A stretch of 64,000 nt of DNA from Mobula hypostoma (taxonomy: Eukaryota). Shown here in pieces: positions 1 to 64,000 of the stretch. The notes below the pieces were generated by a model, which was not told the origin of the DNA, ran no database searches, and saw only the letters and a list, made by a program, of their open reading frames with translations. Location: positions 103,046,001 through 103,110,000 of the forward strand of contig NC_086097.1 in NCBI RefSeq assembly GCF_963921235.1. The letters are read 5' to 3'. The translations under genes were made by a program, and so were the position numbers. How positions within the stretch are numbered: the stretch's first letter is position 1; the number at the start of each line of letters is the position of its first letter.

Positions 1-1895
1 GGGCACTAGGATGATGGTGTTCTCTTGGGAAAGCAACAGTATCAGTGGTACCACAACTGGCTCTGTTGTACAGCAGAGAGGGTCAAAGTCTTGGTAAGCA
101 GTAAGTCAGGGCCGAGATAACATTTCTGTGGTTGTGAGTGAGATTCGATCTTGTGTTGTTTTCCTCGTGTCAGGGTCACATTGTTCACATGGATGCTGTC
201 AGTTTTTTTGACAAGACCCCGCATGGCAGGCAAGTCTAGAAGATTAGATCACATGGGGTCCTGGGTGAGCGACCAACTGGATACAAAATTGGCTTGGTGG
301 TAGAGGGCAGAAGGTGGTTGTAGAGGGTTGCTTATCAGTGGAAGCCTATCATCAGGGATCAGTGCTCGGTCCTCTGTTTATTGTATAATTTTTATTAATT
401 TGGATGAGAAAGTGTGTGGCACCATCAGTAATTTTTCAGATAACACCAAAATTGATGGTACAGAGAACAGTGAAGAAGGTTGTCCAAGTGTACAAAAGGA
501 TATTGATCAAGTTGGGAATTGGCTAAAGGAATAGCAGATGGAATTTAACTCTGACAAGTGTGAAGTGATGCATTTTCAGTAAGTTAAACCAGAGGCGAAT
601 GTGCACAATGAATGGCAGAAGCTGGGGAGTGTTGTTGAGTAGAGACCAAGAAGTACAGGTACATAGTTCCCAATGTAGCCCCCTGGTAAGCCTCAGGCTC
701 GCTCAGCTCATTTTCGTCTAGGGGAAATAGTCTTTGGCCCCGCCAAACTGGGTAATCAAGTTTGTGTAGATGCTGTGTGATGTACCCCACCCCGCCAAAT
801 AACAGACAGTACATCATATGCGATTTGCAGAATACAATTTATAGATCTTACTGGAACTATGTAATTAATAGAAATACAATATAAAAGGAAAGTAAAAGGC
901 GCCAAACTTATCAGATTTCAACCACTTCGTGCACAACCGTTGGAGCTCAATGAACGGGGTCTTCTTTCCACCATTCGATCCCTTTCGACCTCCTCAACCT
1001 GCCACCTGGGACCAACCACGATGGTGGACCAGAGGCTCCACACGAGTCTGTCCTCATCTCCTCTCCTTGCCGAAGACCCTGGGCCTCGGACTCCCGCTCG
1101 GGGTCCGTTCTGTCGCCCAGCTTACAGCATCGAGTCTCCTCTCTTTGTCCCCATCGCGCCTTCTGCCTCAAAGTCTGCGAAAACAATAGCTTACAGACAT
1201 GCAAGAAAGAATAACATCTATCCCAATTGGTTAGCAAATGAATACAATTCTCATTATCAGTAATTATAACCCAAAACAAGCTGCTATAGAGAACCACTGT
1301 CTCAGCAGTTAACAGTACAGAGAAGCCATTTTATTTTAACGTAATAAAGAAGCCATTTTATTCACCTTAGCAGTAACATAAAAGAAGAAACCCCTTACAC
1401 CAAAAAGTAGCAACATGGATATACAGTATACTGAAGAGGGTGTATGGCATGTTCACCTTCATTGGCTGGGGCATTGAGTAAAAGAACTGGGACTTCATAT
1501 TACAGGTTATGATGTACAAAACCTTGGTTATGCTTCACCTGGAGTATTGTGTGCAACTCTGCTGATTAAGCTAGAGAGGATACATGAAAGATTCACAGGA
1601 TGTTTATTTAGATGGGAAGAATTAATTATAAGGAAAGATTGATTAGGCTTGGTCTGTTTTCTCTGGAGCAAAGGAGGCTGAGAACTGACTTGATAGAGAA
1701 GTATAAAATTATGTGAGGCATAATTATGATAGGATAGATGGCCAAAGTCTGATTCTTATTGTAGTGGTGCCTAAAACTAGAGGACATGATTTTAAGGTGA
1801 GAGGGAAGAGGTTTAAAGGGCAACTGAGAGGTAAAATTTTGCACACAGTATTTGGTTTCAGGAATAAGCTGTTAGTGGACGTGATAGAGGAAATG
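1..1895 (+). mobile_element. Decayed CR1 LINE fragments, interrupted by a solo LTR at 674-1399
   Basis: Degenerate CR1 RT motifs (ISNFSDNTKIDG, resembling ISKFADDTK; KTRGHDFKVRGKRF) on both sides of the LTR. Confidence 0.8.
674..1399 (-). mobile_element. Solo LTR (Gypsy-type)
   Basis: TGTA...TACA termini and exact 4-bp TSD CCAA (670-673 and 1400-1403). The reverse complement resembles the LTR at 1932-2489; it is homologous to 59084-59662. Confidence 0.9.
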
Positions 1896-1931
1896 AATTA
1901 ACTTGCATCCTTCATATACATGAGTACGTTA

Positions 1932-4900
1932 TGTAACATGCTGTAGTGTTTCACTGCTGTGTAACATGCTGTAAGGTTTCACTGATAATGTAATGGTTTC
2001 TCTAGCAGAAATGTTTGGGTTATGACTAGAGATAATGGGGTTTAGAATGCTGTTGTTCTCTCTTGAGTCTGGAAGAGAGATTTTCGCAGTCTTTTGCCAG
2101 GGAGAGATGAGGAGAGAAGAGCGAATGGAGAGAGTTAGTAGACCGCCAGACGGGGTGGACTTGGAGCAAGGGTCCGAAGGGCAGCGACGATCGGAGGAGG
2201 TCAATGGTGGACAACCGGCTTATCAGTGAGCTCCAACATTACACAATAGACTGTCTCATAAGAATGGGCCCTTTTTCTCTTTTTCATTTTCTTTACTAAC
2301 CATATAGTCACAGTAAGAATTATAAAGCTTAATCGTTTAATTGTATATTGTGTACTGTTTGTTATTTCAAGGTACTGATTTGTAACAGGGGACACCGCGC
2401 AGCATCCACCCAAACGAGATTTCTTCAGTTTGACTGGGCCGGGAGCTATCACCCCCTATATTAAGCCGCTAGCTGAAGCGAGAGTTACAATTGTGGGGGC
2501 TACGTTCGGGATTGATTCCGTTGAATGCTGTGTGATTACTCTGAGCAATGAACCAGTGGAGCAGATATTTGTACTCCGGATGAATTGTTAATTCGCCTGT
2601 TAAGTACTGTTGAAGTTGCGATTGTGGGTGGATGTTTGATAAAATGGCTGGTGCAGCTCTCATTTTAATGCAGACCAGCACTGACATAGCTGGGGGTGGA
2701 GATTTCGAAGACGGGGTTCTCTTGTTTTTGAGTAGTGAGGGGAGTGGTTGGATTTGGAATGTCTAATTTGTCCATGTCCCGCAGTGAAGAGTGAGAATTC
2801 TGAGTTAGTGAATCAATAGAAAAATCAAATTCAAAGTCCCAGCTATGGCAGGCTCCGCCTATTCTCTGGAATAATGCCCACCCCTAAAGGGGGGGGGAGT
2901 AGTATGAGACTTGGGTGGAGGGGACCTCTCAGTTAGATGAGTGGCAGTGCTGTGATGATGAAAAGTGACAGAGATTGGTTGAAAGTTTGAATGGGCAGGC
3001 CGCTGATGTTGTGAGAGCTGTTAGGTTGAAATATTCAGTAGCGACAGCTGTCAATTACATACAAGCACTGGGCAATGCTTTTGGTCCGACTGGAAGTCCA
3101 ATGGAGCTCATGGTGGGGTTTCAGAACATGTGTCAGGAGAAGAGGGGAAGCTTTCTGCTTTTATTTTTTGGCTAGAGAGGCAGCTAAATTGCTTGCGGCG
3201 CAGAGGGGTCATTCAGGTGGCTGAGGTGGATCAGTTAAGAATGGACCAGATAGTCAGGGGTGCCCAATCCCAAGACCTGATTGCTTGGAGTCTCCGACAG
3301 TCTTGTAAGACGTGCCCCCCTCCACCTTTTGTTGAGCTGATCAGAGAGGTGCAGGAAGAGGAGAACGCAGTAGAGGCGTGGAAGGCATCAGTCAGCAGGG
3401 TACAGTCCTCGGTAGTAGTCCCCTGTGGTGAAGTGACCACTGATTGCCTACCCCGGGGAGTGGTAGAGGAGATTATGGCAGCATTGAGAACGGAGATATA
3501 TCGGCTGTTATCAGTGGCTGTGACCCCACCTCCCCTATATGATGGAGCTGATGGGGGGAGTGGACTCCCCAAGTGGACGGACAATGCAGAGGGCTGCTGG
3601 CAGCAGGTGTCACACCAGAGGGAGAGTGAGCCCCCGAGTGCCTAAGCAGGGAGAGTTGTTGGGAAAACCTAGAGGAGACCCAGTGAGGGAACGGCTTGGT
3701 GTGTCTGGGGGAACGCATTCCCAGCAATGTACCAAGGAACCCCCAAAAGCGAAAGGCCCAATTCCTGAAGGCTTAGTGGGTCCATGCTCCAGTGTGTCAC
3801 TACGAATAGAGGGTATTTATGCTAAAACCATATTTGACACTGGGTCGCAGGTCACGTACCGTTTGTTTTACAACCGGTATCTGAAGCATTTACCATTGAC
3901 ACCATTCAGGGCACTGAAGATCTGGGGGCTGAGAGCTAGTGATTAGCCATACGATGGTTATTCGTCAGTGAATTTGGAGTTTTTGGGGGCCGATGTGGGA
4001 GACTGTTCCTGTCCGGGGAGTGAAGGCCCTGTGTCAGTTTGCCATCACCGTGAAAGCTGAGGAAAAGGAGGGGCAGGAGTGAGCGGTGGATCAATTGGCT
4101 TCTGATGACGCCATCCCCCAAGTTTAATGTAACCTGACTGCTCTGAAGGCAAATCAGCTGCTGGAATTGAGTTCTGGGGAAGTGACTGCGCTCAGCGAGA
4201 TGATCCGGGCATTGGTACCATTTGGGTGGCGGTCGAAAAGGGAGACATGGCTCAGGCGGAGAGGATGAAACACGTGTCGGTGCCTCCATTCCTATGAGAA
4301 TGGCCTCTGTTGTAGTTGAAGAACCAGATCTTATACCGGGTCACATCACTCCCAGACCAACCCTGGCATTACCAGCTGGTTCTGCCCGAGAAGAAGTATT
4401 GGAGGATGGCGTTGAAATCACTTCATGATGATTCTGGACATTTGGGGGTGGAAGAGGCCTATGGATTGCTCAGAGACCAGTTTTACTGGCCCTGAATGAA
4501 GTCAGAGGTCGAAGAATACTGCAAGTCGTGCCTTCGGTGCATACAGAGGAAGATGCTGCCTATGAGGGCAGCTCCATTGTCCCACTTGCAGAGTGCAGGG
4601 CCTCTGAATCTGGTGTATATAGATTTCTTGTCAATAGAACCCAATGCCAGCAACACGGTGAATGTCTTGGTCATCATAGACCACTACACCAGATATGCTC
4701 AGGCTTTTCCTACCAAGGACCAGAGGGCGTCTACGGTGGCAAAAGTGTTATGGGAGAAGTTGTTTATTTATTATGGCCTTCCCAGGTGAATACATAGTGA
4801 TCAGGGACGGGATTTCGAGAGCAGACTCATCCGTGAGTTACTGGGCATGCTTGGAGTCGAGAAGTCAAGGACCACGCCCTATCACCCACAGGGTGATCTC

Positions 4901-5512
4901 CAGCTAGAGAAGCTTAATCGGACCTTGCTAGATATGCTTGGGACCCTGGAGATCAGCAAGAAGAGCAGGTGGAGTCAACATATTGAGCATCTGCTTCGCG
5001 GTTATAATTTTTCACGAAATAAAGCTACTGGGTACTCGCCATATTATCTGATTTTTGGGCACGAGGCAAGGTTACTCATTGACCTTTGTTTTGGGACTGA
5101 CGAGGGTGACTGACCACCAAAGACTTATCTGAAGTATGTGTCTGACATGAGAAGAGAGTTGAAAAGGGCTTACGAATTAGCTGGTGTTGTGGCTGCCAAG
5201 CAGAATCAAGGGAATAAGAGGAGGTATGATCAAGAGGTGAGGTTACCCAACTCCTTCCGGGAGACAGAGTCCTCATAAGGAATCTGGGGCTACCTGGAAA
5301 GCTGAAGTTGGCTGACTGCTGGGCGGCTACGCCCTATGTGGTGGAGAGTCAGATGCCAAACCTACCAGTTTTCCGGGTGAAATAGAGAATGGGAATGGGC
5401 CTGTCAAGATTCTCCATCGGAACCACCTGTTGCCCCTGGGATTTTCTTAAGTTTGGCTGGGCCGGGAGCTATCACCCCCTATACTAAGCTGCTAGCTGAA
5501 GTGAGAGTTGCG
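1932..5512 (+). mobile_element. Internally deleted Ty3/Gypsy LTR retrotransposon
   Basis: 5' LTR 1932-2489 (TGTAAC...GTTACA), then PBS, PNMA-like gag (about 2700-3650), protease FDTGSQV (about 3835), and integrase with HHCC finger (HDDSGH...CKSCLRC) and catalytic core (about 4420-5100). 3' LTR remnant 5441-5512; TSD GTTA (1928-1931 and 5513-5516). No RT/RNase H seen. Confidence 0.92.
2494..2512 (+). promoter_or_regulatory. Primer-binding site, tRNA-Pro-like
   Basis: TGGGGGCTACGTTCGGGAT just after the LTR end, close to the tRNA-Pro PBS TGGGGGCTCGTCCGGGAT. Confidence 0.75.
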
Positions 5513-5516
5513 GTTA

Positions 5517-6160
5517 CATCTCTATCTAAATGTGCAATTTATGGTAATTTATTATAAAGACTGTATACAACAGGATAGTCAATATAACATAGAAATACAG
5601 TAGTGTCAGCATGAACTAAGCAGTCTGATAGCCTGGTAGAAGAAGCTGTCTCGGAGCTGGTTGGTCCTGGCTTTCATACTGCGGTACCGTCTCTTGGATG
5701 GTAGCAGCTGGAACAGTTTGTGGTTGGGCTGACTCAGGTCCCCAGTGATCCTTCAGGTCCTTTTTACACATCTGTCCTTGTAAGTGTCCTGAATAGCGGG
5801 AAGATCACATCTACAGATGTGCTGGGCTGTCCGCACCACTCTCTGCAGAGTCCTGTGATTGAGGGAAGTTCTCAAACCAGGCAGTGATGCAGCCAGTCAG
5901 AATGCTCTCAATTTTCCCCCTATAGAAAGTTCTTAGGATTTGGGGGCCCATACTAAACTTTTTCAACCATCTGAGGTGAAAGAGACGCTGCTGTGCCTTT
6001 TTCACCACACAGCCGGTATGTACAGACCACGTGAGATTCTCAGTGATGTTTGTGCTGAGGAACTTAAAGCTGTTCACCCTCTCAACCGCAGATCCACTGA
6101 TGTCAGCCTGTCTCCATTCCTCAGTACTCCACAACCAGCTCCTTTGTTTTTGCAACATTG
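5517..6160 (-). mobile_element. Rex1/Babar-like LINE 3' fragment (tail continues at about 1900-1931)
   Basis: ORF 5811..6158: VERVNSFKFL...KKAQQRLFHLR...IESILTGCITAW. This element hosts the Gypsy insertion. Confidence 0.85.
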
Positions 6161-6758
6161 TGGGAGAGGTTTTTTAGCAACATCTAAGAGGTATCTGGAT
6201 AGGTACTTGAATGAATAGAGGTGTAGAGAGATATGGAATTAATGCAGGCAAGTGTGATTAGTATAGATGGGCATGGTGATTGGAATCGAAGAAGTGGGCC
6301 TATGTTCTTATGCTCTTGTGTTTTATGTTGTACAACTCAGGTGCTCCGATTCTAAGATGAAACTTGGGATCGCAGAAGGAGAGCAAGATATTTCCTCCAT
6401 GAGATTCTTTTTTGGATATGGTTCAGTCTTGTCCTGTAAAATATGCTGGCTTATATTTTGGGTTTTCCTGCTTTTATTTAAATTCACAATGAGATGTGGT
6501 GTGACTTAAGTACATTGGTTAGATCCATTGATTGTGAAATTACTTAGCAGATTAACCAAATTGATATTTCAATTTTTAGTTCTGCCTTATACTGTCATAG
6601 TGTGCCCTTTGAACCTTCCATTAAACTATGGCTGATCAATATTCTTGGCTATGAGGGTATAGAATGCAGTATTTTACTCCTCGGCTGCAGTTGGTGGTCC
6701 ACAGCTTTTCCTGGATGTCCAGTATTGAGCTGGCAGTTGATTTTGCAGCCTATTCCAT

Positions 6759-7450
6759 TTAGATTAGATTAGATTAGATTTAGATTATGAGGACACTCAG
6801 TCCTTGTTAATTGTCATTTAGAAATGCATGCATTAAAAAATGATACAATGTTCCTTCAGAGTGATATCACAAAAAAACACAGGACAAGCCAAGGCTAAAA
6901 CTTACAAAACCACACAATGATAACATATAGTTACAACAGTGCAAGCAATACCATAATTTGATAAAGAGCAGACCATGGACATGGTAAAAAAAAAGTCTCA
7001 AAGTCTCGATAGCCTCATCCTCTCACGCAGGTGGCAGAAGGGAGAAACTCTCCCTGCCATGAACCTCCAAGCGCTGCAAACTTGCCGATGCAGCACCATT
7101 GGAAGCACCCGACCGCAGCAGACTCTGAGTCAGTTCGAAAACTTCGAGCCTCCGACCAGCCCCTCTGACACAGCCTCTCCGAGCACCATCCTCTGCCGAG
7201 CGCTTCGACCCTGCCCTGGCCGCCGAGCAACGAGCAAAGCTGAGGACTCGGGGCCTTCCCCTCCAGAGATTCTGGACCACACAGTAGCAGCAGCAGCGAA
7301 GCAGGCATTTCAGAAGTTTCACCAGATGTTCCTCCGTGCTCTCACTTCTGTCTCCATCAAATCAGGATTGTGCACGGCATCCTACTTGACAAATAACAGA
7401 CATCACCACTGGAGTGGCCGCTGTGAGCTGCGTTGCGCCGCCATCTTCAC
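6759..7450 (-). mobile_element. Non-autonomous retroposed element with (CTAAT)n tail
   Basis: (TTAGA)n array at 6759-6787. GC-rich body; the minus-strand 5' end reads GAAGATGGCGGCGC. Confidence 0.6.
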
Positions 7451-8516
7451 CTCCCTCCTATTTGGCACAATGGTGGAATGTGTCCTTAAAGTCTTATTTT
7501 CATAATGATTGTAGTATACTCCTTTCAATACTGAAATGGACAGACCCATCTGTAAAGGTTAATTATGAGGTTGAAGCCAAGTGTTCGTGTTTAATCACTA
7601 GTTGTTGCACATCTTTGTATTACAAAGCCACTCTTAGCTGTGGCCATGGAAGTATCCCATCCAGAGTGTTCAGTATGTTGTAAGCTCTTTTTATTTAAAA
7701 AAAAGTATAATTCAATTTCAATTGAATTCACTAGCTTACGGATAACAAGTTATTAGGTGCAGTTCTGTACTCTTATAAATCTCTGCTTGTCACCTCTTTT
7801 TAGGTGGCATTGAGGAATCCTCTACAAAATAACCTGGGCCTCGTGTGCCTTGGTGATCAAATCCAAGGCTTAAAATCTAATATTTAATATATATTCAATG
7901 GTTGTGCTTTTGTATAACTTTTCAGCTTGCACTGCTTTTGGAAAATGTTCCTGGTGCGCTAAAATCACAAAAATGCAATGTAAGGAAAAATGATTTTCTG
8001 TTTACAAAAGACATTAAATTAAGGGTTTTTAGGACGACCTGGTTGCTTTGTGGTCACCATCATGATACTAACATTTAAGATTGAATGCTTCTCCACTGTA
8101 TTTGTGAGGGCCAGTGCTATCATGACTTTGAACAAAAATGCTTGAGCTTCTACAGACCTGAAAGATCTTGGCAGTAGGTTTTGAAGGAGAGTAGAATTAT
8201 TTTAAGAAAGAACTTATTCTTCAACCAAATGACACCAAGTGATTTATCCGGTATAATCAGGCAAGATATTTGTGGGAACTTGTGTGCAGCTTGGTTGTTG
8301 TATTTGTACATTACAGTAGAGACAATATGTAAAGTACTTCATTCACTGGAAATTTCATTGGGCCTGTAAGTCCGAAAATACAAGGCTATCTTTTCTATTT
8401 TTCAATTGTTTACTGGAAAATTGATACACAAATATGAACCATGTTTTTAAATTCTAAAATACTAATGGTTATGCCAATTGTAAATATGTTTACACTAAAT
8501 GTCATTTACTTTGTAA

Positions 8517-8723
<207 letters not shown>

Positions 8724-9088
8724 TGATGTAATATTAATTCAGACTGTTATATTTCATTAGGCTAGTTTTTGTGTTTGAATAATCTACTCAATTGTGACTT
8801 GCTGATAGCTTGCAACTGCAGTGGTTGCCACTCGATGTTCACTGACAGGCCTGATGAATTCTCCATCTCCGTTGGGAATCTTTGCCTCCTTCATGCACCA
8901 ATGATTGATTAGCTGGTGACTTAATGTAACAGGGCTCTGTACACAGTATAGGTGACATGTAAGTGCCCTTGGGCACCTAATTGGCTCCCAATTTTTTTGG
9001 CCTGGGAGGTGGCTTCATACTCGAGATTTCTCATCCTAAATCCAAATGACTTAGTCACCACTGATCCCAGGCATCTTAATATTCTGGA

Positions 9089-9306
9089 CACAGGCAAGAG
9101 AAAATCTGTGGATGCTGGAAATCCAAGCAACACACACAAAATGCTAGAGGAATTCATCAGGCCAGGCAGCATCTAAGGGGAAAAAGTACAGCTAACCAAT
9201 CAGAACGGACGTCCTACTGAACAGACTTGGCCCGAAGCAGCGACTATACTTTTTTCCATAAATGCTGCCTGGCCTTCTGAGTTCCTTCAGCATTTTATCC
9301 GTGTTG
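9089..9306. mobile_element. Fold-back Penelope-derived element with decayed hammerhead motif
   Basis: Inverted arms and 14-bp TSD CTTAATATTCTGGA (9075-9088 and 9307-9320). Confidence 0.8.
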
Positions 9307-9329
9307 CTTAATATTCTGGATGTGTTTAC

Positions 9330-10760
9330 CATGTTAAATGCCTTCCAAATCCATGTAGACAACATCTACTGCTTCACCTTTGTCACCTCCTTAAAAAATA
9401 CACTTGTTGGTGCGACAAGACCTGCCCTGCACAAAGCGATACTGACTGTTCCTGAGTAGATCAAGCTTTATAAAATGCTCAAATACTATCACCAAGAATC
9501 CTGTCCAATAGCTTACCTACAATTTGAGACTTGCTGGTTGATAATTTCCAGGATTATCCCAATTTCCAATTACGAACAAAGAAACATTAGCTACTCGCTC
9601 ATCCTGTAGCATCTCACCTGTGACTAGAGAGGATGCAAAGATTTTGGTCAATGCTTCAGCAATCTTATTTCACTAACCTTGATATATCCCATCAAGCTGT
9701 AGGGACATGTTCAAGCTTAATGTTCTTCCAGAGACCCAACACCATCACTTTGTTTATTTCAAATGTTTTAGCATATTAGCACGCTGCACATTGATCTTGC
9801 TCTCCTCCACGTGGAGAATACTGATGCAAAATGCTTATTTAGAACCTTCCCCATATTGTCTGCCTTCAAGCATATATTCCCCCCTATTCTGTGGTCCTTT
9901 TCTTTCTCTAGTTATCGTTTTGTTCGTGATGTGTGTGTATAGATTCCCCTGGGGTTCTCTTTAAACCTCTTGCCAAGGGCTTTTTATAGTCCCTGCTGGC
10001 TCTTCTAATCCATAACTTGACTTTATTCTGACGACTTTAATATCCACAAGGGTCATGTTCAATTTTGGCTTCCCAAACCTTATACATGCTTCCTTTTCCT
10101 TCTTGACTAATTTCACAACCTTTCTCATGGTTCCTTGCCATCCTTTTTCTTCCTTAATGGAACATAACTGTCCTGAAATCTGTGCATTTGGTTTTTAAAC
10201 ACTCTCCACATGTTGGTTGTAGATTTTTCCCCAAAACAGCTGTATCCAATTAACCCTTCTCTGCACCAACCTGATGCACTCAGAATTTGCCCTCCCCAAT
10301 TTAATATTTTCCTGCAGATCCATATTTATTCACAGTTATTTTAAAACTTGAGGAGTTATGATCCTTGTTTTTTAAATGTTCCCCCTCTGAAAGGTCAGTC
10401 AGCAGGCCAGGCTCATTTCCCTATACCAAGTCTAGAATGGTCCCTCCTCTAGTCCACATTCTGTTTTAAGAAACTCTTGGGTTGACCTCACAAACTTGAC
10501 TGTTTAACCTTCATGCATTAAGGAGGTCCCAGTATATATTGGGGAAATTAAAGTCACCCACAACAACACCCTGTTGTTTTTGCTCCTTTTCCCTTATCTA
10601 ATTGCATATCTGTTCCTCAATATCCTGGTGACTGTTGAGGACTGTGTAGCATAATTGCAATTTTATTTTTGAGTTTTATACGTATAGACTCAGTGGATGA
10701 GTTTCCATTATGTCCCCCCTGAGAGCAGCTGTGATATTGTCTCTGATTTAGTTTAACATC
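9330..10760 (-). mobile_element. Old CR1 LINE remnant
   Basis: Collinear similarity to the ORF2 region of the CR1 at 33175-37370 (for example aaagtcaccca and gggttctctttaa segments). Confidence 0.6.
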
Positions 10761-11029
10761 TCCCCCCATCTGTTTTTGCTATTTTGAATATTTTGTTTAA
10801 TACCTTGGTAAAATTTACGCTGAATTGTATCTTGAATATGTGAGGGGTAAACATTGGTAAAGCTCTGTCTCGCAGCTTTGGATCAGTTATATTTGCTTAA
10901 GGATGTTAAATCTTTTGTGCATAACCGGGCTGTATTCTGCACAGTACCTTTATCTTATGATGTTTTACAAATCTGTGAATGATAATACGTAGCATATCCA
11001 AAGGGCAATGTTAATGAGTAGAACTCAAT

Positions 11030-12100
11030 CTTCAAACTAAGTTTATTATCAAAGTACCTATATGTCACCATATGCAACCTTGAGACTGAATTTCTTGTGG
11101 GTATTTACAGGAGATGCAAAGAAACACAACAGAATCTGTGAAAAGCACACCCAGCAGGATGGACAAATAACCAATGTGCAAAAGATGACAAATTGTGCAA
11201 ATACAAAAATAAATCAATAATAGTAACAGATAACTAAACAAACTAAACAATAAATATCGAGAATGTGAGTTGTAGAGTCCTTAAAGAGTGAGTCTGTAGA
11301 TTGTGGAATCAGTTCAGTGTTGGGGTGAATTAAGTTATCCCCAGTGGTTGAAGAGCCTTGTGCTTGAAGGGTAATAACTATTCCCGAAACTGGTGGTGTG
11401 GTTCTTGAGGCTCTTGTACCTCCTTCCTGATGGCAGCAACGAGAAAAGAGCATGGTCTGGATTGTGTGATGCTTTCCTGCAACAGCACTCCTTGTAAATG
11501 TGCACAATAGTGGGAAGGGCTTTGCCTGCGATGGACTGGGTTATATCTATCACTCTTTAAATGCTTTTCCAATCAAGGGTATTCATGTTCCCGTACCAGG
11601 TTGTGATGAAACCAGTCAGTATGCTCTCCACCACGTTTATTGAAGTTGGTCAAAGTTTTAGTTGACATGCCTACTCTTCGCAAACTTTTAAGTTAGAGGT
11701 GCTGCTGTGCATTCTTTGTAATTTCAGTTATGTGCTGGACCTGAGAGAGATCCTCTGAAATGATAATGCTGTGGCATTTAAAGTTGCTGACTCTATCCTA
11801 CTCTGAACCCTTGATGAGCTTAGCTCATGGACTCTGGTTTCCTCCTCCTGTGGTCAATAGTCATCTCTTTGGTTTTGCTAACTTTGAGTGAGATGTTGTT
11901 GTCATGACACTCTGAACCAGATTTTCATTCTCCCTCCTTAATGTTGATTTGGCCACAACAGTCGTGTCGTTAGCATATGGCATTGGAGTTGTACTTGGCC
12001 TCACAGTCATAAGTGTAAAGTGAGTAGAGCAGAGGGCTAAGCACACAGCCTTGTGGTGCACCCGTGCTGATGGTGATTGTGGAGGAGATGTTGCCTATTC
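11030..12100 (-). mobile_element. Rex1-like LINE 3' fragment
   Basis: HALFSLLPSGRRYKSL and YANDTTVV (FADD-like) motifs, plus the family 3'UTR. Confidence 0.8.
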
Positions 12101-12224
12101 AGACATATTTGTAATTGTGATTGATCAAAGCTATTGTGATTTGTTTAAGTTATAGACACTGGTTCACAGTAGAGAAGAGTGAAAAATTGTTTTCTGGTTG
12201 TGTCTACAGTTAAAGATTTTTTAA

Positions 12225-13480
12225 TGGGAGGTTTCAGAGGGATAAATTTAGTCAGGTAGGGAATGATATCGCTAAAGAATGTGGAGTGTTTGATCTAAGG
12301 ATAAGTAGTTTATCAGATTGTAGCTTCATGGAAGCTTGTATGGCCTGACATAGACTGGCATTTATTATAGGTAAAAAGTAAAGGATAGGAAAATATAAAA
12401 CTGATTTGGTAAGTGCATTTAACTGTTATGTGATGTCATATAACTAAATATAGTGATTATACTCAGATGGTGCTAAGGAACCCTGAAACAGGGTTTGGGG
12501 TGGCTATACCAGCAAAAGAAATTGGAATCAGCGGAAGAACATCTAATAAATTAGGGGTGTACACAGTGGAGATGCTGGCAGTGTTGGTTGCATTGCAGTG
12601 GGTGGAGAAAGCTAGACAAGTAAAAGTGTTGATATGCTCAGGTTCATCCTCAGTTCTAGCAAGTTTAAGGTCTTTTCACTCAAACAGTCGGCAAGATGTA
12701 CTTTATGAAATCCTTCAATCAGTCACAAGAATTGCAAATCAGGGAGGTCAGGTAAAATTTTTATGGGTTCCAGCACATGTAGGGGTGAAGGGGAATGAGA
12801 GGGTGGATGAGTTGGCAAAGAGGACGTTAAAGAAAGAAAATATAGAAATGCACATTAGTATCAGTAAAGCAGAGGTTAAGTGTGTAATCTGGGGAAAAAA
12901 TCAACCAAATGTGGCAAGAAAGATGGGACAGGGAGGGGAAAGGGAGGCATTTTTATCAAATACAAAAAAGTGTTGTAGGTACTAGAGTAGGTAGTGGATA
13001 CAGAAGAGAGGAGACTGTGTGGACCAGGTTAAGGCTGGGGCACTATACGTTAAACAAAACATTGAAGATGATAGGGAAGCACCAGGATTGTGTGAGGAAT
13101 GTCAGGAAGAGGAGTCAGTAGAACATGTAGTTCTGAGTTGCAGGAAGTATGGGATACAGAGAGAGTTGATGATAATCAGTCTAAGGGAATTGGGGGTGCA
13201 GGAATTCACATTAAAGGGTTGCTGGGCATGGGTGAGAGAGCACAGGTCAGGGTATTTTTAGCTTTCTTAAGGAGTACAGGGTTTTTTTATAGGATATGAT
13301 GAATAAGCAGGAAGAGGGTACTAGGATGGCCAAAGATGGGAGGATAAAGTGTAGGTTAGGGTATGTGTGTGTGTGTGATTGGATGAAGGAATTTGGAATG
13401 TAAGTCCATTGCACACTTAAGAGCAAAAGGTGGTGATAATGCACCATTAAGCTGGGTGCCAACAGCCGTAAAACAAGAAG
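12225..13480 (+). mobile_element. 5'-truncated I-group (Nimb-like) LINE with RNase H
   Basis: RNase H (EMLAV...WVPAHVGVKGNERVDELAK, ORF 12467..12985), CCHC finger CEECQEEESVEHVVLSC, and AAG tail. 13-bp TSD AAAGATTTTTTAA (12212-12224 and 13481-13493). Confidence 0.9.
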
Positions 13481-14157
13481 AAAGATTTTTTAAGCAATAT
13501 TTTTGAACAGCGAAAGACTTGCTATCTGATTTATTGAGGATGCTCTACAGGTGCTGGTTGGACAGAGTATTCATTAGATTGTCAAAATCAGCCAATAACT
13601 TAATAAGTACATGCCACCATATTCAGATCCATCTTGCAAGTTTTATTGATCTTTACTGCATTAAATGATATTAGTTAAGATAGCATTAATCAAGCTGTGT
13701 TACAGATCTTAAAAATGTGTATTTTGTTTGTGCGGATCAGATCTGGAGTAACAATTATTTCATTCTCCTTTACACCTATGCACTGGAAATGACAAAGCAA
13801 TCCTGAATCTTGATGATATTCTTTAAATCATTTAGTCTTTCTGAGAGTTACTGGGTTTGGAAGAGAGAGAAAATAGAATAAAGCATCAAAAAGGTATTGT
13901 GGGGGTAAAGGAAATTGGATAGTGGTGTATTTCTTGTATATGAGTAACTGTTAATTGGCAGTGATTAAAGACCAAATGCAGCAAATAAACTGCTTGTTGA
14001 GTTTGGTTAACACAAAGGCTGGTCACAAGAGGAGGAGAACCAGCAGCTTTCAGATATTTTTGTATTAATGGTGTTTCGCCAAAAGATAGTTGGCTTGCTC
14101 ATGCATTGGGTGAGATGATTGCAATTATAAATTCAAGATTGTTTATTGTCATTCTTC

Positions 14158-14512
14158 ACATAGAACCATAGAACATTACAGCACAGAAACAGGCCTTTTG
14201 GCCCTTCTTGGCTGTGCTGAACCATTTTTCTGCCTCGTCCCACTGACCTGCACCTGGACCATATCCTTCCATACGCCTCTCATCGAAGTACCTGTCCAAG
14301 TTTCTCTTAAATGTTAAAAGTGAGGCCGCATTTACCACTTCATCTGGCAGCTCATTCCACACTCCCACCACTCTCTGTGTGAAGGAGCACCCCCCCATGT
14401 ACCCTTTAAACTTTTCCCCCTTCACCCTTAACCCATGTCCTCTGGTTTTTTTTCTCCCCTAGCCTCAGTGGAAAAAGCCTGCTTGCATTCACTCTGTCAA
14501 TACCCATCATAA
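14158..14512 (-). mobile_element. CR1 3' end fragment
   Basis: FTQRVVGVWNELPDEVV motif and (TTCTATGG)-type tail. Confidence 0.85.
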
Positions 14513-14694
14513 TAGAACCTTCAACATGAGTGAATTGAATTGACTTTCTTGCTTACATCCTTCATGTACATGAGGAGTAAAAATCTTTGTTATGCCTCCG
14601 TCTAAATGTGCAATGTGCAATTATAGTAATTTATAATAAATATTATGTACAACAGAATAGTCAATATAACATAGAAATACAGTAGCGTCAGCAT

Positions 14695-16686
14695 ATAGTC
14701 AGTATAATAGCAAAGACAAGTGGGAAGCCGGAGGAGTGAGAAACTTTTAAAGAGCAACAGAAGGTAACTAAAAAGGCAATACGCAGAGAAAAAATAACGT
14801 ACGAGGGTAAACTAGCCAAGAATATAAAGGAGGATAGTAAAAGCTTCTTTAGGTACGTGAAAAGGAAAAAAAATAGTTAACACCAAAACTGGGCCCTTGA
14901 AGACAGAAACGGGTGAATTTATTATGGGGAACAAGGAAATGGCAGACGAGTTGAACAGGTACTTTGAATCTGTCTTTACTAGGGAAGACACAAACAATCT
15001 CCCAGATATAATAGTGGCCAAAGGACTTAGGGTAATGGATGAACTGAAGGAAATTTATATTAGGCAGGAAGTGGTGTTGGATAGGCTGTTGGGTCTGAAG
15101 ACTGATAAGTCCCCAGGACCTGATGGTCTGCATCCCAGGGTACTTAAGGAGGTGGCTTTAGAAATCGTGGGTGCATTGGTAATCATTTTCCAATGTTCTA
15201 TAGATTCAGGATCAGTTCCTGTGGATTGGAGGGTGGCTAATGTTGTCCCTTTCTTCAAGAAGGGAGGAAGAGAGAAAACAGGGAATTATAGACCGGTTAG
15301 CCTGACGTCGGTGGTGGGAAAGATGCTGGAGTCAATTATAAAAGATGAAATTACGACACATCTGGATAGCAGTAACAGGATTGGTCTGAGTCAGCATGGA
15401 TTTACAAAGGGGAAATCATGCTTGACTAATCTTCTGGAATTTTTTGAGGATGTTACTATGAAAATGGACAAGGGAGAGCCAGTGGATGTAGTGTAACTGG
15501 ACTTTCAGAAAGACTTTGATATAGTCCCACATAGGAGATTAGTGGGCAAAATTAGGGCACATGGTATTGAGGGCAGAGTACTGACATGGATTGAAAATTG
15601 GCTGGCTGATAGAAAACAAAGAGTAGTGATTAATGGGTCCCTTTTGGAATGGCAGGTGGTGACCAGTGGGGTACCGCAGGGTTCAGTGCTGGGACTGCAG
15701 CTGTTTACAATATATATCAATGATTTAGATGAGGGAATTAAAAGCAACATTAGCAAATTTGCTGATGACACAAAGCTGGGTGGCAGTGTGAAATGTGAGG
15801 AGGATGTTATGCGAATACAGGGTGACTTGGACAGGCTGGGTGAGTGGGCAGTTGCATGGCAGATGCAGTTTAATGTGGATAAATGTGAGGTTATCCACTT
15901 TGGTGGTAAGAACAAGAAGGCAGATTATTATCTAAATGGAGTCAAATTAGGAAAAGGGGAAGTACAACGAGATCTAGGTGTTCTTGTACATCAGTCACTG
16001 AAAGCAAGCATGCAAGTACAGCAGGCTGTGAAGAGAGCTAATGGCATGCTGGCCTTCATAACAAGGGGAACTGAGTATAAGAGCAAAGAGGTCCTTCTGC
16101 AGCTGTACAGAGCCTTGGTGAGACCACACCTGGAGTACTGTGTGCAGTTTTGGTCTCCAAATTTGAGGAAGGACATTCTTGTTATTGAGGGAGTGCAGCG
16201 TAGGTTCACAAGGTTAATTCCCGGGATGGCGGGACTGTCATATGTCGAAAGATTGGAGCGACTGGGCTTGTATACTCTGGAATTTAGAAGGCTGAGAGGG
16301 GATCTGATTGAAACATATGAGATTGTTAAGGGATTGGACACGCTGGAGGCAGGAAGCATGTTCCTGCTGATGGGTGAGTCCAGAACCAGAGGCCACAGTG
16401 TAAGAATAAGGGGTAGGCCATTTAGAATGGAGTTGAGGAAAACCTTTCACCCAGAGAGTGGTGGATGTATGGAATGCTCTGCACCTGAAGGCTGTGGAGG
16501 CCAAGTCTCTGGATGCTTTCAAGAAAGAGATGGATAGAGCTCTTAAAGATAGCGGAATCAAAGGTTATAAGGATAAGGCAGGAACTGGATACTGATTGTG
16601 GATGATCAGCCATGATCACAGTGAATGGCGGTGCTGGCTCAAAGGGCGGAATGGCCTACTCTTGCACCTATTGTCTATTGTCTATT
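14695..16686 (+). mobile_element. Young 5'-truncated CR1 LINE (ORF2 RT)
   Basis: ORFs 14897..15496 and 15542..16537 ([27 protein letters not shown]) separated by one TAA; (ATTGTCT)n tail. Splits a Rex1-like 3'UTR. Confidence 0.95.
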
Positions 16687-17130
16687 GAATTAATCAATCT
16701 GATAGCCTGGTGGAAGAAGCTGTCTCGGAGCCTGTTGGTCCTGGCTTTTAATGCTGCAGTACTGTTTCCTGGATGGTAGCAGCTGGAACAGTTTGTGGTT
16801 GGGGTGACTCAGGTCTCCAGTGATCCTTCGGGCCCTTTTTACACAACTGTCTTTGTAAATGTCCTGAATATTGGTTAGTTCAGATCTACAGATGCGCTGA
16901 GCAGTCCACACCACTCTCTGCAAGAGTCCTGCGATTGAGAGAAGTACATTTCCCATACCAGACAGTGATGCAGCCAGTCAGGATGCTCTTAATTGTGCCC
17001 CTATAGAAAGTTCTTGGACTTTGGGGGCCCATACCAAACTTGTTCATCTGTCTGACGTGAAAGGGGCGCTGCTGTGCGTTTTTCACCACATAACCGGTAT
17101 GTACAGACGATGTGAGACCATTGGTGATGT
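16687..17130 (-). mobile_element. Rex1-like LINE fragment (tail at about 14530-14694)
   Basis: ORFs 16690..16956 and 16886..17200 are homologous to 5811..6158. Confidence 0.85.
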
Positions 17131-17442
17131 CTATGCCGAGAAGAATGAAATAATTGTTACTCCAGATCCGATGCAGCATGAAGAACACAATAAAAGACAC
17201 TATAAATATAAAAGCAATTCAATAAAACACAATGTACAAGTAGCTGTTATATACATAGACTAATTGTATCTACAGAGTGATGCCAGGTGGGTTAATGGGT
17301 GAAGGTGTTGATAAGCCCGGCGGCCTGGGAGAAGGAATTGGTTTTGAGTGTAGTGATCCTGGCCCGGATGCTGCGCAGCCTCTTCTCTCATGGGAGTGGG
17401 ACAAACAGTACATAAGCAGGGTGAGTGGGATCTTCCATAATA

Positions 17443-17756
17443 CAAGGGCTGATTGGTAGGGCTGATTGGTAAGTTCATGGCCTAAAGTAGAAAGAGTCAA
17501 TTTTAGAAAACCTAGCACATTTATTTTTCAACATAGTCCCCTCCTACATTTACACACTCAGTCCAGCAGTCGTGGAGCATACAGATCCCTTCTTTGTAGA
17601 AGTCGGCATCTTGGATCTCCAGAAGTGGTCCACAGCAGGTGTGAATGATAAGTTCGTGGCCTAAGGTAGAAGGAGATGAGTTATACAGCTCTCGTTACAT
17701 GCACATGCAGTTCAACTCTTTGAGGGATTATGCAGAAAGTTTGAAGTTAATAACTC
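17443..17756 (-). mobile_element. Mariner transposon derivative
   Basis: Minus strand 17604-17521 reads DFYKEGICMLHDCWTECVNVGGDYVEK*, a mariner transposase C-terminus. Preceded by TA; TIR-like sequence occurs twice. Confidence 0.8.
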
Positions 17757-18093
17757 TTCTGTTCTCTCTGCACTCATGACTGTGTGGCTCAGCACTACTC
17801 ACAGTCAGAATCAAGTTTAATATCACTGGCATATGTCATGAAATCTGTTTTGCAGTAGTGGTACAATACTATTTAACCATGGCTGATCCATTTTCTCTCT
17901 CAATCCCAATCTCCTGCCTCTCCCAGAATCCCTTCATTCCTTGACTAATCAAGATTCTATCAAGCTCTGCCTCAAATGACTTGTCCTCCACAGCCACCTG
18001 TGGCACCAAATTCCACAGATTCACCACTCTGGCTAAAGGAATTCCCCCTCATCTCCATTCCAAAAGGATGTCCTTCTACTCCTCTGGTCTTAG

Positions 18094-18791
18094 TGTCAAC
18101 GGTGATCAACCCAGTGTAATGAAACAAGAACCACAGTTGGTTCTTTTCCACCTTTATTAGTAGCAAACTATGAGAGAGAACCTTCCATGTGCACTCAGAG
18201 AGTCAGCCACTCGAAGTCTCTCTGTCGAAACAGAGATACAGGTTCTTTTTATATATCATCCTTATCACAAAAGCCTAGTAACAGTGATAGTCCGATACAA
18301 AGGCCACTTAATCATCGAAAACAGAGGTAGACGTACTTGACAAAGAATACTTAATCACATCAGGCAGAGGTAAACAGAGAACAGAGTATAATTAATTCTC
18401 ACATCCTGCATGTCCTTGTCTGGACACTCAGCATGTTAGCAGGACAGATTGATCCTTTAATATCTCAATACAGAAGAACAGTCAGATCAATGGATATTCC
18501 AGCTACTCAAATAGAGCAGAATTTAATAATTTAGATAAGAGACTCTACTGAAATTAGGAAAGGAATGTGAGGAATGCCCTGCCTTGTCAAAACCAAAAAG
18601 GTGTGAGAAGTCAGGAGACACCCTCTTGTGGGTCTGTGTGAGCTTTTAAACCTTATCTCACCTTAAAGAGCAGCTACTCAGACATTCTGCAGCTATTTTC
18701 AAACCAGAATACACAGGCACAGTTAGTATTCAATCTTAACCCATTATTTACAGGAATCTGAGAATCCCCCAATTCTCTTAAAACTTTATCA
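18094..18791 (-). mobile_element. Solo LTR inserted in a CR1 3' fragment
   Basis: TG...CA termini and TSD TTAG (18090-18093 and 18792-18795). Minus-strand TATATAAAA (about 18250) and AATAAA (about 18155). The CR1 host rejoins across it. Confidence 0.8.
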
Positions 18792-19410
18792 TTAGACTTT
18801 TCCACCATAAGAAACATCCCAAATATGGGAAAGTCTTTAGATACTGTAAACCCAAAGCAACACACACAAAATGCTGGAGGATCTCAGTAGACCAGGCAGC
18901 ATCTATGGAAAAGAGTAAACAATCGACATTTTGGGCAGAGACTCTTAATCAGGGCTCACTCCCTCAAATCCACTCTATCAAGGCCTTTTACCATCCGATT
19001 GGTTTCAATGAGGTCACCCCTCATTCTTCTGAATTCCAGTGAGTAGAGGCCCAGAGCCATCAAACGGTTCTCATATGATAAATCTTTCAATCCCAGAATC
19101 GTTTTCATGAACTTTTGAACCCTCTCCAATGTCAGCACATCCTTAGATAAGGAGCCCACAACTGCTCAATACTCCAAGTGAGGCCCCACCGGTGCTTGAA
19201 ATCAGAATGAAGTTTATTATCACTGGCATGTGTCGTGAAATTTGTTAACTTGGTAGCAGCAGTTCAATGCAATACATAATACAGAAGAAAAAACCAAAAT
19301 ATAATAATAATAAATAAATCAGTTACAGTATACATATATTGAATAGATTAAAAATTGTGCAAAAAACAGAAATAATATATATTTAAAAAGTGAGCTAGTG
19401 TCCAAGGTCC

Positions 19411-20161
19411 CAGTATAAGTTTCTTAAGAAACGTATATCTTTCCCGTCAAGATCTTGAAGCATTTCCAGAAGATCTTGGTGTCTGACAGTGTCAAAAGCT
19501 TTTGTATAGTTGATGAAACATAGGTAGATGTCTTTTTGTACCTGGATGACTCGTTCACAGATCATCCATAGCATGAAAATCGCACTTCTGGTTCCAGTGT
19601 TTTTCACAAAGCCACTTTGTCCTTTACGGATTTTTGGTCTTGTACAGTTTCTTGCTCTCATGATTACTGAGAATAATTTTTGCCATGTGGCTCATCAAGC
19701 TTATTGTACGATGTAACTCACATTCTGTTGCTCCCTCTTTCTTTGGAAGTGTGATGAACATTGATTTTCTTAAATCTATCAGGTATCTCCCCATGATCAT
19801 AGATTTCATTTGCTATTTCTGTTATTTTCTCTTCCTAAATCTTCTAAGATGTTGTCTGGACTAGTTGCTCTGTTATGTTTTGTTATATCGGAGCAAGAGG
19901 CTGAGAGTGAAGGAGTAACGGAATCTCGGAGAGAAGTCTTTTTTTTACACTGCTCGGGGAAAAGAGGCTAGACTGCACAGACGTGTGACATAGAGTGCCA
20001 AAGGTTTAAAAAGGAGAGGAATTTTCAACAGTCTTTAAATCGAAATCCTAGCCAGGTGGCTACACATGGAGGAAATGGAAGTCATCCAAAGAACGAGGGA
20101 TAGATCTATATGGAAAACCATGGTCACCAATGTCTGCATTGGATATGGTACATAGACAGAC
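19411..20161. mobile_element. RTE (BovB-like) LINE insertion with inverted 5' part, nested in a Rex1-like element (about 19200-20640)
   Basis: Minus-strand RT segment (ITLPKKEGATECELHRTISLMSH; CFINYTKAFDTVRH). Plus-strand C-terminus EVIQRTRDRSIWKTMVTNVCIGYGT* with ACAG tail. Flanked by AGTGTCCAA(G/A)GTCC. Confidence 0.75.
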
Positions 20162-20649
20162 AGTGTCCAAAGTCCATTTAGGAATTGGATGGCAGAGGGG
20201 AAGAAGCTGTTCGTGAATCACTAACTGTGTGCCTTCAGGCTTCTGTACCTCCTACCTGATGGTAACGGTGAGAAAAGGGCATGCTGTGGGGGCTGGAGGC
20301 CCTTAATAATGGATGCTCCCTTTCTGAGACACTGCTGCTTGAAGATGTCTTGGGTAATTTGTAGACTAATACCTAAGATGGAGCCGACTAAATTTACAAT
20401 GCTCTGCAGCTTCTTTCAGTCCTGTGCAGTCGCCTGCCCTCTCCCATACCAGACAGTGATGCAATCTGTTAGAATGCTCTCCATGGTACATCTATAGAAG
20501 ATTTTGAGTGTATTTGCTGACATATCAAATCTCTTCAGACTCCTAATGAAGTATAGCTGCTGTCTTGCCTTCTTTATAACTTCATTGATATGTTGGGACC
20601 AGGTTAGATCCTCAGAGATCTTGACACCCAGGAACTTGAAACTTATAAC

Positions 20650-21150
20650 CTCAACATTACATCCTTGCTTTCCTATTCTAGTCCTCTCGAAATGAATGCT
20701 GATATTGCATTTTCCTTTCTCACCACCGATTCAACCTGCAAATTAACCTTCAGGGAATCCTGCACGAGGGCTCCCAAGACCCATTGCACATCAAATTTTT
20801 GAATTTTCTCTCCATTTAGGAAATGGTCTACGCTTTTATTTCTTCTACCAAAGTGCATGACCATACACTTCCCGACATAGTATTCCATCTGCCACTTTGC
20901 TCATTCTCCTAATCTGTCTAAGTCCTTCTGTAGCCTGTCTTTTACCGCATAACTACCTGCCCCTCCACCAATCTTTGTATTGTCTGCAAACTTTGCCCAA
21001 AGCTATCAATTCCGTAAACCAAATCATTGACATATAATGTAAAAAGAAGCGGTCCCAGCACAGACCTCAGCACCACTGGTCATTGGAAGTCAACCAGAAA
21101 AGGCTCTCTCTATTCCCAAATTTTGCCTCCTGCTGATCTGTCAGTGCTCT
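20650..21150 (-). mobile_element. CR1 RT fragment
   Basis: ORF 20673..20888: VGKCMVMHFGRRNK...LKVNLQVESVVRK. Confidence 0.8.
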
Positions 21151-23127
21151 ATCATTTAGAGATAATATAGGAATTGTATAGAGGATGCTGCCTGAATAAG
21201 AGGGCAATGTTGACCGAGCTAGGGTTTTGCTCGTTGAAGAGGAGGATGAGAGGTGACTTGATGAAGGCGCCAACTAAGAGGCAGAGATCGAATGGGCGCC
21301 TTTTTTCCCAGGGCAGAAATGGCTGATGGGGAGGGGGCATAATTTTAAGGTGATTGGAGGAAAGTGTGGGGAGATATCAGAAGTAATTTTTGTTTTAGTA
21401 TATGAAATTTGCCTTTGATATCTTCACCACCCTCCCATCCCCAGTCCTGCCAGAGGTTGTGGTAGAGGGCGATACATTGGGGACATTTAAGAAACTCTTT
21501 AGAAAGGCACTTGGATTATCGAAAAATGGAGGCCTATGTAGGAGGGAAAAGTTTGATTAATCTTAGAGTAGGTTAAAAGGTCAGCTGAACGTCATATGCT
21601 TGGGGGAGGGGCTGTACTGTGTGTTAAGTTCTATCTAATGATATGTGCATATACATCAACTGTGTATATTATAGTTTGATGTCATTTAGAAGAAATGGGG
21701 ATAAAACAACCTCAACCAAAATTGTTTGGTTTCTCATTCTAGTTTTCATGTCTTCTACTGCCTCTCCCCTCACTGAACTATACATTGTCTGGGTCACATT
21801 TAGGCTTAATGTTGTATGTTCTTGACTTTAATTAGTAACATTTCTTCATACAGAATGTAGAGGAGGGACATCCCAAGGCATACAATAGCTCAAGATATCA
21901 CTGTGGCTTAAATGTCATAACACCTATTATATTAAGTAGCATTGAGACTACCTTTGAAATAAATTAATACCTTTTTCCCCTCCGTGGGAGAGAAGACAAA
22001 TTTCTGTAAAACGTTTCGTGGACTGAGCAGCTCCATAGCCTTCCCAGTTAACTATAAAAATGCTGGTCAATTGATAAGATTGGTACATAAACTAGAGATA
22101 TTGAATGAGCTATTGCTTGAGCTATGTTTTAACACTAATCTTGGAATCCAAATATTTTAGATATAATTACTTTGATCCTGCAACATATGATTTAACATTT
22201 GGCTAGGATTAATTAGTTCAATTCAATTTCGTTAGTCAAGTTTGATTACAATCCATTTCTATTTATGGACTATTTTGCATGCAGTAAATTGATTTAAGAC
22301 AGACTAGACAATTATAATACAGTCATAAGAATATAATAAATGGGGGCAGGAATCACCAGTCACTTCCTGAAGCCTTCCTTTCGTGCATTAAAAAAAATCA
22401 AGGCTGATTCAACTTTATTTTCTTGCCATATTTCCACGTCCGTTGTTGTCTGTAAAATCCACAGGACTGAGAATTCCAAAGATTCATCACTAATTGAGTG
22501 AGGAAATTACTACTCATGTCAGTCCAAAACGAACTCCCAGCTCTAGAAACTTCAGCCTGCAGAAAGATTTGTCCTCTTGAGCCCTCTGAAGAATTTTGGA
22601 TGTTTCAATTAAGTCATCTATTCTTTAAACTCTAGATCCCAGTCAATCTCTTTGTAGGACATTTCAGAAATCAGTCTGGTCTCACCATGTCACTGGAGCG
22701 AGACCATTGTAGCAAAGCATCATTGATTCTTGCAATCCAGACTAACAGACCATTTTTCTGTTTAATTTTCTGTTTATTGAAGGTGGGAAGGGACTGATCT
22801 GTATCTTGGGGGTCTGCTGAAGCTTATATTGACAGATTTTTTTTGTGTTCCATGATAAATACGTTAATATCTGTCCTATTTAAATTATTAATTAACAAAA
22901 CATACCATCAGTATATAATTTCAGCATTTTTCCAATCCAGCAGTGTTTGTGTATATATCTACACCCGGACAACATTTATGAGATGCCTCTGGAATATGGT
23001 TCTTGATGGCTGCAATTGATTTTTGCCTGGATGAAGTTCTCGGTTCATGATTTGCGTTAGCAATTGAGATGCATCCTCTCTTGGCTCGTTATTGATGTCA
23101 TCTTGTAAACTTATAGGTGGTAACACA

Positions 23128-23355
23128 TTCATGAGGAAATCTGCAGATGCTGGAATTTCAAGCAACACACATAAAAGTTGCTGGTGAATGCAGCAGGCCA
23201 GGCAGCATCTCTAGGAAGAGGTACAGTCGATGTTTCGAGCCGAGACCCTTCGACCCTTCGTCCTGACGAATGGTTTCGGCCCGAAACGTCGACTGTACCT
23301 CTTCCTAGAGATGCTGCCTGGCCTGCTGCATTCACCAACAACTTTTGTGTGTGTT
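23128..23355. mobile_element. Fold-back Penelope-derived element with hammerhead motif
   Basis: About 95-bp near-perfect inverted arms and 12-bp TSD GGTGGTAACACA (23116-23127 and 23356-23367). CTGACGA...GAAACGTC core at 23263-23290. Confidence 0.88.
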
Positions 23356-24209
23356 GGTGGTAACACAATAATCAGTCTGCACCAATAAGTAGGATCAAAA
23401 CAGCGTTCGGGGTTCTGTGGCTCTGTGCTACTTTACTTTGCTGCTGTTAAGGTTGAATTCATCCTGAATCTGGTGATGGGACTATCAAACTGATGAATAC
23501 TTCCATCTGTTAACCCACCCAACCTCCCTTCACCACCACTGCATACACATCAGCCACTTTATGTACATACAATCAGTCTATGTATATAAGCTAATGTGTC
23601 TATACAGCCACACTCAAAGATTTACTTGTGCATTGTGGTTTATAGGATTGTTTTTACATTTGTATTTATTGTGTTCTTTATGCTTATTGTACTTTTTATA
23701 CTGCATTGGACCCAAAGTGTCAATCATTTTGTTCTTCTTTGCACTTTGTACTGAACAATGCCAATAAACAATCTTGAATTTAGTTACCTGCAGCAACATC
23801 CCTTTAGTTGTCATAGGAAGCTTGCTTTTCCTTCTTTTTGGTGCTCTATCTGATTAGTACGTGAAGCTGAAACAATATTGCAGCTCCGGTAATGTTCTTT
23901 AGTCAACATACATCGGGTTCTGAGCTGAATGTTAGTGAATCCTGGTGTTGGCATCTTTTTCTATGCCAAGAGACCAGTGTATGTGTCTGTCATAGAAACA
24001 AACATAGATGGGTGGAATATAGGTGGCTATTAAAATTTCTCAGGAGCTGGATTTTAACAGCCAGTACTGTTACATCCAGGCTTTCAAACAGAATTTCAGA
24101 GCTGCAGCAACCTGCTATAAATATAAATGTAGAAGAAATGCCCAGCTCACGGGAAACAATGCCACAAATGTGTAAATATGAAACACTGCATTGAAATGCA
24201 AAGGAAGAC

Positions 24210-24460
24210 ATGGTAGCATAGAAGTTAGTGTGATGTTATTAGAGCTCGGGGCATTGGAGTTCGAAGTTCAATTTTGATGTTCTCTGTAAGCAGGTTTGTA
24301 CGTTCCTTCCTGTGTGGATGTGAGTTTCCTCTAAGTACTCCAGTTGTAAACAGTCATTGTAAATTGTCCCATGAATAGGCTAGGACTAAAATCAATGGTT
24401 TGCTGGGTGACCGAGCTTGGTGGGCTGGAATGGTCTATTCCGTACTGTACCTCGAAATTA
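24210..24460 (+). mobile_element. tRNA-derived V-SINE (degenerate)
   Basis: tRNA-like A/B-box head followed by V-domain-like GTGAGTTTCCTCTAAGTACTCCAG. Confidence 0.6.
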
Positions 24461-25944
24461 AAAAAATAGAATAAACAAGACTTGGAGCATAGAAAAGAGT
24501 ACTACATTGTTCCATTGGTGTCTGAGAGAATATGATGAGATTGAAACCATGAAATTTAAATCCAGCTATAGAGGAAATGGACCAAATGTACTACACAGAT
24601 ATTTGCTAATATGGAATTGGGTGTGAAAGGTTCTGACAAAGGTTCAACATACCTGAGAATTTCAGAATGAGACAACGTAAGGGGTAACTGTATGACCAAA
24701 CAACTGAAAGATAAAGCCCAAATAATGCAAAGAAGTAGAAAGCAGATATTTTTGTACGTGAAGAAAAGTATTGTATGTGCCTATAATATGAGCTAATAAT
24801 AATATGGGCTGAAAACCTGATAGGAGTAAAGGTTATCACAACTGCAAGCTCTGCACTCATAAATTAAACAGCTGCAAAATAAGTTTGTCTAAGTGAACTA
24901 GAACTGGAAGTAAATATCCAGAGCTGAGAGTTTAAGTAATTGATGGTACTTTCTCCCAGAATGAAGGCAGAAATGAAAGATTTCAAACAGAAAGGTGATG
25001 CCTACAGGCGTCTGGACACAAGACAACAGAAGGAACCATGTTTGAATGAGGTTCCAGATGGACCTTCGGTAAAGGTCTTAATGCATAGGAATGGACTATT
25101 CAGCCTGATTTGTCTATCCCTATGGCACTCTGCTTGGCACCCCTCAAGCGCCCTTTAAATCTTTTTCTTTGCACCTTGAATCTACAGCATCTGATTGTTA
25201 GACTACCCTACACTGGGAAATGAATTGTGACCTTCCACCCTATCTATCTCTCTTATGATTTTATAAGGTTCCACTTCAGTCTCCTGTCCAGATCCTCCTT
25301 ATTACTCAAGCTGTCCAGTCTTGCCAATATTCTTGTGAATGTTTTTTGTTCCTTCTCTGGCTTAATCACATTCTTCCAATAGTATGGCAACCAGAATTGT
25401 ACATAATACTTGAAGTGCTGCCTGAACAATGTGCAGCTGTAACATGATGTCCCAACTCTTGTTCTCATACCCTAACTAATGAATATGTCATAAGCCTTTT
25501 TCACCTGGCTGTGTATTTGTATTGTTATTTTTCGGGACCAGTGAATCGCTTCATAGCTCAAGATGACAACAAACTGATGGTCAGTTATTTTACCAGTTCC
25601 TGGAAATAAGCCTACCATGATTCAACCACCTCCACAGCTGACATTCACCAGCAAAAAGCAGTTTGTTAGCCGCTGTATTCCAAGTCAAGATGTATTAAGT
25701 AATGGCTGATCATTTGTGTCTTGTCACCAGTAGTTCTTTGTTCCATTCTTTGTGTTCCTGTTACAATGTGACTCAACAGTATGTCTGAGCTACTTGTAAG
25801 CCTGCAATGTGGTTATCCTTCATGGTAACAATGAAGCTGCCAATTCTCATTTGACTAGCTGTTATACCAGCAGGCCTTCAGCAATTATACATTTGGCCAG
25901 TTTTATGTTATAATTTTGTTGTTTTTTTAATTTTATTTTTATTT

Positions 25945-26195
25945 AGAGATGCAACATTCTAACAGCTCCTTCTGGCCCAATCAGCCAACGCTGCCCAATT
26001 ATACTCATATGACCAATTAACATACTAACCTTTATGTCTTTGGAATGTGGAAGGAAACTGGAGCATCAGAGAAAACCCACATAGTCACGGATAAAACATA
26101 CAAACTCCTTGCAAACAGTGGAGGGAATTGAACCTGGTTGCTGGCGCTGTAATAGCATTATGCTAACTGTTATGCTATCGTACCACTCTGTGCCA
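25945..26195 (-). mobile_element. tRNA-derived V-SINE
   Basis: Minus strand has a GGTTCAATTCC B-box and V-domain GTGGGTTTTCTCTGATGCTCCAGTTTCCTTCCACA. Confidence 0.75.
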
Positions 26196-26252
26196 GCCTG
26201 CGCTAACTAGGTTGATGGTTAAACCTAGATATTTTGGAGTATCTTCATTGTT

Positions 26253-28107
26253 GGACCAGGAGAAAGCCTTCGACAGGATATCGCACACGTACATGGCGGA
26301 CGTGCTCTCCAAAATGGGATTTGGGGAGGGAATCCGGAATGGATCAGACTGCTCTACACAGACATCCGTAGTGCAGTCCAGGTTAACGGGTGGGAAACAG
26401 ACAGCTTCCCCATCAGGTCTGGAGTCAGGCAGGGCTGTCCCCTCTCTCCTGTCTTGTTTGTCTGCTGCATAGAACCCTTTGCGGAAGCCATCAGGAGGGA
26501 TGAGGGCATAAGAGGGGTGACGCTGCCAGGCAGTGGAGGGACCCAAGTGAAAACCTCCCTGTACATGGACGACGTCACCGTCTTCTGCTCTGATCCGAGG
26601 TCAGTTCGCAGGTTGATTGGCACCTGCGAACAGTTCGAGCTAGCGTCGGGGGCCAGGGTCAACCGCACGAAGAGCGAAGCCATGCTCTTCGGCAACTGGC
26701 CCGACCGATCCAGCGTCCCCTTCACCATCAGGTCTGACCACGTGAAGGTGTTGGGGATCTGGTTCGGAGGGGCGGAGGCGTGCAACAAGAACTGGCAGGA
26801 GCGGACTGCCAAGGTGAAACAGAAACTGGGACTGTGGGGAGGGCGCTCCCTGTCGATAACGGGCAAGAACCTGGTCATCAGGTGTGAGGTGCTCTCAGGG
26901 CTGCTGTACTTGGCGCAGGTCTGGCCCGTCCCCCGCTCCTACAGCTCGGAAATCACCCGGGCTGTCTTCAGATTCGTCTGGGGATCCAAGATGGAGCGGG
27001 TGAGACGGACCGCCATGCACAAGTCCCTGGACAACGGGGGCAAGAACGTCCCCAATGTCGCCCTCATCCTGATGGCCAGCTTCGTATGTGGCTGCATCAG
27101 GTTGTGTGTAGAGCCCAGGTATGTGGGCATCAAGTACCACTACGTGCCCAGGTTCTACTTGTCGCCCTGGCTACGAAGGATGGGTCTGGCCCCACTCCCG
27201 CGCAACGCCCCAGTCAGCTGGTCGTTGCCGGCATACCTGTCCTACGTAGCAAAGTTCTTCCAGGAGAACGCCTTTGACCACAGGGCCATCAGGCAGTGGT
27301 TGGCACGTAGTGTCCTGCAGGCACTGCAGGAGAAGGACGTGATGGACACAGTGGGGTGGTTCCCTGAGCAGACTGTCCAGTTCATCTGGCAAAATGCCTC
27401 ATCGCCAGATCTAACCAACAGGCACCAAGACCTCGCCTGGCTGGCGGTGAGAGGGGCCCTCCCAGTCAGAGCCCTCCTGTATGCCCGGAACGTCGTCTCC
27501 ACACCCCACTGCCCATGGGAGGACTGCAGTGAGGAGGAGTCTGTGACCCACCTCTTTGCACACTGCCAGTTCGCAAAGAGGGTGTGGAGGAGGATGGACG
27601 GGCTAGTGTCACGGTTTGTCCCCAGCAGCTGCGTAACAGAGGATTCTCTGATCTACGGGCTGTTCCCGGGGACACACACGGAGACCAACGTCCGGTGCTG
27701 CTGGCAGATCATCAACTCGGTGAAAGATGCTCTTTGGTCGGCCCGAAACTTGGTGATCTACCAGCACATGGAGATGTCCGTGGGAGAATGCTGCCGACTG
27801 GCACATTCTCGACTGCAGGAGTACGTGCTGAGGGACGCACTGAAACTTGGTGCAGCCACCGCAAGGGCCCGGTGGGGAAGGACCACAGTATAGCTTTCTC
27901 CACCTGTGGGAGTGGGAGGGGTCGGAGGGCGGGGAGTATACCCCTCAACAATGAAATGATATGGTAAGCTGAACTACTGGAGTGCCACGTGGGTGGCTAT
28001 AAATACGGATATGTACTGTGTATAATGCAAACGTATGTAAAGGATGAAAAGTTATTGAATGGTTTATTGTATATATTTTTGAATAAAGTATATTTTGAAA
28101 TAAAAAA
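26253..28107 (+). mobile_element. Young 5'-truncated Tx1-like (L1 group) LINE
   Basis: LDQEKAFDR, GVRQGCPLSP, YMDD and zf-RVT-like CPWEDC...HLFAHC; open ORF 26454..27893. AATAAA and A-tail; TSD ATCTTCATTGTT (26241-26252 and 28108-28119). Confidence 0.92.
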
Positions 28108-28272
28108 ATCTTCATTGTTTCAGTGCAGGTCTCAGTATCCCAGAGCAACATTTCCTTTCTGAGAAAACAACGGAGTTACAGATGAGATCTGATCAGCACT
28201 TTCTATGACTGATGTATAGCTTTCTGAGTTTGCATTCTAATTCCCTTAAGATAAAGAGCAACATTTAGACTT

Positions 28273-30202
28273 ACACAAAATGCTGGAGGAACTCAACAGG
28301 CCAGGCAGCATCAAGGAAAAGAGTACAGTTAATGTTTCATGCCGAAACCCTTCGGCAGGACTGCAGAGAAAAGCTGAAGAGTAGATTTAAAAGATGTGTG
28401 GAGGGGAGAGCAAAACACAAGCTGATAGTTGAAATCTGGAGGTGGAAGGGTGAAGTAAAGATCTGGGAAGTTGATTGGCGAAAGAGACAGAAAGCCATGG
28501 AAGAAAGAAAAGTGGGGAGGAGAACCAAAGGGAGGCAATGGGTGGGCAAAGAAATAAGGTGAGAGAGGGAAAGGGGGAGGGGAGGCTAGGGGGCATTGTC
28601 AGAGCTTGATTTGGCATGATGTTTCCTCTTGGGATAGAATCTACAACTGGGGTAATAAAGAGGGGTACCACACAAAAAAAACCTAGAAGATCTCAGTAGG
28701 TCAGGTGGCATCCATGGAAATGAATATACACTCAATGTTTTAGTGTAAGACCCTTCATCAGGACTGGAAAGAAAAGAAGCCAGAATAAGAAGCTGAGGGG
28801 AGGGGAAGGTGATAGATGAAGTCAGGTGGGTGGGGGAGAGGGGATGATGTGGGAAGCTGGGTGGGGGGGGTAGTAGGTGGAAAGGTAAAGGGCTAAAGAA
28901 GGAGGAATTTGTTATGGGAGGAGACTGGACTATGGGAGAAAGGAGGAGGAGGTGATAGACAGGCAAGGTGAGGAGAAGAGGCAAGGGGGAGCTAGACTGG
29001 GGAATGGAAGAAGAGGGGAAAGGGAGGGGAGAAAATTATCGGAAGGAGAGGGATCAATGTGCATGTTATCAGACTGGAGGCTATCCAGATGCAATATGAG
29101 CTGTTGCTCCTGTGGTGGCCTCATTGTGGCAGTAGAGGAGACATAGGCTGACATGTCTGAATGGGAGTGGAATTTGGAATTAAAATGCTTGGCCACTGGG
29201 AAATCCTTTTTTCTGCAGTGGAGCAAAAGTACTCTGCAAAGCGGTCCCCAATCTACATTGGGTCTCACCAATGTAGAGGAGGCCGCATTGGGAACAGTAG
29301 AAGACCCTAACAGACATGTTGCCTCACTTGGAAGGAATATTTGGGGTCCTGAATGGAGGTGAATGGGTAGGTGTAGCATGTCTTCCCCCCCCTCCCAAGT
29401 GGAAGAAGTGCTACATCTGCCCATTCACCTCCTCCCTTACCTCCATTCAGAGCCCCAAACAGTCCACCCATGTGAGATAACTCTTCACCTGCAAAGCTGG
29501 TGGGGTTGTCCAGTGTATCCAGCGCTCCTGATGTGACCTCTTCTACGTTCGTGAGACCTGATGTAGATTGGGGGGGCCACTTTGTTGAGCACCTTCACTC
29601 CATCTGCAAAAAGCAGAATTTCCTATGGTTAACCGCTTTAATTCCAATCTGCACTCCCGTCCCAACAAGTCTGCTCCTGGCCTCCTCTACTGCCACGATG
29701 AGGCCACTCTCGACTGGGAGAAGCAACACTTGGAAGCCTTCAACTTGTTGGCACGATTATTGATTTCTCTAACTTCCAGTAATTTCTTCCCTCCCCCTTC
29801 CCTTTTTAAAAAATTTTCCACTCTGTCTCCCCCCATACCTCTTACTTCACCTCACCTGCTTATCACTAATCCCTTGTGCCCCTTCTTCATCCTTTTCTCC
29901 CATGTCCACTTCACTCTCCTATCAGATTCTTCCTTCAGCCTTTAGGTTTTCCACTATCGCCTCCCAGGATCTCTCCCCCACCCACCTGGCTTCACCTATT
30001 ACCTTCTAGCTTGTACTCCTTTCTGCACACACCCCCATCATCTTATTCTACTTTCTTCTTCCTTTCCTTTCCAGTCCTGCTGAAGTGTCTAGATCCAAAA
30101 TATTGACTGTTTATTCCTTTCCATAGATGCTGCCTGACCTGTTGATTTCTCCAGAAATTTGTGTGTTACTCTGGATTTTGAGCATCTGCAGAATTGCTTG
30201 TG
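28273..30202. mobile_element. Penelope-like element array: two tandem minus-strand pseudo-LTRs plus an inverted plus-strand copy
   Basis: Degenerate GIY-YIG endonuclease remnants on both strands (FVEHLHSICKK, FPVAKHFNSKFHSHSDMS, LLYCHDEATL), inversion point near 29390. Three decayed hammerhead motifs. Confidence 0.8.
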
Positions 30203-31014
30203 GTAATAATAAAGGGCTGCCCATTTAAGAGAGGTGTGGTGAATTTTCTTTCCAAAGACTGTTGGCCTTTGGTGGGTGCTAACTTTACAAATACTTTTTA
30301 AGGCAAAGATAGATAGTTGATGAGCAAAGGGTGAAGGTTACTCTGGGCAATTGAAAATATAGAGTTGAAGTTGAATGGCAAAGCAGGCTTGAGGGGCTGG
30401 GTACACTAGTCTGTTCCTAATCTCTACAAGTGTATGTACTACTTATTGTGCAAAAATCAGTAGATGGTGCACCTGGACTGAAGTGCCTAATTCATAATAC
30501 AATACAGAGTAAAATTATGTAATCAATAATAGTTTATTAATTAATTTCTTGGCTGTGGGAGGGGATTAGAATCTTCCTTTGGGAAATCTTATATAAGGGT
30601 TATAGAGGTTTGGGCACTATGTATAGGAGACATTGGCTAGGGTATTTTACACTGCATGAATCTTTCTCTAAATATTAACAAAATTACTTCTCTCCCCTCC
30701 CATTTTGCACACCATATGTGGTCACTCAGCATGAAAGGAATATTTTCATCTTCGTTTGTAGGTCCAGAGTGCAAAACCTCTCAATCTGTTGAGCTCACTT
30801 TTCAATATCCTTTAACCATCAACAAATTTTGTTATGCCTTCTAACTTTATGATCCGAAATCCTGCAAATATAGTTCTGTCTTTCTTCAAGTTGCATTTGT
30901 GGGTAAAAGCTGTAGACGAAGATTCAATCCCTGAGATATGCCGCTTAATGAGTCTGAACTCCATGATCTTGTCACTTATTGCCCAAACAATCACTTATTT
31001 TATCACTTTTTTTT

Positions 31015-31510
31015 AGAACATAGAACAGTACAGCATAGGAACAGGCCATTCAGCCCACAATGTTGTGCCATTCCAGCTAAAAAGCAAGTTAAAAACACCC
31101 AAATACTAATCCCACCTTCCTACATACTATGTCCATATCCCTCCATCTTACTTGTATTCATTTCTCTATTTAAACGTCTCTTAAAAGCCTTTAATGTATT
31201 TGCTTGTACACCATACAAGACATCTATGACACTGAGTTTTTAAAAAAAAACTTGCCCTTCATGTCCCCCTTAATCCTACCTTCTCTCACCTTCAGTGCAT
31301 GCCCTCTAGTATTAGACATTTCAACCGTGGAAAACAAATACTGTCTGTCTACTCTATCTATGCCTCTCATAATCTTGTAAACCTCTATCTAACATCTGAT
31401 GCTCCAGAGAAAACAACCCGTTTGTCTAGCCTCTTGTGATAGCACATGCCCCCTAAACCAAGCAGCATCCTGGTAAATCTCTTCTGCACCCTCTCCAAAG
31501 CCTCTCCACT
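31015..31510 (-). mobile_element. CR1 3' fragment
   Basis: CR1 3' tail (agaacatagaacagtacagca) and C-terminal ORF2 remnants. Confidence 0.75.
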
Positions 31511-32034
31511 TTTTCTCAGTGATTTTGCTGATTAGAAATATTCTTGCGAGCAAAGAATATTTGTATTTGGCAGAGTTTTGCACAGAAGAACGTCCTTCAA
31601 ATGTTATTTACAGCAAAACTATTTATCCTTGTCATTACTTTTCGGACCGCTGCAGAGATTTTTACAGTCCTTGATAAATTCTTGACAAGGCTTTGTGAAT
31701 TGGTATAGTTTGTGCAGATTAAAATGTCAATGCATTCTATTATCTAGATCAAAAATGGTTTTAAGAACTGAGCTATTTTGACAATTGTCTAAGGGAAGGG
31801 GTTTATGAGCATAACAGATTTACGTTGCTTAGATGCATCATATTCTAAGTAATCTGTGTGGATTTAAGGCTAGTGAATTGGTGCATGCAGTGTTTTAAAG
31901 GTGTCAAAATAGCAGACTTTGTATCTAAGCTAAGTTTTAACATACTTGAAATAAAGCCTTAAATTGCTGGAGTTACTCAGCAGAACAGGCAGCAACTGTA
32001 GAGAGGGGAACTTAAGTTAATGTTTAAGGAAAAA

Positions 32035-32660
32035 TCAGATTTATTATTATTGACATATGTTGTGAAATTTGTTGTTTTGTGGCAGCAGTATAGTATAAGA
32101 GATTTAAAAAAAATAGTTCAAAGGGGGAATAATGAGGCAGTGTTCATGGACCTTTCAGAAAGCTGACGGTAGAGTGCAAGAGGCTGTTGCTGAAACATCG
32201 AGTGTGGGTCTTCAGCCTCTTGTACCACCTCCCTGATGGTAGTAATGAAAAGAGGGCATATCCTGGGTGGTGAGAATCATTAGTAATTGATGCTGCTTTC
32301 TTGAGGCACCGCCTACTGAAGAAATCCTCTGGTAGGGATGCTCATGCCTGTTATGGAGCTGCTGAGTCAACAGCCCTCGGCAGCTTCTTTTGATCCTATG
32401 CATTTGAAGCCTCCACTCCAGGCAGTAATGCAACCAGTCAGAATGCTCTCCATAGTGCATCTGTAGAAATTTGCCAAAATCTTTGGTGACTTTACCAAAT
32501 CTCGTCAAACTCCTAATGAAGCATAGTCTCTGCTGTGTATTGTGTGATCAATGCAATATTGATCATATTGCATCAATATGATAGGTCCAGGATAGATCTT
32601 CTGAGATTTCAATGCCCAAGAACCCGAAGCTGCTCATCCTTTCCACTACTGACCCCAAAA
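32035..32660 (-). mobile_element. Rex1-like LINE fragment
   Basis: Homologous to the other copies at 20160-20640 and 42590-43100. Confidence 0.75.
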
Positions 32661-32706
32661 TGAGAATTGGTGGGCATCACTTTTCATCAGAATGCAGTGT
32701 GCCTGA

Positions 32707-32904
32707 GCTCCTATCATTTTGGATCTCCCCCTCCAACTTTCAAATCCCTTACTCACTCTTCCTTCAGTTAGTCCTGATGAAGGGTCTCGGCCTGAAACGT
32801 TGACTGCACCTCTTCCTACAGATGCTGCCTGGCCTGCTGCGTTCACCAGCAACTTTTATGTGTGTTGCTTGAATTTCCAGCATCTGCAGAATTCCTGTTG
32901 TTTG
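32707..32904 (+). mobile_element. Penelope-derived pseudo-LTR fragment (young)
   Basis: Same sequence family as the arms at 23128-23355 and 47979-48176. Confidence 0.8.
32769..32806 (+). ncRNA. Minimal type I hammerhead ribozyme motif
   Basis: TAGTC-CTGATGA-AGGGTCTCGGCCT-GAAA-CG-TT-GACTG: stem I, CUGANGA box, stem II, GAAA box, 1-bp stem III and NUH site. Activity untested. Confidence 0.75.
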
Positions 32905-33174
32905 CTGGGTGTCTCCAGTCTTTTTAAATTTCAGGTTTCTAGCATCTGCACTTTTTTGCTCTTCATTTAATGTGTGAGTTTTTCATTTCAAACAAAGTAT
33001 TGGTGAAAATATTATTCCAGAAATCTTCATAGGTGAAACTTTTCACTTCACTTTGAAATTTATGGAAGTGCTTGGACCAGGGATTCTACAAATTGAACAT
33101 GGAGTCCATGGACCCGAATTTGAGAACCCCTGACTTTGACTAGTGCTTCCAGATTAATTGAAACAAGACAATCC

Positions 33175-36100
33175 TTAGAGTCATAGAAAAGTACAGCACA
33201 GAAGCAGACCCTTTGGTCTTTCTAGTCCACGGTGAGCCACTCCCATTGGCCTGCACCGCGACCTACCATCGAAGTACCTATCCTAACTTCTCTTAAACAT
33301 TGAAATCAAGCATGCATGCATGCACCAGTTTTGCTGGCAGCTTGTTCTAAGCTCTCACTACCCTCTGAGTCGAATAAGCTTCCCTTCATGTTCCCCTTAA
33401 ACTTTTCACCTTTCACCCTTAACCCATGACCTCTGGTTGTAGTCCTGCCCACCTCAGTGGAAAAAGCCTGTTTGCATTTACTCTAGCTATATCCCTCATA
33501 ATTTGTGTACCTCTATCAATCTCCTTTCAGTCTTCTGTGCTCCAAGAAATAAAGTCCTAACTTAATTCAATCTTTACTGATAACTTGGGTCCTTCAGACT
33601 CGGCAACATCCTTGTAAATTTTCTCTGTAATCTTTCAACTTTATTTACGTCTTTCCTGTAGCTAGGTGACCAAAACTGCACACACCGTTCCAAATTGGGT
33701 CTCACCCAATGTCTTATACAATTTCAAAATAACACCCCATCCCCTGTACTCAATATTTTGATTTTTGAAGGCCAAAAGCTTTCTTTGTGATCCCATCTAA
33801 CTGCGACACCACTTAGGTGCATTAATAGACCTGTATTTCCAGATCCCTCTGTTCTACCACACTCCTCAGTGCCCTATCATGCACTGTATGAGACCTCCCC
33901 TGGTTGGTCCTATTGAAGTGCAACACCTCGCACTTGTCTGCATTAAATTCCATCTGCCATTTTTCAGCCCATTTTTCCAGCTGGCCCAGATCCCACTACA
34001 AACCATGATGGCCTTCCTCGCTGTCCACTACACCCCTAATCGTAGTGTCAAATGCCAATTGCTGATCCATTTAACCAGCTTATCATCCAGATCGTTGATG
34101 TAGATGACAAACAACAAAGGACCCAGCACCGATCCCTGCGGCACTCCACTAGTCACAGGCCTTTAGTTAGAGAGGCAACCATGCGCTACCACTCTCTGGA
34201 TTCTCCACAAAGCCAATGTCTAATCCAGTTTACTACCTCATCTTGAATACCAAGCAACTGAATCTTCGTGACCAACCTCCCACCCCAGACCTTGTCAAAT
34301 GCCTTACTGAAATCCACATAGACAGCTTGCATTGATCAACTTTCCTGGTCACTTCCTCAAAAAGCTCTCTAAGATTGGCTCAACATGACCTGCCATGCTG
34401 ACCATCCTTAATCAGTCCATGTCTATCCAAATACTTATATATTCAGTTCCTTAGAATACCTTCCAATAACTTTCCCTCTACTGATGTCAGGCTCACGGGT
34501 TTATAATTTCCTGGATTATTTTTAGAGCATTTCTGAACTGCGGAACAACAGTGGCTATCCTCCAATCCTCTGATGCACGTAACCTGTCGTTAGGGATGAT
34601 TTAAAATCTCTCCTAGGAACTGGCAGTTTCTGCACTTGCCTCCCGCAGGGTGTGAGGGAATACCTTTTCAGGCCCTGGGGTTTTATCCACCCTAAACTAA
34701 TTTGCCTCAGGACATCAAGCATCTCCTCCTCTATAATCTGTATAGGGTCCATGCAGTTGATGCTGCTTTGTCTCACTTTGATGGACTTTGCCCATCCCCA
34801 GAGTAAACACAGATGCAAAAGATCCATTTAAAATCTCTCCCATCTCTTCTGGCTCCACACATGGTTTACCATTCTGATCTTCCAGAGGACCAATCTTGTG
34901 CCTTGCAATCCTTTTTGCTCTTAACGTATCTATAGAATCCCTTCGGATTCACCTTCACCTAGTCTGCTAGGGCAACTTCAAGCCGCCTTATAGTTGTTCT
35001 GTTTTTTTGACTTAAGTGTTCTCCTGTATTTCTTATACTCTATAAGCACTCCCTTTGTTCCTACCTGCCTGTATCTACTATGCACCTCTTTGTTTTTCTT
35101 AACCACGGCCAAAATATTAAATGAAAACCAAGGTTCCCTACACCTGTTATCTTTACCTTTTATTTTGATAAGCTTTGTACTCTCAAATTTTCACTTTTGA
35201 AGGCTCCCACTTGTCAAGTACACTTTTGCCAGAAGCCAGCCTGTCCCAATCCCCAAATGCCCGATCTTTTCTGATACCATCAAAATTGGCCTCACTCCAA
35301 GATAGAAACTCTACCCATGGACTTGACCTATCTTTTTCCGTATTTGCTTTGAAACTAATGGCATTGTGATCACTAAATGCAAAGTGTTCCCCTACTCAAA
35401 CTTCTGTCACCTGCACTGCCTCATTCCCTTATAGCAGTTCGAGAATCACACACTCTTTTGTTGGGACTTTCATGTATTGATTATGGAAGCCATTTGCACA
35501 TTTGACACAAACTATCCCATCTAGTCCTTTTAAAATATGGGAGTCCCAGTCAATATATGTAAAGTTTAAAATCACCTACTATAACTACCTTGTGTTTCTT
35601 AAAACAGTCTGCAATCTCTCTGCAAATTTGTTCCTTTAATTCTCTTTGAATATACCCCCATTAAAGTGGTCATACTTTTCTTCTTTCTCAGTTCCACCCA
35701 TAATGCCTCATTAAACACGTTCTCCAGTCTGACCAACTGAGCACTTCCGTGACATTTTCCCTGACTAGTAACGCCACCTCCTTCTCCTTTTAATCCTTCG
35801 AGCTCTGTCACGTTGAAAACAATGGAACCCTGGAATAATGAGCTGCCAGTCCTGCCCTTCCTGCAACCAAAGCTACAATATCATAATTTCAGGTGTTGAT
35901 CCATACCCTGTCTTTCTTATGATACTTCTTGCTTTGAAATATGTGCAGCTCAGGACATTAATCACACTATGCTCAACCTTTTGGTTCCTGACTTTGTCTG
36001 AGGTTTTACCAACATCTGTCTCCACAACCTTTCCACTAACTGTTCTGGCACTCTGGTTTGTATCCCCCTGCAACTCTAGTTTAAACCCCACTGTGCAGCA

Positions 36101-37370
36101 ATAGCAAACCTTTCCAGTAGGATATTAGTCCCCTTCTAGTCCTGGTCCAAACCTCCTCTTCTGTATAGATCCCAACTTCCCTGGAAGAGAGCCCAATGAT
36201 CAAAAATCTTATGCCCTCCCTCCTACAGCAACTCCTTAGCCATGTGTTAAACTATATAATCTTCCTACTTCTGGGCTCACTAGCATGTGACATGGGTAGC
36301 AATCCTGAGATCACAACTTTGGAGGTTCTGCTGTTTAACTTGGCACCTAACTCCCTGAACTCCCTATGGAGAACCTCATCGCTCTTCCTACATATGTCAT
36401 TGATACCTACATGAACCACGACCTCTGGATGCTCACCCTCCCTCTTCGGACTTGATCTGAGATGACCTGGACCCTGGCACCAGGAAGGCAACGTACCATT
36501 GGGTAATCTAGTTCTCATCAACAGAACCTCTTTTCCATTCCCCGAACTAATGAATCTTTTATCTCCTATCACCACTGCTCACCTCTCCCCCGCCACCCCC
36601 ACCCTTCCCTTCTAAATTGCAGAGTCAGATTCAGTGCCAGAGACCTGACCACTGTGACTTTCCTCTGCTAGGTCATTTCTCCCCACCAACAGTATCCAAA
36701 GTGACATTGTTGAGGGGGATGGCCACAGGGGTACTCTGCACTGGCTCCTTAACCCCTTTCCCCTTCCTGACTGTCACCCAGTTTCCTGTGTCCTACATCT
36801 TGGGTGTAACTACCTCTCTATATGTCCTGCCTGTCACCCCTCAGCCTCCCGAATGATCTGGAGTTCATCCAGTTCCAGTTCCACCAACTCCTTAATGCAA
36901 AGTGTTAGAAGCTGCAATTGCATGCACTTGCATGCACTTGTAGGTGTAGTTGTCGAGATGTGGGGGCGTCTCCTGCCTTCCCACATCCCACAGGAGGAAC
37001 ATTCCTCCACCCTACCTGGCATCTCTCTGTTCTAACTGAAGAAATATAAAGAAGACAGAACAATAAACTGTGGGGGTGGGGGGGTGGGGGACTCTTACCT
37101 ACAGCTTTTGCCTTCTCTCACTGAAGCATTGAAGAGCTAATGCCTCAAAATCCCCACCCTAACTGTCCATCCAACGATAGCTGCTCCGCTTGCCCATGTT
37201 TACTTTAATTTGTTCTTGCTAATCAATCCTGAACCCTGATTAGGCGCTGCTCAAAGCTTCACACTGCTGTGAGTCACTGCCTTTTCAGCTTCTCAGGCTT
37301 CAGATCTCTCCGACTGGATGCAGCTCAAAGCTCCAAATTGCCGTACGTTGCTGCCTTTTCTACTCAGTTG
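33175..37370 (-). mobile_element. Near full-span decayed CR1 LINE (ORF1 zinc finger and SGNH esterase, ORF2, 3' tail)
   Basis: ORF1 motifs ECSSCGMWE and PEVVVHVGINDI...VVISGLLP; endonuclease EALWVELRKKK; RT remnants at 33500-34800. Confidence 0.88.
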
Positions 37371-37546
37371 GCAAAGCCTGTACCTCCATTACAGTCCTCT
37401 ATGTTTATTGTGTCATTTTGTTGTCTGAGTTATAAATTATAATCTACTGTATGGTGTGACACCATTGTACTGTGTAGGCCTCTGAATAATTAACACTATT
37501 GGTCAAATTGTGTCAGGGGTTTTTCAGTTGATCTTTTCTGTGCTAG

Positions 37547-37684
<138 letters not shown>

Positions 37685-39889
37685 TAAACTATTAATAAAT
37701 TGTTTTATCACCTTATTCTTTAAGTACCTAATCTATGGAGAATAGTTCATTCTGTTTAATTAATTACTTGGTCACATAAGGTGGTCAAATCTCTCTTGGG
37801 GAATTATTTCTGTGGGTTATTGTGGCTTGTGTCACTATGTATGAGTTCTATTAATGAGGTTGTTTAGCACAGCATGTGCATATTTTTAAAAATATATAAA
37901 TGAGATTATTATTGAACTTTCCTATAATATTGGTACAACAATAATGGAATTATTCTTTGTCTAATAAAGTGATCTTGCAGGTACTTTTTTTTAAAAAAAA
38001 AGGAAATTGGATTTTTGTCCTTTGAGCCCACCTTAATGACCCGTGGCTGAGTATCTTCTCCATTTCCATTGTATTTTGTGTCCACGACATTTTAATGATA
38101 TGTATACATTAACGTTTCTTTGAACCTCTACTGCTTTTTGTTTTTTTAGATTTTTACCATTTGGAAAATACTATATGCTGTCTTTTATATCTAGATAGGA
38201 TAAACTCAGATTGTCTGTGCATAGATTCATATTCTGTAGTTCTGCTTGTGCATTGAATCTTTTAATATCTTCTCTTACAGTGCTGCTTATTTTGACCCCA
38301 CAAAAGTCAATATCATGACGATGTTAAATAAAGTTCTGACCCGTTTCTTTATTTATTTTTGTAATTTGCACCTATCCTAACATTGACTTTGAGGGGATAT
38401 CCTATTGACAGGCAGTCTTAGTTAGTACCCAATTTGTTTCTGTTTAAATTCACCCACACGTTTTGACATCCTGGACATTTAATGTTTTGTCCTATGTCTT
38501 CTAGTTGGAAAGACTTGCTGTGGGTGTTACAGTAAGCATACAAGATGCACTGATCTCACTATATAGGCTCGTGTGCATAGAATACATTAGCAATTTCTGT
38601 AAAACAAGTTTGCTTTGGGAGCTTTGGAATTTACCGTAAAGCGTAGATGAAAACTCATAATATAGTTTCAAGAAGTGGAAATCATCATTAAAAACACTTG
38701 ATGAGGGAAGGACACAAAGAAATATAAGTTGTGTTGGAAAATTAAAGAACACTGAAAGTAATAAGGGAAAACCTGAGACCGGGGAATGCATGCTAATTCT
38801 AGAAAGAAGCAAAGCTCAAATAGTTTGCAGTCAGGGAAGGAGGAGCTCTTTGAGTTAAAGCTGATTCAGGTATGGCTTGAACAAAAGAAAGACGAGAGAA
38901 AGCTGAAAGATTTGCAAAGAAAATGGATGTATAAAACATTAGTCCCAACAATAGCATATTTTTCAGATTGAAAATTGTGACATCATCTGATCTACAAGCA
39001 GCTTTATGGTGAAGGTTTATCTTCGCCACTTCAGCCTGTATGACTAGTGTATTCAATAGCTTATTACAATCTTCAATTCCGATGGTACTGTTCTTTATAT
39101 AAATGCCAGGTAAAGCTTACCAGGGTGTTGGTCATGTTAACCAAACATTTGGATATCCTTTCTTATTTCTATAAACATATAGAGAATTGAAAGTCATAGT
39201 TTATTACCAATAATCAGGATCAAAGGGTCAAGATACTTCAACTATGGTAATCAGTTGATAATCAGATGTACAGCAAATACTGTAAAAGATTTGGATGGCA
39301 TCAATAATTCTTTTACTTAATAGTTTTGGTCACTTGGTTGCTACATACAGTTCCAGAATTGCAAGATCCTTACGCAGGTCCCCACTGATCTCATCCGGAG
39401 TGTTTGCATACAAAGCAATCAACTTTTCTTTCTGCTTTTCAGCCAGTTTCCAAACAAGATCATTAATTTACTTTTAATTCCATTTGTTAGAGATTTTGCT
39501 GATGGTCTCCCTTTGGAGCTTTATGAAGTGGCTTATGGAATTTGTTACTAAAAAAAACTGGTTATTTTTCAATCCAGTTCATCAGTCATTTTAAATCTGG
39601 TTTGCAGGGCTTGACGTAACTTTTTGAAAATATCCATGGGATCTTTTGAAGTTTAGTTTGGTGTGATGCAAAATACTCTTTTTGCTGCTTGTTTTTATTA
39701 TCGCCATTGTTTGCAGAGTCTTTAATCTCTTCAGTTTCTTTATTGAAAACATCCTCTTGACATCCCTCTATCCAGTCCTTTCAATAATTGGTAGGTTTCA
39801 GTGAGATTCTCCCCTCATTTGGAGGGTCATCTTAACACCTGTGAGTATAGGTACAAAGTCATCAAATGATAACCATTTCATTCCCAGTA

Positions 39890-41470
39890 CAGGTGTCCCC
39901 CACTTTTCGAACGTTCGCTTTACGAAACCTCACTGTTACGAAAGACCTACATTAGTACCCTGTTTTCGCTTTCAGAAGGTGTTTTCACTGTTACGGAAAA
40001 AAATCAGCGTGCGATAAAAGGCAGCGCGCGCCCTGAGCAGCCGCTGTCCCCCAGATTCGGAACGGCATTGCTTAAACACGTGCCCGTGAGCAGCCGTTGG
40101 CAAGATGAGTTCTGAGGTATTGGAAAAGCCTGAAAGAGCTCGTAAGGGTGTTACACTTAGCGTAAAACTAGATGTAATTAAGCGTTTCGATTGTGGTGAA
40201 CGAAGTAAGGACTAAGTGAGTTTGGCTTGTGGAAACTGACGAACATGATGTTGAAGAGGTTTTGGCATCCCATGACCAAGAACTGATAGATGAAGAGCTG
40301 ATGCAATTGGAAGAGGAAAGGATAACAATTGAAACTGAATGCAGTAGTGAACGGACCAAAAGTGAAGTCATCCAGGAACTGAATGTGAAGCAACTGCGTG
40401 AGATTTTCGCTGCAATGATAAAGTACGACTTTAATTTTGAAAGGGTACGTAGGTTTAGGGGATATTTGCAGAATGGTTTGAGTCCTTACAAAGAACTGTA
40501 TGATAGAAAAATGCGCGAGGCTCAGCAGTCAAGCAAGCCTTCCGCATCAGCCACAGCAGATGACGAACCTCGACCTTCGACATCGAGGTGGGCAGTCATA
40601 GGAGAAGATGAGCTGCCTGTTCTAATGGAAACAGACAATGAGATGACACCCCAGTGTCCCACCACCCCGCGATTCGCGGAGAATGCAGCGGTAGCCAGGA
40701 GGCACACAGCACATCTTTAAGAAAAAAGCCGAAATAAACATGCAAATTAATTAGGTACCGCCCTGCACGTAATTGTCAGCTCAACTCGGAGACGACGCAA
40801 TTGGAAATCGGCACTGATCTGGGCCGACAATTACGTGCAGGGCAGTACCTAATTAATTAGCATGTTTATTTTGGCTTTTTCTTAAAGATGTGCTGGATGC
40901 CTCCCAGCTACCACTGCACCCCTGCGCGCTTTGTGGTTCGGTATCTGTTGACGGCCTGGAGGATGGGGGCCACTGCACCACCCAACCTGCGACGACTCAG
41001 CCTAACACACCATCATCTGTGTGCTCGGCGCTGAAGCAATTGCGGTAAGTGATACTACACTGTACATACATTATTTTTACTTTATATAGGCTGTGTATTT
41101 TTATGTGTTACTTGGTATGATTTGGCAGCTTCATAGCTTAAAGGTTACTGGAGAGCGCTTGCGTGAGATTTTCTGCCGACGGCACTTGCGCGAGATTTTC
41201 ACTACGGAGAACAGTGCAGTAATGATTGTGGAAATGTATTTCTACTTTATATAGGCTGTGTGTTTCTCATATCATTCCTGCTTTTACTATATGTTACTGT
41301 TATTTTAGGTTTTATGTGTTATTTGGCATGATTTGGTAGGTTATTTTTGGGTCTGCGAACGCTTACAAATTTTTCCCATATAAATGGTAATTGCTTCTTC
41401 GCTTTATGACATTTCGGGTTACGAACTGTTTCATAGGAACGCTCTACCTTCGGATGGTGGGGGAAACCTG
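39890..41470 (+). mobile_element. Internally deleted Tigger/pogo DNA transposon
   Basis: TA|CAGGTGTCCCCCAC...GTGGGGGAAACCTG|TA. N-terminal RKGVTLSVKLDVIKRFDCGE (CENP-B/psq HTH, about 40105-40215) joined to C-terminal DVEEVLASHDQELIDEELMQLEEE. No DDD domain. Confidence 0.9.
40684..40918. repeat. Long imperfect palindrome inside the Tigger element
   Basis: About 100-bp arms (CAGCACATCTTTAAGAAAAA... versus ...TTTTTCTTAAAGATGTGCTG) around a spacer of about 35 bp. Confidence 0.92.
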
Positions 41471-41514
41471 TATAATTCTTGTAAATATTGACTGAACCCT
41501 CTCTAGTGCCAACT

Positions 41515-42090
41515 CATCCTTCTGTAGATATGGGGCCCAAACCCTGCTCACAATACTCCACTGGTGGTCTGACCACTGTCTTATAAAGCCTCAGAATTAC
41601 ATCCTTGCTTTTATATTCTATTTCTTTTGAAATGAATGCAAACATTGCATTTCCCTTCCTCACCATTGACTCAGCCTGCAAATTATCCTTTAGGGAATCC
41701 TGCACAAAAGTTCCCAAGTCACTTTGCACCTTTGATTTCTGAATTGCTCCCTATTTAGAAAATACTGTAATTCTTTATTCCTTCTTCCAGAGTGCCTGAC
41801 CATGCACTTCTCTATGCTGAATTTCATCTGCCGTTTCTTTGTACATTCTCCTATCTGTCCAAGTCTTTCTGCAGCCTTCCTGTTTTCTCAACACTGAATG
41901 CTCCTTCTCCTATCTTTGCATCATCTGTAAACTTAGACACAAAGCCATTAATTCTGTCATCAAGATCATTAAGGTAGTGCACCTGACCCATGATGGAATA
42001 CCACTAGTCACAGGCAAGCAACCAGAAAAGCCCCCCTTTATTCCCTCTCTTTACCTTCTGCCTGTTTGCCAATCTTCTATCCACAAGTGT
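41515..42090 (-). mobile_element. CR1 RT fragment
   Basis: ORF 41514..41729: EYKSKDVILRLYKTVVRPPVEYCEQ. Confidence 0.85.
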
Positions 42091-42589
42091 GCACCTCCTT
42101 GACCAACATATTAGTTCATTGGTTTACTTCTGCAATCTAATGTTTTTCTCTTTATTAACAGCCAGGTGGTCTTATTTTATATCATCTAGAAACCTTTTCA
42201 TGTCTTCACTTGTCTAAATTACTAAATGAACTGCAAAAAGCAAGGGTATAAACTAATGAAATATAAGGATCCTCACTGTAAACTGCCTTCTAATCATTAA
42301 AACATAAACCACTCGTTAATTTTTGAGCCAGTTTTGGATCCCATTTGCTGCTCTTCGTTACATACTAAAGACATTTACATTTTTGGTCAGGCTGCCATTA
42401 ACCTTGCCATCAGCTTTGTTATTTGAGTTTGTTTCAGACTTGCCTCTTGGTTGGGTGACACAATGGTGCAGCTAGTAGAATGGCTGCTTCACAATGCCAG
42501 AGAACAAGGTTCAGTCCTGACATTGGTTGCAGTCTGTGCGGAGTTGGCAAGTTAATGAGAATGTGGGGAAAATAAATCAGAATCAGAGT

Positions 42590-43100
42590 CAGAATCAGAT
42601 TCAGGTTTAATATCTCCAGCATATGTCATAAAATCTGTTAACTTAGTGGTCGCAGTACAGTACAATACATGATAATATAGGAAAACAATAAGTAAATCAA
42701 TTACAGCAAATATATATGTACTGTATATTAATTAGTTAAATTAAAAATAGTGTAAAATGAGAAATTATATTTTTTTTAAAACGTGAGGAGGTGTTCATGG
42801 GTTCAATGTCCATTTAGGAATCAGATGGCAGAAGGGAAGAAGCTGTTTCAGATTGGCCGAGTTGTGTGCCTTCAGGATTCTGTACCTCCTTCCCGTTGGC
42901 AACAATAAGCATGTCCTGGGTGATGGGAGTCCTTAATAATGGATGCTGCCTTTCTGAGGCACCGTTCCTTGAAGATGTCTTGGGTAAAATGGAGGCTAGT
43001 AACCAAGATGGAGCAGACTAATTTTACAACTTTCTGTAGCTTTCAATCCTGTGCAATAGCCCCCCCCCCCACCATACCAGACAGTGATGCAGCCTGTCAG
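42590..43100 (-). mobile_element. Rex1-like LINE 3' fragment
   Basis: LTGCITVWYG motif, family 3'UTR and (AATCAG)n tail. Confidence 0.8.
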
Positions 43101-43239
43101 AAATGAAAACTGGGATGAGTGTAGATTACCACTGAAAATACTGAGCCACCTGAATTTCATTGGCGTATTTGCTATGTGGAAAAATAAGGAATTATTCAAG
43201 GAATTGTCTAAAAATCTTTATATACAGACCATGTCCTGA

Positions 43240-43536
<297 letters not shown>

Positions 43537-43699
43537 TGATTATATCCATGACAGTTTAATACTCGAGCTATCCAATTAGTCCCACTCCTTTGTTGCCTTC
43601 TCTTCATGGCTTAAAGAAGATTATAGCTGGGAGCTTAATATCTAGGTATACACATCATATTGAAAAGATAGGTAGCAAGGCAGAAGGCTCTTTTGGTTT

Positions 43700-46600
43700 A
43701 AAAAAAAGAAATTGTTACACCCAAATAAATGAATTGGTTTCTTACAATTTTAAAAGGAAGGTTAATATCAGTTGATACCAAATTATTCAAAGGAAAAAGT
43801 TCACTCTTGTGTAGGTTCAATTTATATCCAGAAAACTGACTAAAACAAGAGAGTAGAGAAAGCACAGAAGGTAACGAAGTTTTGACATTAGAAATGTAAA
43901 GCAATAAGTCATCCACATAAAGTGAAACTTTGTGGATAGTACCCTTCCATAAAATACCAGTGATATCATTAGATCCTTGAAAAGCAGTAGCTAAAGGTTC
44001 TAAGGCCAGGTCAAAGAACAAAGGACTCAAAGGGCAACCTTGTCTGGTTCCACGTTGAAGTTTAAATGGTTTAGAACTCTGAGAATTACTAAGAACCCGA
44101 GCAAAAGGAGATAAGTACAGTAATTTAATCCATTGAATAAAGTTGGACCCAAAATAAAATTTTTCTAAAATTTTAAATAATGCCATTCAACCCGATCAAA
44201 AGCCTTCTCAGCATCTAAGGATATCACACACTCCGATATCTCCTTAGAAGGAAAATAGATAACATTTAATAACTGACGAATATTAAAGTGAGAATATCAA
44301 TTTTTAATAAAACCAGTCTGATCGTCAGAAATGCTAGATGGCAAGATATTTTCCATCCTATGGGCCAGAACTTTAGATAGGATTTTAGCATCAACATTAA
44401 GTAAGGAAATTGGTCTATATGAAGAAAATTCAGTTGGGTTCTTTTTTTTTTAAGGATAAGCGAAATAGAAGCTTCGTAAAAAGATTGCGGCAACCTACCT
44501 GACTTAAAAGAATCTGAAAAAACTGAACATAAATGAGGTATAAGCAAAGAAGAAAAAGCCTTATAAAATTCTCCAGAAAATCCATCAGGACCTGGAGCTT
44601 TCCCTGAATGCAGTGAGCGTACAGCCTCGGCTATTTCTTTGTGAGAAATACATTGATCCAACTGTTTTCGGTTATCAACAGAAAGTGTAGGGATATTTAA
44701 TTGGTCTAAAAATTATTCATTACAGTATTATCTTTAAGAGGATCAGAACTATAAAGTTTAGAATAAAATTCTCTAAAAGTATCATTTATTTCTAAATGAT
44801 CAGTTGTCCCAATACCGTTAGCTTTATAAATTTCTTTAATCTGTCGTTTAGCACTAGAAGTTTTAATTTGGTCAGCCAATAATTTACCTGTTTTATTTCC
44901 ATGAATATAAAATTGACTTTTATCCTTCAGGAGTCGAGTTTCAATAGGATATGTTAATAAAAAATTATATTTAGTTTTAATTTCAACCTGTCTTTTATAT
45001 AAAACAGGACCTGAAGTCAAAGCATATTCTTCATCTAATTGTTTCAGCTGATTGGCTAAACTAATTCTCTCTTTATTAGCGTTTTTCTTAACACTTGCAG
45101 TATAAGAAATGATTTGTCCTCTTAATATATGCTTTAAAGGCGTCCCATATGACAAGGCTAGACGTCTCCTCCACCATATTCTCTTCAAAAAAGAGAGTAA
45201 TTTGCCTCTCCAAGAAATGTAAGAAATCCTTGTCAGATAACAAAGTTAAATTACGATGCCAGAATCTGTTTGAGGAAAACCAGGAAGATTTATGGATAAA
45301 AGCATAGGAGCATGGTCAGAAATAGCAATCTCTTTGTATTCACAAGATCAAACTAATGGAATCATTTGGTTATCAATAAAAAAAAGTCAATTCTGGAATA
45401 CGTATGATGAACATGAGAGGAAAACGAGTATTCACTATCTGCTGGGTGTAAGAAATGCCATATATCAACAATCCCACATTTCTTTACAAATGAATGAATA
45501 AACAAGGCTGATTTATTAAATGTGGCTGATTTAAAAGAAGAGCGATCTGAACCTGGATCTAACCAGCAATTAAAGTCTCCTGCCATCACCAATGAGTACA
45601 AACTCAGATCAGGCAGAAATGAAAAAGAAAATGCTCAAAGAATCCTGGATCGTCTATATTTGGAGCATAAACATTAGCAAATACTAACAATTTACTCTGT
45701 ACTTTCCCTGATACTATAACAAATTGCCCATTAGTATCAGAATCAACCTTGTGTTGAACAAAGGGAACTGTATTTTCTATAAAAATCAAAACTCCTCTAG
45801 ATTTGGCCTGAAAACAAGAATGAAAGTGCAATTCTCTCCATCGGCTGAAAAGGCGTGAATTATCAGAATTGCGTTTCTTGTTTAAAAAAAATAATTTTTT
45901 ATGTTTTTTAATATAGGCAAATATCTTATTTCGTTTCAAAGGGTAATTTAATTTAATCCTTTCAAGTTAAGACTAAGTAAATTAATACTATAATCCATGT
46001 TATTATTATTTAAAAGAAAAGTTAAAAGGATAATCCTTAAGAAGATTAATAAAACTAAGCAATGACCTATGAGATAAGGAAACCAAACAACAGGTTTGAC
46101 TAAGAATCCCAAACAGCTTCCAAGAAAAAAAACCCAAACACCTTCCCCGCTCCCAAAGAGAGTAAGTCGACCAAAGAAAGTTGATGCCTATAACTAATAA
46201 CAACATCCTCCCAAAAATCCTGCTGGCTTAGCTCCAAAGAAATTTCAAAGTTAGAAATATTCCAACCTAGTCAGAACGACAGATAATAAATACACAGTTT
46301 ATTCTGATATCAAGAACTCTAGAAAAGTAAGTATAATATAAAATAATATGGAACACAATATTAGCTCATTAAAATCTTATTCTCAAAGTAAAACCTTGGA
46401 AGGTTCAAAAAGAGAATTGACTGCAAGATTCACCAGAGGCAAAACACACAATTACTCATGTAAGTTTTTGTTTAACAGCTGTTACATGACACTTTTAAAC
46501 TTGGCAGACAAAGTATTAGCACATTAAAGTCTTATTCCCAAAATAAAGCTTTAAAAAGTTCAAAAAGAAAGAGTTAAGTACAAAGTTTAGCAAAGGTAAA

Positions 46601-47535
46601 ACAGACAGTTATTCATGTAACAAATAATAAGCAATCACTTTACTGACTCTAAAAATTTCTGGGCCTAGAGACTTGAATGGAACCATTCCTGCGATCCATC
46701 CTGCAGTGTAATTCTGAGCTTCTCTGGATACTGTAGAGAAGGTTTAAAATCCTTGTTGTAGAGCTCTGACATGACACTTTTCAAGTTAGCATGCTCCCAC
46801 ATAATCTCTGCCAAGAAATCTTCAACGATTCTAATCTTATTACCATTATAATCAATCATACCTTTCCGACGAGATTCACGAATTATACGGTCCTTTGTTT
46901 GAAACTCATGAAAACTGATTATGACTGAATGAGGTTTGCTTGCAAACGTTCTGTTCCCAGGTACTCTGTGCGCTCAGTTGATCATTGGTGTTGATTTTAA
47001 AATATCAGGAAAATAACTGAACCAAAAAGTTTGCAAATAATTCCATAGGGTGATCACCTTCAGTTAACTCTTCGAGACCAAGAGTTCGTACGTTATTCCT
47101 TCTACTTCTGTCTTCTAAATCAGTAATCTTCTGTCTTAGTTTGTCATTAACCTTGGATTATTTTTCATAATGCTTTTGCAGGTCGTCCATTTTCTCATCC
47201 AGAATCGACAGGATTTCTTCATTCTCTTTTATTCGTTTATCGTGCTCAGTTAAGATCTCTTGAATAGAATCCAGTTTTGTAGTTAATTGTTTAATTTCAG
47301 AGCCAAGTCGTTGAAACTCTTTGGAGGATTCCTTTCTAAATCGCTGAAATTCCTCGGACGCTTCTTTTCTGTGCTTTTGCAGCAATTCAATAATAGAATC
47401 CAAAGATGTAGAAGAATCTTCCTTTTTACCTTTAGCCGTTCTTGTAGTCATAGTATCAAATCAGGTTGGAAAGTAAGAAAAGTAAAGTAAACTAGGAGCA
47501 GCTATAAAATGCTGTTATTCCATCCACAGCCAGCA
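43700..47535 (-). mobile_element. L1 LINE with ORF1, spacer, endonuclease and RT; 3' end lost
   Basis: ORF1 ATG at 47451 (coiled coil; NKIRIVEDF). ORF2 from 45998 (MDYSINLLSLNLKGLN, NVYAPN, GDFN, SRIDFF, PGPDGF, GTRQGCPLSP, LYVDD). Confidence 0.92.
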
Positions 47536-47978
47536 GGAATGAACTGAAATTGGTTAGAGAGCTTAAGGTAAAAGAACCCTGAGGGGTAAGTGATCAAAGT
47601 ATAAGAGAATTCACCCTGAAATTTGAGACTGAGAAGCTAAAGTCAGCTGTATCGGTATTACAGTGGAGTAAAAGGAATTAGAGACATGAGAGAGGAGTTG
47701 GCCAGAATTGATTTGAAAAGACCACTGGTAGGGATGATGGCAGAGCAGAAACGGATGGAATTTCTGGAAGCAACTCAAAAGGCGCAGGGTATATACTGTA
47801 CATCCCAAAGTGTAAGAAATATTCTAAAGGCAAGTTGACACAACTATGGCTAACAAGTCCAACATAAAAATCAAAGAGAGGATATATAATGAAGCAAAAG
47901 TTAGTGGGAAGTTAGGGGATTGGGAAGCTTTTAAAAACTTAACAGAAGGCACTAAAAAGTCATTAAGAAGGTAAAGGT

Positions 47979-48176
47979 AAACAACAGGAATTCTGCAGAT
48001 GTTGGAAATTCAAGCAACACACATCAAAGTTGCTGGTGAACGCAGCAGGCCAGGCAGCATCTCTAGGAAGAGGTGCAGTCAACGTAACGCAGCAGGCCAG
48101 GCAGCATCTCTAGGTAGTCCTGATGAAGGGTCTCGGTCTGAAACGTCGACTGCTGCGTTCACCAGCAATTTTGATG
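47979..48176. mobile_element. Fold-back Penelope-derived element nested in CR1
   Basis: 14-bp TSD AAGAAGGTAAAGGT (47965-47978 and 48177-48190), inverted arms and an internal duplication of about 30 bp. Confidence 0.88.
48115..48152 (+). ncRNA. Minimal type I hammerhead ribozyme motif
   Basis: TAGTC-CTGATGA-AGGGTCTCGGTCT-GAAA-CG-TC-GACTG with a GUC cleavage triplet. Activity untested. Confidence 0.75.
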
Positions 48177-50979
48177 AAGAAGGTAAAGGTGGTAAGCGGA
48201 AATAAGCTAGCCAATAATATTAAAGAGGATACCAAAAGTTTTTTGAGATGCATAGTTTAAAAGAGAGGCAAGAGTGGATATGGGACTGCTGGGAAATGAT
48301 ACTGGACAGGTAGTAATGGGGGACAAAGAAATGGCAGATGAACTGTATAAGAATTTTGCATCAGTCTTCAATGGAAGACATTAGCAGTGTGGTGGAAGTT
48401 CCAGATGTCAAGGATCATGAAGTGTGAAGTTTACCATCACTAGAGGGAAGGTTGTTGGGAAACTGAAAGGTCTGAAGGTAGATAAGTCACTTGGACCAAA
48501 TGGTGTACACACCAGAGTTCTGAAAGAGGTGGCTGAAGACATCGTTTCTTGAAAGATCATTAATAATCTCTCCATGCAAGATTCTGGAATACTGAAAAAT
48601 TGCAAATATCACTTCACTTTTCAAGAAGAGAGAGAGGCAGATGAAAGGAAATTATAGGCCAGTTAGTCTGACCTCAGTGGTTGGGAAGATGTTGGAGTTG
48701 ATTGGTAAGAATGTGGTTTCGGGGTACTTGGAGGCACATGATAAAATAGGCCATAGTCAGAATGGTTTCCTCGAGAAAATCTTGCCTCACAAATCTGTTG
48801 GAATTCTTTGAGAAATAACAAGCAGGACAGACAAAGGAGAATTGTTTGATGTTAATTACTTGGATTTTCAGAAGGCTTTTGACAAGGTGGCACACAGGAG
48901 GCTGCTAAACAAGCTACCAGCCCATGATATTAGAACCATAGAATATTATATTACAGGAAAGGTTCTAGCAAGGATAAAACAGTGGCTGATTGGCAGGAGA
49001 TGAAGAGTGGGAATAAAGGGAGTCTTTTCTGGTTGGCTGCCAGTGACTAGTGGTGTTTCACAGGGTACTGTGTTGGGACTGATTCTTTTTAAGTTATATG
49101 TCAATGATTTGTATGATGGAATTGATGGCTTTGTTGTAAAGTTTGCAGACAATACGAAGATGGGTGGAGGAGCAGGTAGTTATGAGGAAATAGGGAGATT
49201 ACAGAAGGATTTAAACAGATTAGGAGAATAGGCAGAGAAATGGCAGAAGTAGTACAGTGTTGAGATGTGTATGGTCATGCGCTTTGGCAGAAGAAATGAA
49301 AGGGAGAGAAAATACAAAAACCTGAGATGCAAAGGGACTGGGAGTCCTTGTACAGGTTGAGTCTGTGTTGAGGAAAGCAAATGTGATGTTAGCATTCATT
49401 TCAAGAGGACTAGAATATAAAAGTGAGGATGTAATATTGAGACTTTATAAAGCACTGGAGAGACCTCACTTGGAGTATTGTGAACTGTTTTGGGCCCCTT
49501 AGAAAGAATGTGTTGAAACTAGAGAGGGTTGAAAGGAAGTTCAGGAGAATGATTCCAGGATTGAATGGCTTATCATATGAAGTGCGTTTGATGTTCTGGA
49601 CTTGTATTCACTGGAATTTAGAAGAATGAGGGATAACCTAATTGAAACCTCTCAAATGGTGAAAGGCCTTGATAGAGAGGATGTTTCCTATGGTGGGAAG
49701 GCCCAAGAGCAGAGGACACAGTCTCAGAATAGAGGGGGAGTCCTTTTAGAACAGCGATGGGGAGGAATTTCTTTAGCCAGAGTGTGATAAATCTGTGGAA
49801 TTCATTGCTCCAGGCAGCTGTGGAGGCCTTTACCTATATTTAAGACAGAGGTTGATAGACTCTTGATTGGTAAGGGCATGATGGGATAAGGGGGGAAGGC
49901 AGGAGATTGGGACTGAGAGGAAAATTGGATCAACCATGATGAAATAGTGGAGCAGACACAATGGGCCAAATGGCCTAATTCTGCTCCTATATTTTATGGT
50001 CACCTTTAAAACCAGTGGAACACTTAATTCCTCCACTTCTCTGATGGTAGTAGGTTCTAGAACTCCCCACGCTGCCCCCCCCAATTCTCCAACTGTACCA
50101 TCTTCCTCCATTGTGAATAGTAAAAAGTTCTTGTGTCCTTTGGTTCCACACATAGATTAAATACCTTAGATGGGTTTACAAAGTTGTGACTCTCCATAAT
50201 CTTGCCTGCCTGCCGGTGTTCTATTGTATTATTTTCCCTTCTGATTTTTTGTTTTTCTTGTTTTCAATCCTCTAAACTTGCCATTCACTGCAGTTTTATC
50301 CAACTCTTGATATCCCTTGATGCCATTGGTTCCTTGGATTTAATGCCCTTCCACTCTTATGAGAACACATTAGTATTTTTCAAATTTGACTACTTTCTTT
50401 AGTAGCATATGGGCACCTCAAGTCTGTGTCCATTTTTATCAGGTGCAGTTTTATAATATTGAAATCTTCTTTCCTTCAATTGGGGACTATCATCACTCCA
50501 GTATCCTCCTTCAATAGTTATGACCACTCTACCTGAAATGTTCTTTGCTGATGCTCTCTTGGCCTCAAAATATTCCACTGGATGCACCTCATCAGCTCCT
50601 AGGGATTTATTTAAAAGCTGTTCACAGTTAATATTTGAGAAATTGAAATCCTCTACTACTATTGCTCTTATTGTTTTTACACCTCTCTTGTGATTTGTCT
50701 GTGCATCCACACCTCTATCTCCTGAAACACATCCCTCAGAAAAGTGATCAAACTCTTTGTTTAGAAGTTCCGCCTATATGGCTTTATTTGAAGATCTTTC
50801 AATGATGTACTCATTTCTTAATGCAGTAATGGATGCTTTGATATTGTAATACCATCTCTTCTTTTACATCACCACCAACCCCCACCCAGCCGTCATTTTA
50901 TCTGAAGATTCTATGCCTTGGAATGTTGAGTTGCCAGTTCTACTTTTCTCAACATAAATATGTGATAGTAACACTCTCA

Positions 50980-51820
50980 GAATAAGTTTAATTTATTTAT
51001 CACACATACATCGAAACATACAGTGAAATGCAAAATTTGCGTTAACAGCCAACACAAGCTAAGGATATGCTGGCAGAAGTCCACAAGTCTCGCCCCATAT
51101 TACCATACCAACATAGCATGCCCACAATGTTCAGCAGAATCAAGCAAGTAACAACAACAACAATACAAGCCTCTTCCACCTTCTGACCCATTTACTTATC
51201 CTCTCAGTCATACAGATAGGCCTCTAAACCCAGAAGAGGCTGCCACTGGGCCTCTGACCCCTAGTCCTTGGCTCCGGATTCTTAGACTAGCAGACATCAG
51301 GACTCCAACTTACAGACTCACTAACCCAAGGACTTTGACATCCAGTCCTTGGCCCTGGACTCTCAGACTCATAGGCATCAGTCGTCCAACTTCCGGACAC
51401 GCTGACCATGGGGGTTTGACCTTTACACCTTGACCTCAGATCTCAATGAATACAAGACTTTGACCTCCAGGCTCTGACCTCTGGACTCGCATGGACTTCT
51501 GACCCTAGAACTCACCAACCTGTGGTGTCACCAGCCCTTGTACATACTGTCCATATGGATTTCCTAATCTGGGGGTGCTGGGAGGAGGTTGCTATTTTTT
51601 TTCCTCAGCACTTGCTGACCTGACCCTCAGGGATAGCTGGCCTTTGACTGCAGGGTGCTCTGACCTGGACTCTGATCTCTGGCTCTTCGTTTATTGCCCC
51701 TGACCTCTTACTCTACCCAATACCAAAACCCTATACTGACCCTTAACTCCATGTGCTGTCCCCAAAACCATCCCTACAAATCTGAGCCACAACCTCAACG
51801 GATGTCACATCTCAGCGCCA
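50980..51820 (-). mobile_element. Probable SINE-like element with internal degenerate tandem repeats
   Basis: Tail-like tttatttatcacac start and recurring gactc/tgacct motifs at 51250-51720. Confidence 0.4.
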
Positions 51821-53738
51821 GGCGTTAGTAAACACCCTCTGTTCATTTGCCTTGCTTGTTAAGCTGTTTATAATAGAATAGATGCACTTCTGCCTTCTGT
51901 TCCTCCCAAGTGCCCTGTCTAGTCTATACATAATTGTTTTTGTTGAAATGACTTGGTTTTCTTTTTTATATTTGACTGCTCCGTACCCTCTCCTATGTTC
52001 TTAATCTGATCTCCCTGCTTGTTACATGGACTTGATTTTCATTCTATACTTATCTTTTTATTGGTAGGGAACTGAGTGGGTGCATACTTTACTGTTGTTA
52101 ATAAGAGGAGCTATCATTCTGAAAGGTTATAACCACTTGCCTTGATTAAGCTTAATTCTCTGGAGTGGAACCCACAACCTTTTGACTTGAGTAAGAGCTG
52201 TGCACTGAACCAGACATGACATCTTAGTAATTAAGATAGAGGTTTGGGGAATAAGTTACCATAGTGAAACTAGTGAAGCACGTAATGTTAAGTTATTTCA
52301 TGATGTAATTGGATGTAATTTAGACTGAAATGATTGTGGGCTGTTTAGAGCAGTTAGCAGGATGCAGCTGACATATACACACACAGGCCTGTATTTTGTT
52401 AGAGAAAATTTGCCTGATCAAATAATGTGAACGCTTAGCATGCAATTTTACAAGATTGTGGCTCCTTAGCACACTTCAAGCCTCAGGACTCAATGTTGAA
52501 TTCAACAATTTATACAACCACTCTTTCTTGTTTGTGTTACAAATGGCCAATTCTATTTACATTCATCCAGACAGATAAACTATGAACAAGCATTCACCAG
52601 TTTCTCCTAATCAGCATGGACAGCATTGTGTAACCTGGGTTACTTTGATCTTCACCCTATTGCTTGTTCTTTGTTCTCTCTACTTTTACCCATCTCCTAT
52701 CCCTGCTAATTGAAACACACTTGTCCTCTCACTTTTGTAATTTTGGTTGAGTTTCATGCTTGGGAAGCTGACCCGGGAGAGAATGTTTTCAATTATAATC
52801 TTTGTTTAGTTGTTTGTTCATGACCATTTAGATGGATCTTGTACAGCATTGCTGTTGACTGCTACCCAGCTCAAATGATTAGAGCACATTTAAATTGAAA
52901 GCATTTTTGTTTACAATATCACAGGAGCTTCATTATAGGAAGTTATCAGATGTAAATTACACAGATATAAGGAATGGATGTTGCAATCAAACCTAGATCT
53001 TTAAATAATCTTTTCAAACAGCTTCCACATTGGTCTGTTTGGATGATCCAAGTTCGTAGAGGTTAAGTATTTAGTTGTTGTACTTCTGATCTGCAGAACT
53101 ATCTGTCCAAATCATGTCATTAAAAATTACTGCATTCAAAGGGCATAGAGACAACATACCATTTTATGCTTTTGTATACATATAAGTCGAGTGTTCAGCT
53201 GCATACTTCTCATCATATGGATTTTGGGAGACCAAAGAAATCATTTGAATCCCCTTAAGCTGAATCTTGCTGTAGTCACTGTGTTTTACCAAGTTATCAC
53301 AACAGTGGCTCTAATATCCCTTGTTGTTGCATGATAACTATGTTGTAGTTCCATCGACCACTAACCCCAAAATGAAAGCTACTTGGAAGCTACTGACTGC
53401 ACAAGTTTCTCCTTCATCCTGTTCTGTGATGAACACAATATTACATCTCAGTCAGATTGTAACTAGAAGGGTTTATTCATCAGTGCATTATTTCAAAGTT
53501 GTTTACCCAGTCATGGATCTTGTTGCTATATGTGGGATCTTGCTGTAGGTAAATTAGCAGCTGTGTTTTAGACAACATGGGAACATGGGAAGACTAAGAA
53601 GTATAAGATTAATATAAATGGTTGCCTGGACTCTAGGCTGAAGGGCCTTTTCCATGTAAGTCTTTTTAACCTCTGTCTGTGATCTGTGCCAATTCATTCA
53701 TTAAAGCAAGAAAAACATTTTTTTTTTTAACTTTTTAG

Positions 53739-53867
<129 letters not shown>

Positions 53868-54040
53868 TGAATGTTTAATAATTAGAGAAATCATATTTAG
53901 AAGAGATGAGTTATGCAATTGATTATACCTTTGCCATTTTGACCTTTTAAAACATTAACTTAAATTTGTCACTAAGATTTTTCGTAGTTCTGACAAACAG
54001 TCTCTAATCTGAAATGTTAACTTTGTTCCACTTTCCACAC

Positions 54041-54212
54041 ATAGAAAAAAAATGAAGATCTCAATCTATATTGAAAGAGTGGATTCATCAGCAATGGAGT
54101 GAACGTCAGAGGGATGTCATTTCATAGGTACAAATATTCCAAAATCCGAAACACTTCTGGCCTCAAGCATTTCAGATAAGGGGTGCTCAACCTGTATTTT
54201 TCAGAAAGATTC
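54041..54212 (-). repeat. Inverted duplicate of 55292-55463
   Basis: 172 bp, with one mismatch by manual alignment. Confidence 0.95.
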
Positions 54213-54229
54213 ACTAGTATTTCCAGCAT

Positions 54230-55130
54230 TTGGTTTAACATAGTCAAGTTTATTGTCACATGTGGAGTACATGTATGCCTAGATGCAATGTAAAACATAT
54301 GACTCACACAACATATAAAGTAATATTACCACAAATAATAAAATGTATCCCAGAAGATCGACATTTAGCATAAGTTGCACTTACGACACAATTTTAAAAG
54401 TAAATAGTATAAAGCTACTGGCACTTCATACATGAGACCTGGATGGTGGCAGGGAGTTCAGTAGTCTCAGATCCTGGAGAAGAAGCTGTTTCCCATCCTA
54501 ACAGTTCTTGTCCTAATGCTATGGTACCTTTTGCTGATGGTAGGGGGTCAAAGAGGTAGTGTCACGGATGGAAGGGATCCTTGACACTGCTAAGTGCCCT
54601 GTGTACGCAGCGCGCCTGGTAAATATTTCCAATGGGTGGATGAAAGAAAGACCCCAGTGATTCTCTCAGCAGTCCTCACAACCCTTTGTAGGGTCTTGTG
54701 GTCAGATGCCTTGCAGTTCCCATATCACATGATGGTGCAGCCGGTTAGGACACTGTCAAAGGAACTCCTGTCAAAATTGGTGAGAATGGTGGGGGAAGAG
54801 CCTCGTTCATGTCAGTCTCCACAGACACTGCTGTCTTTCTTGATAAAGAGGTATTAGTAAGGGACCAGATGAGATCGTCCATTATGTGCACTCCCAGAAA
54901 CTTGGTGCTCCTAGCTCTCTCCACAGAGGAGCCACTAACGTGCAGTGAGGTGTGGTCAGCCTGCACCTTCCTAAGGTCTGCAGTCATCTCTTTGGTCTTG
55001 TCCGTGTTGGGACACAAGTTGTTATGCTCGCATTAATCTACAAGCACCTCTAACTCCTCTCTGTACTCTGTCTCGTTATCATTGTTGATGAGGCCAACCA
55101 CTGTTATGTTAGCAGTGAACTTGATTTGGA
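54230..55130 (-). mobile_element. Rex1-like LINE fragment
   Basis: ORF 54745..55017: NTDKTKEMTADLRK...VERARSTKFLGVHI. Confidence 0.8.
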
Positions 55131-55309
55131 TCCATTCAGTCCCATTTACAATAGGCTATTACACAGTCTTTGATCTGGCTATTCTTTTCGGTAGTGGAAT
55201 AAAAGGTTTTGTGGATATTAACTTTTGAAATTAACCAAACTTTTGATGTTGAAACACAGGCCTGTATAATAACTCAGTGAACTGTGGTTGGGAATCTTTT
55301 TGAAAAATA

Positions 55310-56272
55310 CAGGTTGAGCACCCCTTATCTGAAATGCTTGAGGCCAGAAGTGTTTCGGATTTTGGAATATTTGTACCTATGAAATGACATCCCTCTGACG
55401 TTCACTCCATTGCTGATGAATCCACTCTTTCAATATAGATTGAGATCTTCATTTTTTTTCTATTTTTCATTAACTTCTGTTCATTACTTTCAGCATAGAA
55501 ATTTGAATTGTTTGCCTTTCTGTTACTTCAGGTTGTTCCAACGCCATACTCCTCCGTCAGATACCTCACACTTACACCGCTGTCAAGTTTTTCCAATAGC
55601 TTGACTTTGTGTTTATAGATAACCATAAATGCTTACTCTTTTTAAAAAAAATTTCACAATTACCCATAGAGGTAATTACTGGCCTTTCTGACATATTGCA
55701 CAGAGCAGAGAGCAAGTGGTCACATGGGTAATCTCGCTGAGTTATTTATTTGAGACACAGCACAGAATCGACCTTTTGGGCCGTGCTGCCCAGCGGTCGC
55801 CTCGATTTACAACCATAAGACATAGGAGCAGAATTAGGCCTTTCAGCACATTGAGTCTGCTCCGCCATTCCAGCCTAACCCTTGCCTAAACACTGGACAA
55901 TCTACAATACCCAATTAACCTACCAGCCAGTATGTCTTTGGACTGTGGTAGGACACTGGAGCACCTGGAGGAAACCCATGAGGTCACTGGGAGAACATAC
56001 AAACTCCTTACAAGGTAGTGTCAGGATGGTAATGCATGAAGGTATGTCTATGATGATTACTGAGAGCAAACTGGCACCAACAGGGTAGCACTCTGGGCAT
56101 ATGAGGTCACTTCTCAAAACTGTCTGTGGTGCGCAGATACCTGTGCTTTGCCTGGGAACCTTCCCAGCACCTTGTAGAATTTTCGATTTTTGGCATCATG
56201 TCAGTGCTCAAAAAAAAAACAACAAATTGGATTTTGGACATTTTTGTGTTTTCGCATAAGGGTTATCTCTTG
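55310..56272. mobile_element. Tigger4/Zombi-like non-autonomous DNA transposon with nested SINE pieces (about 55740-56015)
   Basis: TA|CAGGTTGAGCACCCCTTATCTGAAATGCTTG left end and decayed right end (TGGCATCATGTCAGTGCTCAAAAA...ATAAGGG). Confidence 0.7.
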
Positions 56273-59083
56273 ATATTTAATACTGCTGATCTCTGACTAT
56301 TTTTGTTCTTCTGAGTGTTTTTAATTGGAATAACTGCCAAAAATATAAGGCTATAAAGAGATTGTAGAGGGGATCTAAGCCAGTCCTTTTTCACCTAGAG
56401 AGTGGTGAGTACCTGGCATGTACTGTTGGAGACTGGTAGCAGCAGGGTTGCCAATATCATTTAAGAAGTGACTCGCCAAGCACTTGATTACCCAGGCACT
56501 GAAGATTACCCAGCGAGGGCTGGGAGAAGGGATTAATACAGATGGGTGCCTGTGGTCAGCATGGACATCATGGGCTGAATGACCCATTTCCATGCTGTAT
56601 GATTCTGACTCCACGATGTAAAGTGTTTTTTTTTACTGATTGGGTTTTGCTTTGCAAGCCTGTGTACCAAATGGGATGTATTTTTGTTCTTTCCTTTCTG
56701 TTATCCTACTATCCTTGAGACTAGATGGGCCAAAGGGCTGGTTTCTGTGCTGTACTTTTCTATGACCCTATACTTTGGTCCTCAGTAATTTTCTGAGTTA
56801 AATGAGTGTGTACAATCTCAACTTTCCTACTCTGAGCTTAAATCGACTATGCAGGACAAGGACCACATGAGAAATTACCTCTACTTCTGTCCAGCTACCA
56901 GAACAGCCACTATCAATTTCTTTACTGTTTCCTTGCACCAAGCTAAGTGACACTAATACTGGGAATGTAAAACTGTTCTATTCGAATGGACAAGCTATCA
57001 TAGATGGGGAAAGACTACATGTCTGGCCATTAATTCCCAGTCTAGCATCCAACCTTAATTTAAAATACTTTCTGAATCACCATTATTTAATTTCAGACAT
57101 TTCTTTCACTGTGAACTGCATACAAATCAAGTGAAATAAACTTGTATAATTATTTAGGTTTGTATTAGCACTAAGATTTAATATTTTATAAATGTTGATC
57201 ATGTGCTACTTGAACTTACCCACCTGTAATTCTTTAATGCCTTAGCTCATTGATTGCAGTCAATTCCAGCCACATCCCAGTTGTAAACATGCTCCAGACC
57301 TAGCCATGTTCCAAATGAGCTGCAGCAATTACATTTGTCCCAAAAGATGAGAAATTGTCCGGGTATTTGTTGTTACCAAAAACAATTCAAACCCAATAGT
57401 CAATCACTGTCCAAGTTCCCTATCATGTCATTAGTAAAATGATAGGAGGTGGCAGCATTAGTCCCACCACCATTTATATGGCTAGAAGTGAGGACGTGTG
57501 ATTATAATTCTGCAGTTCTGTGTTTGTACGAAAAGATGAGACAAAGATCAGGCTTTGGAAAACAGAATGCACACTAAATCTTTGCTAGGTAACAGTTGTT
57601 ATTAAGAGAGTCTCAGCAGTTCCCCTCGACATAATTAAATTTGCTATCACAATGAGCATTGTGAAAGTCACTAGTAATCAGATCCATGAAAGGAAATTGG
57701 AAAAACTGATGTTGAAAATCTGAAATAAAAGCAGAAAGTTCTATGAAAACTATACGTTAATACCGTATCTGCAGAACAAAAAGCAGTTAATGTATTAGCT
57801 CTGCGACCTTAGTAAGAATTTGAATACGCCAGCACAAAGTGGAGAACTGGCATAAATTCAATGGACATAATGTGCTTACAAGACTAGGCCAAAGATTAGG
57901 CATTCTTTTGAGAATGATTCATTTCCTGACTTCCCAAAGCTTTCCCTCACTTTTGGAGTTATGATGAAGCACTTTCTACTTGCCTGGATGAATTCAATTC
58001 CAACAACATGTGAAGATCAACACCATCCATCACTCCACCACAAAGCTGGCAATTTTAAGTATCTGTTGACTGATATGTGAAGGATAAAATATTTTACTAG
58101 CACAGGTAAAAGATGGATGATGTGACCTTGTCTGAATAAAGGAAATTAATTTGTTGGTACAGATCTGCTTGTCTTTTAAAAAAAACTTGCAAAAAAATCA
58201 AAAGCGAGATGTAGAGTGTTCATTTACTCCTTTTCCTTGTGATATCAATACGTTAGAATCAAGACTATTGAGTAAATTGAAGAATAATAATTATTTTGTA
58301 ATACCCTGCAGAAATCGATCTTTTGTATCTACTTCAGTATTTTATATCTGAATGGTTCTAGGGAGCAAATAGATTTCAAAGTGTCAACCTTTGTCATTTA
58401 TATTGTTTCTCTTTGTTTCAGTAACTCTGTTTCCCATGGTATAATTATTCACATTTTCAGTTGTGGATTCCACAACTGTCAAATGTTTCAACACTAGAAG
58501 GATGCTGGTTGGAAAGGTTGTGTTTAATGCAACAGTCATAAAAACAAAGCATCACATGCTGCCATAATTTATCTTTTATTTCAATGAATGTGTTTACTAG
58601 CAGTTATTTATTGTGGTTGTGTAGTTTTGGTTTCTCCTGGAGATAGTGGTGTCCAACTTTGCAAAGGCAAGAAAATGCTCCAGCAGTAGAAACAATTCCA
58701 TTCATAAGCAGTAATGTTGTAGAATATATTTTCTTTACTGTCCTGAAAGGTCTTCTCATTAGTTTTTGTATTCCAATCTGATGACCAGCAGTTATTTCAT
58801 AAACAATTTGCTAACTTTTACATTTTATTTTCATCTTGCTTCATTTTGTGATGATTGAGCTTTAAACCTCTGTCTCAATCAAGCATATAGAAATGACCTT
58901 TCGAGTAATCCTGCACAGTCGTACTTTTTAGCATTTAATATAATGTAGGGAATAACTGTTCTGCTTTAATCAAACATTTTGCTGTAGATTTAGCCATTCA
59001 AAATTCTTGGAAGGAATGCTGCATTAACATTTGTGTGGTAATTTAAATGCTATTTCTAGAATTTAGAATTTACTTAAGTTTTG

Positions 59084-59662
59084 TGTAACGCTCAGGGCTA
59101 TCGGCTCGTGTTTGTCTAGGGGAAACCCCATCTGCCGCCAAACCGTGTCTCACGTTTGTGTAGTTACTGTATAATGCACCCTAGCACAAACTGACACATC
59201 AAATACCAGATAGCACACAATGTACGATTTACAGATTACACTTTATAAATCTTACTGGAACTATGTAATTAATAGAGATACAATATAAAAGGAAAGTAAA
59301 AGGCGCCAAACTTATCAGAGTTCACCCACTTCGTGCACAACAGTTGGAGCTCAATTAATGGGGTGTTCTTTCCACCATTCAATCTCCTCAACCCGGCGCC
59401 TGGGACCAACCACGGTGGTTGACCAGAGCGCGTGCAGCACGTCCTTCCTCTTCAGTTCTCCTCCCGAAAACCTGTGCACTGACCCAGGTTCCCACACATA
59501 CAGATAGAATAACATAGCTTCCATTGGTTAGTTCCTCCGTTATCTATAACTATAACCCAAACATTTCAACTACAGACAACATTACCTCATAGTTAACATT
59601 ACAAAGATGCCATTTCATAATTAGCAGTTAACATTACAGTCAATATTACTAAGAACCCTACA
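59084..59662 (-). mobile_element. Solo LTR related to 674-1399
   Basis: TGTAAC...CTACA. Shares the near-identical block CTTACTGGAACTATGTAATTAATAG...GGCGCCAAACTTATCAGA with the 674-1399 LTR. TSD not evident. Confidence 0.85.
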
Positions 59663-59935
59663 ATTACATCCATCCCACAACGTGAGAGAGTAAAAATCTT
59701 CGCATTATGACTCTGTCGCAATGTACAGATATGTGAATTTAGAAGTCGAATGGCTTGTAGAAAGAAGCTGTCCCGTAGCCTGTTGGTCCTGGCTTTAATG
59801 CTGCGGTAGAGTTTGCCAGATGGAAATAGCTGGAACAGTTTATGGTTGGGGTGACTAGTGTCCCCAATGATCTTCCAGACCTCCTTTCTGCACCTGCTGC
59901 TATGAGTGTCCTCAATGGAGGGAAGTTCACTATTT
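59663..59935 (-). mobile_element. Rex1-like LINE 3' fragment
   Basis: HPNHKLFQLFPSGKLYRSIKARTNRLRDSFF. Confidence 0.85.
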
Positions 59936-60344
59936 TCAACAGGTAAATACAAATGTTAGTAATTGTAAATGTCTTTATCATTAAACAAAGGTGAAGATCT
60001 TGTAAATCAATGCTATGCAATTGGACAAAAAAAAATGCCATGCCATGGGTTAAAGTCGGCTGCTTTTTTTTTTAGTGCTTGTTGATTTATGCAGTACAAA
60101 TTTTGCTTCTAAAGTTTGTACAATGTCAAGTGCAGTATTTTGTTGACTACGCGGGAGGAGGCGGTTGCAGACAAACAGCATAGAAATTGGCTATTTGGCC
60201 TACCATGTCCTTGTGACCAGTAGGCACAAAACTGTATTAATCCCATCTTTCAACACTTGGTCCTTAGCTTTTTATGCCTTGATGATTTAATTGCTCATCT
60301 AACCACTTCAAAACGTTTCAAAATTTACCTCTTAAGTTGTGTCA

Positions 60345-60580
60345 AAGTGCATAGCATAGTGTTTAGCACAATGCTTTTCAGTACAGGTGACCCAGGTTCA
60401 ATTCCTGGCACTGTTTATAAGGAGTTTGTATGTTCTCCCTGTGACAGCATGTGTTTCCTCCCATAATCTCAAATCCGTCCTGGTTAGTAGGTTAATTGGT
60501 CATTGTAAATTGACCATCTGGGCAGCATGGCTTGAAGGGCTTGAAGGGCCGGAAGAGCCTGTTCCATGCTACACCTCAAT
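60345..60580 (+). mobile_element. tRNA-derived V-SINE
   Basis: GGTTCAATTCC B-box followed by GGAGTTTGTATGTTCTCCCTGTGAC. Confidence 0.7.
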
Positions 60581-60629
60581 GAATAATGTGCAAAAAGAAG
60601 ACAGTACTTAAAACATTTTGTTTACTTGT

Positions 60630-62060
60630 GCTTGCTTCTCACAGGTTCACCACCTTTGTCCAATGGGTACTGCATGTAAATACAAGCTCTTGACATAAAA
60701 GGGAATTACTGTGCAAATACATTAAGAAAGAAATAATAAATGAGCAATAAATATCAAGAACATGAGAAAATGAGAAAATCCTTGAAAGTGAGTACATTGA
60801 TTGGGAATATTTCAATGATGGGACAAGAGAAGTTGAGTGAAGTTATCCCCTTTGGTTCAAGAGGCTGATGGTTGAAGGATAGTAACTGTTTCTGTACTTG
60901 GTGATGTGAGTCCCACCTTCCTGATGGGAACAGTGAAAAGAGAACATGTCCTGGGTGGTGGGGGCCTCTAATGATGGATGCTGCTTTCCTGCAACAGTGT
61001 TTCATGTAGCTGTGCTCAGTAGTGGGGAGAGCCTTACCCATGATAGACTGGGCTGTATCCACTACTTTTTGTAGGATTTTCCACTCAATGGCAATGATGT
61101 TTTCATACCAGGCTGTGATGCAGTCAGCCAGTGTACTCTACACTACACATCTATAATAGTTCGTCAGAATTTTAGATGTCATGGCAAATCTCCATAAACT
61201 CCGAAGAAAAGCTGTGCTTTCTTGATAATTGCATATGTACTGGGCCTAGGACAGGTCCTTTGAAATAATAACACCGAGGAATTTTAAGTTACTGACTCTC
61301 TGCACCTCTGATTCTCAGCGAACTGGCTCATGGACCTCTGGTTTCCTTCTCCTGAAGTCAATACTCAGCTCCTTGGTCTTGCTGACATTGAGTAAGAGGT
61401 TGTTGTTATGGTACCACTCAGTCAGATTTTCAGTCTCCCTCCTATATGCTTATTCATCGCCATCTTTGATTTGGCTTACGACGATGGTGTTGTCGGCAAA
61501 TTTGAATGTGGTATTGGAGCTGTGCTTAGCCACACAATCATAAGTATAAAACGAGTAGAGCAGGGGGTTAAGTGCACAGCCCCGTGGTGCACCTGTGCTG
61601 ATGGAGATCATTGAGGAGATGTAGTTGCCAATCCAACTGACTGGGGTCTACAAGTGAGGAAATCAAGGGTTCAATTGCACAAAGAGGTATTGAGGCCAAG
61701 GTATTGAGCTTATTGATTAGTTTTGAGGGGATGTTGATATTGATTGCTGAGCTGTAATCAATAAAGATCAAACTTATGTATGCACCCTTGCTGTCCAGAT
61801 GTTCCAGAGTTGAACAGAGAGCCAATTAGATGGCATCTGCTGTGTACCCGTTGCTCTGTTAAGCAAATTGGAACAATCTAAATCTTTTCTCAGGCAGGTG
61901 TTGATATGTTTCATCACCAGCCCCTCAAAGCATTTAATCACTGAGGACACAAGTGCAATTGGGCGATTGTCATTGAGGCAGATCAGCACGCTCTTCTTGG
62001 GCATTGGTATAATTGAGCCTGCTTGGAGCAGGTGGGTACCTCAGACTGCTGAAGCGAATG
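60630..62060 (-). mobile_element. Rex1-like LINE (RT to 3'UTR)
   Basis: LNDNRPIALVS, FIDYSSA and HPGHVLFSLFPSGR motifs. Confidence 0.85.
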
Positions 62061-62300
62061 GTTCTCACTTTGTATGGACTTGCTTTCAAGGACTCTCATG
62101 TTCTTGATGTTTATTGCTAATTATTTCTTTTTTTCCTTTTGTATTTGCACACTGATTGTTTGTCGCCCTTTTGTTATGGTCTTTCACTGATTCTTGCATA
62201 GTTCTTGGATTTACTGAGTATGCCCACAAGAAAACAAATCTCAGGGTTGTATATGGTGACATGCGTACTTTGTTAAAAAATTTACTTGGAACTTTTAAAC
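62061..62300 (+). mobile_element. Rex1-like 3'UTR fragment in opposite orientation
   Basis: AATCTCAGGGTTGTATATGGTGACAT matches the reverse complement of about 11060-11090. Confidence 0.7.
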
Positions 62301-64000
62301 TTTATCCTTGCATGTAAACTTTGAAAAAATTCTTTATTGGTATAGGAGCCCTCTCAGATTAATGAGAACAAGATGGGAATATTGGTTTGAATGGCGGATT
62401 GAATGTGATGTTATTGACTCATAAAGTGGGCTTGAGAATTTCAGTGGCGTACTCTTGATGTTTGTGTTTTTTGATTAAAACTGAATCTCTAAGGTTGATC
62501 TAAACAAACAAAATGTACCATTGTATGCCCAATGCTTCATAAAGCTACACACCAATACACTTCGTTTTTTTTGAGGTTGTCCTGAAATAGTCTAACAGTC
62601 ATCTCATCTGGAGCTGCACCAGACTGCTGCTGTGTTGATGCCTTCCCTTGCAGTGTGGCATCTCATGAGCATACAGAGACATACTAAGTGAATTCCTTTT
62701 CCTTATTGCCACAAGATCCATATCCTCTCCTGGCCTTGTAGTCTAAGAGCATGAATACGTTGCCAGCAGAGAGGCTGAAAATTCAGTGTTAAAGGATTGC
62801 ATAATCTGCATTTGCATTGAATTTCAGCGTTTAGTTCAATTATTTTAAAATGTACTATTGGCAACAGATGGTGCAAATTAGAATTTCTGTTTACTCAGCT
62901 GAAATATAATATAGTTAGATCTTGGTTGGCAGTCTGATGCTGACGAATAGGCCCAACAAATCTATGTTCCTGCTAGGTGAACAGTTTTAACCCTATCAGT
63001 CCCATATAAAAGGACATTTTATTAAGCTCTCAGTTCTGGATCCAATTAGCTAGAGTGGAAGAAGCTCAGAAGAACAGATTGTGCTTTAAGTAGACGATTG
63101 ACTTCCAGTCTGATTTTGAAATGGTCATCGAGGCCAGTGTACGACTGTGAATTCTTAGACAGATAGGGCAGTTATGCCTGATGAGTTGGATGGGTGCTTT
63201 GTGGAGCAGTCTGGACCATCCAACATTTTCAAATGTCTCTTTGAGCTTCTACTGCATGGTCTTGGTTGTCAATTCTAAATGCCTCTGCTTTAAGCAGTCA
63301 TTGAGACTTTGAGCATGCCAAGAGATGATGGGTATCGTGCATTTCTTCAGAAGGACTTTTAATCTGCGAGTCTGTTCTTCAATTCATCTGATAAACTACT
63401 TCTATGGCAAAACTCAGAGTGCCTTTTCCAGTAGTCTGATGTCAGGGACTGTGTAAGAAAAACTTGCCACCTAGATGACCTTTGCTTTGAGTCAATTTGG
63501 GACTTTTTCTTTCATCTTCAAGGCATTATTTAAATGTTCACCCTCTAAGCTGCTCTGCAGGTTGAAAATTTCACCTTTGCAAAATCCACAAGGAATGATT
63601 GTTCAGGTTCTTTATTTCCAATGAATTAATCATTTTGAATTGCAAAAAGAAACTCAATTGAGGCTGAAATTAGGCATTAAAATGTAAATAATCTATCACA
63701 AGGACACTCAGCAAGATGACTTCAAATAAAAGAAATAGAAACTGAAGGCGAATAGGATTGAAGGTCCCTTGAGCTATTTTCATTTGTGCTTGATTAGTTA
63801 AAGTGCATTTGCTGAGCTTACTTATTAGGCAATGCCAGGGTGGAAATCAGTCATTTGCCTCTATCGGATTAATTTAGAAGCAAATAATGGACACATTTGG
63901 AGCTGTGTCAATTTTGATGGAGGTGCTACCAGAGTTCATTAGTGCATTAGTTCTGCTCTGGCGTTAACTGAAATACTTAGTTGTCACTTCTTCCTCATTT

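Follow-up and report, generated by a model that had tools for sequence, protein, structure and literature searches.

The window, that is, the whole 64,000-nt stretch of Mobula hypostoma DNA that was analysed, contained three head-to-head insertions at 9089-9306, 23128-23355 and 47979-48176. The initial annotation had given exactly these coordinates, and the exact TSDs of 12–14 bp that it described were found at all three (14, 12 and 14 bp, respectively). Each of the three comprised a minus arm with a tail and a plus arm without one. The arms are assigned to a Neptune-type Penelope-like element (PLE), of which they form the terminal repeat (pLTR). Positions in the repeat are counted relative to a 28-base arm motif, whose initial base (window 23302) is 0. 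On this scale, the predicted hammerhead cut falls at -11, stem I has its 5' strand beginning near -43, tail-less copies end at about +55 and tailed copies at about +91, and the ATG of the ORF lies about 35 nt beyond the tail. The features were as follows:

9075..9320, no strand: older-subfamily fold-back 9089-9306 with its 14 bp TSDs (9075-9088 and 9307-9320); plus arm starting at -42, hammerhead decayed
18831..18960, minus strand: older solo pLTR with tail, also terminating at the hammerhead 5' edge
23116..23127, plus strand: left TSD of 23128-23355, 12 bp
23128..23252, minus strand: inverted pLTR arm including the tail, terminating within the hammerhead at -35
23128..23163, minus strand: PLE tail, 36 nt, confined to the minus arm
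23253..23259, no strand: junction insert of 7 nt, a slipped repeat of the neighbouring arm end
23260..23355, plus strand: direct tail-less pLTR arm, beginning at -42, the modal 5' end
23260..23295, plus strand: minimal type-I hammerhead motif, damaged; core at 23263-23269, GAAA at 23283-23286, cleavage predicted after 23290
23356..23367, plus strand: right TSD of 23128-23355, 12 bp
28273..28600, minus strand: separate older copy, 5'-truncated and tail-less; right limit approximate
28669..30202, no strand: long head-to-head older-subfamily insertion with decayed GIY-YIG on both arms; limits set by eye
32740..32903, plus strand: young pLTR copy that has the tail and an intact hammerhead motif but lacks an inverted partner; 5' limit further upstream
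47965..48190, no strand: young fold-back 47979-48176 with its 14 bp TSDs (47965-47978 and 48177-48190); intact hammerhead motif at 48115

The arms of the insertion at 23128-23355 showed 91% complementarity across 97 nt, and structure prediction gave a folding z of -20.6; if transcribed, this copy would form one long hairpin. The outer end of its tail probably marks the distal RT start site, as the tail has been described as an interval bounded by two RT starts (PMC11167929). The features used to recognize its hammerhead were taken from PMC4209133, and a minimal-hammerhead descriptor was built from them. In the window, the descriptor passed only at 48115 and in the solo copy at 32769; over the window and the collected loci it gave 200 matches, and there were none in 20 shuffled windows. 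In the 23128 copy, stem I was reduced to 3 bp and stem II had a mismatch. The Rfam search returned no hammerhead match and nothing at the gathering level; its matches were generic hairpins, with sub-threshold miRNA-model matches to the fold-back hairpins. The fold-back at 9089-9306 was 72–82% identical to the young copy at 32740-32903, which placed it in an older subfamily, and the one at 47979-48176 was internally rearranged, with some 30 nt copied a second time at the junction and a loss of about 30 nt from the plus arm. Judged by their sequences, the three fold-backs do not belong to one subfamily. Sequence shared with a GIY-YIG element at 28273-30202, which the initial annotation had pointed out, was present (71–77% identity, with decayed GIY-YIG coding at a tblastn E of 6e-27), but by eye this interval held two insertions, not one. 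The insertion at 28669-30202 has the fold-back architecture in a longer form.

The 28-base motif had 52,185 exact matches in the 3.48 Gb genome searched. Long copies ran upstream into an ORF encoding RT, then a CX4CXXC linker and then GIY-YIG. The proposed Penelope origin and retroposition were borne out. The parent tandem unit was 3,516 bp, and intact RT plus GIY-YIG ORFs were present in the genome. At two loci (L302:1288-4416 and L304:1236-4364, minus), tandem units that were 97% identical held intact 1043-codon frames, which suggests recent activity of the family. In both, RT and GIY-YIG occurred in a single ORF (RVT_1 at E 3e-5 to 6e-5, GIY-YIG at E 1e-3; neither reached the Pfam cut-off), and the parent protein contained DKG and YIDD motifs as well as CCHH-type cysteines. 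The partial-tandem pLTR, optional tail and inverted 5' copy of such elements were represented here by the tandem unit, the bimodal 3' ends and the inverted partners. A CX2-5CxxC linker before the endonuclease marks the Neptune clade, and Nematis has such a linker too (PMC8557442). The parent is therefore classified as a Neptune-type PLE by its linker rather than by an RT tree. Its closest named homolog was an uncharacterised bamboo-shark protein with 72% identity. The family itself may well have been catalogued already in repeat collections.

To describe the arms, the first 100 motif matches listed were taken with their flanks, all within the initial 5.4 Mb of contig C1, which gave 102 arms from about 93 insertions. 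Arm ends were placed by anchored extension, superseding local alignments that had over-extended several arms. The 3' ends were bimodal, and 44 of the 102 arms were tailed. An adjacent inverted piece was found for 52 arms; among these were 33 distinct insertions whose partner reached the pLTR 3' end (34 rows, with L095 entered twice; 10 rows with solely internal inverted pieces were excluded). All 33 paired a tailed arm with a tail-less one, whereas independent ends would give such pairs in about half of the insertions. The ORF-less two-arm form made up 19 of the 93 sampled insertions, about a fifth. TSDs were 10–20 bp long, 36 of 50 falling at 12–14 bp in a count that took exact matches of at least 10 bp only and entered some insertions twice. 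One apparent tail/tail pair among 58 (L027) was traced to an alignment extending into its TSD, and TSD calls of 8–9 bp at long range were discarded as chance.

The two arms of an insertion were also alike. Short arms were partnered by short arms in 19 of 33 insertions (Fisher p 2e-4 on the 34 rows). At three subfamily sites, alleles agreed between arms in 43/50, 47/51 and 46/50 pairs, against shuffled means of 0.50–0.63, in a set that included the 30 best matches to the window copy; at two CpG-decay sites, agreement was not above that of shuffled pairs. Where both arms crossed a jump within the element, the jump junction was identical in both (5/5 loci, 4 distinct junctions). Discordant pairs at non-CpG sites (4/51 and 4/50) indicated that some insertions may draw on two RNAs.

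Each fold-back is an independent head-to-head pLTR insertion, and we consider it likely that reverse transcription was primed from both ends of a staggered cut, on one short RNA of the element. In this model, the endonuclease would make nicks in the two target strands with an offset of about 13 nt; of the resulting 3' ends, one would prime at a distal start (the tail end, +84 to +95) and the other at a proximal start (+36 to +65). Both cDNAs would be extended to the 5' terminus of a 200–450 nt RNA spanning the pLTR-ORF junction, mostly at -42/-43, and host end-joining would then trim and fuse the two cDNA ends via microhomology or short templated inserts. Priming of both nicks gives the order TSD, antisense arm, joint, sense arm, TSD, and ribozyme cleavage would be unnecessary. 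An RT jump to the far RNA end would instead produce direct mini-tandems. The anole Poseidon PLE is alike in that, in vitro, both strands were nicked and extended, two internal RT starts bounded the tail and the hammerhead was dispensable; however, it belongs to another clade, its starts lie 111–118 nt within the ORF rather than upstream of the ATG as here, and its start sites had no strand bias in vitro (PMC11167929). Two seemingly solo tail-less copies (L076 and L067) had a 10–15 nt inverted scrap of tail at the 5' junction, and given these scraps two-ended priming may be more frequent than counted.

The 5' ends of the arms were concentrated at one place. They fell in -40..-49 in 21 of the 80 arms reaching -40 (0.026 per nt), compared with 12 of the 92 arms at risk in -30..-39, 4 of 59 in -50..-59 and 2 of 99 in -10..-19; further upstream, the rate dropped to about 0.001–0.003 per nt, out to 1.8 kb. 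Genome-wide, there were 5,687 exact breaks at -43 vs. 959 at -47, the former count including point variants or small deletions (about 15 of the 100 listed) and -42 ends with a chance next base. Partner-less copies of both 3' types also stopped at this hot spot. A random distribution of inversion points relative to the hammerhead region, which would have told against the initial annotation, is contradicted by these counts. Its placement of the hammerhead at or near the inversion point needs a correction: the inversion was tied to the motif, but at its 5' edge, ~30 nt from the predicted cut. In the same way, its alternative of a recurrent product of fold-back priming at the ribozyme agreed with recurrent, non-random ends but not with priming at the cut, since the ends peaked ~30 nt upstream. 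The 5' ends also formed a second, weaker cluster around -400 to -550, in the end of the endonuclease region, where -400..-599 contained 17 arms (~0.003 per nt).

Self-priming, in which one cDNA, or an antisense RNA as proposed for rotifer Penelopes, snaps back at the palindrome in the pLTR 5' part, copies itself and halts before the tail, is how head-to-head palindromic junctions have been read in print (PMC3846280, Discussion). An imperfect predicted hairpin is centred on -41..-46, with -43 in its loop, and self-priming would account for shared alleles and shared jump junctions. However, it demands that the second arm be a subset of the first, and always the same one. In the 33 insertions, the tailed arm reached further in 13, the tail-less arm in 15 and neither in 5, and the difference was often hundreds of nt; the 15 longer tail-less arms count against fold-back priming as well. 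The halting of partner-less copies at the same site, the direct jumps that resume there and the existence of discordant arms also argue against self-priming, and we regard it as unlikely. The tail/tail-less pairing and the same-template evidence reported here were not found in the available text on Neptune-type PLEs (PMC3846280, PMC8557442), the former of which proposes antisense self-priming.

We read -43 as a template end rather than a DNA palindrome effect, because partner-less copies stop there, direct jumps resume at -40..-44 and older subfamilies break there. The last, with different upstream sequence, did so in about 14 of 28 copies by eye (9 of 37 rows were left out as young-type or another family). 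Among copies continuing into the ORF, just 1 of 31 terminated in -40..-49, vs. the 21 of 80 in the arm sample (p 0.007). Position -43 is therefore not where the main full-length template begins, and the model needs a separate short RNA class, which counts against it. The site coincides with the base of hammerhead stem I, adjoins a splice-acceptor-like motif and fits an initiator consensus. An initiator-type start of short, early-terminated transcripts is the favoured cause of the RNA 5' end at -43, and exonuclease trimming to the stem I base is a close second. An untemplated G is a trace of the cap; by eye, none was seen in 13 partner-less copies with a clear TSD. In Drosophila Penelope, the promoter is internal (PMC2377424) and the intron terminates at hammerhead helix I (PMC4209133). 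RNA-seq of anole Poseidon was enriched at the pLTR-ORF junction (PMC11167929). A spliced template was considered because the sequence immediately 5' of the hot spot contains a branch-point-like and polypyrimidine-AG motif; it was rejected since the junctions had no common upstream exon and partner-less copies directly abutted the TSD, and other transcripts might still be spliced.

Ninety of the 686 copies bearing sequence just past the tail were inspected. Forty-eight proceeded into the ORF, and many of them extended into the upstream tandem unit. The remaining 42 stopped 36–297 nt past the motif, and 36 of these jumped to upstream element sequence in direct orientation, six of them resuming at -40..-44. 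In 11 of 20 direct-jump copies, both unit starts were ≤10 nt apart; inverted arms in such copies also ended at the hot spot, and trimers repeated the jump junction. The jump copies are read as products of short linear RNAs, each with its own 5' and 3' ends, that were copied twice and in some cases end to end. Identical jump junctions would likewise be expected from a circular RNA or from a genomic mini-element serving as template; a circular template accounts for the repeated junctions, but not for the stops at a common 5' position. Direct mini-tandems of 200–450 nt (pLTR, tail and ORF start) were seen at L151, L167/L168, L256, L259, L275, L293 and L305.

Mini-tandems matched the layout of non-LTR retrozymes, and some trimers carried identical junctions. 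The suggestion of a retrozyme-like product thus did not hold for the fold-backs, but fitted their rarer sister product. More tentatively, and with slightly less than even confidence, we propose that PLE insertion is obligatory two-ended priming by one RNP from two fixed starts on the same sense RNA, and that end-to-end jumps then give birth to animal retrozymes. If this is true, inverted pLTRs and the one-sided tail need no antisense self-priming, and jumps on short pLTR RNAs would create hammerhead-bearing tandems in a single insertion, which would be the origin of retrozymes.

A further explanation is that the fold-backs form a self-propagating, non-autonomous family, retrozyme- or SINE-like and mobilised in trans, as the initial annotation had suggested with its non-autonomous ribozyme-bearing derivative. 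Thousands of copies of similar size exist, solo copies can be re-mobilised, and complex structures are common to some pairs of loci. However, the junction cores were all different in the 39 of 58 short pairs that could be anchored on both sides, two pairs differing merely by point changes, and the window junction (23128-23355) had one match in the 3.48 Gb. No short-specific alleles were found, as short and long arms had similar frequencies (p 0.23–0.42, a comparison of low power). The transcript of such a family would be a ~95-bp hairpin that buries the ribozyme, and the fold-backs, being head-to-head with ≤1 motif per strand, lacked the tandem structure of retrozymes. We therefore consider this family very improbable: the fold-backs are by-products of PLE insertion, independent single events and no new mobile family. 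Their junctions had microhomology or short templated inserts. Such junctions resemble those of polymerase-theta end joining.

Locus L072 (C1, ~2.96 Mb) held a 98% copy of the hammerhead-less solo insertion at L034 (C1, ~0.17 Mb) together with 300 nt of its upstream flank; fused to this piece was a second pLTR, which had a different allele set. By its structure, L072 records the re-mobilisation of a dead copy that captured flanking sequence and involved an RNA-to-RNA jump. The locus pairs L160/L162 and L169/L170 each had a common complex jump or deletion structure; they are possibly small non-autonomous lineages or segmental duplicates.

It is more doubtful still that hammerhead cleavage sets the template 5' end, with priming or joining at the cut. 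By eye, 9–10 of 50 listed short-gap fold-backs were perfect palindromes of the kind that two cDNAs stopping at the cut would form, and 1 of the 102 arms ended at -11. However, exact 17-mer pairs placed head to head, counted genome-wide in three gap bins only, numbered 356 at 6–35 nt, 3,147 at 66–95 nt and 525 at 126–155 nt; the perfect-palindrome class, part of the near-cut bin, was under a tenth of the 5'-edge class. Arms retained ~30 nt upstream of the cut. In addition, the predicted cut lies within a 6-bp palindrome, which yields the same product through microhomology, so the minor perfect-palindrome class may reflect cleavage or merely this palindrome. A MITE of a DNA transposon, suggested by the size and inverted arms, has practically no remaining probability, since the ends were unequal with a tail at only one, the long TSDs varied, the centres were unique, and the arms were contiguous with the RT/GIY-YIG ORF and formed a continuum to kb-long arms; the view that the insertions look like MITEs without being DNA transposons with fixed TIRs and TSDs was confirmed.

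In L1 twin priming, both target ends reportedly prime on one RNA to give an inversion with a TSD, as proposed here; its second primer is said to be internal, with variable sites and parts that hardly overlap. The fold-back starts, in contrast, lay within ~35 nt of each other, and the arms overlapped almost entirely.

EN+ Neptune-type PLEs (PMC3846280, PMC8557442) are alike in having RT with a C-terminal GIY-YIG, a zinc-finger linker, partial tandems, an inverted 5'-truncated copy, a 30–40 bp tail at one end, a TSD and a minimal hammerhead in the pLTR. The abundant ORF-less two-arm form and the sharp end at -42/-43 differ from those described. The minimal hammerheads of metazoan PLEs (PMC4209133) have the same motif, with opposite-strand pairs 100–700 bp apart and many singles from truncated PLEs; that paper, in its available text, gives no junction analysis and proposes cleavage and circles, whereas the ends here avoid the cut. 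Non-LTR retrozymes are likewise pLTR-derived, non-coding and hammerhead-bearing, and the mini-tandems fit their size and layout (bioRxiv 10.64898/2026.07.22.740005). Retrozymes are head-to-tail tandems, which the same source derives from local amplification, whereas the fold-backs are head-to-head single events and the mini-tandems seemingly arose within one insertion.

Inverted pLTRs, one-sided tails and TSDs have been described before (PMC3846280, PMC8557442, PMC8969392). Nothing was found on abundant ORF-less fold-backs, strict tail pairing or PLE twin priming in the literature search, which had subscription papers and supplements outside its scope. The architecture is thus already known, and the regularities in tail pairing, shared template and end position were not found in the literature searched. 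How the tandem and inverted ends of PLEs form is stated to be unresolved (PMC8557442, PMC11167929), and the accessible text of the anole study offers no model for inverted insertions. Because young copies number in the tens of thousands here and intact ORFs exist, the question of PLE ends is open to counting and biochemistry in this genome. Tail pairing, the shared template and the distance of the ends from the cut speak for two-ended priming rather than for self-priming as published, and the same regularities suggest a direct route from PLE to retrozyme. The fold-backs, thousands of which exist in the genome, would document, in natural insertions, a step of transposition for which an explanation is still lacking. 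Their hairpins are liable to be mis-called as MITEs or microRNA precursors.

Other repeats were present in the window. A short palindrome at 40723-40880 had 73-nt arms (86%) and a 12-nt spacer; it is a different repeat, unrelated to the pLTR. At 54041-55463, 172-nt arms that were 99% complementary flanked 1,079 nt including a LINE-like fragment. Dispersed LINE/SINE-like repeats with many copies were found, among others, at 5612-6059, 16687-17140, 20245-20805, 42875-43102 and 60910-61622.

What the first reader, a model, noticed from the sequence alone, without database searches (positions are those of the whole stretch)
32769..32806. Intact minimal hammerhead ribozyme core on the TTBK2 pre-mRNA strand
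Seen: TAGTC CTGATGA AGGGTCTCGGCCT GAAA CG TT GACTG, containing both catalytic boxes, a pairing stem I (AGTC/GACT), a stem II and an NUH site. Known: Penelope-like retroelements carry such minimal type I hammerheads with a vestigial palindromic stem III, which cleave mainly as dimers. Inference: this copy is transcribed within the 29-kb intron and could cleave only if it pairs with a sister copy such as 23260-23293 or 48115-48152.
Basis: partly seen in the sequence, partly recalled or inferred. Interest (0 to 1): 0.75.

Follow-up and report, generated by a model that had tools for sequence, protein, structure and literature searches.

The report
Transposon hammerhead stranded in TTBK2 intron
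This is the self-cutting-RNA motif from the tail of a Penelope-type jumping gene, one of tens of thousands of near-identical copies in this genome, and this slightly mutated copy likely sits inactive in a TTBK2 intron by chance.

Summary
The motif is there as described, on the sense strand of a 28.9-kb TTBK2 intron. It belongs to a 198-bp, 5'-truncated end (32707-32904) of a Penelope-like retrotransposon. Full-length relatives carry RT, a Neptune-type zinc linker, GIY-YIG and a hammerhead in each terminal repeat 3.5 kb apart. The genome holds 32,886 exact copies of the dominant 36-mer and 48,611 of a degenerate one, so about one copy per strand per window is expected. This copy is not pristine: two CpG changes turn the family's GUC cut site into GUU. 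The hammerhead is conserved between subfamilies (34 of 37 bases, flanks about half), but CpG sites in inserted copies decay as fast inside it as outside. The proposed dimer partners are poor: 23258 is predicted to be locked in its own 95-bp fold-back and has damaged stems, and 48115 lies two exons downstream. Cleavage and expression could not be tested. Verdict: a known kind of element, likely an inert passenger. The scan has noted the same kind in introns of other genomes.

The parts
32707..32904 (+). 5'-truncated end (pseudo-LTR plus tail) of a Penelope-like retrotransposon, young subfamily
   Evidence: The best genomic relative matches these limits at 96%. Longer copies continue upstream into the GIY-YIG and RT frame.
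32769..32806 (+). Minimal type I hammerhead motif; predicted cut at 32801/32802
   Evidence: Sequence; descriptor hit. Cleavage untested.
32774..32780 (+). CUGANGA box; N7 (32778) is T where 29 of 33 young copies have C
32781..32793 (+). Unpaired A plus stem II; pair 10.1-11.1 is G.U, as in the dominant subfamily, not the usual G-C
32794..32801 (+). GAAA box, ACGU palindrome (vestigial stem III) and GUU triplet; H17 is C in 33 of 33 sampled young copies
   Evidence: about 85% C by contig depth in run X1
32869..32904 (+). Optional tail of about 35 nt, the start of the next tandem unit's leader
   Evidence: 3' ends of 57 young copies fall at 32866-32875 (24) or 32896-32908 (27), none between, 6 earlier. 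The same bases precede the ORF in L123.
32630..32706 (+). Likely left half of an older, decayed pseudo-LTR that the young copy interrupted; its hammerhead is destroyed
   Evidence: Local alignment score 30; 0 of 500 shuffles reach it, best 28.5. Limits were chosen by eye.
32905..32956 (+). Likely right half of the same older pseudo-LTR
   Evidence: Score 39; 0 of 500 shuffles reach it, best 34.
23134..23356 (.). Fold-back insertion of the same family; contains the proposed sister 23258-23295, which has a broken 10.1 pair and a 3-bp stem I
47979..48176 (.). Scrambled inverted insertion of the same family; contains the proposed sister 48115-48152
8568..8715 (+). TTBK2 kinase exon upstream of the host intron
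37602..37675 (+). TTBK2 kinase exon downstream of the host intron
   Evidence: the next two exons, 43297-43437 and 53739-53843, match PDB TTBK2

Best explanation
The motif is the terminal-repeat hammerhead of a Penelope-like retrotransposon, carried into a TTBK2 intron on a 198-bp truncated copy that is likely an inert, decaying passenger. In full-length elements the same motif sits in both terminal repeats, 3.5 kb apart and about 140 nt upstream of the probable start codon. There it likely processes the element's own tandem RNA, as a dimer or with help from the element's protein (inferred from the literature). Reverse transcription likely began 103 nt downstream of the cut site, copied through an uncut or re-ligated hammerhead and stopped 95 nt upstream of it. 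Two CpG transitions likely followed insertion. In the pre-mRNA the copy has no stem III as a monomer and no usable partner, so it is predicted not to cut at a rate that matters.
For: Element identity: upstream homology into RT and GIY-YIG frames in genomic copies. L123 shows repeat-ORF-repeat with identical hammerheads at 2298 and 5809. RVT_1 E=6.9e-5 and GIY-YIG E=5e-4. DKG, CX4CXXC and CCHH motifs are present. 3' ends are bimodal. Abundance: 48,611, 32,886 and 193 exact matches; 25 descriptor hits in 1.2 Mb of arbitrary genome, about 72,000 genome-wide and 0.67 per strand per 64 kb. Decay: in 33 copies chosen on flanks only, CpG bases changed 28 of 231 in the non-core hammerhead and 8 of 66 in flanks (both 12.1%); core non-CpG 6 of 330 against flank 78 of 2607, p=0.29; 26 of 33 cores intact. 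No sense-strand depletion in the TTBK2 span seen: 9 sense and 10 antisense pieces. Literature: the single min-HHR tested showed no cleavage and dimers little (PMC4209133); the anole element's hammerhead cut only with its protein, and no RNA-seq ends mapped to the cut site (PMC11167929).
Against: All invariant core bases are present, and GUU is listed among cleavable triplets (PMC3138052 passage). Non-core, non-CpG hammerhead positions vary less than flanks among copies (7 of 627 against 78 of 2607); I attribute this to subfamily variants in the flanks but did not separate it from selection on inserted copies. Both Pfam hits are below their curated cut-offs, and 4 of 5 and 1 of 3 proteins gave none. 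The strand count is from one gene; among boxes-intact motifs in that span it was 5 sense and 2 antisense. Energy models omit the tertiary core and score even the dominant-type dimer as unfavourable, so they say little about activity.
Confidence: 0.88

Rival explanations
1. The copy is a latent ribozyme that cuts TTBK2 pre-mRNA when the element is expressed, either refolded by the element's protein or paired in trans with abundant element RNA.
For: Core intact. The anole hammerhead is protein-assisted (PMC11167929). The copy keeps 103 nt downstream of the cut, reaching both inferred reverse-transcription start sites. Tens of thousands of potential partners exist.
Against: GUU site and G.U at 10.1-11.1. 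In the anole element, RNA beyond the initiation site was needed for extension activity, and this copy ends at that site. Of 8 long-frame loci fetched, none showed one frame through RT, linker and endonuclease. No sense depletion in this gene.
Confidence: 0.06
2. One reading: the copy cuts as a dimer with the sister at 23258 or 48115 in the same pre-mRNA.
For: All three carry the ACGU palindrome on the sense strand, and 23258 is in the same intron. Dimers of min-HHRs show low activity in vitro.
Against: The partner must supply the enzyme strand. 23258 has U at 10.1 and a 3-bp stem I and is predicted to be paired with its own inverted arm (-172 kcal/mol). 48115 has a weak stem II and is two exons downstream. 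The partners lie 9.5 and 15 kb away. Antisense copies are predicted to give duplexes of -218 and -205 kcal/mol. The active heterodimer folds score -5.0 and -2.3 against minima of -20.2 and -16.2 (weak evidence).
Confidence: 0.03
3. A domesticated intronic ribozyme kept by the host to tune TTBK2 RNA, like the RECK intronic hammerhead of birds and mammals.
For: Sense orientation. A DNA contig of a second organism starts 25 bases inside the element and runs through the 3' flank (321 bases, 6 differences), suggesting a shared insertion; this is short of the tool's 31-base bridging rule.
Against: Young insertion (96% to the best paralog). Its two private changes both fall inside the hammerhead, one at the cut site. 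No extended helices. A dominant-type copy lies in the previous intron too.
Confidence: 0.02

Closest known systems
Minimal hammerheads (min-HHR) in pLTRs of metazoan Penelope-like elements; Cervera and De la Pena 2014, PMC4209133 (parts 1-2 of 4 read; 2 supplement files searched, 1 not searchable)
   Same: Type I layout, short helix I, unpaired base after A9, palindromic 15.2-16.2 without loop 3, one motif per terminal repeat, most copies solitary on truncated elements.
   Different: Helix II is 4 bp, not the 7-8 bp of the Schistosoma families. The dominant subfamily has G.U at 10.1-11.1. Copy number (at least 48,611) exceeds the 4,000 in coelacanth and 9,000 in Xenopus given there, and the family is homogeneous.
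Neptune-clade endonuclease-bearing Penelope-like elements (features from bioRxiv 2021.04.23.441226, passages read)
   Same: RT then GIY-YIG, DKG motif, CX2-5CXXC linker, CCHH motif, pLTRs, inverted 5'-truncated arms, 30-40-bp tail.
   Different: Clade assigned by motifs only; no tree built. The window copy is non-coding.
Poseidon element of the green anole (PAc); Frangieh et al. 2024, PMC11167929 (parts 1-2 of 4 read)
   Same: Two reverse-transcription start sites giving a tail; copies retain sequence on both sides of the cut site; insertion into a pLTR is possible.
   Different: In PAc the ORF starts inside the hammerhead; here the probable start codon is about 140 nt past the cut. Penelope/Poseidon elements lack the zinc linker.
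Animal non-LTR retrozymes (PMC7229834 passages; bioRxiv 2026.07.22.740005 part 1 and passages)
   Same: Type I hammerhead with weak helix III, very high copy number (126,247 motifs in axolotl), frequent intronic copies (about 43% in Xenopus).
   Different: Retrozymes are non-coding tandem units; this is a solitary truncated end of a coding element.
Domesticated intronic hammerheads of amniotes (RECK, CTCL/C10orf118, DTNB; PMC6155905 and PMC10761166 passages)
   Same: Type I motif in an intron of a host gene.
   Different: Those are conserved across classes and active as monomers; this is a young repeat copy with a mutated cut site.

Membership tests
PLE minimal hammerhead (min-HHR) | Core boxes CUGANGA and GAAA, and a U-H cleavage site | tested here: met
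   32774-32780, 32794-32797, 32800-32801
PLE minimal hammerhead (min-HHR) | Type I with short helix I (4-5 bp) and a paired helix II after one unpaired base | tested here: met
   5 pairs including U.G; A32781 unpaired; 4-pair helix II
PLE minimal hammerhead (min-HHR) | Palindromic 15.2-16.2, helix III absent or vestigial | tested here: met
   ACGU at 32797-32800
PLE minimal hammerhead (min-HHR) | G10.1-C11.1 pair (typical of the hits in PMC4209133, not part of its descriptor) | tested here: not met
   G.U here and in 82 of the first 100 listed matches; G-C in the older subfamily. I treat it as typical, not defining; it lowers the odds of activity.
PLE minimal hammerhead (min-HHR) | Lies in the terminal repeats of a Penelope-like element | tested here: met
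   L123: both repeats, 3,511 bp apart, around a 934-codon frame
PLE minimal hammerhead (min-HHR) | Self-cleavage as dimer or with protein | not testable with these tools
   Needs bench work; contigs cannot show RNA ends
Endonuclease-bearing PLE, Neptune clade | RT followed by C-terminal GIY-YIG endonuclease | tested here: met
   RVT_1 E=6.9e-5 and GIY-YIG E=5e-4, both under curated cut-offs; YIDD and VIY...YIG motifs; one frame spans both in L125
Endonuclease-bearing PLE, Neptune clade | DKG motif, CX2-5CXXC linker, CCHH motif | tested here: met
   KPADKGG; CKRNKCYTC and C..C/H/H in L123 and L124
Endonuclease-bearing PLE, Neptune clade | pLTRs, inverted truncated arms, 30-40-bp tail | tested here: met
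Endonuclease-bearing PLE, Neptune clade | RT groups with Neptune rather than Nematis in a tree | not tested
   No reference set fetched
Non-LTR retrozyme | Non-coding tandem units, each with a hammerhead | tested here: not met
   Single copy; longer relatives extend into an ORF
Domesticated intronic hammerhead (RECK type) | Locus-specific conservation across distant species | tested here: inconclusive
   Only one other organism, with a flank about 98% alike and a junction piece too short to count
Domesticated intronic hammerhead (RECK type) | Stable helix III allowing monomer activity | tested here: not met
   No helix III possible in the monomer

The most novel reading that the evidence does not exclude
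Tens of thousands of sense-strand intronic copies, this one included, form a genome-wide pool of latent ribozymes that cut host pre-mRNAs only when the Penelope element's protein or RNA is present, coupling transposon activity to host RNA breakage.
Probability: 0.05. Interest if true: 0.65.

Novelty: new member of a known kind. Interest (0 to 1): 0.13.

Why it matters
This locus matters little: it is one of at least 48,611 near-identical motifs and less intact than most. The family is more useful than the locus. A young, homogeneous set this large would allow a strong test of an open question, whether Penelope hammerheads cut in vivo, by comparing sense and antisense intronic copies with intact and broken cores.

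Tried and rejected
Rfam: no hammerhead family at gathering or at E up to 10. Folding z-score: the 38-mer folds no better than shuffles (z=-0.45, 59 of 200 as good). RNA: no RNA holder listed. Four RNA-guess runs laid nothing on the 37602 exon, and two had no cover of the unique flank 32967-33101; these blanks are no evidence either way. An empty site in the second organism was not among the 15 joints shown (229 more hidden). Target-site duplication: no shared word over 5 bases at the junctions. Tandem locus L007/L008 proved to be an element embedded in satellite DNA, not a head-to-tail element. 5' ends made by the ribozyme: none of 56 copies begins within 5 nt of the cut site. Dimer energies cannot rank activity; the dominant-type rows used a wrong offset and are superseded. 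Paper searches with no hit: hammerhead+Penelope+Neptune+shark, hammerhead ribozyme+cartilaginous fish+Penelope, rates for GUU or G10.1 changes. Searches gave listings only, apart from the passages cited. No tree and no homolog search for taxonomy was run.

Full report
Observation. The 38 bases are present as written and form a minimal type I hammerhead layout with the cut at 32801/32802. The boxes alone are within chance, but a descriptor with boxes and stems hits the window twice and 0 of 30 shuffles. Rfam does not match it. TTBK2 exons lie on + at 8568-8715, 37602-37675, 43297-43437 and 53739-53843; the last two match PDB TTBK2 better than TTBK1. The motif is on the sense strand of the 28,886-nt intron 8716-37601. 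The organism is a vertebrate with a 3.48-Gb assembly. The repeats look like those of cartilaginous fishes, but that is recalled and untested.

What it is. The motif lies in a repeat spanning 32707-32904; the best of 41 listed genomic matches other than itself is 96% alike. Many of the 30 loci fetched continue upstream into frames with RT and GIY-YIG motifs. Of 8 long-frame loci fetched, L123 shows a complete element: a terminal repeat with hammerhead at 2298, a 934-codon frame, and a second repeat with an identical hammerhead at 5809. Pfam gives RVT_1 E=6.9e-5 and GIY-YIG E=5e-4, both under the curated cut-offs. DKG, CX4CXXC and CCHH motifs fit the Neptune clade as described in bioRxiv 2021.04.23.441226 (passages). 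3' ends of 57 young copies fall in two groups about 35 nt apart (24 and 27 copies, 6 shorter), the tail signature of these elements (PMC11167929). The window copy has the long end. It appears to have landed inside an older, decayed repeat of the same kind.

How common. Exact matches in the genome: 48,611 to a degenerate 34-mer, 32,886 to the dominant 36-mer, 193 to this copy's 36-mer; reversed controls gave 0. In 120 arbitrary 10-kb stretches there were 157 BLAST pieces and 25 descriptor hits, about 72,000 genome-wide and 0.67 per strand per 64 kb. A sense-strand motif in a window-long gene is therefore expected.

State of this copy. It differs from the dominant motif at two CpG sites: N7 C>T, which is neutral by the core consensus, and H17 C>T, which makes the triplet GUU. 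H17 was C in 33 of 33 young copies chosen on flanks only, out of 112 anchor hits. GUU is listed as cleavable (PMC3138052 passage); that it is slower than GUC is recalled. Pair 10.1-11.1 is G.U, as in 82 of the first 100 listed matches, whereas PMC4209133 calls G10.1-C11.1 highly conserved.

Selection. Between old (54 copies) and young (57 copies) subfamilies the hammerhead majority keeps 34 of 37 bases, against 18 of 33 in the 5' flank and 7 of 16 in the 3' spacer (23 copies unclassified). Hundreds of contigs match over 32770-32806 and diverge on both sides. So source elements kept the motif. Among inserted copies, CpG bases decay at 12.1% both inside (28 of 231) and outside (8 of 66); core non-CpG changes are 6 of 330 against 78 of 2607 (p=0.29), after dropping columns that vary in over 25% of copies. 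Against my reading, non-core hammerhead positions vary less (7 of 627); minor subfamily variants inflate the flank figure, and I did not separate the two. Across the TTBK2 span seen, pieces were 9 sense and 10 antisense, and boxes-intact motifs 5 and 2: no depletion, in one gene only.

Mechanism. In the element, the motif likely processes tandem element RNA as a dimer or with protein help. The single min-HHR tested did not cut and dimers cut little; the anole motif cut only with its protein, was not needed for insertion in vitro, and left no ends in RNA-seq. Genomic copies here keep 67-103 nt beyond the cut site and none of 56 starts within 5 nt of it, so templates were uncut or re-ligated (inferred). 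For the intronic copy, the monomer cannot form stem III, and in 141 nt of context the CUGAUGA box is predicted to pair with upstream bases. The sister at 23258 has damaged stems and is predicted to fold back on its own inverted arm at -172 kcal/mol. The sister at 48115 is two exons away with a weak stem II. Antisense copies are predicted to pair with this copy at -218 and -205 kcal/mol. Dimer energies are unfavourable for all pairs, including the dominant type, so they carry little weight. Expression and cleavage were not observable with the runs on hand.

Comparison and novelty. It works like, and sits where, the min-HHRs of PMC4209133 do, with a wobble at 10.1-11.1. It is not a retrozyme and fails the monomer test for RECK-type domesticated hammerheads. 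I found no paper on this family (empty; listings only); bioRxiv 2026.07.22.740005 reports retrozymes in one cartilaginous fish (passages), and its supplements and one supplement of PMC4209133 could not be seen. The scan has noted the same kind in introns of other genomes, and 1,408 of 2,678 notes in this genome fit the word hammerhead.

Verdict. Real motif, known kind, ordinary locus: interest 0.13. The latent-pool reading has about 5% odds and is best tested by a genome-wide strand count.

Noticed in passing
family-wide; window 32760-32783: 5' breakpoints cluster 20-35 nt upstream of the cut site (15 of 56 hits; some are two arms of one event, about half next to an inverted arm). This coincides with a predicted hairpin that sequesters the CUGA box, a possible snap-back site for the fold-back insertions.
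   Followed up: partly
family-wide; window 32793: The most prolific subfamily fixed U at 11.1 (32,886 exact copies), replacing the usual G10.1-C11.1 pair, which suggests relaxed demand on cleavage.
   Followed up: partly
G000:C1, 5,836 bases before the window start (+ strand): A dominant-type GUC copy lies on the sense strand of the previous TTBK2 intron, more intact than the one reported.
   Followed up: no
window 32630-32706 and 32905-32956: The young copy interrupts an older decayed terminal repeat of the same kind, with no target-site duplication.
   Followed up: partly
window 23134-23356, 9095-9309, 28273-30198, 40684-40918, 54041-54212 with 55292-55463: Several inverted-repeat insertions inside TTBK2 introns would form long double-stranded RNA; possible editing substrates.
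   Followed up: no
L123, L124, L126, L127, L128, L129, L130: The longest frame in 7 of 8 long copies leaves the reading frame just before the zinc linker, near a pyrimidine-rich run; L125 reaches the endonuclease but reads the linker out of frame.
   Followed up: no
L031-L032 (G000:C12:103128001-103146000): Three inverted pairs of element ends sit 3.2-3.6 kb apart inside a satellite array, apparently amplified with it.
   Followed up: no
window 14861-16534 (+), 26229-27890 (+), 43701-45245 (-), 3025-3943 (+): Other retroelement-like frames in TTBK2 introns; LINE-like and gag-like by eye, recalled and not searched.
   Followed up: no
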